A stretch of DNA of 64,000 nt from Ranitomeya imitator. Lineage: Eukaryota. The stretch spans positions 87,482,001 through 87,546,000 of the forward strand of contig NC_091288.1 of assembly GCF_032444005.1 (NCBI RefSeq), in the 5' to 3' direction. Positions 1-64,000 of the stretch are shown here, piece after piece. Positions within the stretch are counted from its first letter, which is position 1. The number at the start of each line of letters is the position of its first letter. The translations under genes and the position numbers were made by a program. The notes beneath the pieces are model-generated. The model saw nothing but the letters and a program-made list of their open reading frames with translations, did not search any database and had not been told where the DNA came from.

Positions 1-1366
1 CACAACACGTGGGGCATAGTAGTACAGGAGGCACAAGGCACCATAATACACAGGGCACAACAATAATGGGACAAGTAGTGCATGAAGCAGAAGGCAAAAA
101 GGTGCATGGGGGAGAGGATACAGCAGCACATGGAGCTCAGTACTATAGGGGCACAGCAGCAAAGGGTAGAGTAGTGTAAGGGGCCCAGCAGCACATGGGG
201 CACAAAGTACAGTATTGCAGAGGGCACAGCAGAACATGGGGTACAGTAGTGTAGGGGGCACAGGGTACAGTAGTGTAGGTGGCACAGCAGCACATGGGGC
301 ACAGGGTACAGTAGTGTAGGGGGCACAGTAGCACATGGGGCATATTAGCAGAGTACAGTTATGTAGGAGCACAGGGTACAGTAGTGTAGCATGGCACAGC
401 AGCACATGGGGCCAATTAGCAGAGTACAGTTATGTAGGGGGCACAGGGTACAGTAGTGTAGGGGGCACAGCAGCACATGGGGCCAATTAGCAGAGTACAG
501 TTATGTAGGAGCACAGGGTACAGTAGTGTAGCAGGGCACAGCAGCACATGGGGCATATTAGCAGAGTACAGTACAGTAGGGGGCACAGGGTACAGTAGTG
601 TAGCAGGGCACAGCAGCACATGGGGCATATTAGCAGAGTACAGTACAGTAGGGGGCACAGGGTACAGTAGTGTAGCAGGGCACAGCAGCACATGGGGCCA
701 ATTAGCAGAGTACAGTTATGTAGGGGGCACAGCAGCACAAGGTACAGTAGCACTTGCCCCCTGGTTACTACACAGATCAGAGCAGGACGCTCGATACTAA
801 AGGTGCCGCCTCCCCCTCCTCAGTGTCTGGTTCCTTTGTACGGCCGGTGACCAGAGCTGACAGGGAGATACCACAAGAGCTGCACATTTCTGTACTTGAG
901 CCATTCGGGAGAAGGAGAAACTGTGATGTTGCCATAGCAAGTTGCAACAAATGGCGGCCATGGAGGGGGCGTTTCGCTAGCAACCCGGAGGGATGGAAGG
1001 AGCAAGTACTGATCCAAGGTACTTACTAGCAGTGGGAGAGGCGGCAGATGCTGGCACACCACCATTTTCTCTTCCTCCTCTGCCCGCTCCTCTCGTTATG
1101 GCAGTCCTCCAAGCAGCAGAGAGCGCCGCCCCTGGCACAGCCGCACTATCCCTGCAGCCACCAGCGAGAGGCGCCCAGTCCTCCAGCAATCTGAGATGAG
1201 GGCGGAGCGTCCTGCTTCCGGGACCGCTCTTTCCATTGCAAAAAGGACTTTAAAAAAACAAACAAAAACAAAACAAAAAACAAACATACCTTGTTCGGGT
1301 GCCGCCCCCCGCATCCTGCCGCCCTAGGCACGTGCCCTCAAGTGCCTAGTGGCAAATACGGCCCTG
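1..1366. mobile_element. Non-autonomous hAT-like element with internal minisatellite (other end outside window)
   Basis: terminal ...ACGGCCCTG resembles the CAGGGCCG TIR of the TSD-proven hAT at 5085-6958. Confidence 0.55.
130..750. repeat. Minisatellite, about 23-24 bp monomers organised as a 72-bp higher-order unit
   Basis: GCAGCACATGGGGC recurs at 541, 613 and 685 (period 72). Confidence 0.85.
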
Positions 1367-2806
1367 CCTACGGTACCTATTTGTCATGGTCAGGAAGGGA
1401 TTCCCGACCTGTAACGAACAGCTCCATCATGGCAGTCATGCAGGCACCATGTATGAAGACACGGTTATCGCATGAAGGTGCCTGCTGTGTCTGTCGTCAC
1501 GGAGGTTTCGCTGACCCCCAAATCCACGATCACTATGATTGGCAGCCAATCACAGCAATTTCAATGTTTCGGCAAATGAAAGTACCTGAAACATTGATGT
1601 CCAGCTATGATTAGTGCTATACTGGCACTGATCATAGGCTGGTGCTAGGTAACAGCAGTGCCAGCAGCCCCAGCTCTGATTGTTTGGATTAGACAAATAC
1701 GTCTGATCGCACCAATCAATGATCAAGAGGGAAGTCTGACCTTTAAGTTGCACCACCTCATTCCAGTTTGGAGACATGTGCAGAGTGGTCACTGTGCTAC
1801 TCACCTGCTGGGACTTGTGGTGCCACAGATTCTTTTTAGGCTGTGCATTCACTTCTACTGCTTCTGATTGAAGATTTGAAAAACAGAATTGAAAATGTTA
1901 CTGATCTGTTCCTGACGTGTTCCCTGCTTTTTTTTCTAATCCACTACAATCCCTCTCTGCCCCTACCCCTAATCCCTTCACAAACCTTCTTTTGCTGCAG
2001 AGCGCTGATTAGTATTTGACCACTCCATTTTTGGCATTTTTTTCCTCTTTGCATCACCTCCGTGCATGCTTCCTGCCGTCATGCAGCCACTGAGTGCTGA
2101 TCAGTGACGCACATCATTGATCAGCATCCATGCTCACTTTTGTTTTAGGACTTTTTTCCTGTCTGCACCACCTCCGTGAGTGTGTCCTGCAGCCAATGAG
2201 CATTGATCAGTGATGCATATCACTGATTGGCATCATTTATCTATTTTTTTTCTTTTTTCAAAAAGTGGAAAAGAAATTAAAAATAATTTAGATTAGTTTG
2301 TAGGGCTATTTTAGGGGCAGTGTAATCCACAGTAAAAAATATACTGTAGGAATTAGCTTGTACTACCGTAAATTTTTTTAATAAAATTTAATCACAATTA
2401 GCGGCAGATATTTGCAGACGTTCAGGAATTGTTTTTTTTTACGAACGTCCGTTTAGTAATTGTGGTTTCAGAATTTTAGTGGAAAAAGGATTGTAGGAAC
2501 AACATGTATACTACAGTTTTTTCTACTAACACATAGAATCAGAATCAGCATCAGATACTTGCAGGAGCTTGTTTTTTTTACTGACATCCATTTGGTAATG
2601 GTAATTTCTGTATTTTAGTGGAAAATTCTTGTAGTAATTATACCACAGCTTTTTCTACTGCATAGAATTATGGTAAACGTAATTAAGTTGCGGGCGTTTA
2701 GTAATTGTTTTTACTGTCATCTGTTTAGTAAGTATTTTTTAATTTACCAAATTTTTAGATTCTCATTTTTATCTTTTTATTTCAAGATTCTTTTTTTCTT
2801 AATAAA

Positions 2807-3110
2807 TAGTGATGAGAGAGTATGCTCGTTACTCAAGATTTCCGAGCATGCTCAGGTGTTCTCCGAGTATTTTGGTGTGCTCGGAGATTTCGTTTGTGTT
2901 GCCTCAGCTGCATGATTTGCGGCTGCTAGACAGCCTGAAAGCATGTGGGGATTCCCTAACAAACAGGCAACCCCCCACATGTATTCAGGCTGTCTAGCAG
3001 CCACAAATCATGCAGCTTCAGCGACACAAACATAATGTACGAGCAAGCTCAAAATACTCGGAGACCACCCAAGCATGATCTCGAGTAATGAGTATACTCG
3101 CTCATCACTA
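2807..3110. mobile_element. hAT-type MITE (TAGTGATGAG TIR)
   Basis: TIRs TAGTGATGAG/CTCATCACTA; 8-bp TSD TTAATAAA/GTAATAAA. Confidence 0.75.
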
Positions 3111-3228
3111 GTAATAAATTAATTATAAAAAAATTACACCAAACACACACCTAAATATAATCTAATTATCCACAACACACACTTGACAAACACAGCAAAA
3201 AACACACACCACCCATGTGAAAAATAAC

Positions 3229-4015
3229 ATGTCCCATTCTTCGGAAAGACGGTATTCAGCCGAGGATGCATACTCCTTCTTTGCCTCGACACTGATAATC
3301 TGATAATGAGGGAGAGGAAGCCAACTTCCTCTATTTTTCCTCCTTCATCTCTTCTTCATCCAGTGATAATGAACCTCCACGCAGACACCCGAGATCAGCA
3401 AATGAGCCAGCGTCCACTGTTCGTAACCCCCTATGGATCTCATCCCTGAAGATTATGAGCCTCAGATTCCTGATTTTGTGGTCCAACCAGGAATCCAATT
3501 TGACACAGACCGGCCTCACAGAAATAGACTCTTTCAAAGTCTTTTTCTCTGAGAATTTCATAATTCTAATAGTGACTGTGTCAAATTTATAAACCTAACA
3601 ATTTTTTCCCCAAAACCCTCACTTCATCATTTGCTAACTAGACCCCCATAAACACAGCAAAAATTACAAAATGTTGGGGCCATGTGCTTCACATGGGGAT
3701 AATGAAGAAGCCAGAAGTTAGGCAATATTCAGTGTTGATATTTTAAATAGCACTCCAGTTTCTCGCATGGCTATGACCAGGAAATGCTTTGAAGTCAATC
3801 CCAAACTTTGTGCAGTTCATCAATAATGCACAGTGTCCACCCCGAGGTGACTCCAACTTTGACCGACTTTTCAAATTTCTGAAGAATACATTCCCCAAAC
3901 ATATATTTACATGGATGAGTCCCTAATACACTTCAAGGTAAGGCTTAAATTCTGGCAATACTTTCCCAATAAGTGGGCAAGGTACGGAATAAAACTGTAC
4001 ACATTGTAAAATTGT
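3229..4015 (+). pseudogene. Degenerate piggyBac (PGBD4-like) transposase
   Basis: frameshifted fragments MSHSSERRYSAEDAY, MGIMKKPEVRQY, DSNFDRLFK, MDESLIHFKVRLKFWQYFPNKWARYGIKLY. Confidence 0.8.
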
Positions 4016-5084
4016 AAAAATGTAAATGGTTTGCCCCCACGTAAGGGCAATGGGGTACTCGGTACCGAGTCCTTCAGTTCCGACAGCGAGGATGTCACGG
4101 TGGCCCGACCCCGACCGTGGCCCTATGAGGGGCGCCCAATAAAAGGCAAAGTTTGTAGATAACGGTAGTGTTCGTGACGCCACCTGTGGTATTCGGTCAG
4201 AGTGACCGACACTGCTTAGGGGTCCGCCGGGGTGATGGAATAGCAGCTAGATGGTATACCTTCCCACAGGTTAAATATATCCCCAGGGCTTCCCAAAAAT
4301 GTAGATGTTGATGGTGGATGGTGCAAGGTGCGGTAAATAACGAGGACACAATGGGTGCAGTCTCTTTACCTTTACTGAAGGCTTCAGCAACCACAGTCCA
4401 GAGTGCCAGATGACAGGGTAGGCAGGGTCCGGCCGGTCTGATGGCAATTCCAGAGTCCCCTTATCCAGGTGGAAATCAGTAGCCTTCCCCTTGCGCACAG
4501 TAACGTAGTAGGTCCCTACTTACATTAGCTACCATAAGGTCCTCGCTGTTGTTACTTCTCTCTCTGTCCCCCAGATGGATGGGACATACCCGTATGACGG
4601 TGGTGGCCTGAGGCTATTTTATAGGGACCCCTCCTCCGCGTTGCCACCTTGTCTGCTTAGGTGTTTAGGTCAGACAGCTAACTTGGAATCGACTGCCCTG
4701 CCGGTCTCTGAAGTAAAGCGTAGAGTCTATTACTCCCTCGGTGTTCCGGCCACCAGTTCTGCACTTCAGATGGAGGCAGCCTGCTTCTAGCTGGTCTCCC
4801 ACTGATGTTTCACTCCTGTTGCTATGACTTCTGTGCTAACTCAGTACGGCACACTTCCCTTCTTGTCCTTTCTTAGGAGGCTGCCGCATGGGTTGCAGGT
4901 GCAGCTCCATGTCCTTCTTTCCCACTGAGCCACTGATGTTCTTTCCTTTTTCCTCTGTCTGCATAACAGGAAATCCCTGGGCCGAGCCCTGTCTGCTTCC
5001 CTCCCTCTGCTTCTCCTGACTCCAACTGACTCTGACTGACTCCCTAACCAACCCACCAGTTTTACCCTTTGTGAGGAGTGGCCT

Positions 5085-6958
5085 CAGGGCCGGCTCCAGG
5101 TTTTCGAGGGCCCCGGGCGAAAGAGTCTCAGTGGGCCCCCCCCCCTTTAATGAATACCCCGATTTATGATGCCCAGATACGGCAGAGAAATGTATAGTCC
5201 AATGCCAGATTTCACTTCTTACATGAGTGACAGCTATTGTAAATTCTGCAGTGTATATATACAGGAGAGGTGCTGTGCAGTGTATATATACAGGAGGAAA
5301 GGTGCTGTGCAGTGTATATATACAGGAGAGGTGCTGTGCAGTGTATATATACAGGAGGAAAGGTGCTGTGCAGTGTATATATACAGGAGGAAAGGTGCTG
5401 TGCAGTGTATATATACAGGAGAGGTGCTGTGCAGTGTATATATACAGGAGGAAAGGTGCTGTGCAGTGTATATATACAGGAGGAGTGGTACTGTGCAGTG
5501 TATATATACAGGAGGAAAGGTGCTTGCAGTGTATATATACAGGAGAGGTGCTGTGCAGTGTATATATACAGGAGGAAAGGTGCTGTGCAGTGTGTATATA
5601 TACAGGAGAGGTGCTTTTCTGTTTTGAGTATTTCTATGAAACAAAGACTTTTCTACATAAACAACGTTGTTTGGTTTTGCGGCCCCAACAGATCTGTGCT
5701 ACAAAGTAACAGGCGGCTCGGGCATTAATGAGGGACCTGATACTGAATCCTTTCCACAAACCCTAATGACCCAATTAGTGCCCTGTCATTAGAAGCTCAT
5801 TAAACGCCTCCCTGTCCCGAGCAGTCATGTACAGTATGGGGGGATCCTGCAGCCCACCCCCTGACTGCTCCATACTATACACTGCCCTCTGTCGCGCTCA
5901 CTATTATCCTGTGCATTTCTCCGTCATCGTTACCCCATGTTACACTTGTCACCCCCCACTACAGAGTAGCAGGGCAGCCAATGTCACCCCCTCCCGGACC
6001 CTGATGGCAGCAGGAAATGTCTGCTCCTCTATTGGGTTGGAACCTGATTTAATCAAGGAATAATGTGGATTTGTTGCCGGTGGCCGCAGGGGAAGGGTTA
6101 AGTGATGCCATGTCCTTGGTGGGAGCAGTGGCAGCTGCTGGGACCTGGACAGAGACAACCAATGTTGCTGTGACTGCACAGTGTGATGTGGAGGAGAGAA
6201 GCTGAGACGCAGAAATCACCCACATGCCAGCACTGGGCAGAGTCCCTCCAGTCACCAGCCTGGGGCCACAGAGCCCCAACATACAGCCCACAGCTCAGTT
6301 TCATCCATGGCAGCAGCTCCCCTTCCTCCTGGCATCTGGTTAACCCCATTTATGCGGGTCGGATTGTTATCTTTAAGGTTCAGCAATAACCTTCATACAG
6401 ATGGGAAGGGGTTAAGCTTCTTCCTACCCCACTGGTGCAGGTTGGTGAGGAATGCATGTATTCTGGGGTTCTGGGTGAGCTGGGCGGCTGCAGGTTGCAG
6501 GCTGCTCTCCACCATCTCCTCCTCCAGACATCACCCACATTTTTAGGCAGCGGAGACAGACAGCAGCAGACTGAGCCACAAGTCCAACCACTGCTGGATA
6601 CTTTAGTTTGCACTCACTCAGGCACTGGTAGGATGGAGCTCCTCCGGAATCTGCCTGATAATAAGTTCAGCACTGCAGCCAGCCAGGGGCTCTCTCCGCC
6701 CACAAACAGTCACACTGGCTGTGTTCTCTTAACCCCTATGTGTGCCTGCCTGGCTGCACTGACTGAGTGAGAAGATGCTTGTGTCAGAGCTGGCACATAG
6801 GGGTTAAGAGAACTCAGCCAGTGTGACTTTGTGGGCGGAGAGAGCATGTTCTCCTGCTCTGCTCTCCCAGCTGTATCTATGACAGCATGAGTGGGCCCCC
6901 CTCTCTCTCTAGGGCCCCGGCATTTGCCCAGGTGCGCCGGGTGCTGACGCCGGCCCTG
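5085..6958. mobile_element. Non-autonomous hAT element
   Basis: 10-bp TIR CAGGGCCGGC; perfect 8-bp TSD AGTGGCCT (5077-5084, 6959-6966); empty site present in sibling LTR near 23281. Confidence 0.9.
5248..5612. repeat. Minisatellite of mixed 29- and 32-bp units (GCAGTGTATATATACAGGAG[GAA]AGGTGCTGT), about 12 copies
   Basis: direct tandem repeats; source of the spurious VQCIYT ORFs. Confidence 0.9.
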
Positions 6959-7574
6959 AGTGGCCTATTACATAGAACCCTTAGCTCCCCCTGGTGGATC
7001 GGCGTGTGAAGTGTGTGTGTGGCTGTGATACCTGGCAGGGTGAACTCCTTTGGTGCCATCAGACGTAACATCGCTCCTCCTGGTGGAAGAACGACATTAC
7101 TGCAACAACCAGGACTCTGGGGCGCTGCATAAACATTGAAAAGAGCTGCGGTAAGCTCCTCCATTCAACATGTAGTGGCTGTTGCCAGGTACTGCAGATC
7201 AACTCCTATGCAAGAGAAGAGGAGCTGATCTTCAGTCACCAGCAGCAGCCACTACTCACTGAATGGAGGTGTTTACCGCAGCTCTGTTCAGTATTTAAAT
7301 CCCGCTCCCATCTGTAGGTAAGAATAGATGACCTTTGGGGGTCCCCAATGTTGGACCGCCACTGATCTTTTATTGATGACTTAATCTTAATGATGGATTA
7401 TCAATATAAAAAGGTTAGGAGAACCCCTCTAATCTTTTGATTTTCAAAAACCTATAGACTTTTTGTTTTGTTTTTTTAATGTTAATGTACAGACATCCAG
7501 TAGAAAAGAGGGTTTAACCATATGAGGGAATGCTGAAATGTTCCACGTGTATATTACTGTATAATTTGCTGCAG

Positions 7575-7674
7575 GAAAGCTTATCAGAAGAGATGAATGA
7601 AGCATGGCGGCAAAAAGAGACCAGGCTGAAGGAGTCATTTGAAGAGCAGAAGCTAATAGACATATCAATGCAAA
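7575..7674 (+). CDS. FLACC1: FLACC1/ALS2CR12-like coiled-coil protein, first exon visible in window (ESLSEEMNEAWRQKETRLKESFEEQKLIDISMQ); upstream exons lie outside the window
   Basis: ttgctgcag acceptor and gtaaga donor; 100 nt, phase 0 to 1; chains in frame with five downstream exons. Confidence 0.85.
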
Positions 7675-7893
7675 GTAAGAGCATTGAGAACGTTATTTTA
7701 TGTCTCTGCCAAAACTTTCTTTTTGATTAACTGTTTATATTGTAACAAAATAAATATAATTTTGGGTGCAGTTACGTTTTCTTTCTTTTGCAGCAACAAT
7801 TCAGTTCTTCATTAGCCTGTATGTAGATACGTTGGCTTCTTTTCATCACCCTTGACCTCCATTCATTACTAGAATGGGGTAGCATTGAATTAA

Positions 7894-8313
7894 AGGGAAT
7901 CTGTCAGCAAGTTTTTTTTGCTATGTACCGTAATTTCACAGCATCATGAGGCCCTGATTCCAACAATGTGTCACTTACTTTACTGGGTGCAGCAGTTATG
8001 ATGGAGTCATAGTTTTCTCTGCTGCAGATCTAGTAGAGCTCAGTTGTTGAGCTGTCTATTACCTCGCCCATACCACAGTTTTCTGTGTACATTGTATAGT
8101 GACAGAGAGCTGCTAATCAGTGCTGCGGTCGTGGTTGGACTAGGAGGCACAAGGCCAGTTGTCCTGTAATCATAATCTCCTGCTGATAAAACAATGATTG
8201 TATGAAAACAGTAAAACACAGCCCAGGACGTGACACATCACTGGAATTAGGGTCTCTGCTCCTACATTATGGTGTTTTCAGATTACATAGAAAAAACTGC
8301 TGACTGATTCCCT
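7894..8313. mobile_element. Kolobok/T2-like MITE
   Basis: TTAA|AGGGAATCTGTCAGCA ... TGCTGACTGATTCCCT|TTAG termini. Confidence 0.65.
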
Positions 8314-8731
8314 TTAGTTTATTTCCCAATGACTCAGTGTGGCTTTTTGTGGAAGCATCATGGTTGGACATTTCTAGTTTAGCCGTACTTGTACTTATAT
8401 TTATCGGACCAGCATCTGCTTTTAGCTCCCATATACTGGTGGATGGTGCCAGGTCCTTTGCCATTTAAATAGAATTAGAGATTTTTTTTTTACTACAGAC
8501 TAATGTAGTGAGTGGGACATGAGTACCTTTCCTTTATGCAGTGCTCACCACATTTTTCCCAGGACCTGGCATTAGAGATTGCTGGTAAGTGAGTCATCCT
8601 TTTTTGGCAATTCTGCAATCCTAACCACTTTTACATGTGTCAGAAGAGTCCGTCATTGCTGCCCCGGTGTGAGCACATGATGCTATTACAATATGTGTGA
8701 CATCAAACACTGACCATACCTTCCTCTAAAG

Positions 8732-8835
8732 GGCAGTCCCTGATGGACGTATTCGAGGCTGAGAAAAAAGAACTCCATAGAAGAGCTGTGGAAGAACAGG
8801 CCATGATCCAGCAGAGTCATGAGGCACAAATTGAA
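8732..8835 (+). CDS. FLACC1: FLACC1-like exon (RQSLMDVFEAEKKELHRRAVEEQAMIQQSHEAQIE)
   Basis: cttcctctaaag acceptor, gtcagt donor; 104 nt, phase 1 to 0; needed to keep frame between 7674 and 10478; helical charged sequence. Confidence 0.85.
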
Positions 8836-9372
8836 GTCAGTAAACTAAGCATCTAAGAAGCAAGTGCACAAGAGTGACATTAAAAGACAGCAAGGAAAAT
8901 ACACTTTACATAAGAAAAGCAAATAGTTAGACTTTCCCAACGACAAGTGGTCTATGATGATTTCTAATACATAAATTTGAGAGGACTTATATGCTTTTAT
9001 TGTAACATTTACAAGGGTTAAAAATTTGTCAATAATTGTCCACCAAACTTGACTTCCACTCCAAACATAGAACAAAACTCTAGGCTTGGCCAAGCATGAA
9101 ATGTTTCTTTACTTTAGCCTTATTTATAGAGGGCAAATGTTAAAAAGACACAAACTAGTGGTGCTAATGTATGGCTGCTCCTTATCAGATGTAAAAGGAA
9201 ACCTAAGACTTAAGGCCCCATTCACAGTAGGTTATGTTGTGGGTTCAGCCAACGGCCTATTGTGTATGTGAGTGCCCGATGACTGATGGTTGGGAGAGAT
9301 ATCTATCGAGCACGTCTAATTTCAGACTGATTACATTGTTCTCCCTGAGATCAGCCGCTGACTGATGTGTTA

Positions 9373-9757
9373 AGGTACCTTCACACTGAACAACTTTCCA
9401 ACGAGAACGACAGCGATCTGTGACGTTGCAGCGTCCTGGATAGCGATCTCGTTGTGTTTGACACGCAGCAGCGATCAGGATCCTGCTGTGACATCGCTGG
9501 TCGGAGCTAGAAGTCCGGAACTTCATTTGGTCGTCAGGTCGGCCTGATTCGTCATGATTGACAGCAAAAGCAACGATGCCTGCAATGGTTTTTCATGGAG
9601 CGAACAACCAGCGAGAACGATAAGTACGTCACTGGATCGCTCCTGCATCGCTCAGCTTTTGCCGGTGTTTGACGTCTCCTAGCGACCTAAACAGCGACGC
9701 TGCAGCGATCGGCTCGTTGTCTATATTGCTGCAGCATCGCTTAATGTGACGGTACCT
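9373..9757. mobile_element. PIF/Harbinger-type MITE (AGGTACC TIR family)
   Basis: TTA TSD on both sides; TIR AGGTACC-TCACA/TGTGACGGTACCT; same family as 41662 and 50926. Confidence 0.75.
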
Positions 9758-9983
9758 TTAGTCCATGGCTTTCTCATAGAGAACATGGGAGCACTCAAGC
9801 ACGCACTCCTGTGTCTGGGAGAATTAGCTGCGATGGCTTTCGGCCCGAACAATGTTTCGGCCCAAATGATGTTTCGGCCTACAAATATCTATTGTGTGTG
9901 GCCAGCCTCTGTCTTCCAATAAATGGGACCCAATTCACAACTCCCCTCTTCAGCTTAATTGGTGCAAAATACATTCCTCTTAT

Positions 9984-10388
9984 AGAAGCACTTGCAAGAA
10001 ATGTTTGATCCCCTACACCAATCTAAATATGTATGTAATGTAGTGTAAGTGTAGTAATATACTCACCGATCGCAATCTTCCCCAGTTTCCTGCGCCTCTC
10101 TGGTCCTCTTCTCACTCCGTCTCAGTCTCAAATTTCGACTTGCTGGATCTCTCTGGGGTTTATGTGCGAAATCAGAAGTCACATTACACTGTAAAAGCAG
10201 CTTCCATCTCTCATATAAACCCCGGAGTGATCTGGCAAGTTGGAATTTCAGCCATGTGATCCAGAAGAGGACCAGAGAGGCGCTGGAAACTGGAGATGAC
10301 AATGGGTGAGTATTTTAATGCACTTATACTACATTACATATACATTTAGACATGTATAAGGGATTAAAACATTTTTGGGTGTCCTTCT
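9984..10388. mobile_element. Fold-back MITE, Kolobok/T2-like
   Basis: long imperfect inverted arms; TTAA at the right end. Confidence 0.6.
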
Positions 10389-10477
10389 TTAATAAATGTG
10401 GGCCATTGTATTCTGTTCAGCTTTTCCTTTACACCAATTTTCATCATTTTCCTTTAATCAGTAAGTCTTTCTTTTAG

Positions 10478-10540
10478 GATACATGGAAGAAATACAAGGA
10501 AGCTGCCCAGGAAACAAAGATGCTGAACTTATTGAAAAAG
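10478..10540 (+). CDS. FLACC1: FLACC1-like exon (DTWKKYKEAAQETKMLNLLKK)
   Basis: tctttcttttag acceptor, gtaaat donor; 63 nt, phase 0 to 0. Confidence 0.85.
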
Positions 10541-10561
10541 GTAAATCATTGTGGCGTCATC

Positions 10562-10730
10562 ATTATTATTATTATTATTATTTATTTATATAGCACCATT
10601 AATTCCATGGTGCTGTACATGAGAAAGGGTTACAAACAGGGTTATAGATATCGATTACAGTAAACAGGTTTACAGTGACAGACTGGTACAGAGGGGAGAG
10701 GACCATGTCGTTGCGGATCATCCTTGGGGT
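10562..10730 (-). mobile_element. 3' fragment of L2-type LINE/SINE with (AAT)n tail
   Basis: (ATT)n at 10562-10585 followed by the reverse complement of an L2-like 3' end, similar to 27570-27630. Confidence 0.6.
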
Positions 10731-11962
10731 CATTAAAGTTTTATTACACAAATAACATGACACAAAATGTGCTTCATGTTTCAAAACACAGAATATAGAG
10801 ACATAATCTCCAAACTCTGACCTCAGGATGCCATGATTGCAGAAGCATTGTCTGTATAACAGCATATATAATTAGAATCCATGAGATGAACTTGTCTATT
10901 GTGTCCAATTAGCAACTTTTATTGTGAAAATGGTCACTCCACAACATAGAAGCCAAATGCATCTTTTACGTCAAGTGGATAATCTTGGATTTGTCCTACA
11001 AATAACACATCTTTATTGTTTCTGCTGGATATCTTAGACAAGTATGAGATATCCAGATGATCTGGATACCTCAGTTTATAGATATTAGACTTCATCAGGG
11101 ACCTGCACTTATCAGAACAGGGAGGTTCCCCAATATTATATCCTACCTAATACTGTGGCCACTGTGAATGGAGAGATTGCCACACAGGTACTATTAGTCC
11201 TCAAATCCCCATAAATTATTGATATTTTCATTATATGGCCCTTGAAGCGTTTGAGGCCCATATTACTGTAGATGAAACGATAATTGGAAATAAGTGTTTG
11301 TTGATTAATGGTATGTGTAAACATGGCGGCAATCACCCGCCGAATGAGCAAAATGCTCATTTATTGGGCGATTGGATCAATTATGCCTGCATTAAAATCT
11401 TTGCTATCTGCAGCACATCGTCCTGTGTAAACAGGAGATGTGCCGCCAGTAATTACGACAATCTATGCACCAGAATAATCAAATTATTAGAGGCCTGTCT
11501 AAACAGTCTGCGAAATGACCACTTTTCGGCTGGTATATAGCCAATTTGGCAATTGTTTTAGCAGCCATGGTTGCCAGGTGTAAATGCATCGTACAGGGTT
11601 CATGATTAAAGTTGAGTGAATTTTTCAAAATTCGGTTCCGATTATGATCAATATTCGCCGAACGTCAACGGGGGTAGAAATGAACGAATATGTTCGGAAC
11701 CAATCATCAAACATAAATTTGGCTCGAATAGGTCACTAATATGGAATGAATATGGTAAATACATATTCAGAGACCGATTCTGAACATATTTGCTCAACTC
11801 TGTTCATGATGGAGCAAGACGACATGAGAATATAAGGAATCCAATTATTAGATGCTGGAATATTTTCGTTTAGCTCAGAATAGTAACCAATGTAAAAGAA
11901 AATCCACCTGGACTGAGAAGGCTGCTCAATAATCACTTGAATATTTTATATAGCATTTGCAG

Positions 11963-12043
11963 GATGATATTGCTGAGAAGAATGAAGCTATCCTTTCACT
12001 TACTGCAGACCTACAACATGCCCATACGGAAAATGAAAAGTTG
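11963..12043 (+). CDS. FLACC1: FLACC1-like exon (DDIAEKNEAILSLTADLQHAHTENEKL)
   Basis: catttgcag acceptor, gtaagt donor; 81 nt, phase 0 to 0; heptad pattern. Confidence 0.87.
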
Positions 12044-12474
12044 GTAAGTGGCAACAAATAACTACATGCCTTATACTTACACGTGGTGAAATGGACTAAT
12101 AGCAAGTAGCGGTACATATATTTGAGGCACATAAGGTGTCATATAGATTTATTGGGAAATGTTCCATTTTATACTGTACTATGGCATTATTCTCCATACA
12201 TGTATAGTATCTTAAGGTAAGGTGCATATGACGTCTTTTAAACTTTGGCAAAGCGGGACAAGTATTTGTAAGCAGAAGCCACTCCAGGAAACGCTGGCGT
12301 CTTTTGCATTTTTTTCTAGCACACTACAAAATATGCCAGGAATCTTGTCTGTCTGTCTGTCTCTTCTGACTCCCCATAGGTTTATTTAGTTTGTGGCGTC
12401 TTCCAAGAAGAAGCCACCGAAAGAATAGTCACGTCAGTTGTTTTGACTGATTTGTATCTTTTGAAACTTGAAGG

Positions 12475-12630
12475 TTTCTCTTTTTTTGTGTAGGTTTCCT
12501 CTGGGTTCTCCGGTTTCCTCCCACACTCCAATCATATACTGATAGGGAATTTAGATTGTGAGCCCCAATGGGGACAGTGATGATAATGACTGACAGTTCT
12601 GTAGAACAAACTGCCGCTATATGTATAAGC
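12475..12630 (+). mobile_element. SINE fragment with L2-derived tail
   Basis: GGTTTCCTCTGGGTTCTCCGGTTTCCTCCCACACTCCA core followed by AGATTGTGAGCCCCAATGGGGACAG. Confidence 0.55.
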
Positions 12631-12786
12631 AAGAAATATAAACAAATAAGCAGGATTAATAAAAAATTTGGCAATTAATGTCATTTGTTGAACACTCCTT
12701 TTCGATAAATGAAACAGTTTTTATTGAAGTTGCAGGATTACTACTCTTCTGTAACGGTTTCCCTTCGCTATAAAAAAATATATATA

Positions 12787-13554
12787 CCGTATTTTTTGGA
12801 CTATAAGATGCACTTTTTTCCCAAAAATTTTTTGGGGACAATAGGTGTGCGTCTTATAGTCTGAATATACTTACAAATACTGTGGCAGCAGCAGGAGTCG
12901 GGCGATTCTGCGGCGGTCCCAGTCCAACGCTGCCGGGCGATGCTCACACTCCCTTCCCAGGCTGGTGCGGATGGTGCAGCAGGTTCAGCGGTGGTGCGGG
13001 AGGGGGATCAATCTGAACTCAATCTGAGCATGTGCCCCCCGGCAGCCATTTACCTGGAGGCCACCACATCGCAGCATTGGATGTGCGGGGCCTCCGGATG
13101 TTCACAAAATGCTGACAGAGACCCCCCCCACTCCACAGAGCACCACCACCTCACCTGCGCACACCAGCCTCACCAGCCCACACCAACCTCAACTGCCCAC
13201 ACCAGCCTCAACTGCCCACACCAGCCGCACCTACCCAGACCAGCCGCACCTACCCACACCAGCCTCACCTGCCTACACCACCTCACCTGTGCACACCAGC
13301 CTCACCAGCCCACACCAGCCTCAACTGCCCACACCAGCTGCACCTACCCACGCCAGCCTCACCTGCCAGCCTGGAATGGGAGTCATTTCGCCGGACCACC
13401 GAACACCCCCTGTGACCACACTCCACCAGCGCTGCCGATCCCCCCCAGTAAGCTGAATTTGGACTGTAAGACGGACCCTCATTTGACACATTAATTTTTT
13501 TCCCCTATTTTCCTTCTGAAAATTTGGAGTGTTCTTATAGTCCGAAAAATACGG
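12787..13554. mobile_element. pogo/Tigger-like MITE with internal CACACCAGC-rich minisatellite (about 13130-13370)
   Basis: TIR CCGTATTTTT-GGACTATAAGA/TCTTATAGTCCGAAAAATACGG; TA on both sides. Confidence 0.75.
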
Positions 13555-13560
13555 TATATA

Positions 13561-13822
13561 AATATTGTGTCACTCTCCACAAGGAGAAACCTTACCCCTT
13601 AGATCCCAGTCCAGAGCCTCTCACCTAGCCAAATTAGTTCTCATGCTTCGCACTGACGAGGGCCAACAGCCCGAAACACCGTGTCTGGGAACTGAGATAC
13701 TGATTAGGCTTTTATCCTAAATCATATTGTACGACTCCTTAAAGGGTTGATTGTGACTTGTAGGATCACTATATCCAACAGGTGGTGCTATAGAGTTTAA
13801 GTCCTCTTTTTTTCTGAACAGG
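13561..13822 (+). mobile_element. Short retro-insertion carrying the hammerhead (Penelope-like pLTR fragment or retrozyme)
   Basis: flanked by 8-bp direct repeat GGTATATA (13553-13560, 13823-13830); no ORF; PLE association of minimal hammerheads is established knowledge. Confidence 0.65.
13627..13710 (+). ncRNA. Type I hammerhead ribozyme with intact catalytic core
   Basis: CTGACGA 13653-13659; helix II GGGC/GCCC with CAACA loop; GAAA 13673-13676; helix III ACAC-C-GTGT; GTC cleavage triplet 13683-13685; long imperfect helix I pairing 13627-13652 with 13686-13710. Confidence 0.85.
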
Positions 13823-14889
13823 CAATTTGCATGGTATATAGATAAGTGACAATTGTAAAAGATTATACTTTTTTTGACTCCTTGTGGTCATTTATTTTTC
13901 CAGAAGGAAACATTAAAGGGATTGTCCAGTTAAAACAAGTTATCACCTATTCATTGGATAGGTGGTAACTTGCTAATTGGTGGGTGTGTGATCTCTGGGA
14001 CTCAGGGAATTGGGGAACTCTTATCCCTGACAGGGAACTTTCATCTGTGTTACAAGATGGCGCAGCAGGTCAGGTGCTCAAGTACAATGCTGCTCCATTC
14101 TTACAGGGATAAAAGTTCCCCTTTCTGCCACTTAGTTCAAGTCTGAGCAGTCGGCCCCCCACAAATCCCCTGTGGATATGTGATAACTTATTTTTAACTG
14201 GCGGTGGTCTGTTCAATGTTCCAGCAATCCAGTGATTTTAATATAATTTGTACATGTGTAGCATTGGGCTAGGAAAGGAAGGTTCATGTAATGATTTTCT
14301 CTCATTTTATACATTTCTTTTTTGATGACAAAAGATATAAAATAATCCATCTGGCAATAGCAGAAGCTGAGTTTTACAAGCTCAGATAAGGATCTATGGA
14401 AAATCATTCCTAAACCTTATTCTTTATTCACTTCGGGGACCCAGACATGTTTTGGTGCTATCAACCAGCATGTCCAGTATACAGCTCCCAATGACTCTTA
14501 GATCCAGATGCACAAAGTGCTGGGAACTGTGTAGCAATAGATAGAAAAGTTATAATATTCTGTAAAATATAGACTTGATTATGTATTTAAAATAATAAAA
14601 TACATGTGCACAGAGGTCACGTGTTTCAGGTTTAGCAGCTGCTATGAGAAAGCTGCAAATCCTAATCTCAATGCCATTTATGTTTTACTGTTTTAGATAC
14701 GTAATAAAACCTTCACTTTATGGAATATCAAATTATCTCTAATGTTTTGTTTTTGTGTGTGTGTTTTGGTGCAAAAATCTAAACAATGAACTGATAGACA
14801 AATTATTTAATTAACCATAGGTAAATAATTATTGTATAAGAATTTAGTAGCTGAAATGTGTCATTTATGTTTGATGTTCCATTTTTAAG

Positions 14890-14999
14890 AAAAGTCAAAT
14901 TGACAAAATAGAGAAAAGCTTTGACCAAAGTGTCAGCAAAGTGGAGTCAAAATACAAGATCAGAATCCAGACTTTGATGAACGAGAATGCTGACTTAAG
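14890..14999 (+). CDS. FLACC1: FLACC1-like exon (KSQIDKIEKSFDQSVSKVESKYKIRIQTLMNENADL)
   Basis: ccatttttaag acceptor, gtaccg donor; 110 nt, phase 0 to 2; KYKIRIQTLMNENADL resembles the recalled human FLACC1 C-terminal KYKHTIQILTEENIHL. Confidence 0.87.
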
Positions 15000-15673
15000 G
15001 TACCGGTAATTTCTTTCTTGTTTACCTACAACCACATTTATTTATGTCCCTTCCATAAGTCGATTGCAGCCACTGATCTCGAATGTGGAGAAGGGACGTT
15101 CTGATAATGTAACACTACACCATGGTTGATCATTAAAGTAGCTGTCCGGAAATAGACAAAAAAATCTGCTGACTTTCCAGAAACAGTGTCATATCTTCCA
15201 ATAGTCTATATCTGGTAATGCGAATGATCCTTATGTATCATATAAGTGAAAAGAGCTAACAAATACCAGACCTAACCCATGGACAGACAATGGTCTGTTT
15301 ACAAAAAAACAAATAAACAATTTTTTCTTATCTTGAGAAACCCCTTTAATACTAATTTGGGGCTCTGGTCAGGTGAGCTCTCTTAACATGCATAACTTAG
15401 CATGTTCCCATACATCCTGACAGCTTACTGATATTCCATACACAGCTGCAGAGAAAATATGATCAAGTTGTCATAAACCAGGGCCGGATATATCATTGGT
15501 GTAACCTGTGCAGGCGCAGGAGGTAGGAGGGCTCATTTTGACCTCCAAAACTGGTGGAATGTGCATTGTGATGAGCTATTGAACAGGAAAGAGCCCATCG
15601 TATTGTTCTTGCACAGGGACCCTCTTCTGGTTGTGTCCCCAATGCATAAAACCATTTTATAAGCTTAAGTATA

Positions 15674-17379
15674 CAATTGTGTGAAAAACTGTTTGGCCCT
15701 TTCCTGATTTCCTATTCTTTTGCATGTTTGTCACACTTAAATGTTTCAGATCATCAAATTGATACAGGAAAGATATATATCTTGGTATTGTGTTAGCCAG
15801 TAGATAGAAAAATATTTAGAATTGAGAGTCCTCGGTGATCTGTATTTTTCAGATCACCAAACAAATTTAAATATTAGACAAAGGAACCAAATAGAAACAC
15901 AAAATGCAGTTTTTAAATGAAGGTCTTTATTATTAAGGGAAAAAAACTACAGGGCCCTATTTTGTGAAAAAGTTTTTGCCGCCCGCTTAAAACATAAATT
16001 AACTGTGGTTTATCACATCTTTGGGAACCTGAATTAAAATTCCCTAGCCACACCCAGAACTGATTACTGCCACACCTGTTCTCAATCAAGAAATCACTTA
16101 AATAGGACCTGTCTGACAAAGTGAAGTAGACCGAAAGACCTTAAAACCCCTAGACATCATGCCCATTATCCAAAGAAATTATGGAACAAATGAGAAACAA
16201 AGTAATTTAGAGCTATCAGTCTGGAAAAGGTTATATAGCCATTTCTAAAGCTTTTGGACTCCAGCAAACCACAGTGAGAGTCATTATCCACAAATGGCAA
16301 AGACAGCAGTGAATCTTTCCAGGAGTGGCCGGACTACCAAAATTTCCCCAAGAGCGCAACAACGACTCATCAAAGACGTAACAAAATAACCCTACGACAA
16401 CATCCACAGAACTGCAGGCCTCACTTGCCTGAGTTAAGGTCAGTGTTCATGACTCCACCATAAGACAGAGACTGGGCAAAAATGGCCTGCATGGCAGAGT
16501 TCCAAGACGAAAACCACTGCTGAGCAATAAGAACATAAAAACTTGTCTCAGTTTTGCTAGAAAACATCTTAATGATCCCCAAGACTTTTAGGAGAATACT
16601 TTGTGGACTGACAAGACAAAAGTTGAACTTTTTGGAAGGATGTATGTCTCATTACTTCTAGTATAGAAGTATCACAGTATTTCAGAAAAGAAACATCATT
16701 CCCACAGTAAAATATGTTGGTGGTAATGTGATGGTCTGGGTTGTTTTGCTGCTTCATGACCTGGAAAACTTGCTATGGTAACTGAAACCATGAATTCTGC
16801 AGTCCACCAAAAATCCTGAAGGAGATCTGGCCATCTGTTCGTGACCTCAAGCTGAAGCACACTTGGGTTATGCAGCAGGACAATGATCCAAAACACACCA
16901 GCAATTCACCCTTGAATGGCTCAAGAAAAGCAAAATTAAGACTTTGGAGTGGCCTACTCAAAGTCTTGACCTTAATCCGATTGAGATGCTGTGCATGAAC
17001 TTAAAAAGGCGGTTCATGCTCCGAAACCCTCCAATGCGGCTCAATTACAAAAATTCCGCAAAGATGAGTGGGCTTAAATTCCTCCAGATTGTTGTAAAAG
17101 ACTCATTGCCAGTTATCGCAAATGCTTGATTGCAGTTGTTGCTGCTAAGGGTGGCCCAACCAGTTATTAGGCAATCACTTTTTCACAGAAAGTCCTGTAG
17201 ATTTGGATTTCTTTTTCCCTTACTAATAAAGATCTTCATTTAAAAACTGAATTTTGTGTTTACTTGTGTTATCTTTGTGTAATATTTAAATTAGTTTAGT
17301 CGTTTGAAACATTTAAGTGAATCAAATATGCAAAAGAATAGGAACTCGCCAAGGGGGCAAACACTTTGTCACACAACTG
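15674..17379 (+). mobile_element. Full-length but degenerate Tc1 element
   Basis: TA-flanked long TIRs (CAATTGTGTGAAAA/TGTCACACAACTG); frameshifted transposase 16159-17170 with [15 protein letters not shown] and [13 protein letters not shown]. Confidence 0.9.
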
Positions 17380-17591
17380 TATAAGCTTATTTTGAAAAAA
17401 ATAAACCTACTAGCCTAGGCCTAAGCAAAGTGCGGTCCACGAGCTACAACCGGCCCTCTGGCTGTTTCAGTCCAGCCCGAGAATCGAGACGGTCGAAGGG
17501 ATAAAACAGTGGTCCACGGGCAGCACAGTGCCCTGCCCTGCCCACCATCCATCTGCCACCATCACTGCTATCCGCATCCTCTGGATGCAGT

Positions 17592-18844
17592 TGCAGCGCC
17601 CCAGAGATCTGGTCATTGCAGTATGACGCTCTGCCACTAAGGGGAGTGATGGTTCGTCCGATGGCACTGAAGGAATTCTCCTGACCAGGTATCACCAGAA
17701 CACTTTACACTTCACACTCTGGCCACTAGGGGGAGCAAAGGGCTTTATTTATTGGGCCACTCCTCACGCTGGTAAAACTAGGGGTCGGGGAGGAAGTTAG
17801 TCAGACGCTGACTGGGTTGGATTCAGGCAACATCCCGTGGCAGGGGGTGTTGCAGGGAGAAGACACAGGGGGGTCCCTGTCAGGCGTGGGAACCTGGCAG
17901 GTGCCTAGCGAACAGAACGTAATGGAACCGCGCCTGCACACCCCGCGGCGGTATCCAAGAGAGAGACACGAAGGGAAGGATATTGTGGAACAGTGTAAAC
18001 GAGATCAAGCACAGGGGTACCAGTAGGAGTCGTGCCGTGAGACCGAGACAACATCCTACTGAGGCGTGTAGCCGGTGGCGGGAGTAACTGACTTCAGGCC
18101 TTACTCCAAACTCCGCAGGACAGTTAATTATAGGTTGGCTGTCTCACCTAAACATCTACGAAGACATTGGGGGCAACTGTGGGAGAGGGCGTCTCTAGAG
18201 TCCCGGAAGACCTCCAGGCCTTCCCGTCATACAGGTGGCGTCCTAGCCATAACATACCTGGGGGACGTTAGAAACTAGTAACATCTGGAACCAAAGAACG
18301 AGAGAGCTGTAGAGAACGAACGAACGAGAACAGCAGTTGTGAGGACTATTCCGAATGCTCAGCAGGGTAGGACTACAACACAAACAGGCGCTAGTGGTAG
18401 GCAACGATTTCCATCTGCGAAGGAAACTCTGGATGTGCCCATCGGACCGACCGGTCTCAGATAGCCCTGTTAAACGTGCTCTGGATTGTGGATCCTGAAG
18501 TCTTCAGTAAAGAGGTAAAGAGACTGCAACCCTGTGTCCTCATTATTGACTGCACCCTACACCATTACCATCTACCTTACTGGGAAGCCCTGGGGACATA
18601 CTTCACCTTTGGCAAGGTATACCATCCAGCTGCCATTCCATCACCCCAGCGGACCCCACAGCAGCGTCGGTCACCCTGACCGAACACCACAGGTGGCATC
18701 ACGAACCCTTGACAGACTGTACCACCTTTATTGGACGCCCCTTAGCAGGGTCGCGGACCGGGTCTATCCACCGTGACAGCCTCAGAACTGAACCAGAGAG
18801 GTCCGGTACCGAGAACTCGTGGCCCTGTGTCTGGGGGCGCTCCA
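17592..18844. mobile_element. Solo LTR, same family as 4027 and 22260, opposite orientation
   Basis: TGCAGCGCCCCAGA ... CTGGGGGCGCTCCA; flanks CAGT/TGGT. Confidence 0.8.
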
Positions 18845-18994
18845 TGGTCAGTGGTGAATACATTAGTGGAGGATGAGCCGCTGGAGGATCCTTTTCCACC
18901 AATCAGCTGTGCACTGTGGAGAGTCAGTGCATCAGAGATAGGAGCAGAAGCATAGTGTCAGGGGAACTGGAGCAAAGTGAATGTTTTTTTTTCA

Positions 18995-19800
18995 TAGGAG
19001 GCTTTGTGGGGCTCATAGTGTATACTGGAGACAATATGGGGCTCATACTGTATATGAGAGGCTATGTGGGGCTCATACTGTATATGAGAGGCTATGTGGG
19101 GTTCATGCAGTGTAAGGGACTATACTGGAGACAATATGGGGCTCATTTAGTATATGGGAGGCAGTATAGGACTCATGCTGTATATGGGAGGCTATGTGAG
19201 GCTCATGCCGTATATGGGAGGCTGTGTGGAGCTCATGCTGTTTATAGGAGGCTATTTGGGGGCTTATGCTTTATATAGGAGGCTATGTGGAGCTCATGCT
19301 GTATATGGGAGGCTATGTGGGGTTCATGCTGTATGAGAGAGGTTGTGTGTGGCTCATGCTGTATAAGGGAGACTGTGGGGCTCATGATATATATGGGAGG
19401 CTATATGGGGTTCATGCTGTATATGGGAGGCTATGTGAGGCTCATGCCATATATAGGAGGCTATGTGGAGCTCATGCTGTATATGGGAGGCTATGTGGGG
19501 TTCATGCTGTATGAGAGAGGCTCATGCTGTATAAGGGAGACTGTGGGACTCATGATATGTATGGGAGGCTATATGGGGTTCATGCTGTATATGGGAGGCT
19601 ATATGACACTCATGCTGTATATGGTAGGCTATGTGGGGTATTATGCTGTATACAAGAGGCTATATGGGGGCTCATGCTGTATATAGGAGGCTATGTGGAG
19701 GTTCATACTGTATATAGGAGGCTAGGTGGGGCTCATGCTATATATAAGAGTCTAAGAGTTTATGTAGGGGCTCATACTGCATATACGAGGCTATGTGGTG
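18995..19800. repeat. About 30-bp minisatellite (GGGGCTCATGCTGTATATGGGAGGCTATGT)
   Basis: about 25 diverged tandem copies. Confidence 0.9.
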
Positions 19801-20849
19801 GCTTGTGGGCTGTGCGCGGCCTCATATGGTGTTTAGGGGGTTCTCTGCATACGTAATTCAGCTAAATATTAAGTTATACAATTAATATTAATATAAAATA
19901 GTTATAATATATTAATATTGAGCAGATTAATTTCAGCCTATTGGTGCGGCCATCCACAACAGTGACTGTCTCTCATGTGGCCCCTTGGGAGAAGTAATTG
20001 CCCACGCCTGCACTAGACCTATTGAAGCAACCTCTGTTAATCATAGATTGGTGTTATTCCACAGAGGAATAAACTGAGTCAAATTTCCTGAAATTCACAG
20101 GTCTCTGCAAATTAAAACACTTTGTGATTAATTTCGAGAAGATCAGCAAGAAATGAATAAAATCTTGTGTCTAACCCTTACTGCCCTGTAGCCTTGGCAC
20201 CACATGGTCATGGTGCAGCCAATCATGGAGCCTAACACCGCCAGTATAAAAGATGGCGGCTGGCCAAAGAGCACCATATGCTTGTACTGTGTAGGGATGG
20301 GAGGTCAAAGTGCACAGCTAATTCAACCTAGGGGTATGAAAAAAGGAAAGCGATGAGGGGTGCTCTCCAGGGGCCATAACTTTCAGTATCAAAAAGGTAA
20401 GAATGGATTAAGGATATTAATCTTATAGAGTTGTGCATATAATAGACACAACTCTACAATGTGCATGGCTGGGAGTTGGAACACCTCTTAGCGGGTGTCA
20501 GCTGCTGATCCATTCGGCTGGAGTCCTGTGGTCTCTGTGACCATCAGAGCAGGAGATAAATGAATGTGTATGGCTTGGATAAAGCAGCCTGGTGCTGGGT
20601 GCTGCTCTGTAATTGAATGCACTATTAGGATGCAGCAAACTCATGTAGTAAAGATGGCGGCAAAAGAGGTGCAAGATACTGATGAGGCAACCACTTATGG
20701 CCTACCAATTCATGGAGGGGGTGATTGCTTAGTATTAAATTGCACAAAAGTGGAATTTTTAAAAATTTTATTTTTAATGTTTTTTTTTTTTTTCAAATTT
20801 AGAAAAACATTTTTTCTCACTTTTTACTGTATTTGTTGGTCCCCTTAGG

Positions 20850-21238
20850 GAACTTGAAGTTGCGACCATCCGATTGCTTGTGCTATACATAGCAGTGCAT
20901 CAGAACTGCTATGTATAGAGAAAATCAATATCTCCTATGAACATCAGCTAAACGCTGGCTTTCACATGAGTATCGTAATGACAAGACCCCCAGCTACCAT
21001 GGCAACCCACCGGCGCCTCACGATCACGACACGGGCATACCAATGGGAATGCCATGCCCCCTTGGCGCCATGGGTTAAATGTCGTAGGCGGAACTATGCC
21101 TGTGGCTGTTAGAGGCAAATAATGGCTGATTAGATCAGCCAACGTCTGCTGAAAAGATGCGGTCTCGATATGCGAGAACTGCATTAAAGGCAGGGACATG
21201 ACACAGTATATCGTAACTTTGTCATGTCGTGAAGGGGT
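20850..21238. mobile_element. piggyBac-like right-end fragment
   Basis: ends GTGAAGGGG|TTAA; similar subterminal sequence at 1420-1650 and 30260-30800. Confidence 0.5.
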
Positions 21239-21337
21239 TAAAGGAGTTTTCTGCTTTTAGAGAAGAGGACCCCACATATTCCTGTAATGTATCCTCTCTG
21301 GTCCCAGCACTGGCTCTCCACCGCTACTCCCATCTTA

Positions 21338-21837
21338 GGCTATGTTCACACGGTGTGTTTTTAATGCTTTTTTTCCCGCAGGCAAAACCTGCTCTCTTGG
21401 CAGTAAAGAAGCAACGTCACAAAAACAGGTATTGCTGAGTGTTTGCTGCTTTTTTGTGTGGCGTTTTTGCTGTATGTTTGGTGCGCTTTTTACTGCGCTT
21501 TTGTCAGGGTACATTTGTCTCTTGTGCATGCTCATAAAATTTAGTGCATAAAAAAATAATCTGATTCAACTGCATCAGGGTTTAGCAGCAAAACCTGATA
21601 CCTGCACTTCCCATTACTTTCAATGGATGAAAAACGCTGCAAAAACTCTGAAAGAAATTACATGTTGCATTTTGCAAAAATGCAGCGCTTTGACAAAACA
21701 GTCAGGAATAAAAAAAAAACAAGCTATCTGCATGAGATTCCTAAAATCTCAGACTTTGTGGTACTGTGAAACGCAGCTGAAAATTTGCATAAAAAAGCAT
21801 GAAAAATGCTGCAAAAATACAATGTACAAACATAGCC
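21338..21837. mobile_element. Harbinger-type fold-back MITE
   Basis: TTA|GGCTATGTTCACAC ... AACATAGCC; related to 24039-24487 and 53220-53555. Confidence 0.7.
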
Positions 21838-22259
21838 TTTTTTTGGCTACAGTGATGATGTCCCTACGGCAGCACGCATCAACAAAAATGCGGCCTCAGC
21901 GGCTCATGCCGTCTTCATCGTCTGGAGCTGCTGATGATAATCTGTTTTTACAGGCTCCAGACATGTAAATTTGTTATTGATGACTATTTCTAAAAACAAT
22001 ATAAATATTCTCCTTCAAAAGCAGGTCTTAAGCTGCTGAAGAACCTCTTTTTAAATATATAAGGAGCAATTCTTATTAAGATGGATTTAGACTAGCCGAC
22101 CCATGGCGTTAAATGTCCGACGATCGGCTACGTAGCAGCCTGTCCCCGCGGTTGTTCAATAATCTGTTTAGACTGGCAAGCTCCACTTCTATGTGCACAA
22201 AACGATAATTCTGTGCACATATACTGTCAATTTTCTCGGCCGCACACGTGTCTTGTTTG

Positions 22260-23451
22260 TGGAGCGCCCCCAGACGCAGGACCGCGGGTTACTCGGTACC
22301 GGTCCTCTCAGTCTCGGTGCTGGGGTTGTCACGGTGGCTGGACCCGGTCCGTGACCCTGCTAAGGGGCATCCAATGAAAGGGGTGATGATAGTTTGTCAC
22401 GGGTTCGTGACGCCACCTGTGGTATTCGGTCAGGGTGACCGACGCTGCTTGGGGGTCCGCTGGGGTGATGGAATGGCAGCTAGATGGTATAGCTTCCCAC
22501 AGGTGAAGTATATCCCCAGGGCTTCCCAGTAGTGTAGGTGGCGATGATGTGAGGCGCAGTTAAAAACGAGGACACAGGGTTGCAGTCTCTTTACCTTTTA
22601 CTGAAGACTTCGGGATCCGCAATCCAGAGCACTGTTAACTGGGCTGGCTGAGTCCGGCCAGTCCGAAGGCACATCCAGAGTTCCCTTTGCAGGTGGAAGT
22701 CAGTGCCTACCAACTAGTGCCTGTGTTTTGTAGTTCTTCCCTGCTGAGCATTCGGGATAGTCCTCACAACTTTTGTATCTGTTCTTTCTCTTTCGTCCCC
22801 CAAGTTATTGTCTGGATAGGATGCACCCGTTTGACAGGAAGGCTCTGAGCTATTCTGGGACCCTAGAGACGCCCCTCTCCAACTTTGCCCCCTATGTCTG
22901 CTTAGGTGATGTAAGGTAGACAGCCAACCTAAAATCAACTGTCCTGCCGTTGTTTGAAGTAATGCTTGGAGTCTGTTACTTCCTCGGCGTTCCGGCCACC
23001 GGCTACGGGCCTCAGTAGGATGTTGCCGATCACGGGGCACGACTCCTACTGGATATCTCCTTGTGCTGCGATTTCGTTTCTCACTTCTCCACAATATCCT
23101 TCGCTTTGTGTCCTTCCTAAGGATGCCGCCGCAATGTAGTGCAGTCGCGGCTCCGTGCGTTCTGTCCTTTCTGCTAGGTACCTACCAGGAACTCACCCCT
23201 GACAGGTCCTCCCTGGAGCTCTCCCAGGCTGCGTTCTGTCTAACTTCCTATCCAACCCCCAGTTTTTCCAAAGTGTGAGGAGTGGCCTAATACATAGTGC
23301 CTTTTGCTCCCCCTGGTGGCTGGAGTGTGAAGTGTAATGTGTGACTGTGATATCTGGTCAGGTGAACTCCTTTAGTGCAATCAGACATAACATCACTCCC
23401 CTTAGTGGCAGAACGACATTACTGCAACGACCAGGACTCTGGGGCGCTGCA
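22260..23451. mobile_element. Solo LTR (uninterrupted copy of the family)
   Basis: TGGAGCGCCCCCAGA ... TCTGGGGCGCTGCA; flanks TTTG/CTTG. Confidence 0.8.
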
Positions 23452-24038
23452 CTTGCCTAACAATAATTTCACCTGAATGTTTTCCTCATTTGTCAGGTAA
23501 TTGGCAGCCTCTTTACACTTACCAATTATCAGAAAATAATTGTTTCTTGCTCGTTCATGCACCCTTACTCAGCATTTGGCACAGGTAAGGTAACACTGCA
23601 GAATAGCATGAGCAGTGTTACCTCTGAACTGAACTACCTTGCATGTTGTTTTACTCCAGTCATTGTCAGCAAGCAACCTGAATGGTGTCTAACTCATTCT
23701 ATCTCCGGCATTGAATCCTGCATGTATCTAGATTTGTTAGCCATCTTAGCAAGCATTTGTTTTGGTACATTTTTGTATATAGCTATTGAACTTACTTCTA
23801 CTTGTTCCTTATGCAGAGAGGTCATATAACTGTTTTCAAAGTGGTTTATGATCCTTGTAGGCCTGGACATTTGTCTATCTGTTCACTACATTTATTGTGT
23901 CCTGCTGTCTCAAGTTAGTTTGATTGCTAAGAGAGAAAAAAAAGTAAGATCTAAGAGCTAGCCTCCTATAAATTTAGACACAGCCTGGGGAAGCATTTGT
24001 GCAGGGGGCATTTGTGCACATCTATCTGTGCACATTTA

Positions 24039-24487
24039 GGTTAAGTTCACACAGGACTTTTTTGCTGCGTATTTTTGCTGCATATTTTTACTGCTTTTTT
24101 ATGCTAATTTAGGTGGATTTTTGGTGCATTATTTGGTGCGTTTTTTCGGTGTGTGTTTTTTTTTCTCTTTTTCCAGGCTAATGTCCTTGGATTTTCAGCA
24201 GCAAAAATGCAGCAAATAATGAAACCTGCGTTTTTGCTGCATTTTTTTCAACACCCAGTCAAGTCAATGGGTGAAAAAACGCAGCAAAAACGCTGAAAGA
24301 AGTGACATGCTCTATGTCAAAAAAATGCAGCAAAGCACAAAATACTGATCAAACAAAAAAATAATGTGTGTGCATTAGATTTCTGAAATCTCATTGGCTG
24401 TGCTGGTACTGTAAAAAGCAGCTGAAAATTAGCATAAAAAAAATGCATAAAAAATACACAGCAAAAAAGTCCTGTGTGAACTTACCC
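24039..24487. mobile_element. Harbinger-type fold-back MITE
   Basis: TTA TSD on both sides; TIR GGTTAAGTTCACACAGG/CCTGTGTGAACTTACCC. Confidence 0.75.
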
Positions 24488-24639
24488 TTAATCGAAGTAC
24501 ATTTATCAAAGTACTGACAGTTACAACATGGCAGTTAGACAGGGCAGGAAGGGCAGGAGACAGGTAAGACAATCAAATAAATCTATTCCCTGTACATTTG
24601 GAACACAACAAATATTCACCATATAGCATTTATATGCTA

Positions 24640-27630
24640 TATCCTGGTTGCTTCATTCACTCACATTCACCACCCTTGCATAAACTCTTTACACTCCATC
24701 CATATCGGCCCCCCTATTCTTTCCTCTCCTATGTATAGCATTCACGCTCTGTTCACATTGCTTAAAAGCGCAGATCCATTCAGTTCCACCATCCAACACA
24801 AGAGATGCTCTCACAAATCGCTTAACCATCTGCTCACTCTTTCTATCCTCCTTCTCCTAGTCGCAGGAGACATCTCTCCCAACCCCGGCCCCCCATGTCA
24901 TAGCAAGTCTAACCTCTCAAGTGCTGCACTCAGAAATCCCTCTAACCTTATTAATATCCCATGCATACCTTCTGCCTCTTTCAATTGTGCCCTTTGGAAT
25001 TCTCGCTCTGTGTGTAATAAACTCCCTTTCATGCATGACTTCTTCCTTTCTAATTTTCTTAACCTCCTGGCTCTTACTGAAACCTGGATCCAGCAGTCAG
25101 ACACCACCGCTGCTGCTGTTCTTTCATATGGTGGACTACACTTTTCTCATACCCCAAGATCGGACAACAGAGCAGGTGGAGGCGTTGGTCTGCTCCTATC
25201 AACCAAATGTACCTTCCAAGTTATCCCCTAAGTACCCTCACTTGTCTTCCCTTCCTTTGAAGTCCATGCTGTCAGACTCTACATACCCTTCTCCATGCGA
25301 GTGGCGGTGGTGTATCGTCCTCCCGGCCCCTCTCATCAGTTCCTGGATCACTTTGCCACATGGCTTCGACACTCTCTCTCCTGTGACATCCCCACCCTCA
25401 TCATGGGTGATTTCAACATCCCCATTGCTTTTCCCCTCTCCCCATCTGCTTCTCACCTTTTATCTCTAACCTCCACTTTTGGCCTCTCGCAGCATACTAA
25501 CTCTCCAATGCATGAAGACGGAAACTCCCTTGACTTGGTCTTCTCTCGACTTTGCTCAGTGGACGATTTCACAAACTCCCCTCTCCCGCTCTCTGACCAC
25601 AAACTTCTTTCATTCTCTATCAAAAACTGCCATCCCTCTCAGGTCACCCTCACTTTCCACATTTATAGAAACATCCAAGCCAATAACACCAAGAAACTTA
25701 TGAAGAACTTGCAGTCCTCATTGGCCCCTATATCCTCCTTCTCATGTCCTGATTCTGCACTGAAGCATTACAATGAAACCCTGAAAAGTGCCCTGGATGA
25801 AATTGCACCTCCTATACATAGAACAACTTGGCACAGACGGCGACAACCGTGGCACACGCTGCAACACGTTTCCTGCAGCGGTGCTCCAGGTGCGCCGAAC
25901 GCCTGTGGAGAAAATCTAATCTACCCGAAGATTTTATCCATTATAAGTTCATGCTTAAAACATACAACTCTGCCCTTCACCTCTCCAAACAAACCTATGT
26001 TAATACCCTCATCAACTCTGTCCAATAACCCTCTCTTTGACACTTTTCATTCTCTACTCAACCCAAGAGTGCAGGACCCAACCACGGATCTCCGCGCTGA
26101 CGATCTGGCCAATTACTTCAAAGAAAACATTGACCACATCCGACAGGAAATGATCTCCCAATCCCTTCATACCATGCACTGTCCTCCCTCCCCCACTGCA
26201 TCTAGTTCACTCTCTGACTTTAAACCAGTTACAGAAGAAGTAGTAATCGGGCTCCTTGCATCTTCTCGCCCAACCACTTGCACCAGTGACCCCGTTCGGT
26301 CACATCTCCTCCAGTCCCTTTTCCCGGCTGTCACCTCTCACCTAACAAAAATATTCAACCTTTCTCTCTCTCTTCCGGTATTTTTCCTTTCTCATTTAAG
26401 CATGCCATCATACATCCATTTCTTAAAAAACCATCCCTCAATCAAAACTGTGCCACTAATTATAGACCTGTCTCTAATCTTCCCTTCATCTCTAAACTCC
26501 TCGAACGCCTGGTCCACTCCCGTCGTATCCGCTATCTCTCAGATAAATCTCTTCTCAACCCTCTTCAATCTGGTTTCCGCTCTTTTCACTCTACTGAAAC
26601 TGTTTTCACTCTACTGAAACTGCCGTCACTAAAGTCTCTAATGATCTACTAACAGCTAAATCTAATGGTCACTACTCCATGCTAATTTTCTTGGATCTTT
26701 CTGCAGCATTCGATACTGTGGATCATCAGCTCCTCCTCGCTGTGCTACTCTCCATCGGCCTCAAGGACAGCATTCTCTCCTGGTTCTCCTCCTATCTCTC
26801 TGACCGCTCCTTCATTATATCTTTTGCTGGTTCCTCCTCCTCTCACCTTCCCCTTACTGTTGGGGTTCCTCAAGGATCAGTCCTAGGCCCCCTCCTCTTC
26901 TCTTTGTATACAGCCCCTATTGGACAAACAGTACAAAACTATTATCCTCATCTACAAAGCACTCCATGGCTCAGCTCCACCCTACATCTCCTCCCTGGTC
27001 TCAGTCTACCACCCTACCCATGCTCTCCGTTCTGCTAATGACCTGAGGTTAGCATCCTTAATAATCAGAACCTCCCACTCCCGTCTCCAGGACTTTTCAC
27101 GTGCTTCGCCAATTCTTTGGAATGCACTACCCAGGTTAATACGATTATTCCCCAATTCCCACAGTTTTAAGCGTGCCCTAAAAATGCATTTGTTCAGACT
27201 GGCCTACCGCCTCAACGCATTAACCTAACTATCCCTGTGTGACCCATTAAAAAAAAAACTTAAACCATAATCAGGTTCTTCGCATCATGTTCTCATACAC
27301 TTTATGTAGTTAATAGCCCTCTGTGTCTGCACTGCTACATACTTAGGCAGCTAACTGGTTCATGCAGCTTTACATGAACACCCGAGCCTTACACTATGGC
27401 TGGTCTGAACAACGAAAGCAATTGTTACCATCCACCTCTCGTGTCTCCCCTTTTTCCTCATAGTTTGTAAGCTTGCGAGCAGGGCCCTCATTCCTCTTGG
27501 TATCTATTTTGAACTGTGATTTCTGTTATGCTGTAATGTCTATTGTCTGTACAAATCCCCTCTATAATTTGTAAAGCGCTGTGGAATATGTTGGCGCTAT
27601 ATGAATAAAATTATTATTATTATTATTATT
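24640..27630 (+). mobile_element. L2-clade LINE, ORF2 pseudogene (APE endonuclease plus partial RT), 3' UTR and (ATT)n tail
   Basis: GDISPNPGP, LALTETW, MGDFN, SLDLVF, SDH; [28 protein letters not shown]; C-terminal [11 protein letters not shown] and FKRALKMHLF; several frameshifts; YADD region deleted near 26930. Confidence 0.93.
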
Positions 27631-27737
27631 AGCAGCACCTATGTTTCACAGCTCATCTTGTGTTCAATAATCATGTTCTGACATCTTGTGACCATATTAC
27701 TTTTTCTCACTTTGGTGTTTTCTTTTATTTTGTACAG

Positions 27738-27804
27738 GAGAAAACTTATTGCAAAAAGTGAACAACTTTACAGTCAGAGAAACAAAGAAATGACTGGATG
27801 GTGA
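27738..27804 (+). CDS. FLACC1: FLACC1-like terminal coding exon (RRKLIAKSEQLYSQRNKEMTGW*)
   Basis: ttttattttgtacag acceptor; phase 2 matches previous exon; TGA at 27802-27804; RKLIAKSEQL resembles recalled human QKIISKNEEI; convergent with caspase-8 as in human. Confidence 0.82.
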
Positions 27805-28078
27805 AGAATGGGTTGATCGGGATTTATTAAGTCTCGTCCTTCAAGATACTTTTTTACAACTGTTCATTCTCAATGGATTGAATCTTCCTTTAGCCTAAAC
27901 ACCTTGGAAAGACAAATTATAGTCTGTGTGCAGTCACAAACTGAAAGTATTATATTATGTTTTGTTTCACTTTTAAGATCACTAAATGATTAAAAAAAAG
28001 TTGCAATTTCATATAATTTATATTAATTTGGGAATTTAATGGTTTTGTACATTACCTTATTTTAGTTGTAGTTCAGTT

Positions 28079-28084
28079 AATAAA
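28079..28084 (+). terminator. Candidate polyadenylation signal of FLACC1-like gene
   Basis: AATAAA about 275 nt after the stop codon. Confidence 0.5.
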
Positions 28085-28250
28085 TGTAAATGTAAATTGA
28101 AACAAAAGAGCTCAATAGAGTCTTTTCTGAGGATAAAAAACAGTAAGGTGATGGAGGTGCTCACTTGGTTTGGTTGTGCAATACACAGCAATATTATCAG
28201 CTGCTGCAGGTCCAGGGGTTAAAAAACTGAAGTGCTAAAAAGGAACAAGG

Positions 28251-28505
28251 GGATGCTCTGCACTGATGATAGAAATCCAAAGGAAGTTTCCAGGAACCAG
28301 GAGAAGTAGCGATGTGGTTTATTATCAACGCGGTTTATTATCATGTATTTTTAAGTCTTCCAACTCCTTCATCATGGTTTACAGGTTTCTTTCCTGATGA
28401 AGAAGTTGGATGACTTTGAAAAGCGTTGATAATAAACAGTATCACTACTCATCCTCTTTCTGGGAATTTTCCTTTGGATTTCTATCAGCAGCACAGAGGA
28501 TCCAC
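28251..28505 (+). mobile_element. Small fold-back insertion with degenerate hammerhead (28394-28428)
   Basis: inverted arms 28251-28312 and 28421-28505; CTGATGA-A-GAAGT..ACTTT-GAAA-AGCGTT. Confidence 0.55.
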
Positions 28506-28908
28506 TCCAAAATCATTTCAGCTTTTCCATTTGTGTTAAGTGTTGCAGTGTAAATGACATTACTAATTGTAGTTATAAGTGACATAAAAGTTTGGCCTAC
28601 TACAGATCGCCATTGTTTTTGATTCTGCACAGTGTTTTGCCCTTCTTTGCCAACTTGCTTCAGTTTCCTCCTGTGTAGAAGGACAAAACATTGTGTTGAA
28701 GCGAGGACATCTGCGATCTGCACACACCGAGCTTTCTTAAACAAAGCCTGATGTAATATTGCAGCAAAGGGACCAATATATATACAGAGGTGTCGCTAAG
28801 CATTAAAATAAGATCTCTGCGCGGGACATGAATTTTAATGAAAGGCTGCCTCCAGAGGTTAACATTGTTAACATTACATAATAAGAAAAAGTAGTGATGA
28901 ACGTCTTA

Positions 28909-29484
28909 GGCTATTTTCACACTTGCGTTTTCTGCTGTCCGTTGTGGTGCAGCAAAATGGCGTATCGACGGATGTCACGAAAATAGGGAAAAGCGTGTGC
29001 GATGGATCCAGTGTAATGATGGATGCGTCGTACACAAATTCCGGGAATTAAATGTCCCGAATTAAATGTCTGGGGACGAGAGAGAGAGACTTTGACTTTT
29101 TCCGGATTTGAAAATTCTTCCGGGCATGCTCAGAGGGGAAAAACTGGATCCGTCGCTGACCGTCACACACTGGAATCCAGCGACGGATCCTGCGTCCATA
29201 GGCTTCCATTAGAGCCGACGACGGACAGCGCAGGATGCGTCGCTGACCGATTTTCCGACGTGCAGAAAAAACGTTCCTATGAACATTTTCTTCGCACAAC
29301 GGACCACTATTTTCCGATGAATCCAGTGCACGATGGATGAAACGGATGGCTATCCGTCACAATCCGTCGCTAATACACGTCTATGGGAAAATGCAGGATC
29401 CTGCAAATTTTTTTGCAGGATCCTGCATTCTCAAAAAGCGATGGATTGTGACGGATTCAAAAAAACGCAAGTGTGAAAGTAGCC
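28909..29484. mobile_element. Harbinger-type MITE nested in a TAGTGATGAG hAT MITE (starts 28892)
   Basis: TTA TSDs; TIR GGCTATTTTCACACTTGCG/CGCAAGTGTGAAAGTAGCC. Confidence 0.8.
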
Positions 29485-29542
29485 TTATCCAAACAAAACA
29501 TGCTTGGGTGTTATCATCTGGAAGCACTCGTACATTATGTTA

Positions 29543-29932
29543 GGCTACTTTCACACTAGCGTTTTTTTCAATACGTCGCAATGCGTCGTTTATGGGAAAA
29601 AACGCATCCTGCAAAGTTGTCTGCAGGATGCGTTTTTGCCCCATAGACTAACATTAGCGACGCATTGACACACGTCGCAACCGTCGTGCGACGGTTGCGC
29701 CGTGTTGTGGCGGTCCCCCGGGAGCAAAAAACGTTACATGTAACGTTTTTTGCTGCTGACGGTCCGCTTGCATGCGCGGTCGGAACTCCGCCCCCACTTC
29801 CCCGCACCTCACAATGGGGCAGCGGATGCGCTGGAAAAATGCATCCGCTGCCCCGTTGTGCGGCGCTTTCGCTGCTTGCGTTGGTGCGTCGCATAGCGAC
29901 ATGCGGTGCACGACGCAAGTGTGAAAGTAGCC
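29543..29932. mobile_element. Second Harbinger-type MITE nested in the same hAT MITE
   Basis: TTA TSDs; GGCTACTTTCACACT TIR; right flank matches 2895-2960 of the hAT MITE. Confidence 0.8.
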
Positions 29933-30259
29933 TTAGAGTCCCTGTGGCTGCATGATTTGCGGCTGTTAGACAGCCTCAACACGTGCAGGGATTGCCTGTT
30001 TGTTAGCCGCCCAGTCAGCACTGACGTTTCTGTCCCGGCCGAATTGAATGTAGAAATTGAACATAAAGAAGAAGCCAGAGATCAGCAGCAATCTGGACTT
30101 CATCTTCATGTTCAATTTATCTGAGACAGTGACGCCAACCACACGAGAGCCCCATGAACGATGCCGGCTTTTGTGGTGAGTATAAGATTTTTTTTATTTC
30201 ATCGGGGCCAAGAGTGGGGAATGAGAAGGGGTTGCCCTAATAGTGGAAAACCCCTTTAA

Positions 30260-31816
30260 CCGCTTAACAACCACCGATACGCATTAAAACGGTGGCCATT
30301 AAGGGGCCTTATTCCCTCATTGCCATTTTAAAAGGCGATCAAGAATAAGACTGTAGCACCTCTCTGGGGGTTTCAGCTACCGGGGGTAGCCGAAACCCTG
30401 GAGAACATGATCAGGGACAGTTTTTCCGGTCCCTGATCACGTGATCGCCGTTATTCCATGAATAACAGCAATCACGTGAAAAGAAACTGTGATCCGGTTA
30501 AAAAATAGATTCTCTTTCCCCTGACATGAGCTAACATGTCAGAGGAGAGAGAATTGAAGTCCTCAAGCACTCAGCCAGTACCTTAGCACCAGATCCAACA
30601 TTCCCCCGACCCCACTCCTTCTGATGAAAGAAAATGGTGGGCGCATGCTCAGTGCACCCGCCAAGATCTGCCTCCCTTCATCCGGCAACCGATGGGATTT
30701 TTCTGATTGGCTGATGACTTTTCATTACTGTAATAGATCCTATCATGGTGATCAAAAGCCCCCAATATTTGTAAATATAGCAGCACTTGGGCTGTGCCTC
30801 TCTCTTCTCTCCTTGTAGTTGTTCTGGGAGAGAAGAGCGATAAACCACGTCCGAGTGCTGCCCTGTCAGTGAAGAAAAATTCACAAAAATCAAATTTCTA
30901 CTTCCATTTCTATCCCCTAAACCTCATTTATCACCGTGACCTTATGTCATCTCCCTTGTCAAATTACATTTTTTTTTCTTAAAGGGAACCTGTCACCCCG
31001 ATTTTTCAGTAGGAGATAAAAATACCGTTAAATAGGGCCTGAGCTGTGCTTTACAATAGGGTATTTTTTGTCCCCTGATTCCCTACCTATGCTGCCGAAA
31101 TACCTTACAAAAGTGGCCTTTTTCGCCTGTCAATCAGGCTGGTCAGGTCAGATGGGCGTGGTCACAGCGCTGTTTCTCCCCCACATCTTGCTTATGTTCC
31201 CGTTGGTGGCGTAGTGCTTCTCGCATGCGCAAGTGCCGAATGCACTGCGCAGCTGTAGAAAAAGAGCGCGCTCGCCGCTATTCAGCAGTTTCTCGGTGGG
31301 CGCGGCCATCTTCCAGAGGCCGCGCGTGCGCAGATGGAGTCTCCTGCTTCCCGGGGATTCAGGAAAATGGCCGCGGGATGCCGCGCGTGCGCAGATGGAC
31401 ATCGCGGCAGCCATTTTCCTGAAGCCGAATCTCGGCTTCAGGAAAATTGCCGCAGTTTTTGCAGTTAAGGTTACAGTAAAACAATTAAAAAAAATACTAG
31501 TGTTAGATTAGGTTTAGGTCTAGTAGTGTTAGATTAGGTTTAGTTTTTTTGTTAGGCAGGTGTATAAAATAACAATGGCCCGCAGAACATTCAGCGCAGA
31601 GCAAGCGTACACCCTGCTTTGCTCCAGCAGGGAAATAGAATCTGCCCCTGAAGCAGAGAAATTTTCAGAGAGTGACAATGACACTTCCTCCACGGGATCC
31701 CACATCCCCCCATGATAGCGGAGTCGGTCGTCACTGCTGAAGCTTCAGATGCAGGACCAAGGACCTCAGTCCCCACACCACTGTGGTGTCAAAACCGTTC
31801 CTTTTCCCCACATGTT

Positions 31817-31847
<31 letters not shown>

Positions 31848-33967
31848 GCATTACCTGGTATAAAAGTTGATGCTGCTAATTTTTTCCAGATTGACTTTTT
31901 CCAAATTTTCATTACCCCTGAAGTAGTACAATTGATTGCCCAACAAACCTATTTATATGTCTGTCAATATATTTCCCAGAAACCCCCACTGTCTTTCATT
32001 CCCATTCCAGGATCCCTACAAATGTCCCTAAAAAATAAAAAAAAATTTAGGCATTACCCTGAACGTGGGATTAGTAAAAAAAAAAATAAAAACACACTCC
32101 GCTCCTACTCCTACCCCTCCCCCCCAAGAACTGACCACAACTTCTATCGGCTGAATAAGTACACTAGTATTCATACTGGTGCCATATTGGATGTATTTAT
32201 GAACAATGAGAATCTACTACAATAAAATTTGAGATGTGTTCCTCAGAACGTAATAAAAGATTAATAAAAGAGATGGTGAAAAAAAAGCTAATTGTACATT
32301 TTCAAACTTGTGTTGCATCGACTGCATTAAAAACGGTGGTATCAAACTACTCACCACCTCATTAGATAAACACATTAGAGGGTATATTTTACCAAAAAGA
32401 CATTTACAGGGGATTTATGTTGCTGTTGAACCACACAGGCTCTGCAAATATGACAATCTAATCCAAAAAGAGCCAAATTTGTTTTCCAAAATTCAAATTG
32501 TGCCCCTTCCATTCTGGGCCCTGTCGTTTGTCCAAACAGAAATTTTTGACTACATGTAGGATATTGCCATGCTCTTAAGAAAGTGTGTAACAAATTGTGG
32601 GGTCCAATTTTTGGTGATGTCTCTGGCAAAAGTAAAAAATGTAGGGCTAAATCATGATTTTTGTGAAAAAAATGAACATTTTCAATATGACGACCTGATA
32701 TTATCAAATTCTGTGTCGTACATGTGGGTTCAAAATGCTCACTATACCCCTGGATAAAATCCTTGAGGGGTGTGGTGTCGAAAATGGGGTCAGATGTGGG
32801 GAGTTTCTGCTGTTTAGGCACCTTAGGGGCCCTGCAAATGGCACATGGTATCTGCCATCTTTCAGACAAATTTGTGTTCCAAAATTCAAATATTGCTCCT
32901 TCCGTTTGTCCAAACAGAACTTTTTGTCTACATGTGGGGTATCGCTTCTCTCATGAGAAAGTGGTCAACAAATTGTGGGGTCCACTTTTTGGTGCTATCT
33001 CTGGCTAAAGTGAGAAATTTGGGGCTAAAGCAAGATTTTTGTGAAAAAAAAGAACTTTTTCAATATGACGACTTAATGTTATCAAATTCTGTGTTGTACC
33101 TGTGTGTTCAAAATGCTCAATGTGCCCCTGGATAAAATCCTTGAGGGGTGTAGCTTCCAAAATGGGGGCTTTCCACTGCTTAGACACATCAGGCGCTCTC
33201 CAAACCCAACGTGACGTCCGCTCTCGATTCCAGAGAATTTTGCGCTCAAAAAGTCAAATAGTGTTATTTCCCTTTGGAGCCCTGCCGTGCGCCCAAACAG
33301 TGGTTTTCCACCACATATGTTGATCGGCATGTTCAGAAGAAATTGCACAACAAATTTTGTGTTCAATTTTCTCTTCTTACCTTTTGTAAAAATACAAATA
33401 TTTGGGTCTGAAGTAGAATTTTTATGAAAAAAAGTTAAATGTTCATTTTTTTCCTTCCACACAGCTTCAGTTCTTGTGAAGCATACAAAGAGTTAATAAA
33501 CTTCTTGAATGTGGTTTTGAGCACCTTGAGGGGTGCAGCTTTTAGAATGGTGTCACTTCTGGGTATTTTCTGTCATATAGACCCCTCAAGGTCACTTCAA
33601 ATATGAGGTGTTCTCTAAAAAAAATGGTTTTGTAAATTTGGTGGAAAAGTGAGAAATCACTGGTCAAATTTTAACCCTTATAACTTCTTACAAAAAAAAA
33701 ATGTTGTTTCAAAAATTGTGCTGATGTAAAGTAGACATGTGGGAAATGTTATTTATTAACTATTTTGGGTGACCTAACTCTCTGATTTAAGGGCATAAGA
33801 ATTCAAAGTTTGAAAATTGCAAAATGTTTTCACAAATAAACACAAGTCATACCAAAGTAATTTTACCACCATCAATAAAGTACAATATGTCATGAAAAAA
33901 AAACAATCAAAGAACCACCTGGATCTATTGAAGTGTTCCAGAGCTATAACCACATTCTACAAAGGGG
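30260..33967 (+). mobile_element. Degenerate piggyBac element with nested T2-like MITE (about 30980-31450) and subterminal repeats (about 32340-33600)
   Basis: TTAA|CCGCTTAACAACC left end; AAAGGGG|TTAT right end; transposase remnant inside. Confidence 0.65.
31575..32300 (+). pseudogene. piggyBac transposase remnant
   Basis: MARRTFSAEQAYTLL, LIAQQTYLYVCQYI, GITLNVGLVKKK, DHNFYRLNK; stops, frameshifts and deletions. Confidence 0.7.
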
Positions 33968-36089
33968 TTATACATTCCACCTTTTTTCCTGACAAATAGG
34001 GTGTTTAATCATTTGTAACTAAAATTTTCTTTGCATGTCTAAACTATTTTTTTCTAACTTCACTAATCTTTTTTTTTCACTAATTTTTATGATGTGCCAC
34101 AAAAAGTCAGAAAACACTTTTCTTTTTTTTAAACTATTTTACTTGCTATTTACTTGCTATATTGGGACTACCGTAAGTAGACCCAGATGCATGCTTATAT
34201 GAATTTTTCGCCTGACAATCTTGGGACTTTCTAAACCTAGTGAAAGCAGTGACATATGAATGCAGTTCTCTGGGTCATAACTAAAATTGATAGAGCCTCA
34301 TTGCAAAATGAGGCAGGCCACTACCATATAATGAAAGGAAGCTTTACCAGAAGCATGGGTAACAATAGCTGAAGGTATTGGTAATACCGCCACATATTAA
34401 AGAGTTCATATTGTGGTGCCACATAGCAGAAAGTCACTAGTGTTATACAGTATTCTTGCACCAGAGTAGGTGCCCTCAACATCTGGGACCCACAGTGCAT
34501 CACAGAATAGGGTTCTGCTGATCCACATCTGAATGCAGCAGTGGCAGGATAAGCGCACATTTGCTCCATTAATTCTTATAGGACTGCCAGAGATAGTGCA
34601 ATACAGTGCTGGGGTTTTTACGGTAAACGCATACAAAATGAATGGAGCGGTGGTGCACATGGCCGACCATTGCCTCATTTAGACAGGGCTCTACAGAGCC
34701 CAATTCTCTAGATCAGTGGTGGTCCCAGCAGTCAGAGCTCCACCGGTCAGCATGTTATCCTACGTATAGATGATAACGTCTAAAACTGGGAACAAATGAA
34801 CTGAGCTTTATTTCTATAAAATTCACACAATTCTTGTAAAGCTATGGCCCAGTTACAGTGTACAATTTACAGTGTCCAATGTTGGGTCTTTATGAGCACC
34901 GATCAACTCTGTCAAGTCATTACATGGGCCGACAAGCAATGACAGACAGAACAATTGCTTATATGACCGTTCTGTCCCTGTATACTATCTATGTTATCAG
35001 AAGTACATATATTGTAAATATAATGTGATGTGCTGGCAATAATGACTTTTTGGAGTGCATAAAAAAATCCAATCGCCACACAAATGAAAGCTTTGAGTGA
35101 CCGCCAGCATGCTTACAATGGCAAATAATTGGGCACAAACTAGAAATATTCTTTAGCTGATTATCAACTTGTAGAAAAGGGTCTTCATTTTTTTTAGCTA
35201 ACCTTTGTGTCCAATAACACAAATGACATGGGAACTATTTTTGTAAAATGTATTTATATGTAATTTTTTAAAATTCACACAAGTCAGAAAACGGCTTCTC
35301 AGAAATGATACATAAGACCATTAGCACAACTAATTATTTTGTATAACATACACAAATCTCACAGTTAAAAAAGTATTTCACAGCATAATTACATTTAATC
35401 ATTTAACTTCATGATAATGTATATAAGCGCCTTTAGTTATGAAGGGCACTTCAGAGATTTGCTTTACAGCAGGCACAACTCCACTAGACAGCCTGTCTGT
35501 GAAAATAATAGGGTTATATCTGCCAAACAGGAACTGCAAGCATTTCGAGGGCTCATTGGCCTGTAATTTTTTTTATTATTGGTATGTAGATGATGAAAAA
35601 AAAATTAAAATCAAACATAAAATTGATTATACAATATGTTGTTTTCTGTAGATATATTCCTTTCAATGACACAAGTGCTTTGATTTCCCTTTTTACTAAT
35701 AAATAATAAGATGCTGTAAAATTCCAATACAAGGATAGGTGCTCTGTGAACTGTATATTAAGCTCACTACCAATGTGAATATTAAAAGGCTTGTTCAGGA
35801 TGAAGTACAATTCTTGCATTGGTCATAGGTGACATTGCTACAAATAAAGTAACCTTGGATTGGATTTTTGTTCAAAATTCTCCTAGAAGATTCCCAAAAT
35901 TATTTATAAGCCTAGACCACATATAAATATTGCATGGCTTTACACAGTGGCGCCTGAATGAGTTACATGGCTTCTTCTTTTGATCTGACACTTCTAACTC
36001 TAGCGAGAAGACCATTTATAGCCAAGGCAAATATTATACCCCATCAGTTAGTTTAGTCCATGCACTTTAGCACCTATACTTTTTGGCCA

Positions 36090-37240
36090 TGTAAGATGGC
36101 CGCCAGACAGGTCCTCGAGAGGAGATATGTATCAACGATGTTAGTAGCCTCAGTGATCTAAGCCCGAGAAACCAGGCTCCAACACATATAGTGCTGAGAG
36201 AATAGGGCGTGTCAAGGCAGGATTTACGAACAGTCAGAGAGATGGATGGGACTGGCTACTCACTTATCACCAGTCCAGGGTGGTCATGCTCCTGCATTCG
36301 ATCCATTGAGTTTGTGTTCTGTGGTTGGATTCTCTTTCTGCTGAGCCAGAGGAGATACATCTTTTCTCTGGGTGTTTGGGTTCTGCTTTTCTGACTTCAG
36401 TCTTCTTGGCTTAACACAGGAGTTTTCATTTATGTGCCTATCACCTTTTGGATGCAGCATTATATTCTGTTCTTCCCCTGCTGGCGTTTCCTGTCAGATC
36501 ATCAAAATCAATGTATTGATTGGAGCCAGTCTGTGAGATTCCAACTAAGGGTTTTCACTTTACTGTTTCTTTGCTATACTTTGCACCCATCTTCTGTTTT
36601 TCTTTAGGTAGTAGCCAGTATATCTATTAACAGTACTTTCTTTATTATTTGATTGTTGTTTCATTATTTACTTTACTGACTCTTGGTTCTTTCTTTTGTT
36701 CAGCACACTTCTCTTCTTGCAGGTAATTCACAACGTGAAGCAACTCGTCGGCTTTTTAGGCAGTTTAGGACAGAGTTGCCATCTCCTAGTTTGTGGTTAG
36801 GTCTGCCCCGGCACCCGCAAGAACCAACAGGGACTGCGGAGCAGGATATCTAGACTGTTCAGGAGCCGGCAGGGTCAGTTGCAGTTTTTAATGTATAACC
36901 TACTTTCCTGAATGAGTTGCTACACAGGCATAGCTTTACTAGGAGCTGTTAGGGGCATGCAGGGTTAGACGCTGTCAAGTGGGGGGCATCATTGCGTTTT
37001 ATTAGGCTGCCAACCTCCGTGGTCAGGTAGGGACAGACCAGTGTAAGGCTAGGGCTTTTACCAGACTGAACAGGCATCTGTCAGGTTTAGGTATTTGTCC
37101 CCCTCTTTTTTATGCTGCTTGTGTGCATGTTATATTATTCTGAGCGGTTTATAGCGTTTTTAATAAACTAATCTGGACATTTTACTGAAACCACTTCCAG
37201 TTCCTACCTCAAACCCAATCAAGCGAGCAGAAATCCTACA
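36090..37240 (+). mobile_element. Solo LTR of an unrelated family
   Basis: TGTAAGAT ... ATCCTACA inverted termini (7/8); AATAAA about 75 nt before the end; flanks GCCA/TCCA. Confidence 0.6.
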
Positions 37241-37440
37241 TCCATTTTGCTTACACACCTTCAATCACATGTATTACACCTGTCACAGAAAAAATACCCT
37301 TACTGCTCTTTCTTGTGACAGCTATGAGACAATTTGTTTACTTCTACCATGTAACACCGAATGACAATTAAGCACCTAAACTGATTAGGATAAAATGAAG
37401 AAACCGACAGTAAAAGAGCTCCTGTTTTTCCTCTGATTTA

Positions 37441-37855
37441 GGGCTCATTCACACTTCTCATTTTTCCATGTACGAGAAAAACAGTCTAATTATTCTGATC
37501 AGACTTTGATCAGAGTGTGGCTTGAGTGCCATCAGTTTTTCTTCTACGCGGAGAGAGAAAAATAAATAAATGTTTCTCCACCTTCTCCATTCTGACAGTC
37601 CTTGAAAATCAGACCACACTCAGATGTTATTCGAGTGCTGTCCGATTTTTTTCACTGACCCATTGACTTGCATTTCCAAATTTGATCCGACCCGCAGATT
37701 AAATTCGGATATTTCTCTGCAATTTTCTGCAGACCTCTTGGTTTGCAAAATTCAAGGACATGTGAATGGCCCCATAGACTTTCACAGGTATGGGTGCCAT
37801 GCGTGAAAACCACAGATAATACTCATACGTGAAAAACGGACTTCTGAATTAGCCT
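37441..37855. mobile_element. Harbinger-type MITE just past the caspase 3' end
   Basis: TTA TSDs; GGGCTCATTCACA/TCTGAATTAGCCT termini. Confidence 0.65.
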
Positions 37856-37961
37856 TTATACAGTCTCCAAATTTCACTGTGTGAACAATTACAATAGTTT
37901 TGGCTCTGCAGGAGTTATGGTCCCACAATATATCTCTTCTCAAGGAAGTTACGTCAAAGTG

Positions 37962-37967
37962 TTTATT
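37962..37967 (-). terminator. Candidate polyadenylation signal of caspase-8-like gene
   Basis: AATAAA on the minus strand about 175 nt after the stop. Confidence 0.5.
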
Positions 37968-38141
37968 CCTTGGTCACCAAAAATGATCAGAATAGTAACA
38001 GTCTCTAGTGATCAGTAATATTCACAATAAAGCTTGTGGTTTTAGAGGATCTCATTTTTCAAGTTCCACATAGTCACTGGTATAAATAGTGAAGCAGCAA
38101 TAGAATCTGCCCTCTTGTAGATGGATGCAAAAACTGATGAA

Positions 38142-38271
38142 CTAATTAAAGACTAGTTTTCTGGTTAGTGTTGTCCATGGTTGTGGCATCTGTGTTGCAC
38201 TGAACTTGTCAGCTTGTTTTTGGCTCAGTTCTTGGTTTACCTTTGTTAGAGTTGAAATGATATCTTCTTGA
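38142..38271 (-). CDS. CASP8: Caspase-8-like exon 7, end of small subunit (QEDIISTLTKVNQELSQKQADKFSATQMPQPWTTLTRKLVFN*)
   Basis: cttactattttctag acceptor, phase 2; QMPQP..TL.RKLVF motif; TAG at 38144-38142; total CDS 1374 nt = 457 aa. Confidence 0.93.
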
Positions 38272-39724
38272 CTAGAAAATAGTAAGATATTAACTGATTT
38301 GTGAAACAATGTTAAATATTGGTTTAAAAAAATAACCTAGACAAAATATAAAATCCTTAACCACAGTGAAATTTTACTGAATTTTCTAAGATAAAAAAAA
38401 ATCCAGAGACTGCACCAGTCTGTGTTTGATATTGCAGACACTATAGCTTTACTCTTTTACACCAAAAAAGGACAAGTTGGAACTTGGATTTTTTTCCCCG
38501 TTTTCCAGTACACGATATGTTAAAAACAACGGTGTCGTTCAAAGGTACAAGTTGTCCCGCAAAAAACAAGCCCTCACATGGCCATTTTGATGGAAAAATA
38601 AAAAGTTATGGCTCTGGGAAGAAGGGGAGCAAAAGACGAAAACTCAAAAACGGAAAATGGCCCAAAGGGTAAGGGGTTAAATCATGTCAGGCTAGTGTAC
38701 TGGAAGCAGGGATACCAGGAGAAAATGAAGTTACCGTATATTCTCCCTGCAGTCGGTTGCTTCCAGGCATTGGGGTGATGCAGGTAGCTGTTACATAGAA
38801 CACTTAGAAAATAGTCAAAAATAAAAATGGTTTAAATTTGTTACAATTGTGACATTACCTAGAACTTGATGTGTCTCAAAAATTGATGAAAATACATGAA
38901 GAAAGGCAACAGTAAAGGAATAACATTAAATATGTTATCCACTACTTTTACATTGATGGCCTATCCTTAGGATTGGTCATCAATGTCTGATCATCCAGGA
39001 TACGACACCTGGCAACCCCACCGGTCAGCTGTCATCGGTATCGGTGCCGGCCAAAGTACCCAAGTGCTGTACTATATAAAAATAGAGGACAACCTCTTTA
39101 AAGGAGTTCCAAGAATTTCTGTCAAGTACTTGTTGTGTATTGCATGTGATAATCTGCTGTGGTTCAGGGAGCTATTACAGTGATTTTAACAGCTCCCTGC
39201 ACCGCCCAATGACTGGAACTGAGCGCATGCAGGGAGAACATCGCTTCATTTTCTCCTTATAGCTGTGCTTTCAGTAAGCCATCCTAACACAATTTAAGGG
39301 CTATTTACCTGCAGATTAACAAACTCATTTTTAGAGATGACAAGTTCCCTATATCATATCTCAAATGTATTCTGTTGCTCTTGCTACATGCCAGATTTGC
39401 CTCTTTTGTCTGACTACACCATTTCCTGGTTGATTAAGTTTTAGACCAATTTTTACACCAACATGTAGGCAACTCAAAAACTTCAACTATCTAAAGGGAA
39501 ATAGACATTTATGGGCCAGTTAATGAGGACAATACAAGGAACCACAATGTATCCTTATTACTCCAGTGTATTCTGCACACATGCGCAGCTGTATTCATTA
39601 AAACAATGTTGGATAACAGCTTTTTCTTTCAATCCTTATACCCCATAAATAGCAGGATTTTTTTATGACTACACAGCTCAGTATATAAGAGTTTATCAGT
39701 ATAGAACAAAGAGTAAAATGTTAC

Positions 39725-40217
39725 CTTTTATAGCTTTCATCTAGATGTCTACACAAGGACTGGATATACCAGGAGCCGTGATTTGGATCCCTATAAGATA
39801 CACAATGCAAAGTGGTAGCCATTCCCAGGAGAAAATCTGGTTCACCAGGAATAAGATCCTCTGAAATATTGCTGCCATCTGAAGCATTGCAGGCATCTGT
39901 TTGTAGGGAGACTAGCTGCTGATGTTCTTTACCTTGACATGCCTGGATAAAGAACAATTTGGGCTTTCCGGTCAATGTAGAACATTGTGAGCTGCAGAAA
40001 CAAAATGTAAGATCTCTTATGGGCACACTTTTTCCATCTGTACCATAGATTATTCCTCTGTCCCCATGTGACAGAACACAACATATGAAGCAGTCACTAT
40101 TTTCATGGTTGGATGGTTCTTTGAATAAGTCGATGGTCTGAAGGATATCGTCTCCCTCCAAGTTTTTCTTTATATGGACTTTAAAACCCAGTTTGGAAAA
40201 TATAATGCGGAGAGATT
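39725..40217 (-). CDS. CASP8: Caspase-8-like exon 6, catalytic exon (LSHG, QACQG, LQTD|A linker site, YRDPNHGSWYIQSLC)
   Basis: ctttcttttgtag acceptor, gtaaca donor; 493 nt, phase 1 to 2; His codon 40066-40068, Cys codon 39937-39939. Confidence 0.96.
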
Positions 40218-41270
40218 CTACAAAAGAAAGAAGAATGTGTATATTAAGGGAACTGATCTTTGTCAGCTGTTAAGGGGGTAAAACATTATGACTGCAGTCA
40301 CTTTTGAGACTGACAGCTATGTTGATATCTATTGCGTGCAAAGTATGAAGAGAAGCTAGTGTTTTTCGAATTTGTGGAAAATTCAGGGGAAAAAAGGAAG
40401 TACAATTAATATAATAAGGTTTTCCTGAAACAGTCATCAGTTTCACCCTGATATGCATTGTCTTTGCAATTCAATAACAAAATAAAGAATAAACTCTGCA
40501 AATTTATTTCAGGTTTATCCTTTTACTGCCGCTGACCATTTAAGTCCACTTTCTGTCCCTGTAACCCCTTCACACATTTAAAGGAGGTCTCTACTATAAA
40601 CTTCTCTGGGGTTAGTCACATTAAAAAAAAAGACAAACCGATTGATTACACTTCCTTTTCCAGCAGAGCCACTCCTTAAATCTCCGCTGGACCCAAAGTG
40701 ATGACGTTACGACCACCATTAGCCTGACTTGCTGCAGGATCAAGACTAGTGGTTGGGACATCATCTCTTCCAGTCTGGTTGTGACTGTTGGAGCTGACGT
40801 TGTGAACCAGGGAACTTATTTGGTATCTCTATTTTTTTCCCATTTCTCCAGTCTGGCTTTCTCCTATACAATATAAAAGTATGGCAGGAAACAAACCCCT
40901 TTAAGAATCACTTGCTCTCACTGTGCAAGTAAGAAAGAAATCTGCACGTGGAGAGGATATAATGCAATAAGCTCTATTATTGGGATTGATCGATATGGAA
41001 AGCTGAGATATCAAAAAAAGAGGGCAGGTGAAAAACAGCTGAACTTACAAAAGTAGGACATAAGAATTCAGGGGCATCAGAAATAGGGGAGAAAGCTACT
41101 ACTAAGTATTTATTGTTTTATCTTCAGAAATATATTTAACAACTCAATTTAGGTTTTTGTTAATGTCTGGTATAATCCAGAAAATCCTTAACATGATCTT
41201 GTCACCACCCAAAATGCAAATACAGATACTTAAACATTAATATAGGCCTTTGTTTCTATAAAGCTTTTAG

Positions 41271-41550
41271 AAAACTGACCGTCACATCCAAACATAAACT
41301 AAGTGTGAACAGGAGCTTACCTAGAGTCACCAACTCATATACTCTCAAACAAAAAAGGCAGCACTCTGTAGCGCCATAGCATGCAAATATGAAATATGAA
41401 AATTGAATTCCATTACTGCACTAGAAATATGAAAAATGGAGCTAAGCTTTCTCAATTTGCTGCCTTTTTTGTTTGAGAGTATATGAGTTGATGACTCTAG
41501 GTCAGCACCTATTCACACTTAGTTTATGTTTGGATGTGACGGTCAGTTTT
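41271..41550. repeat. Fold-back element with arms of about 92 bp
   Basis: 41271-41362 is the reverse complement of 41458-41550; partial copy at 42520-42620. Confidence 0.75.
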
Positions 41551-41661
41551 TTTACATTTGCATTCATTAGCCTTCTGACTGACCACTCCGCCTTTTAGCC
41601 ACAGGTGTGTTTAATCCCAGCAGGACTCTACCCATTCACAGAGATATAGATTTCAGTCTAA

Positions 41662-42386
41662 GGGTACCGTCACATAGTTCCACTTTTGTCGCTACGATGG
41701 TACGATCCGTGACGTTCCAGCGATATCCATACGATATCGCTGTGTCTGACACGCAGCAGCGATCAGGGACCCTGCTGAGAATCGTACGTCGTAGCAGATC
41801 GTTTGGAACTTTCTTTCGTCGCTGGATCTCCCGCTGTCATCGCTGGATCGGTGTGTGTGACACCGATCCAGCGATGCGTTCGCTTGTAACCAGGGTAAAC
41901 ATCGGGTTACTAAGCGCAGGGCCGCGCTTAGTAACCTGATGTTTACCCTGGTTACCATCCTAAAAGTAAAAAAAAAGAAACGCTTCATACTTACCTTCGG
42001 CTGTCTGTCCCTGGCGCTGTGCTTTCCTGCACTCACTGTGAGCACAGCGGCCGGAAAGCAGAGCGGTGACGTCACCGCTCTGCTTTCCGGCCGCTGTGCT
42101 CACAACCAGAGCAGAGAAGCAGAGCGCCGGGGAGAGACAGCCGAAGGTAAGTATGAAGCGTTTGTTTTTTTTACTTTTAGGATGGTAACCAGGGTAAACA
42201 ACGGGTTACTAAGCGCGGCCCTGCGCTTAGTAACCCGATGTTTACCCTGGTTACCGGCATCGTTGGTCGCTGGAGAGCGGTCTGTGTGACAGCTCTCCAG
42301 CGACCACACAACGACTTACCAACGATCACGGCCAGGTCGTATCGCTGGTCGTGATCGTTGGTAAATCGTATAGTGTGACGGTACCC
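41662..42386. mobile_element. Harbinger-type palindromic MITE with a 70-nt hairpin inside each arm
   Basis: TAA TSDs; GGGTACCGTCACA TIRs; hairpins about 41886-41955 and 42184-42255; central palindrome with TGACGTCA at 42067-42074. Confidence 0.85.
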
Positions 42387-43329
42387 TAAGAGAGGATTCA
42401 CAGGTTCCCATACAGCTGAAGACTTTATTCTAAGAGAGGATTGGCATTGATAGGTCCTGGAAATGAGAAACGCCTTACCGTGGATTCCAGGTACACATGA
42501 ATTGGCCAAATTATGCGCTAAGCTTTCTCAATTTTTCTTATTTTTAGTGCAGTAATGCAATTTAATTTTCAGATTTGCATGCTATAGCGCCACAGAGTGC
42601 TGCCTTTTTTGTTTGAGTTTGTTTCTATAAAATCATACCAGTAATGTACATATTAATGTTGTATTTGCAAATTGCTAAAAGTTTACTTATTTCACATGCA
42701 AACGAGGACACTTTGGGGTAACCTTGGCATGACCACTGGACTCCATGCACCATTGAGCTCTCTATCTTGCATATCCAGCACTGTCTCTGATCCTTATTAA
42801 CACCAATCATTTACCAAGAGCAAGTTCTGCCTGAAGTCATATCCCTGTCCTGATACTTAAGGAGCCCAGTGGGGCACACTCAGCATTGGCCTGATCTCTG
42901 GCTCCTCGCTGAAGTTGCTTGCTTCCAGTCACGAACAGTGGCCACTGACTGGCAGGAGCCAGAGATCAAAGCGGATAGATGCTACACTGATGGTAACAAA
43001 AATACGGATGAAAATTGGATCCAGCATACTGATTAAAAAATGTTATTTTCTAAAATAAAAAAAAATCCATCCTAATCCACCTCTTCCCCAATACCATTTG
43101 TAGGAGAAGAATCAGGAGCCCTAGCGAACATTAGCTATTTTCTTTTCAGTATGCGTGCTTTTAGTCATCTCTTTAGTGACATGAATGAGATCAGATCATC
43201 TTTGACCTAGACTACTGCCTCTTTGTCTGTTGTTTCCTGACACTTTGTACCTCCCCAATTCTTGTTTCCCCTGTGTCTCTTCAGTCAGCTGCAAAAATTA
43301 ATACTAACTGACCAGGCTGTTCATTGTCT

Positions 43330-43640
43330 GTAATCCATTTCCTCCACACATCTCTGACCAAATCCCCACTACCTGTTCATCACACCAAAATCCCCAATTT
43401 TCTCCTTGTGGGTTTCCGATACTTAGGAACTTCCAAATGCTCCCAGCCTTTTGAAAGCTTTGAATAGGAAGCTTAAAACCCAACTTTTCATAAAAGCCAA
43501 ACAAGTAGAAAAACCCTGCAGCCAGTACACCACCAGTTGGGCTACTGTTGACATCACCTACTGCTTCTGTGCCCCTTGTAAGCCCTTGAGGGCAGGATCT
43601 TTCCTCATCTCTCTGCCACTCACGTTTATGGTACGCTTCT
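43330..43640 (+). mobile_element. Old L2-type LINE 3' fragment
   Basis: LKALNRKLKTQLFIKA resembles the L2 C-terminal FKxxLKTHLF; followed by TTGTAAGCCCTTGAGGGCAGG tail motif. Confidence 0.55.
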
Positions 43641-44904
43641 GTTTTATGATATTTACTGGAACACTGTTTCTTATGTGTGGTGCCATACAGGTACGGACTG
43701 GGGCTGAAATTCAGTCCTGGCATTTGAAATCAAACAGACATGTTGTCCCCGTCCCCAAGAACTAGATGGGATATATTACTAATATTACCCTGGATGGAGG
43801 AAAGCAAGATTACTACAAGACCAATATTTCTAATGATACCGGTGGCCTGCTTGGGTAAGTGACGGAGTCATCCACTTTCTGCTCCATCACAACTCTTAAC
43901 AGTATGGATGTCTTGAGAACGCGGATTATGTTAACAACGTAGCAGTCAAAGTGGCCCACAACCAGACAGGTCCTTCTGGCATTTGCCAGAATTGCCAGAT
44001 GGCCAGTCCAGCCCTGGTGCCATGGAATAAATGGCACATTAGGCTGTTTTTGGACTACCACGTCTCGAGACATCATAGATTGGCTAAAAACTGAACAACA
44101 AAACGTTTTCTATATTTGCAGCAAATGTTCATATAAATTACACAGTAGGTAACAAAAAAGAGATAGAAAATAGGGCACGGAATATAAAGGGGGGAAACAT
44201 GGCATTTGATAGGGGAGAAACAAAGCAAAAGAGGGGGAACAATGGAATATGAGGGGGAGACATGGAATGTGATGGGGAAACACATAGAATCTAATGGGGG
44301 AGAGACATTTGATGCAGGGAGAGACCTGGAATATGATGGAATAGAGACATATTCCCAAATTTCATGTCCCCCTCTCAAATTTTTGCCTCTGCACAAAAGA
44401 ACCATGCCTGGTCCTTCACTGCCATAACCCTGATACTCCCTTTGCAGCAGCCCTGATACTTATCAATGGATAAAATCACCGTCACGCTCCTGTCGCCGCT
44501 GCTTCACTGGCCACGTCGCTCCCATGGTCTACACATTAATTGCCCCCCTCCACCCTCCCAAATAATATTCAGCGGGGTCACACAGAACACTACTGCTCAC
44601 TTAGAAATGTGTGACCCTGCTCTGTCCACTTATATGGGATCAGTGGTTAAATGTGTGACTTCGCTCTGTCTACTTCTATGGGAGCAGTGGTGTAATGTGT
44701 GACCCCGCTTACTTTTCATATTTTACTTCATTAAAAATAAATTAATATTTGTAAGAAAATTAAAACATAATACTTAAAACATTTTCAATTGTTGTAGATA
44801 TTTTTTTTTTTATATGGCACCTTCCCTTTAAAGGGTTTTCCCACCATTGCTAGGAGTATGCCATCAGATACTAATAGGGTCTGACAGAGATCTTCCTAGA
44901 ATAA

Positions 44905-45086
44905 GGCCGGGGTCACACTTGCAAGTGCAATGCGTGTGTCTCTCGCCTCTATACCCGGCACTGCCGCCCGGAGCGTTCAGTTGCATGCATTTCTATGCAC
45001 CCGCATGCTCCGGTCCCGAGTGCCGACGGCAGTGCTGGGTATTTATGCGAGTTTCTCGCATTGTACTCGCAAGTGTGACCCCAGCA
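44905..45086. mobile_element. Short Harbinger-type MITE
   Basis: TAA TSDs; GGCCGGGGTCACACTTGC TIR. Confidence 0.7.
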
Positions 45087-45839
45087 TAAAGAGGACACAG
45101 CTCCAGTTTAAAATGTTTCAATACAACAAAGGATTCCCAATGAATAACCATGATGAGTCTGTCAGCAGATTTTCATATTTAATATGAGAGCAGTATAATA
45201 GAGAAGAGGAGAATCTAATTCCAAGGATGTGTCACCTGCTCAGTTGCCTGCTGCAATTTCAATACAATCAGTGTTTTATCAGCAGGAGATAATCATTAGA
45301 GGACTAGGAGTCATGTGCCATTCAGTCCAGCTAATAATCTGTGTAACCCCGCCCCAACCACAATGCTGACAATGTACAGTGTACACAGGAAGCTGCCAAT
45401 CAGTTATGCGGGTGAGATTACTACACAGAGCTCAGTATTCATCCCTGTGTGCTGGAGATGCACAGATGGCATGCTACTACATGGGATGTTACCAGGGCCA
45501 ATTTTAGGCAAAGTGGGGCCCAAAATGCTCGCATATTGAACCATCGCACAGAAACATTTTGATTGTATTGTATTTACATCCTGAGTTCAGAACGCTAAAT
45601 GAGCGTGATCAGCAATATTGAAGCCGTTTGACCCTCGTTTCCCGGCCTCTTTACAGCAGCTAATGAAGAATGATGGCAACAGAATGATCACTAGTAGACC
45701 AATTTGTCCCCATACAGTATCCTGTTATCAGCAGCACATCTGCAATTTTCACCAGGCAATGTGCTGCTGAGAACAATGATTTCTGTTCCAGCATAAACAA
45801 TCCAATCACTCCATGAGTAAGCAGCATTTTGCTTGTTTA

Positions 45840-46445
45840 GAATAATACTCCCCACAGTCCTCCATATAGTATAATGGCCCCACAGTCCTCCGTATAGTAT
45901 AATACACTCCTCATAGTCCTCCATGTAGTACAATGCACTCCCCATAGTATAAGGCATCCCATAGTTCTTAATTTAGTAAAATGCATTCCCCATAGTCCTC
46001 GATACAGTATAATGCAGGACTCATATAGTAAAATGCGCTGCCTGCATTCCGATAGAGTATAATGCAGCCACCCCATAGAATATAATGCAGCCACCTTATA
46101 GAGTATAATGCAGCCTTCCTCATATAGTATAATGCAGCCCCCCATAGAAGATAATGTAGCCCCCTCATAAGCATATAATGCAGCCCCTCTCAAATAGTAT
46201 AATGCACCCCTCATGCGAGTATAATGCAGCCCCAATCAGAACATAATGCAGACACCCCAAAGAATATAATGTGGCCCCCTCATATAGTATAATGCACCCC
46301 CTATAGAATATAATGTAGCCACTCAAAGAGTATAATGCACCCCCCTTAGAATATAATGTAGCCCCCCATAGAATATAATGTAGCCCCCGCATAAAGTATA
46401 GTCCAGCAATCCCCATAGAATATAATCCAGCCCCATAGTCCTACA
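45840..46445. repeat. About 25-bp minisatellite (AGAATATAATGCAGCCCCCCAT)
   Basis: about 24 diverged tandem copies. Confidence 0.85.
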
Positions 46446-47427
46446 GTATTATAGCAACCAGTACTCACTCACTAATATATTAAAAGCAAACCACCAAAAA
46501 AACACACACAATACTCACCTCTCCTCCTCGTTCTCCCGCTGCTTCAGGCTCAGCTCAGGTCTCAGCATCTGCACTACCCACTAGACAGCATGGTGCGTGA
46601 TAAAGTGACATCATCGCGCACCCGCTGTGTCAGAGGCTGAGGGGAATAATTATTTGTTTTCAACTTATTGCAAGAGAAAAAGGAAGGAGGGCACTCACCG
46701 GTCTGAAGCTTGACTTGACTTTATTAGAAATCCATTAAAATGTCATGGCCGGGAGAGTGAACAAGGAGGTCATGAGCAGTGTAACGACGATGGCCGTTTC
46801 GCTAACTCTCTGCGCTTCCACGGGTCTGTACGTACACAGGTTAAAGAGGTTTTCCCACGAATGAAAGTTCATTTTAAAAAATGTCTGTGTCTGACCGCAG
46901 GAGATCACAGTGGATCCATTTTGTCAGGTTAAATATTTCACTGACTGTTTATAAACAGTATTTGACCTCACAAAATGTATCCTCTGCGAACTCCTGATGT
47001 AATGTCAGTATTTTCTTCTGCTTCCTCCCCTGCCCAAGAGCTGTGGTGTGTTCTGTGCATCGTCAGACACAGACAATTTTTAATATGAGAGAGCACACAA
47101 GGGGGAGAGCACATGGGGTACACAGGTCAAAGATGAGATGACATGAGAGGAGAAGACAGCAGATGGGGGAGAGAGAAAGCACACAGGGGTGAGAGAGACA
47201 GCACAGGGGGAGAAAGCTCAAACGGGACAGCACATGAGGGGAGAACACAGCACAGGAAGGAGAGAGACAGCAGACAAGGGGGATAGCACATGGCGTAGAC
47301 AGGTCAAAGAAGAGAGCACAGACGGGAGAAGTCAGCACACGGGGAAAGAGAGAGTGGATAGGTGGGTGAGCACATGGGGAGAGATTCTCAATGCTACAAA
47401 GCCTGCCCCCATCGTGACATTACCGCC

Positions 47428-47461
47428 CTCCTGATGCGATAGCATCGGGCCGCCATCTAAG
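47428..47461 (+). mobile_element. Possible Helitron-like 3' end
   Basis: hairpin CTGATGC-GATA-GCATCGG followed 9 nt later by a CTAA/CTAG-like end; 5' end not located. Confidence 0.3.
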
Positions 47462-47831
47462 TCATAGTAATTGTATACACTAGAATTGATGCATTTATTT
47501 ACACAACTGCAAAAAGTAGTGTAAAGTTTTGTCCATATGAGTAGGTATTTCTTCCATTCAGAAACATGTTTGCAGCCAGGTCTTGTCTTACACATGGGTT
47601 ATTCACTTTATAAAGTAAGAAGTAAGTGTCCGTAGTAAACGGTTCTGGTCCCAGAGGAAATGAACTCCTGTAGTTGTTAAATTTACCACCAGGGGGCATA
47701 GCTTGTATGTGCAGAAGACGATGTCTACTCTTTATTCAAGGGAAATAGACTCAATGACCAGAAACTCACTAAACAATAGAAAGAAGTGAGTATTTACATT
47801 GGTGATAATCCTCTGCTCTGTTGTTTCTTAC

Positions 47832-47958
47832 CTTCATCTTTTTCGGTTCCTTTCCTGTCATTAAAGTATTGCTGTCCAGGATTTCTTCTTGCTTTACTGA
47901 AGTTTAAATTGCTTATAATAAGGCAAATCCCATGCATCTTATTTTCCATGTTGTATAA
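47832..47958 (-). CDS. CASP8: Caspase-8-like exon 5, start of large subunit (LYNMENKMHGICLIISNLNFSKARRNPGQQYFNDRKGTEKDE)
   Basis: gttttgtttcaccttag acceptor, gtaaga donor; 127 nt, phase 0 to 1; contains G-x-CLII-x-N and R-x-GT caspase motifs. Confidence 0.92.
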
Positions 47959-48596
47959 CTAAGGTGAAACAAAACATGCAGGTAAAAGAAGTGGGACGAT
48001 TACCTTGTACAGGACATCAAGCTTGAATATTTATATTAGCACAGTCGTTTTTTTTTCTCAATCGACTGTGATTTAAGACATCTTCCCGACAGTGGAAATG
48101 TGGTGAAGCCAGAGTCTGTGATGTTCCCTACACTCACAACAGACTGGTCCTACAGAAATGATCAGCTCCATCAATAAAACTGCTAAAGACAGGTAGTCAA
48201 ACACATGAGATTAAAGATGAACGCAACTGACAATTTTACCTATATTGAACAATGGTTTTGACCAACGACCGACTGATAGATAAACATTCATAGTCATTCC
48301 AAACACCAGGAGGTCATCTTGGAGTTTTTCAGTCAATGATCGGCCCTGCCTCCATCATTGGGTGAAAATAGTTAATTATTGTCTGTAGTAGTATGTGATG
48401 TATTTTGGGCTATCAACAAATGATCATTCATTGGCCCATTTTCATCTAATGTGTAATGGAGACTTAAATATAAGTCTAAATCTTGATGCACCCAAAATGC
48501 AGAAAGAAAACTTTAGGTTTGCTGTCTAAAAAACTGTGGTATCACTTATCTGTACCACTGGGACCATGCTGTATAAAAATAGATAGTGACCTTTAA

Positions 48597-49086
48597 AGAG
48601 AAACTAGCAGTATGATTTTGTAATGTAAAGTAAAGATATGGCTGTAATACTGATCACATTGATACCTTTGGTGGAGAAATTCACTTTGTGGTTCTTCTTT
48701 AATCACCATTTGAAGCTTTCTTCTACTTAGATTTCGGTGCACAGGGGCCGGACTGTGCACAGGGTCTTCTCCTCCCTGTGTGTGATTCCCCGGCGTCTTT
48801 GCCCCCATTCTGTGAATGACAGGTCACTGCTGAGATTTCATACAGAGGAAGCCGGTCATTCACAGACGGAGGGCCGGGGAACCATAGACGGAGAGGAGAA
48901 GACCCAGTGCTCAGTCCGGCCCATGTGCACCGAAATCTAATTAATTAACAGAAATCCTGAAATGGTGATTAAAGAAGATCAAAGTGAATTTATTCTCCAA
49001 CAGGTACAGACTTAATCTGTATTACAGCGATAGCACAGCCAAGTCTTTACTTTATATTACAAAGTTGTGCTGACTAGTTTAGTGTT
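48597..49086. mobile_element. Fold-back MITE (T2-like), arms of about 230 bp
   Basis: TTAA at the left end; arms reverse-complementary around about 48835. Confidence 0.7.
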
Positions 49087-49594
49087 ATATGTTCATAAAA
49101 TAATGAAATCACATCACCAAGAAAGTATAATAATCAAAAGTAATACAAATTATATCAGGTATATTGTTTTACATGTTTACCATATTAACATGCAGGGGAG
49201 AATGACATTATATGTATCCAGGGAAATTATCCGGCTGCCCCTGTTTGTTTGGAGGCAATTTTTTACCCTATGAGACAAAATTAGCTATAATATTTCAGAG
49301 AGCTTTGTTCTGACCTCCTCTGGACCGAACAGATAGACACGTCTCATCTTTAAACGTTATAATCCAAGAATAATTAATCTATAAACACTCTCTGGTCATT
49401 TACCCATATATAGCATTTCCTATGACAAATGTGTTTAGTCTTTGTTGCAGTCAACACTGACTACCTTTACCGTCATTTCCTTACTGGGAGTTGCCCAGTG
49501 GCCGCTCCCCCATGAAATATAAATTTTACTTTGGTTATGAAACATTTACTGGTGGTGACCTCTGATCTTCTGTATCAATGATTTACAGCACCTA

Positions 49595-50814
49595 CAGTCA
49601 TGGACAAAAGTCTTCGCACTCTTGAAATTGTTCCAGAAAATGAAGTATTTCTCCCAGAAACTTATTGCAATAACACATATTTTGTTATACAGGTTTATTT
49701 CGAGAACAAAAAAAGAGAAAAAACGCCAGCTCACCTAATGAAACACCGGTGCATGGAGGGCCATCCTGGTCAAACATGAATACATGGTAAAAACTGAAAA
49801 AAATTCACCTCCAGCTCCTGGGATAAAAATTTCCAAATTTCTTTATTCGAAAAAATATTAAAATTCCATTAAGGATTTTGGGACAAAAAAACATCAGACA
49901 GATGAAAGAGCGACGCGTTTCAATCAACACAGTAATCTTTATCAGAGCTTTGACAAAGATCACTGTGTTGATTGAAACGCGTCGCTCTTTCATCTGTCTG
50001 ATGTTTTTTGTCCCGGAATCCTTAATGGAATTTTAATATTTTTTCGAAAAAAGGAATTTGGAAATTTTTATCCCAGGAGCTGGAGGTGAATTTTTTCAGT
50101 TTTTAACAGGTTTATTTCCTTTGTGTTTTCGAATAACACAAAAAAATAGGAAAAAAAAGGCAAATTGGACATAATTTCACGCAAATCCCCCAAAATGGGC
50201 TTGCTGTGGTCTGCAGGTTGGACTTTCTTATTCTTAAAGATGCCTTTTTTTCTGTATAAAAGGTAAAAACTCTATCCACATAAAATCTCTGGAGATTTAT
50301 CTTAGGACATTTTCCAGTGTATATTTCTTTTTATCATATCTTGTTGCAATTTATTTTGAAACTACATTTATAAAAAAAAAAAGGTGGCATGGTGTATGTT
50401 AAATTTGGCACAAATCATTTCGGTAAACTGATTTGAAACAGGGACAAGAAAAAGCAATTCACACAAAACTCTTACCACATTTGCCAACAACAACATCACA
50501 TTTAAAGTGGAAGGACAAGCTGAATGTAAAGAAAAAAAGCGGTACACCCAATAAATACGTGGACTCTTCTTTGTTGGATATCAAAATGAATTAAAAAAAT
50601 GTTTGCAATGCAAAAGATTCATATGATTAATTTGGAAGTTTTGGGTTGTCATTATGATTTAAAAAGAGAAAACACAATAGCTTGACAATAAATGGCTTCA
50701 CCCAACCACGAACCATGAGTGGAGAAAAAGTTTTGGTGTTATCATTCATATTCTCTGAAAAATGGTCAAGAAAGCAAAAATTCTGTTGGGTATGTAAACT
50801 TTTGAGCACAACGG
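49595..50814. mobile_element. Two Tc1-type ends facing each other with no transposase between
   Basis: TA|CAGTCATGGACAAAAG and ACTTTTGAGCACAACGG|TA; left end interrupted by the 49702-50105 insertion. Confidence 0.5.
49702..50105. mobile_element. Palindromic retro-insertion (Penelope-like) with hammerhead-like motif at its axis
   Basis: 13-bp TSD ACAGGTTTATTTC (49689-49701, 50106-50118); arms of about 160 bp, no spacer; GAAACGCGTC on both strands. Confidence 0.8.
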
Positions 50815-50925
50815 TATATTCAGGAGAGATATTCAGGAGAGACAGTCATGAAGTAGGTGACTTCTTTGATAGATTGTAGTGCACAATGTTTGGCTCACAG
50901 CCTATTAGTGACACCCATACTATTA

Positions 50926-51743
50926 AGGTACCGTTACACTAAACGACTTACCAACGATCACGACCAGCGATACGACCTGGCCGTGATCGTTGGTAAGTCG
51001 TTGTGTGGTCGCTGGGGAGCTGTCACACAGACAGCTCTCTAGCGACCAACTATCAGGGGAACGACTTTGGTATCGTTGAAACTGTCTTCAACGATGCCGA
51101 AGTCCCCCTGCAGCACCCGGGTAACCAGGGTAAACATCGGGTTACTAAGCGCAGGGCCGCGCTTAGTAACCCGAAATTTACCCTGGTTACCATTGTAAAA
51201 GTAAAAAAAAAAAACAGTACATACTCACATTCCAATGTCTGTCACGTCCCCTGCCGTCAGCTTCCCGCACTGACTGTGTCAGTGCCGGCCGTAAAGCAGA
51301 GCACAGCAGTGATGTCACCGCTGTGCTCTGCTTTACGGCCGGCGCCCCTGAGAGTCAGTGCAGGGAAGCTGACGCCGGGGGACGTGACAGACATCGGAAT
51401 GTGAGTATGTACTGTTTTTTTTTTTTTACTTTTACAATGGTAACCAGGGTAAATATCGGGTTACTAAGCGCGGCCCTGCGCTTAGTAACCCGATATTTAC
51501 CCTGGTTACAAGTGAACACATCGCTGGATCGGCGTCACACATGCCGATCCAGCAATGACAGCGGGTGATCAGCGACCAAATAAAGGTCCTGATCATTCCC
51601 CACGACCAACGATCTCCCAGCAGGGGCCTGATCGTTGGTCGCTGTCACACATAACGAGATCGTTAGCGAGATCGTTGCTACGTCACAAAAAGCGTGACGT
51701 TGCAACGATATCGTTAACGATATCGTAAAGTGTGAAAGTACCT
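50926..51743. mobile_element. Harbinger-type palindromic MITE, same family as 41662-42386
   Basis: AGGTACC/AGTACCT termini; same GTAACCAGGGTAAA...TTTACCCTGGTTAC hairpins. Confidence 0.82.
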
Positions 51744-51888
51744 TAAGATTAGGCTGGCTGCCTGCACTATGTAAGTGCACCCCACAGGGACAGGCATCCA
51801 AGTTTACAAGACCAACCTTGATGGGAGTGGCTGCACCGTGAATAAAAATATAACCAATCCCATCAATGTTGACTTTGTAAATTATGGT

Positions 51889-52872
51889 CTATATACACAA
51901 CCTCAATTATATGTATAGAGGTACGACGATAAAAAGCACAGTATAGAAGATTAAAAATAAATCTTAATTGATATTTGATAATAAAAATTGTATGTTCAAT
52001 AGAATGATGATAAATCAAGCTTCTGGAACAAAGAAAGAGTGCCGGGGCATAGGGACACAAGGTGAGTATTTTTGCACTAGGTGCTCATTATAAAATCCAA
52101 GAAAAAATAAAAAAAAGGAAGGGAGCACTTTTACAATTGAGAAAATATGGACCATTAAATCAATACAAATTCATAAACAGCATGTAAAGTGCGTAGTGCA
52201 TAATATCAATATTCATTATGAATCAGTAAAATATTAAATGTACAAAGCCAGATATCAATGAAAAAGTGACAAGTGCATGGGCAAAAAAGACATGGCTGAT
52301 GTATAACACAATGCAAGAAGTTCCACCAAAATCCGGTGCCAATCAGTGCAAATTGAGGGATAAATTAAATGAATGAAAGTCAGTGGCAAAGAGTACCTGT
52401 AAAGTGCTTTGTGTGCGGGTCCCAAGTGCCACGGTCTCTCACCCCAACAGTGCCGCTTCGCAGAATGCTTCATCCATGATTCACAATGAATGTTGATATT
52501 ATGCACTACGCGCTTTACATGCTATTTATGATTTGGTATTGATTTAATGACCCATATTTTATCAAATGTAGAAGTGCTCCCTTCCTTTTTTTAAAAATTT
52601 TCTTGGATTTTATAATGAGCATCCATGTGCAAAAATACTCACCTTGTGTCCCTATGCCCCCACACTCTTTTTTTTGTTCCAGAAGCTTGATTTATTATCA
52701 TTCTATTGAACATATCATTTTTATTATCAAATATTGATAAAGATTTACTTTTAATCTTCCATACTGTGCTTTTTATCGTCGTACCTCTATACATAAAATT
52801 GAGGTTGTGTACATAGACAGTCATTAATAGACTTTTTTTGCCAAGATTTTTTTACAAGACTGTGTTAATATA
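51889..52872 (-). mobile_element. Fold-back retro-insertion (Penelope-like), arms of about 340 bp and a 251-bp spacer
   Basis: 14-bp TSD TTGTAAATTATGGT (51875-51888, 52873-52886); arms 51889-52225 and 52477-52818; decayed hammerhead at 52441-52476 on the minus strand. Confidence 0.75.
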
Positions 52873-53021
52873 TTGTAAATTATGGTGCCTGATCCTGTGG
52901 GGTGCACTTTACATAGTGCTGGCAGCTAGCCTAATCTACTACTAGATTATATTTCTGTGATAAGCGCCCTATACAAGCCATTTTTGTGTGCAATTTTAAT
53001 ACTAAGCAATCACCCGTGTTG

Positions 53022-53555
53022 GGCTACGGTCACACATTCAATATGTGGTCAGTATTTTACCTCAGTATGTGTAAGCCAATACCAGGAATGGGTGATAAAT
53101 ACAGAAGTGGTGACGTGTTTCTATTATACTTTTCCTCTGATTGTTCCTTTCCTGGTTTTGGCTTACAAATACTAAGGTAAAATCCTGACCAAATGCTGAA
53201 CGTGTGAACGTGACCTTAAGGCTGTGTGCCCACGTTGTGTTTTCTAAGCGGTTCCGCTGCGTTTTTCCGCTGTGGAAATGCTTAAAAAAAGCTAACAAAA
53301 CGCATCCCATACATTTTAATGGCATTCCGCAATTTCTGTGCCCATGCTGCGCATTTTTTCACAGTGTAATTGCATTGTGGTAAAATACGCAGCATGTTCA
53401 TTTATTGAGCCATAGACATGTATAGGAAAAACCGCATGAAAACCATATGCAAAACGCATAAAAACGCATCAAAATCCGCACACGTTTTCCTGAGAAGGGT
53501 GTGCGGTTTTGATGAGGAAAAATCTGCCTATTTTCTGCAACGTGGGCAAATTGCC
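53022..53555. mobile_element. Two back-to-back Harbinger-type MITEs (53022-53215 and 53220-53555)
   Basis: junction GTGACC-TTAA-GGCTGTG; second element flanked by TAA/TAA. Confidence 0.7.
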
Positions 53556-53718
53556 TAAAGGTACAAAAAGAGTCTAAAGTGTGATTAAGGTAATTGAAGG
53601 ATTGGGCAAAGAGCTTTTATTTTGCAATAGTTGCTCTGAAATTCTGGTGAATTTAGCTTAGTAAATCTCCCCACCTCCCTTCAGGTCACCAGAATTAGGA
53701 AAGCACTTGTATTTTTAC

Positions 53719-53789
53719 CTTTGTTTTTTCTCTTTTGTGAGTTGAGCATTTGTGGAAATCATCTGTGCTTATTAAATCCGAATCAGCTG
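53719..53789 (-). CDS. CASP8: Caspase-8-like exon 4, prodomain linker (ADSDLISTDDFHKCSTHKREKTK)
   Basis: ttttcattttctgtcatcttag acceptor (NAGNAG), gtaaaa donor; 71 nt, phase 1 to 0; only open frame; bridges exons 3 and 5. Confidence 0.75.
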
Positions 53790-53956
53790 CTAAGATGACA
53801 GAAAATGAAAAAAAAATAGTAACAGTGATTTTGTGGCTGGAAAGTGAGTCATTTATAGGTAGCTGCTTACTGATGTATAGTTTCACAAAGTGAGAAAACT
53901 GTCTTAATTTGGACTTAGAAGCAAACGGCCATGCAAGAAAACAAATAAAATGATAT

Positions 53957-54989
53957 TGAGTCGCCCGGCAGGGCCATGGTGTATTCGGTACCGGGTCCAT
54001 TAATTAAAGGGATGTGTCACGGCGGCAGCGACCCGGTCTGTGGCCCTGGGCGCCCATGTTAAAGGGATGGTCTTTAAAGGGGTTGTGGAAATAAGGAAAG
54101 TTCGTGACGCCACCTGTGGTTCTCGGTCAGAGGTGACCGACGCTGCTTAAATTGGTCCTCTGGGGGCGATGGTGCTGCAGCAAAGATGGTGTCGCTTCCC
54201 ACAGGTGAAGCGGTGTCCCCACGGCTCCCGGTGTATTTGGCAGGGATGGTGAATGTCGCAAATAATTGGAGGACACAGGGTTGCAGTCTTTACCTGGTTT
54301 ACTGAGATGGTATTCAGCCTCAGTCCAGGGTACCGGTAAAAGGTGTAGCTGGAGTCCAGGCAGCCTGAAAACAGGTGGAAATCCCCTTGACAGGTGAGTT
54401 TGGGAGCCTTCCACTATGCGCTGGTCTCTGGTCCCTTGCTGCCTGTAGCTCTCTAACAAGGCCTCTTTCTTCCCTGTCCAGCGACAGTACCTGCACGGTA
54501 GGCAACTTGAGCCGTCTCTTTTGGGTCTCTGTTCACGGTGACTCTGGACTCTGATTGCTGCTGTACCTCAGGTATTATGTGGGCAAGTTCCTTTTAGTTT
54601 CCTTCCCTCTGGATCTGCCGTGGGGCTTGCAGTCCCCCTCAGCCTCGGGTTCTCGGTACCCGGTTTCTGCGCTCAGCTTAGAGAGGCCCAGTAGCAGTCT
54701 TTCTCTAGCTCCTAAGTACCTCTGTGCTCCTTCACTGTCTGCTACCAACTGTCGTCTGTCTGCTTGTCTGCCTAGCAACTGCCTACCAACTAACTCATTC
54801 TCCCGACCAGAGAGAGAGAGAGCAGCTCCCCTAAAGTCGGGTGTAGAGCTCCCCCTTCTCGCCTGGAGTCAGAATGTGTTGTATGTAAGGTTACCTGACA
54901 AAGGGATTCCTCCTGTCTCCAGGCATGGCATTACCCTCCCCTAGAGGAAGGCAATACCACCGTGGTACCTGAACTCCTGGAGTGCCACA
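53957..54989. mobile_element. Solo LTR, diverged relative of the 4027/22260 family
   Basis: TG...CA; shared GTTCGTGACGCCACCTGTGGT and GGTGACCGACGCTGC blocks; flanks ATAT/TTAT. Confidence 0.72.
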
Positions 54990-55537
54990 TTATTATTTAT
55001 ACAATGGATCAGCAAAGTATAGAGACCGTTCAATTTTTACACTTTTTGTTATGTTACAGCCTAATTCTACATGGATATTATTAGTATATTTATAAAAGTG
55101 CAAATGCGTTATTAATAAAAACTAAAATAGATTTTATATATAATAAAAAGTATTATGAACAACTGATATTGCACTCTAACTTGACCTCAAATACATTTTA
55201 TTTCCATTGATCATCCATTATTATTTTATTTATCAATGCAAGAAAATATTTTGATATTTTTATATTTTTTCCAAGGTAATTTATAAAGACATTATATGAA
55301 TTGAATGGTAATCATATGCAATACTAATTCTGCCACTACAATCGGTATTGCACTTGTAAAAAATGATTTGTCAAGGGACAGACTAATATCTAAATTTCAA
55401 ATATCAGTACTGACACTGACAACTATTACCAGCATCCAGCCTCCGCCTCCTGCACAGGATGCCCAGCTAAGTAAAGTGGGACCCCAGACTTGGTTGAATT
55501 TTGAAGAAATTAATTGCACCTATAAAGTATTGTGTAC

Positions 55538-55679
55538 CTGCTTTCCTTTTCTGATATTCTGAAATGAGGGCATCAAACTCTTCATCTTTCAAATAATGAG
55601 ACATTTGCTCCAGGTAGTCCACATTACCTTCACTGATTACATCTTTTTTTTCCAATTCATTAAAAACATCCAATAAACT
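55538..55679 (-). CDS. CASP8: Caspase-8-like exon 3, DED2 C-half (SLLDVFNELEKKDVISEGNVDYLEQMSHYLKDEEFDALISEYQKRKA)
   Basis: long polypyrimidine tract plus ccag, gtacac donor; 142 nt, phase 0 to 1; similar to human [24 protein letters not shown]. Confidence 0.92.
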
Positions 55680-55698
55680 CTGGAATAAAAAAAAGGAA

Positions 55699-55826
55699 NN
55701 NNNNNNNNNNNNNNNNNNNNNNNNNNNNNNNNNNNNNNNNNNNNNNNNNNNNNNNNNNNNNNNNNNNNNNNNNNNNNNNNNNNNNNNNNNNNNNNNNNNN
55801 NNNNNNNNNNNNNNNNNNNNNNNNNN
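55699..55826. other. Assembly gap (128 N)
   Basis: run of N. Confidence 1.
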
Positions 55827-57460
55827 TTTGGACAGTGACACAAGTTTTGTTATTTTAGCTGTTTACAAAAACATGTTCAGAAATACAATTATATATATAA
55901 TATGGGCTGAAAGTGCACACTCCCAGCTGCAATATGATAGTTTCCACATCCAAATCGGAGAAAGGGTTTAGGAATCATAGCTCTGTAATGCATAGCATCC
56001 TCTTTTTCAAGGGACCAAAAGTAATTGGACAATGGACTCTAAGGGCTGCAATTAACTCTGAAGGCGTCTCCCTCGTTAACCTGTAATCAATGAAGTAGTT
56101 AAAAGGTCAGGGGTGGATTCCAGGTGTGTGGTTTTGCATTTGGAAGCTGTTGCTGTGAGCAGACAACATGCGGTCAAAGGAACTCTCAATTGAGGTGAAG
56201 CAGAACATCCTGAGGCTGAAAAAAAAGAAAAAATCCATCAGAGAGATAGAAGACATGCTTGGAGTAGCAAAATCAACAGTTGGGTACATTCTGAGAAAAA
56301 AGGAATTGACTGGTGAGCTTGGGAACTCAAAAAGGCCTGGGCGTCCACGGATGACAACAGTGGTGGATGATCGCCGCATACTTAATTTGGTGAAGAAGAA
56401 CCCGTTCACAACATCAACTGAAGTCCAGAACACTCTCAGTGAAGTAGGTGTATCTGTCTCTAAGTCAACAGTAAAGAGAAGACTCCATGACAGTAAATAC
56501 AAAGGGTTCACATCTAGATGCAAACCATTCATCAATTCCAAAAATAGACATGCCAGAGTTAAATTTGCAGAAAAACACCTCAAGAAGCCAGCTCAGTTCT
56601 GGAAAAGTATTCTATGGACAGATGAGACAAAGATCAACCTGTACCAGAATGATGGGAAGAAAAAAGTTTGGAGAAGAAAGGGAACGGCACATGATCCAAG
56701 TCACACCACATCCTCTGTAAAACATGGTGGAGGCAACGTGATGGCATGGGCATGCATGGCTTTCAATGGCACTGGGTCACTTGTGTTTATTGATGACATA
56801 AGAGCAGACAAGAGTAGCCGGATGAATTCTTAAGTGTACCGGGATATACTTTCAGCCCAGATTCAGCCAAATGCTGCAAAGTTGATTGGACGGCGCTTCA
56901 TAGTACAGATGGACAATGACCCCAAGCATACAGCCAAAGCTACCCAGGAGTTCATGAGTGCCAAAAAGTGGAACATTCTGCAATGGCCAAGTCAATCTCC
57001 AGATCTAAACCCAATTGAGCATGCATTTCACTTGCTCAAATCCAGACTTAAGACGGAAAGACCCACAAACAAGCAAGACCTGAAGGCTGCGGCTGTAAAG
57101 GCCTGGCAAAGCATTAAGAAGGAGGAAACCCAGCGTTTGGTGATGTCCATGGGTTCCAGACTTAAGGCAGTGATTGCCTCCAAAGGATTTGCAACAAAAT
57201 ATTGAAAATAAAAATATTTTGTTTGGGTTATGTTTATTTGTCCAATTACTTTTGACCTCCTAAAATGTGGAGTGTTTGTAAAGAAATGTGTACAATTCCT
57301 ACATTTTCTATCAGATATTTTTGTTCAACCCTTCAAATTAAACGTTACAATCTGCACTTGAATTCTGTTGTAGAGGTTTCATTTCAAATCCAATGTGGTG
57401 GCATGCAGAGCCCAACTCGCGAAAATTGTGTCACTGTCCAAATATTTCTGGCCCTAACTG
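55827..57460 (+). mobile_element. Young Tc1 (DD34E) element; first 18 bp of the left TIR fall in the gap
   Basis: right end GGCCCTAACTG|TA; left TTTGGACAGTGACACAA matches the right end; IR/DR-type inner repeat CAAAAGTAATTGGACAA. Confidence 0.93.
56168..57205 (+). pseudogene. Tc1 transposase, 345 codons, with a single in-frame TAA (56831-56833)
   Basis: two consecutive in-frame ORFs; GRPR, WTDETK, MDNDPKH and SPDLNPIE with 34-residue D-E spacing. Confidence 0.95.
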
Positions 57461-57525
57461 TAGATAGATAGATAATAGCTAGCTGGATAAATAGATAATA
57501 GATAAAAGATAGATAATAGATAGAT
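57461..57525. repeat. Imperfect (GATA)n microsatellite at the Tc1 TA target
   Basis: tagatagatagata... Confidence 0.85.
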
Positions 57526-57633
57526 TTGGATTCCGACACATTGTGCACAGAACTTAGCAGCAGATGATGGAAGTAGTAGAGGATTCTATCAATATTCCTG
57601 CTGTCAAATATACCAGTGTTCAAATAGTATAAA

Positions 57634-58157
57634 AGGAAACCTGTCACCAAGTTTTCCCTGTATAAAGTACGGCCAGCACCTGTAACCCCTGCTACAGCAT
57701 TCGAGAATGTGTGAACATGGCCTTAATCCCTTTACGACCTATGATGTATAGGTATGTCCTAGGTCGCCTCCCCCTCTTTGGTCTGGGCTTCATCGCTGTG
57801 CCCGCACCTTTTCCGGCACATGACAACTGATCTGATCAGTAAAATTGTGCCATTAACAGTTGCGGGTGGTATTGTGATCCACCCATGGCTGTTAACATGT
57901 TAAATGCCACTGTCAATATCTTTAGGAGACCCCTGTAGTCATTGACGGATTGCTATGACAAGGCGCAAAAGAGATTTTATTATACTCACGGACGGCACAA
58001 TTTGGTCCGATGGGAGCCTCTGGTCTTGAAGCTACTTTTTGTGCTTTGCAGAGGGGATTGGGTACATATACAGTATACAGCATTCTACTAAGCTGTAACA
58101 GAGGCTTATAGGTGCTGGTCGTACTTTATATGGGAAAAACCTGGTGACAGGTTCCCC
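57634..58157. mobile_element. T2/Kolobok-like MITE ending about 10 bp from the caspase exon 2 donor
   Basis: AGGAAACCTGTCACCA ... TGGTGACAGGTTCCCC|TTAA. Confidence 0.7.
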
Positions 58158-58172
58158 TTAAGCATTTCTTAC

Positions 58173-58278
58173 CTTTATTTTCTCCACTCTAGCTTTGGGA
58201 AGAACCTGTGCACAATTCCTTTTGATTTCCTCAAGTTTACTATTTGTTACAACATTTCCAAGCTTGTAGAGTAAACAT
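58173..58278 (-). CDS. CASP8: Caspase-8-like exon 2, DED2 N-half (CLLYKLGNVVTNSKLEEIKRNCAQVLPKARVEKIK)
   Basis: tgttttag acceptor, gtaaga donor; 106 nt, phase 2 to 0, same size as the human exon; not in the ORF track. Confidence 0.9.
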
Positions 58279-58609
58279 CTAAAACAATCAGTTATAACAA
58301 CTTGTCATTAGGATGAACATAGTGTTACAGGGAACATGTCAGGTAAATGGTATTTACCTCCAGTCACAGTAATAGTCTGCTGGTAAATATCATTTTCAAC
58401 ATATGTGGCCTTATAGCTAGATTATAATTAGAAGCTGCAGGGAGAAAATGAAGTTATATTTTCCCTGCAGCCACTTTCTTCCAGTCATCGGATGCTCTTT
58501 GACTGCTATCCTGCTCAGCACACATGCAGAAGTTGTCCACCTTTGAGGACATTTTTCTTTAAAGAAGCGCTCCCACTACTCTTTCAACTAAACCTGTGTA
58601 GTTGATAGT

Positions 58610-59131
58610 AAAAAATACAAAATCTTAGGAACAGACCACATAATACAAACAGTGATACTAGGCTAAATTACATGGATCACTAACAGCAATAGATGTGGAT
58701 ATACTCCCACCAGATTGTAAACATGCAAGAAAGAAGAGTAATCAACCCACCAGGGAATAAAAAAAATCACATAATTTTATTAAAGTTCAATCATAAAAGG
58801 CTCTACATAATAACATCAATACCAGATGACAGAGTTATAAACAAGGGAAAACAGGTGCAACAAGGGTGCAACACCATTAGTGCAGCATAATAGGTTAGAG
58901 CACAGTATTCAAATCCATATTAAGAAGTAAAGTGACAATGCAATAATAGATCCAAAGGATCAGTGTAGTCACATCAGCATGCTCAAGTGAGGTCATTATA
59001 CATTTAGTGCTGACTAAAGAACCACAAATTGTCACATATCAATACTGCTCTTACCCATCACTGCCTATGGTGCTGCACACGCCGCCCCGACGCGCGTTTT
59101 GCGTGGGCTTCTTCTGGGGGCTGCTGCTCAC
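58610..59131 (-). mobile_element. Retro-insertion (Penelope-like) ending in a mutated minimal hammerhead (59081-59125)
   Basis: 13-bp TSD TGTAGTTGATAGT (58597-58609, 59132-59144); minus strand CCCC-CAGAAGA-A-GC..GC-AAAA-CGCGCGTC-GGGG. Confidence 0.75.
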
Positions 59132-59828
59132 TGTAGTTGATAGTGTAGTGTAGTTTCAGTGTGTTACTATACTCAACAATTACAGTCTTCTCCAGTCCCC
59201 AGCGCTGTTCCGCTCTTCTGAACTTCTGAGTCACTTGACTGTGATTTAGACTCTCCAGATCACACTGCGCTGTGTTATCCGGAGGTGACTTTACAATGTA
59301 AGTCTATGGTGATTGGTGAGTATATTAACACACTGACACTGCACTACAGTTTATACAGATTTAGGGGAAAAAAAGTTAATGAGAGTGTGTCTATAAATGC
59401 ATGCATTTGGGGCTAAAAATCATTTTTGCAATGTAGTATCAATAAAAATTTTGCACAATTTTGCTTTTACTGGCTCTTTGCTTCTCTACATATTCATGTT
59501 TGATGTGATCTGTGCTCATAAAAAGGACTTCAGTTTATCGGCCAGGTCAGTAATCAGTGATCATTCTGGGTTTGCGCAACATCATTATTTGCCGTTCTCT
59601 CAGGTTTTTTTCCTATTTTTATTTGTATCTGATTCGTGTTCCTACTTTCCTCATTTTTTTTCATTGCCCTTTTTTACCGCTACAATATCCACACAATAAC
59701 ATTGTATACCTGTTAGATTATTACATTGGTTTGTTTCTGTTAGATATTATTGTAGATATTTGTAGATGTTTGCCCCCTTTCTGAAGTACTAGGGCATTAC
59801 CACTTAAGATGGTCTTTTTAGGTCTCAC

Positions 59829-60133
59829 CTGTAAGGGGAAATTTGCTCCATCCCTGGATTCTTCAGCCTCTCAATCATTGTGCTCGCTTCTAACTGAAAA
59901 TGTTGTAGAAGTAGATCATTTCGCCCTAAATAAAATAGCAGCTCCTCAATCAGACGTGTATTGTTCTCATCTATACAGCACATTTGCTGTAGAAGGATGA
60001 AGATATGGGTGTCTTCTTTTCCAATACAAGATTGCTGTGAGATAAAGTCCTTGCACAAGAACACCAGCTCACTGCAGTTACCAGAATCTAGCTGTGCGCT
60101 AATCTCAAACAACTTCGTAGTAAAGGGGTCCAT
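59829..60133 (-). CDS. CASP8: Caspase-8-like coding exon 1, DED1 (MDPFTTKLFEISAQLD...GRNDLL...KNPGMEQISPY)
   Basis: ATG at 60133; acceptor tttacag 25 nt upstream (60159-60160); AG|GTGAGA donor; 305 nt, same size as the recalled human CASP8 first coding exon; ends QISPYR like human QISAYR. Confidence 0.92.
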
Positions 60134-61252
60134 GATTATCACACTGAATATTTTTTGTCTGTAAATAACGAAAATATTAAGTTTACTACATTTCTTTAGT
60201 CAATTATGAATAAAATGAAAGACGACTAAATGACAGCGTTATAAAAGTCAAGGATGAAAAGAGTCATATTTCCACAAAAACTAATTTCTAGCCACCCTCC
60301 ATAGATATTAAACAATTCTAGACATCGTTTTGCCTGTATTCATATCAATGTATGCCCCTTAGTATGTAAACAATGCCACACACTTGCCAGTATAAATTAG
60401 ATGAAAACTTGTTATGATTAGGAATCATGTAAGTCTGAAACATTTGTTCTAAGTGCAACACATCAATTAAAATGGGAGTAACATGGATGAGTCCTAAATT
60501 AAATCCATGAGTAATAGGCTCTGGAGGCAGATTTTCAGGGAGATCTATGTCCTGGTCAAAGATCTTAGCACCTCATTTACATATTAAGAAAAATTGGATT
60601 TCCCTGGAATAAGACATCATATCACAGATATCATGGTCACATTTTATCCAGCTCTTTAACTTGTTGCGTCCCCGTGCGGTCGGCGGTTGCGTCAAAACAA
60701 CGCATCAGCATATATCCGCATGTCCTGAATACCCAATGTTTAAGATAGGTACGCAGGACGCATGCAGAAGTAGGTAGAGCTAAATGAAAGAACTATGAAA
60801 GTAGGCGGAGCTTAACAGAGGAAGTACGCAGTCCTCCGCAGCTCAGCCAAATGCTAATGTGAACCTAGCTTTAGTCCTGCATGCCCATGTGGGTGGTTTA
60901 GAAGGGTTCATCCTAATGACAGATGCCCTTTATCAAGTAGCTTAATGGTAATGATGAACAATAAAAAATGTTGGACTGGTGTGGCATATACTCAATAAAT
61001 AGCTATTTGTATGTAGAAATTGAGCGTATCCACCAATCAGAAATAAATTATGTCCCACAAGGAAGCTGCGTAGCATCAGCCCCAACATTTTAGTGTCATA
61101 GGTTACCAAAATACATTTTAGGTGTCAACTGTAAGGCGTTTTTACTTCTGCTTCTCAAGCATATTCTCAGAGGAGTGAGGGCCCTGCCTGCAAGCTTACA
61201 ATCTATGATGTGATTATCATCTAACAGTGAAGTAGCTTTTAAGTTCAGTCTG

Positions 61253-61564
61253 AAGTCTTCGGTAAAGAGACTGCAACCCAATATCCTCGTTATTGCCTGC
61301 ACCTTACTGGGGACACACTTCACCTGTGGGAAGGTATACCATCCAGCTGCAATTCCATCACCCCAGTGGACCCCACAGCAGCGTCGGTCACCCTGACCGA
61401 ACACCACAGGTGGCGTCACGAACCCCTGACAGACTGTTCCACTACTCTCATTTGACGCCCCTTAGCAGGGTCCCGGACCGGGTCTAGCCACCGTGACAGC
61501 CTCAGAACCGAACTAGAGAGGCCCGGTACCGAAACGCATGGCCCTGTGTCTGGGGGCGATCCAC
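61253..61564. mobile_element. Truncated copy of the solo-LTR family, abutting half of a Harbinger MITE (61565-61700)
   Basis: matches about 18500-18844; ends CTGGGGGCGATCCA. Confidence 0.75.
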
Positions 61565-64000
61565 ATGCACGGCCGGAACTCCGTCCCCTCCTCCCCGGAC
61601 CTTACAATGGAGCAGCGGATGCCTTGTCCGCTGCCCCCGTTGTTCTTTTTCTTCACAGTTTGCGTCAGTACGTCGGGTCGACGCTAGTGTGAAAGTAGCC
61701 TTAGCACCGCTTTGGTTAGTCTTCTGCAGGCTTTGACCTGCCAGATCACTCCAGTGATTGCTGGGCGAGGCAAAAGTCACTTCTCAATGTGAGTCTATAA
61801 GGCCAGAACAAGGCCCTCAGAGACTTACACTGAGAGCTTGTGACCGTTACCTCTGACTTCCGGTCAGTCAGCAGCTGCAGTCACAACTCACAAGATGGCG
61901 GAGCAGGACCAAAGCTGGGCTAGGAATAGCCGCAGATGTTGGCTGGTAAGTGATATCAACCGGAGTGGTGCTTTAGTATTTGTGTGATGTTCTGGTGACT
62001 AAACATGATTTAGAAAGTTGACCAGTAGTTCATTGTGTTTCATGCTGATGATATTCCATGAACAAGATTTTAGTTTAGTGAAGTGCTTCAATATCTTTAA
62101 TATTTTATGCTGTTCTTTAAAGCAAAAGTAAAAAAAAAAAACACTTTTCTAATATATTTCAATTAAACATTTCCTACCATCCCCTCTCAACCCTCACTTT
62201 TGATCTGTGATTTTAATTTCTTACTTCCAATGACGTTTCGTTTGAGTCTCAGGATGTACTGGGAATTCTCAAAAGAGATGTGATCTGATCAGGGGTCCTG
62301 CGGTCACCGCCATATCTGCTATCCCCACTTTGAATCGGATTGTCATCAGGGATAACCCTTTCTGGGGCTGGGCTGTTCTCTGCTACTGAGCAAGCGCTGG
62401 TTGTCACTACCAATGTGCGCTCCGAATACGGTCCCTGCTCACCACTCTGTTACTTCTTGTATATTAGAACAGTGATTTTTTTTGTACATTAAGTAAAGAA
62501 TCATTTTTAATTCAGTTAGTTTTTGAAGAACCACTGTAACAATAATCTAGGTCCTGACATATTACATAGAAACTAAAATTGTTATGATGTCTTTCTGAGA
62601 AATCAGTTTGGCAGTCAGCTGCAGCCACAGATTTAGTGACTTCAATATAATCAATCAAGTAGGGGATATGTGTGAAGACTATAAACTCAATCGGGGGGAC
62701 AGGGTTACCCAACTCTCTGTACCTCTAGTTGTATCTTACTATCGGATCAAAAATCCCTGGAAGTTACAATAGGTTTTGGTATGTTTATCTTTCAAACCAG
62801 GTCCTCTCAAACTTAGAAAAATTATCAGAATTTTTTAAATATATTATTGATTTTTAAATTTGGAAATTGAAAAGTTTCTTGCTAGCACTCTCTGGACAAC
62901 TAGCACCTGGGCCACATTCCTCAGTCGACCCCATGCCTTTATGACCCTGATGACATTCATCACAAATCATTTTAATCTTGATAATACGAATGTTATTGTA
63001 TTGTATCATTGTGTGAGCTCTATTACATACTGTAGTTACCATTGTACTTTCTGTAAATGTAGTCACTGTATCCAACAATCGGTTGCATGGTTGCAAGCAG
63101 AAGAATTAGCTCATGGCTGTCTGCCTAATTACAACAGGCTATGACAAGGAATAATAAACTGGTTGCATATGACATAACCAGTTGTAAAGTTGCACCTATC
63201 TATCAGATTGTCCTATGTCATTTTTCATGGGTATGATAATATTCCTATAATGCCACTACATCCTCTCTTATGTCTCAGCGTTTTGGAACTTATTGCAAAT
63301 TACAAGCATACACGCACCTTGACTCTTTTACGGATCATTAGAACAGACATCCAGATTTTAGTGATCCGGAGGGGGCCCAGAAGGGAGACCCTAACAATCA
63401 CCCCAAACTGCTTTTGATGGTTTTAAAAATAAAAAGTATTTTACCATGCAAAACATATATAGTAAAATGCACAAAAATAAAGTGTACAAAGATACAAAGT
63501 GCACATGTTACCATGCAAAACCATACAGTAAAGTGTACAAAGATATAAAGTGTTCAACATGGAGGAAATTATAATAACAAAGTTGTTACACGCATTTTCC
63601 ATGCACAGACAGAAAATTAATACCGTATTTCTTGCGAATGCATTAAATGTGTCGCATGCATGTACGTCAAGACCCAGATCAGGGAAACTGCCAAAACTAT
63701 ACGTAGAAAAACATCACAGACTTGCAGTCAAAAAGTCCCATAAAATATGCAAATTTATTAAATATTCAATAAAACAAAGTAATACAAAAAAGAACAGATA
63801 AATGGATTACAGAGGGAAACAGATAAAGCACTATGTGGCGGTACAAAATGCCCAAGGACTCGTAACCACATCACTGCAACAATAGTAATAGTATACCATA
63901 AAAAAGACCTATGGCCATATAAATAACAGGATCAATATCCCCTTATGTTACATGATAATATCACCGCACCAACCATGGCCAAAGCGCCCTTGCATATATC

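What the first reader, a model, noticed from the sequence alone, without database searches (positions are those of the whole stretch)
13627..13710. Core-intact hammerhead ribozyme on the sense strand of a FLACC1 intron
Seen: every canonical core base is present (C3-U4-G5-A6-C7-G8-A9, G10.1-C11.1, G12-A13-A14, A15.1-U16.1, GUC cleavage after 13685). Helix II has 4 bp with a 5-nt loop. An imperfect helix I of about 25 bp has one G-G mismatch at pair 3 and an internal loop that could contact loop II. Helix III (ACAC-C-GTGT) is near-palindromic and too tight for a monomer. Known: such helix III motifs cleave as dimers (double hammerheads) in newt satellite 2, Penelope pLTRs and retrozymes. Inference: it lies in the transcribed direction between exons 12043 and 14890, so FLACC1 pre-mRNA may be cut co-transcriptionally, or cut only when paired in trans with another copy of the repeat RNA. 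That would be a repeat-RNA-dependent switch on a host intron.
Basis: partly seen in the sequence, partly recalled or inferred. Interest (0 to 1): 0.8.

Follow-up and report, generated by a model that had tools for sequence, protein, structure and literature searches.

The report
Solo hammerhead retrozyme copy in intron
The hammerhead ribozyme motif is real, but it is one truncated, slightly damaged copy of a 332-bp mobile repeat with at least 1,800 copies in this frog genome, and nothing indicates that it cuts or regulates the FLACC1 gene whose intron it sits in.

Summary
13627-13710 holds a canonical metazoan type I hammerhead. It lies sense-strand in the FLACC1 intron 12044-14889.

It is not a special element. 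It is a solo, 5'-truncated 0.82-unit copy (13568-13832) of a 332-bp non-coding tandem-repeat family. The family has a fixed 3' end, variable 5' ends and 8-15-bp target duplications, which makes it a non-LTR retrozyme of the newt satellite-2 type.

The 33-nt stretch from core to cleavage site occurs 1,826 times in this 5.96-Gb genome. The G·G mismatch in helix I is a rare defect: 8 of those 1,826 copies have it. It halves the predicted pairing of proximal helix I. Helix III is essentially unformed in a monomer, and no second copy lies within 64 kb.

RNA contigs from three studies join the two flanking exons correctly. The abundant repeat RNA all carries the family letters, not this copy's.

Published work shows that such amphibian hammerheads cleave poorly as monomers, and that about 43% of Xenopus retrozyme copies are intronic. 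This scan has 21 unchecked first-reader notes that mention hammerhead, intron and sense in this genome; the 8 shown are sense-strand intronic cases on other DNA.

Verdict: an ordinary member of a known class. The regulatory-switch idea is unsupported.

The parts
13568..13832 (+). Solo, 5'-truncated copy (0.82 unit; monomer coordinates 215-332 plus 1-154) of a 332-bp non-LTR retrozyme family
   Evidence: Alignment to tandem monomers of L028. 15 of 265 positions depart from the letter held by at least 60% of 49 other copies. It is the only copy in the window.
13553..13560 (.). Left copy of the putative 8-bp target-site duplication GGTATATA. It is followed by 7 unalignable bases, 13561-13567, at the 5' junction.
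   Evidence: Other family copies show 10-15-bp duplications at the same 3' end (L010, L020, L028).
13833..13840 (.). Right copy of the putative target-site duplication GGTATATA, directly abutting the family's common 3' end ...GGCAATTTGCAT
   Evidence: 25 of 30 loci have a block ending at monomer position 143-156.
13627..13652 (+). Hammerhead helix I, 5' strand. The proximal 6 positions are 13647-13652, the loop 1 side UGC is 13644-13646, and the distal helix is 13627-13643.
13653..13659 (+). Catalytic core C3 U4 G5 A6 C7 G8 A9 (CTGACGA)
   Evidence: Identical in 1,826 genomic copies.
13660..13672 (+). Helix II (4 bp, G10.1-C11.1 = 13660-13672) with 5-nt loop 2, CAACA
   Evidence: Pair probabilities 0.90-0.92.
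13673..13675 (+). Core G12 A13 A14
13676..13684 (+). Helix III, near-palindrome ACAC-C-GUGU (A15.1 = 13676, U16.1 = 13684). It is unformed in a monomer and can pair with a second copy to give 8 bp around a C·C.
   Evidence: Monomer pair probability 0.002; self-duplex -8.8 kcal/mol
13685..13686 (+). Predicted cleavage site: after C17 (13685) of the GUC triplet
   Evidence: Motif geometry. Some family insertions and arrays begin within a few bases of this site (L028, L021, L008, L024, L017, L022).
13686..13710 (+). Helix I, 3' strand. It carries this copy's three departures from the family: 13688 C>G (G·G at 1.3-2.3), 13692 T>C (loop 1) and 13706 T>A (A·A in the distal helix).
   Evidence: All RNA contigs read C at 13688 and T at 13706, and most read T at 13692. 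13688G occurs in only 8 of 1,826 copies.
11963..12043 (+). FLACC1 coding exon upstream of the intron
   Evidence: (joint 12042/14889, GT..AG)
12044..14889 (+). FLACC1 intron (2,846 nt) that holds the copy in sense orientation
   Evidence: skips 2846, GT..AG, in X1, X4, X7
14890..14999 (+). FLACC1 coding exon downstream of the intron

Best explanation
This is a dead-on-arrival retrotransposon fragment. An RNA of a 332-bp, non-coding, hammerhead-bearing tandem-repeat family (a non-LTR retrozyme of the newt satellite-2 type) was reverse-transcribed from its fixed 3' end into an AT-rich site of a FLACC1 intron. That left a 5'-truncated 0.82-unit copy flanked by an 8-bp target duplication.

In the family, the hammerhead serves the element's own life cycle. 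Multimeric transcripts are cut into unit-length RNAs by two neighbouring ribozymes that pair through their palindromic helix III. In this solo copy the core is still intact only because the copy is fairly young (about 6% from the family majority).

The copy lacks a cis partner for helix III, and it has since gained a G·G mismatch at pair 1.3-2.3 next to the cleavage site plus two more helix I changes. It is transcribed passively as part of the intron, removed by splicing, and has no demonstrable effect on FLACC1.

Shown here: the motif, family membership, truncation, the common 3' end and duplications, copy number, rarity of the mismatch, correct splicing, and the origin of the repeat RNA from other copies. 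Inferred: target-primed reverse transcription by a Penelope-like reverse transcriptase, and little or no self-cleavage of this copy.
For: - **Family size and structure:** at least 730 candidate places, with the 40 scored at 95-97% identity. Tandem arrays have a 332-bp period, 5.4 units at 98% identity in L028, and at least 5 units in L029.
- **Insertion signature:** a common 3' end at monomer position 143-156 in 25 of 30 loci, with scattered 5' ends. Target duplications of 8-15 bp, including GGTATATA here.
- **Monomer properties:** 45.8% GC and no open frame longer than 67 aa.
- **Copy number:** the 33-nt core-to-cleavage stretch has 1,826 exact genomic copies, against 0 for the reversed-pattern control. 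Among these, 13688G occurs in 8 and the wobble-preserving T in 124.
- **Folding:** proximal helix I pair probabilities are 0.42-0.53 here, against 0.86-0.99 in a majority copy. The whole domain is 7.3 kcal/mol less stable, and helix III probability is 0.002.
- **No partner nearby:** there is no other family copy and no other hammerhead in the 64-kb window.
- **RNA:** the exon-exon joint is seen in three runs. Repeat RNA reaches depth 350-8,900, and every contig reads C at 13688 and the family letter at 13706, 13721 and 13730.
- **Candidate partners:** open reverse transcriptase + GIY-YIG frames of at least 800 aa exist in the genome.
- **Literature:** amphibian retrozyme hammerheads self-cleave weakly as monomers and efficiently as dimers (PMC7229834). 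The canonical metazoan architecture is helix I 6 bp, helix II 4 bp and a short palindromic helix III (PMC4209133). In Xenopus, solo monomers are common and about 43% of retrozyme copies are intronic (bioRxiv 10.64898/2026.07.22.740005).
Against: - No cleavage assay was possible, so 'inactive' is a prediction.
- The 96 nt from 13592 to 13687 show no departure from the family majority, while 13688-13832 shows 13. This could hint at constraint. However, the copy was picked because its core is intact, and the comparison loci were chosen for similarity to 13600-13730.
- Abundant family RNA is present in the same samples that express FLACC1, so a trans partner for helix III exists in principle.
- The link to Penelope-like elements was not shown. 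25 GIY-YIG loci had no similarity to the monomer.
- The 8-bp duplication is separated from the first alignable base by 7 nt.
Confidence: 0.85

Rival explanations
1. The intronic hammerhead cuts FLACC1 pre-mRNA, either alone during transcription or after its helix III pairs in trans with abundant retrozyme RNA (a double hammerhead). FLACC1 output would then depend on the level of repeat RNA.
For: - The core is intact and in sense orientation in a transcribed intron.
- The helix III strand can form an 8-bp self-duplex of -8.8 kcal/mol.
- Family RNA is far more abundant than FLACC1 mRNA in the same runs: depth 350-8,900 against 29-64.
- Dimeric action of such hammerheads is documented (PMC7229834, PMC4209133).
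Against: - Correctly spliced FLACC1 contigs are present.
- The G·G at 1.3-2.3 and two further helix I changes weaken the scaffold.
- Documented dimer cleavage is between tandem units of one transcript, not free trans partners (PMC7229834).
- With 1,826 identical cores in the genome, and with this scan's other unchecked notes of sense-intronic hammerheads in this genome, any such effect would be generic and not a FLACC1 switch.
- From general knowledge: slow ribozyme cuts inside introns need not stop splicing, because the exons stay tethered to the polymerase (Dye, Gromak and Proudfoot 2006; Fong et al. 2009). This was not checked here.
- No locus-specific RNA end data exist.
Confidence: 0.07
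2. The copy is a fragment of the terminal repeat (pLTR) of an autonomous Penelope-like element, not of a non-autonomous retrozyme or satellite.
For: Penelope-like elements carry hammerheads in their terminal repeats, and retrozymes are related to them (PMC4209133; bioRxiv 10.64898/2026.07.22.740005). The genome holds thousands of GIY-YIG candidates, and one open frame combining reverse transcriptase and GIY-YIG was confirmed.
Against: - The family forms pure 332-bp tandem arrays without any long open frame.
- None of 30 family loci holds a Penelope-type frame next to the repeat.
- 25 GIY-YIG loci, 13 of them spanning 9.9 kb, show no similarity to the monomer and no canonical hammerhead.
Confidence: 0.05
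3. The motif is a chance match to the hammerhead consensus and has no ribozyme ancestry.
For: Rfam 15 reports no hammerhead here, even at E<=10.
Against: - 0.02 matches are expected by chance.
- The motif is the conserved centre of a family with 1,826 identical cores.
- The family has tandem arrays and abundant RNA.
- Several insertion ends lie at the predicted cut site.
- Rfam also misses pristine family copies, so its silence reflects the 45-position model and not the sequence.
Confidence: 0.01

Closest known systems
Metazoan non-LTR retrozymes (Cervera and de la Pena 2020, PMC7229834; Li, Clavereau and Pollet 2026 preprint, 10.64898/2026.07.22.740005)
   Same: - Tandem, non-coding repeats of about 170-400 bp with GC below 50%, each unit holding a type I hammerhead.
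- Dispersed solo monomers as well as arrays.
- Target-site duplications.
- Abundant RNA.
- Amphibian members need two ribozymes to cleave well.
   Different: - This locus is only 0.82 of a unit, so by the preprint's definition it is a solo derivative that cannot transpose.
- This 332-bp family of a dendrobatid-like frog is not named in the papers read here.
- RNA circularity was not testable.
Newt satellite 2 (Epstein and Gall 1987; Forster et al. 1988, as cited in PMC7229834)
   Same: Amphibian tandem repeat of about 330 bp with a type I hammerhead whose weak helix III makes it cleave as a double hammerhead.
   Different: Sequence homology to the newt or axolotl repeats was not tested because no reference sequence was available in the tools. 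Here helix III is a 4+4 near-palindrome with a single central C. The axolotl HHR_Amex1 has a 1-bp stem with a palindromic tetraloop.
Minimal hammerheads in the terminal repeats of Penelope-like elements (Cervera and de la Pena 2014, PMC4209133)
   Same: Type I topology, palindromic helix III, presumed dimeric action, massive copy numbers in frog genomes, and likely the same mobilising enzyme.
   Different: This motif is the canonical form, with a 6-bp helix I, loop 1 and a 4-bp helix II, not the minimal variant. No Penelope-type frame adjoins any copy examined.
Conserved intronic hammerheads of amniotes (Rfam HH9 and HH10)
   Same: A type I hammerhead in the sense strand of an intron of a protein-coding gene.
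   Different: Those are single-copy and conserved at orthologous sites across species. This one is a copy of a young repeat with at least 1,800 members and gives no Rfam hit. Conservation at the orthologous site could not be tested.

Membership tests
Hammerhead ribozyme, type I (canonical metazoan form) | Conserved core nucleotides C3 U4 G5 A6 N7 G8 A9, G12 A13 A14, and the A15.1-U16.1 and G10.1-C11.1 pairs | tested here: met
   All are present at 13653-13659, 13673-13675, 13676/13684 and 13660/13672.
Hammerhead ribozyme, type I (canonical metazoan form) | Cleavage triplet N-U-H (H is not G) followed by helix I | tested here: met
   GUC at 13683-13685, with helix I starting at 13686.
Hammerhead ribozyme, type I (canonical metazoan form) | Helix I of 6 bp up to an internal loop 1, and helix II of 4 bp with loop 2 (PMC4209133) | tested here: inconclusive
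   Helix II is met. Helix I is 6/6 bp in the family but 5/6 here (G·G at 1.3-2.3), and one loop 1 base is changed.
Hammerhead ribozyme, type I (canonical metazoan form) | Short, palindromic helix III that favours a dimeric active form | tested here: met
   ACAC-C-GUGU. Monomer pair probability 0.002; self-duplex -8.8 kcal/mol.
Hammerhead ribozyme, type I (canonical metazoan form) | Match to the Rfam covariance model RF00163 at its gathering score | tested here: not met
   No hit, even at E<=10, for this copy or for pristine copies. The 45-position model does find two other hammerheads in this genome.
Hammerhead ribozyme, type I (canonical metazoan form) | Site-specific self-cleavage giving 5'-OH and 2',3'-cyclic phosphate ends | not testable with these tools
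   Only assembled contigs were available, and these cannot show RNA ends.
Non-LTR retrozyme | Tandem units of 170-400 bp, each with a type I hammerhead | tested here: met
   Met for the family (L028 5.4 units, L029 at least 5 units). This locus itself is a solo 0.82 unit.
Non-LTR retrozyme | Non-coding, GC below 50%, no LTR | tested here: met
   332 bp, 45.8% GC, longest stop-free stretch 67 aa in a trimer.
Non-LTR retrozyme | Insertion with target-site duplications | tested here: met
   8 bp here; 10, 13 and 15 bp in L028, L010 and L020.
Non-LTR retrozyme | Abundant unit-length linear and circular RNA | tested here: inconclusive
   Family RNA contigs are at depth 350-8,900 in four runs of three studies. 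Length and circularity cannot be read from contigs, and the runs' RNA status is inferred from the spliced joints (X1, X4 and X7; X3 shows none).
Non-LTR retrozyme | Sequence relation to the terminal repeat of a Penelope-like element | tested here: inconclusive
   No similarity in 25 GIY-YIG loci, out of at least 3,742 candidates.
Conserved intronic hammerheads (HH9/HH10 type) | Single-copy motif conserved at the orthologous intron across species | tested here: not met
   It is multi-copy, with 1,826 identical cores. The orthologous introns could not be fetched. There is no Rfam HH9 or HH10 hit.

The most novel reading that the evidence does not exclude
Solo hammerheads scattered in sense orientation through host introns might be completed in trans by the very abundant retrozyme RNA, through the palindromic helix III. 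Retrozyme expression would then cleave many host pre-mRNAs at once, FLACC1 among them. That would be a genome-wide, repeat-RNA-guided ribozyme network.
Probability: 0.03. Interest if true: 0.75.

Novelty: new member of a known kind. Interest (0 to 1): 0.15.

Why it matters
It matters little as a discovery. The locus is a routine solo copy of a known class of mobile element, and the proposed gene switch has no support.

It is useful as a calibration case for three reasons:
- A hammerhead with a perfect core in a sense intron is expected hundreds of times in a genome that holds about 1,800 identical cores.
- Rfam misses this whole family.
- Copy-specific variants (13688G, 13706A and others) let one tell whether repeat RNA comes from a given locus.

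If trans-completed cleavage of intronic solo copies were ever shown, it would link retrozyme activity to host gene expression. This copy, with its helix I defect, would be a poor place to look for that.

Tried and rejected
- **Rfam searches** at the gathering threshold and at E<=10, on the window, the locus and pristine copies, gave no hammerhead hit. I treated this as a limit of the model, not as evidence against the motif.
- **Solved-structure search** with the two-exon peptide gave only chance coiled-coil hits.
- **Pfam and the protein atlas** on the Ranitomeya protein were uninformative. The gene was named only through homologues.
- **First RNA-run search** with 3.2 kb found only small shares. 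The exon-only query found the useful runs.
- **Orthologous FLACC1 loci** of Ranitomeya imitator, Dendrobates tinctorius and Anomaloglossus baeobatrachus could not be fetched, because the files were too large or the gene too long. Presence or absence of the insertion in relatives, and the empty site, remain untested.
- **Penelope link:** 12 short and 13 9.9-kb GIY-YIG loci had no similarity to the monomer and no canonical hammerhead.
- **Long open frames** beside family copies turned out to be a Ty3/gypsy-type pol gene interrupted by a copy (L007), not a partner element.
- **Thermodynamic 'fraction in hammerhead fold'** is tiny for both the window and majority copies, because helix III is not stable. 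It does not discriminate between them. Only the helix I probabilities do.
- **The mutation-free stretch 13592-13687** was considered as a sign of selection. I rejected it because of ascertainment bias and because the comparison loci were chosen by similarity to that stretch.
- **Complex prediction, structure prediction and covariance-model building** were not used. The family is too uniform for covariation, and no protein is at issue.

Full report
**1. The observation**

- Helix I 5' strand: 13627-13652.
- CTGACGA core: 13653-13659.
- Helix II: GGGC/GCCC with the loop CAACA, 13660-13672.
- GAA: 13673-13675.
- Helix III: ACAC-C-GTGT, 13676-13684.
- C17: 13685.
- Helix I 3' strand: 13686-13710, with G13688 facing G13650.

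A pattern covering the core and helix II matches once in the window, where shuffles give 0.02. The 96-nt stretch folds better than shuffles (z = -2.8). Rfam 15 reports nothing here at the gathering threshold or at E<=10. It also reports nothing for pristine copies of the same repeat, although its 45-position type I model does recognise two other hammerheads in this genome. The motif call therefore rests on manual anatomy and on the family evidence below.

**2. Gene context**

The exons 11963-12043 and 14890-14999 have proper splice signals. They are joined in RNA contigs of runs X1, X4 and X7, which come from three studies ('skips 2846, GT..AG'). The downstream exon retrieves a Ranitomeya imitator protein that holds both exons contiguously. 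The named homologues of that protein are frog 'flagellum-associated coiled-coil domain-containing protein 1', for example Dendrobates tinctorius at 90% identity. tblastn places six FLACC1 exons on the + strand of the window. The hammerhead is therefore in the sense strand of a real, transcribed FLACC1 intron (12044-14889).

**3. What the element is**

The 131 bases around the motif have at least 730 candidate places in the 5.96-Gb genome. The 40 that were scored are 95-97% identical.

Homology to other copies runs from 13568 to 13832/13839 only. In L028 the same sequence forms 5.4 tandem units of 332 bp at 98% identity, and L029 holds at least 5 units. Mapped on a monomer that starts at the cleavage site, the window copy covers positions 215-332 and 1-154. 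That is 0.82 of a unit, and it is the only copy in the 64-kb window.

Across 30 loci, 25 have a block whose 3' end falls at monomer position 143-156 (...GGCAATTTGCAT), while the 5' ends are scattered. Several copies are flanked by direct duplications: 13 bp in L010, 15 bp in L020 and 10 bp in L028. Here the duplication is GGTATATA at 13553-13560 and 13833-13840.

A fixed 3' end, 5' truncation and variable-length duplications are the signature of target-primed reverse transcription. The monomer is 45.8% GC and has no open frame above 67 aa. Eight block starts lie within 14 bases of the predicted cleavage site, where about three are expected. This is a modest sign that cleaved RNA is the template.

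All of this matches the published description of metazoan non-LTR retrozymes and newt satellite 2 (PMC7229834). It also matches the 'canonical' metazoan type I hammerhead: helix I 6 bp, helix II 4 bp, and a short palindromic helix III that works as a dimer (PMC4209133).

**4. How this copy compares with its family**

The 33 bases from the core to the cleavage site occur 1,826 times in the genome, against 0 for the reversed control. An intact core is therefore the rule and not a distinction.

Within the hammerhead, the window copy departs from the majority at three positions, all in the 3' strand of helix I:
- 13688 C>G creates the G·G at pair 1.3-2.3.
- 13692 T>C changes a loop 1 base.
- 13706 T>A creates an A·A in the distal helix.

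Over its whole length the copy differs from the majority at 15 of 265 positions, about 6%. None of these falls in 13592-13687. I do not read that as selection. The copy was noticed because its core is intact, and the comparison loci were chosen by similarity to 13600-13730.

**5. Predicted activity**

| Measure | Window copy | Majority copy |
|---|---|---|
| Proximal helix I pair probabilities | 0.42-0.53 (0 at the mismatch) | 0.86-0.99 |
| Minimum free energy of the domain | -28.4 kcal/mol | -35.7 kcal/mol |
| Helix III pair probability as a monomer | 0.002 | 0.003 |

The window copy's minimum-energy fold replaces proximal helix I with an alternative pairing. Two helix III strands can form an 8-bp duplex of -8.8 kcal/mol.

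Published assays give the same picture. Axolotl retrozyme hammerheads cleave weakly within monomeric repeats and much better in dimeric constructs (PMC7229834). Minimal Penelope-type motifs show no detectable cleavage as single units (PMC4209133).

This copy has no cis partner and a damaged helix I. I infer little or no self-cleavage. This is a prediction and was not measured.

**6. RNA evidence**

Only assembled contigs were available, so RNA ends and strand cannot be read.
- The FLACC1 exon-exon junction is present at depth 29 (X1), 64.5 (X4) and 2.6 (X7). The intron is therefore removed and the mRNA is made.
- The repeat region is covered at depth 350-8,900 by many contigs at 90-95% identity.
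- Every contig reads C at 13688 and the family letter at 13706, 13721 and 13730. At 13692 and 13738 most contigs do. No contig carries the window copy's letters at 13688, 13706, 13721 or 13730.
- The abundant repeat RNA therefore comes from other copies. This shows that the family is strongly expressed and that nothing stable derives from this locus.
- Traces of unique intron sequence appear on both sides of the copy (12209-12433 in X3, 14351-14534 in X1). These are compatible with pre-mRNA or DNA carry-over.

**7. The regulatory-switch idea**

In its favour: sense orientation, an intact core, a possible helix III duplex, and plentiful family RNA in the same samples.

Against it:
- Splicing is normal.
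- Helix I is damaged.
- There is no documented free-trans action of such ribozymes in the papers read.
- The situation is generic. With 1,826 identical cores and about 43% of Xenopus retrozyme copies lying in introns (bioRxiv 10.64898/2026.07.22.740005), hundreds of sense-intronic copies are expected for this family alone.
- This scan's own unchecked notes include 21 that mention hammerhead, intron and sense in this genome. The 8 shown describe sense-strand intronic cases, for example in MAPRE2, ARHGAP1, CLCN7 and SMC1B.
- From general knowledge, not checked here: slow ribozyme cleavage inside an intron need not prevent splicing.

I put measurable in vivo cleavage with any effect on FLACC1 at about 7%.

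**8. Mobilising enzyme**

The genome holds thousands of GIY-YIG candidates, with open frames up to 930 aa. One 800-aa frame combines reverse transcriptase and GIY-YIG, which is the Penelope architecture. However, 25 such loci share no sequence with the 332-bp monomer and show no canonical hammerhead. No family locus has such a frame beside it. Mobilisation by Penelope-like elements is therefore taken from the literature and was not shown here.

**9. Not done**

The orthologous introns of three relatives could not be fetched. The age of the insertion, the empty site and any conservation remain untested.

**10. Verdict**

It is a solo, truncated, slightly decayed copy of a hammerhead-bearing non-LTR retrozyme family. 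That class is already described in amphibians and was found repeatedly by this scan elsewhere in the same genome.

Noticed in passing
window 12485-12592: A dispersed repeat (also in L011 and L027) is covered by RNA contigs at very high depth, about 2,000-25,000 in all four runs. This is far above the retrozyme. It is probably a SINE-like element embedded in many transcripts. I did not identify it.
   Followed up: no
window 13144-13367: A 19-bp minisatellite (CACCAGCCTCACCTGCCCA, 11.9 units, 84% matches) lies 200 bp upstream of the retrozyme copy in the same intron.
   Followed up: no
L007:1396-1639 (G000 C7, about 1.7 Mb before the window): A 244-bp copy of the same family sits between two long open frames of a Ty3/gypsy-type pol gene. 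One frame holds protease and reverse transcriptase, the other RNase H and integrase. This looks like an insertion that split the gene.
   Followed up: partly
L002, L004, L009, L012, L015, L016, L023-L026, L030: Many family loci are fold-back structures: two arms in opposite orientation meeting at a single joint. A second cluster of block ends lies at monomer position 244-258, in 12 blocks. An earlier report in this scan described the same arrangement for a 384-bp family.
   Followed up: no
G000 genome-wide; L064, L065: Rfam's Hammerhead_1 model passes only 2 of 74 scored candidates in this genome and misses the whole 1,826-copy family. Rfam-based counts of hammerheads in frog genomes will be large underestimates.
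   Followed up: partly
L043, L045 and other GIY-YIG loci (for example G000 C10:83710571-83719459): Penelope-like open frames of 800-930 aa occur, often as inverted pairs 3-5 kb apart. No canonical hammerhead was found in their flanks with a simple descriptor.
   Followed up: partly
window 4277-4507 (- strand) against P0001 residues 50-132: The N-terminal part of the Ranitomeya imitator 'unnamed protein' matches the opposite strand of the window (47% identity). Its C-terminal half matches FLACC1 exons on the + strand. That public gene model is probably chimeric.
   Followed up: no
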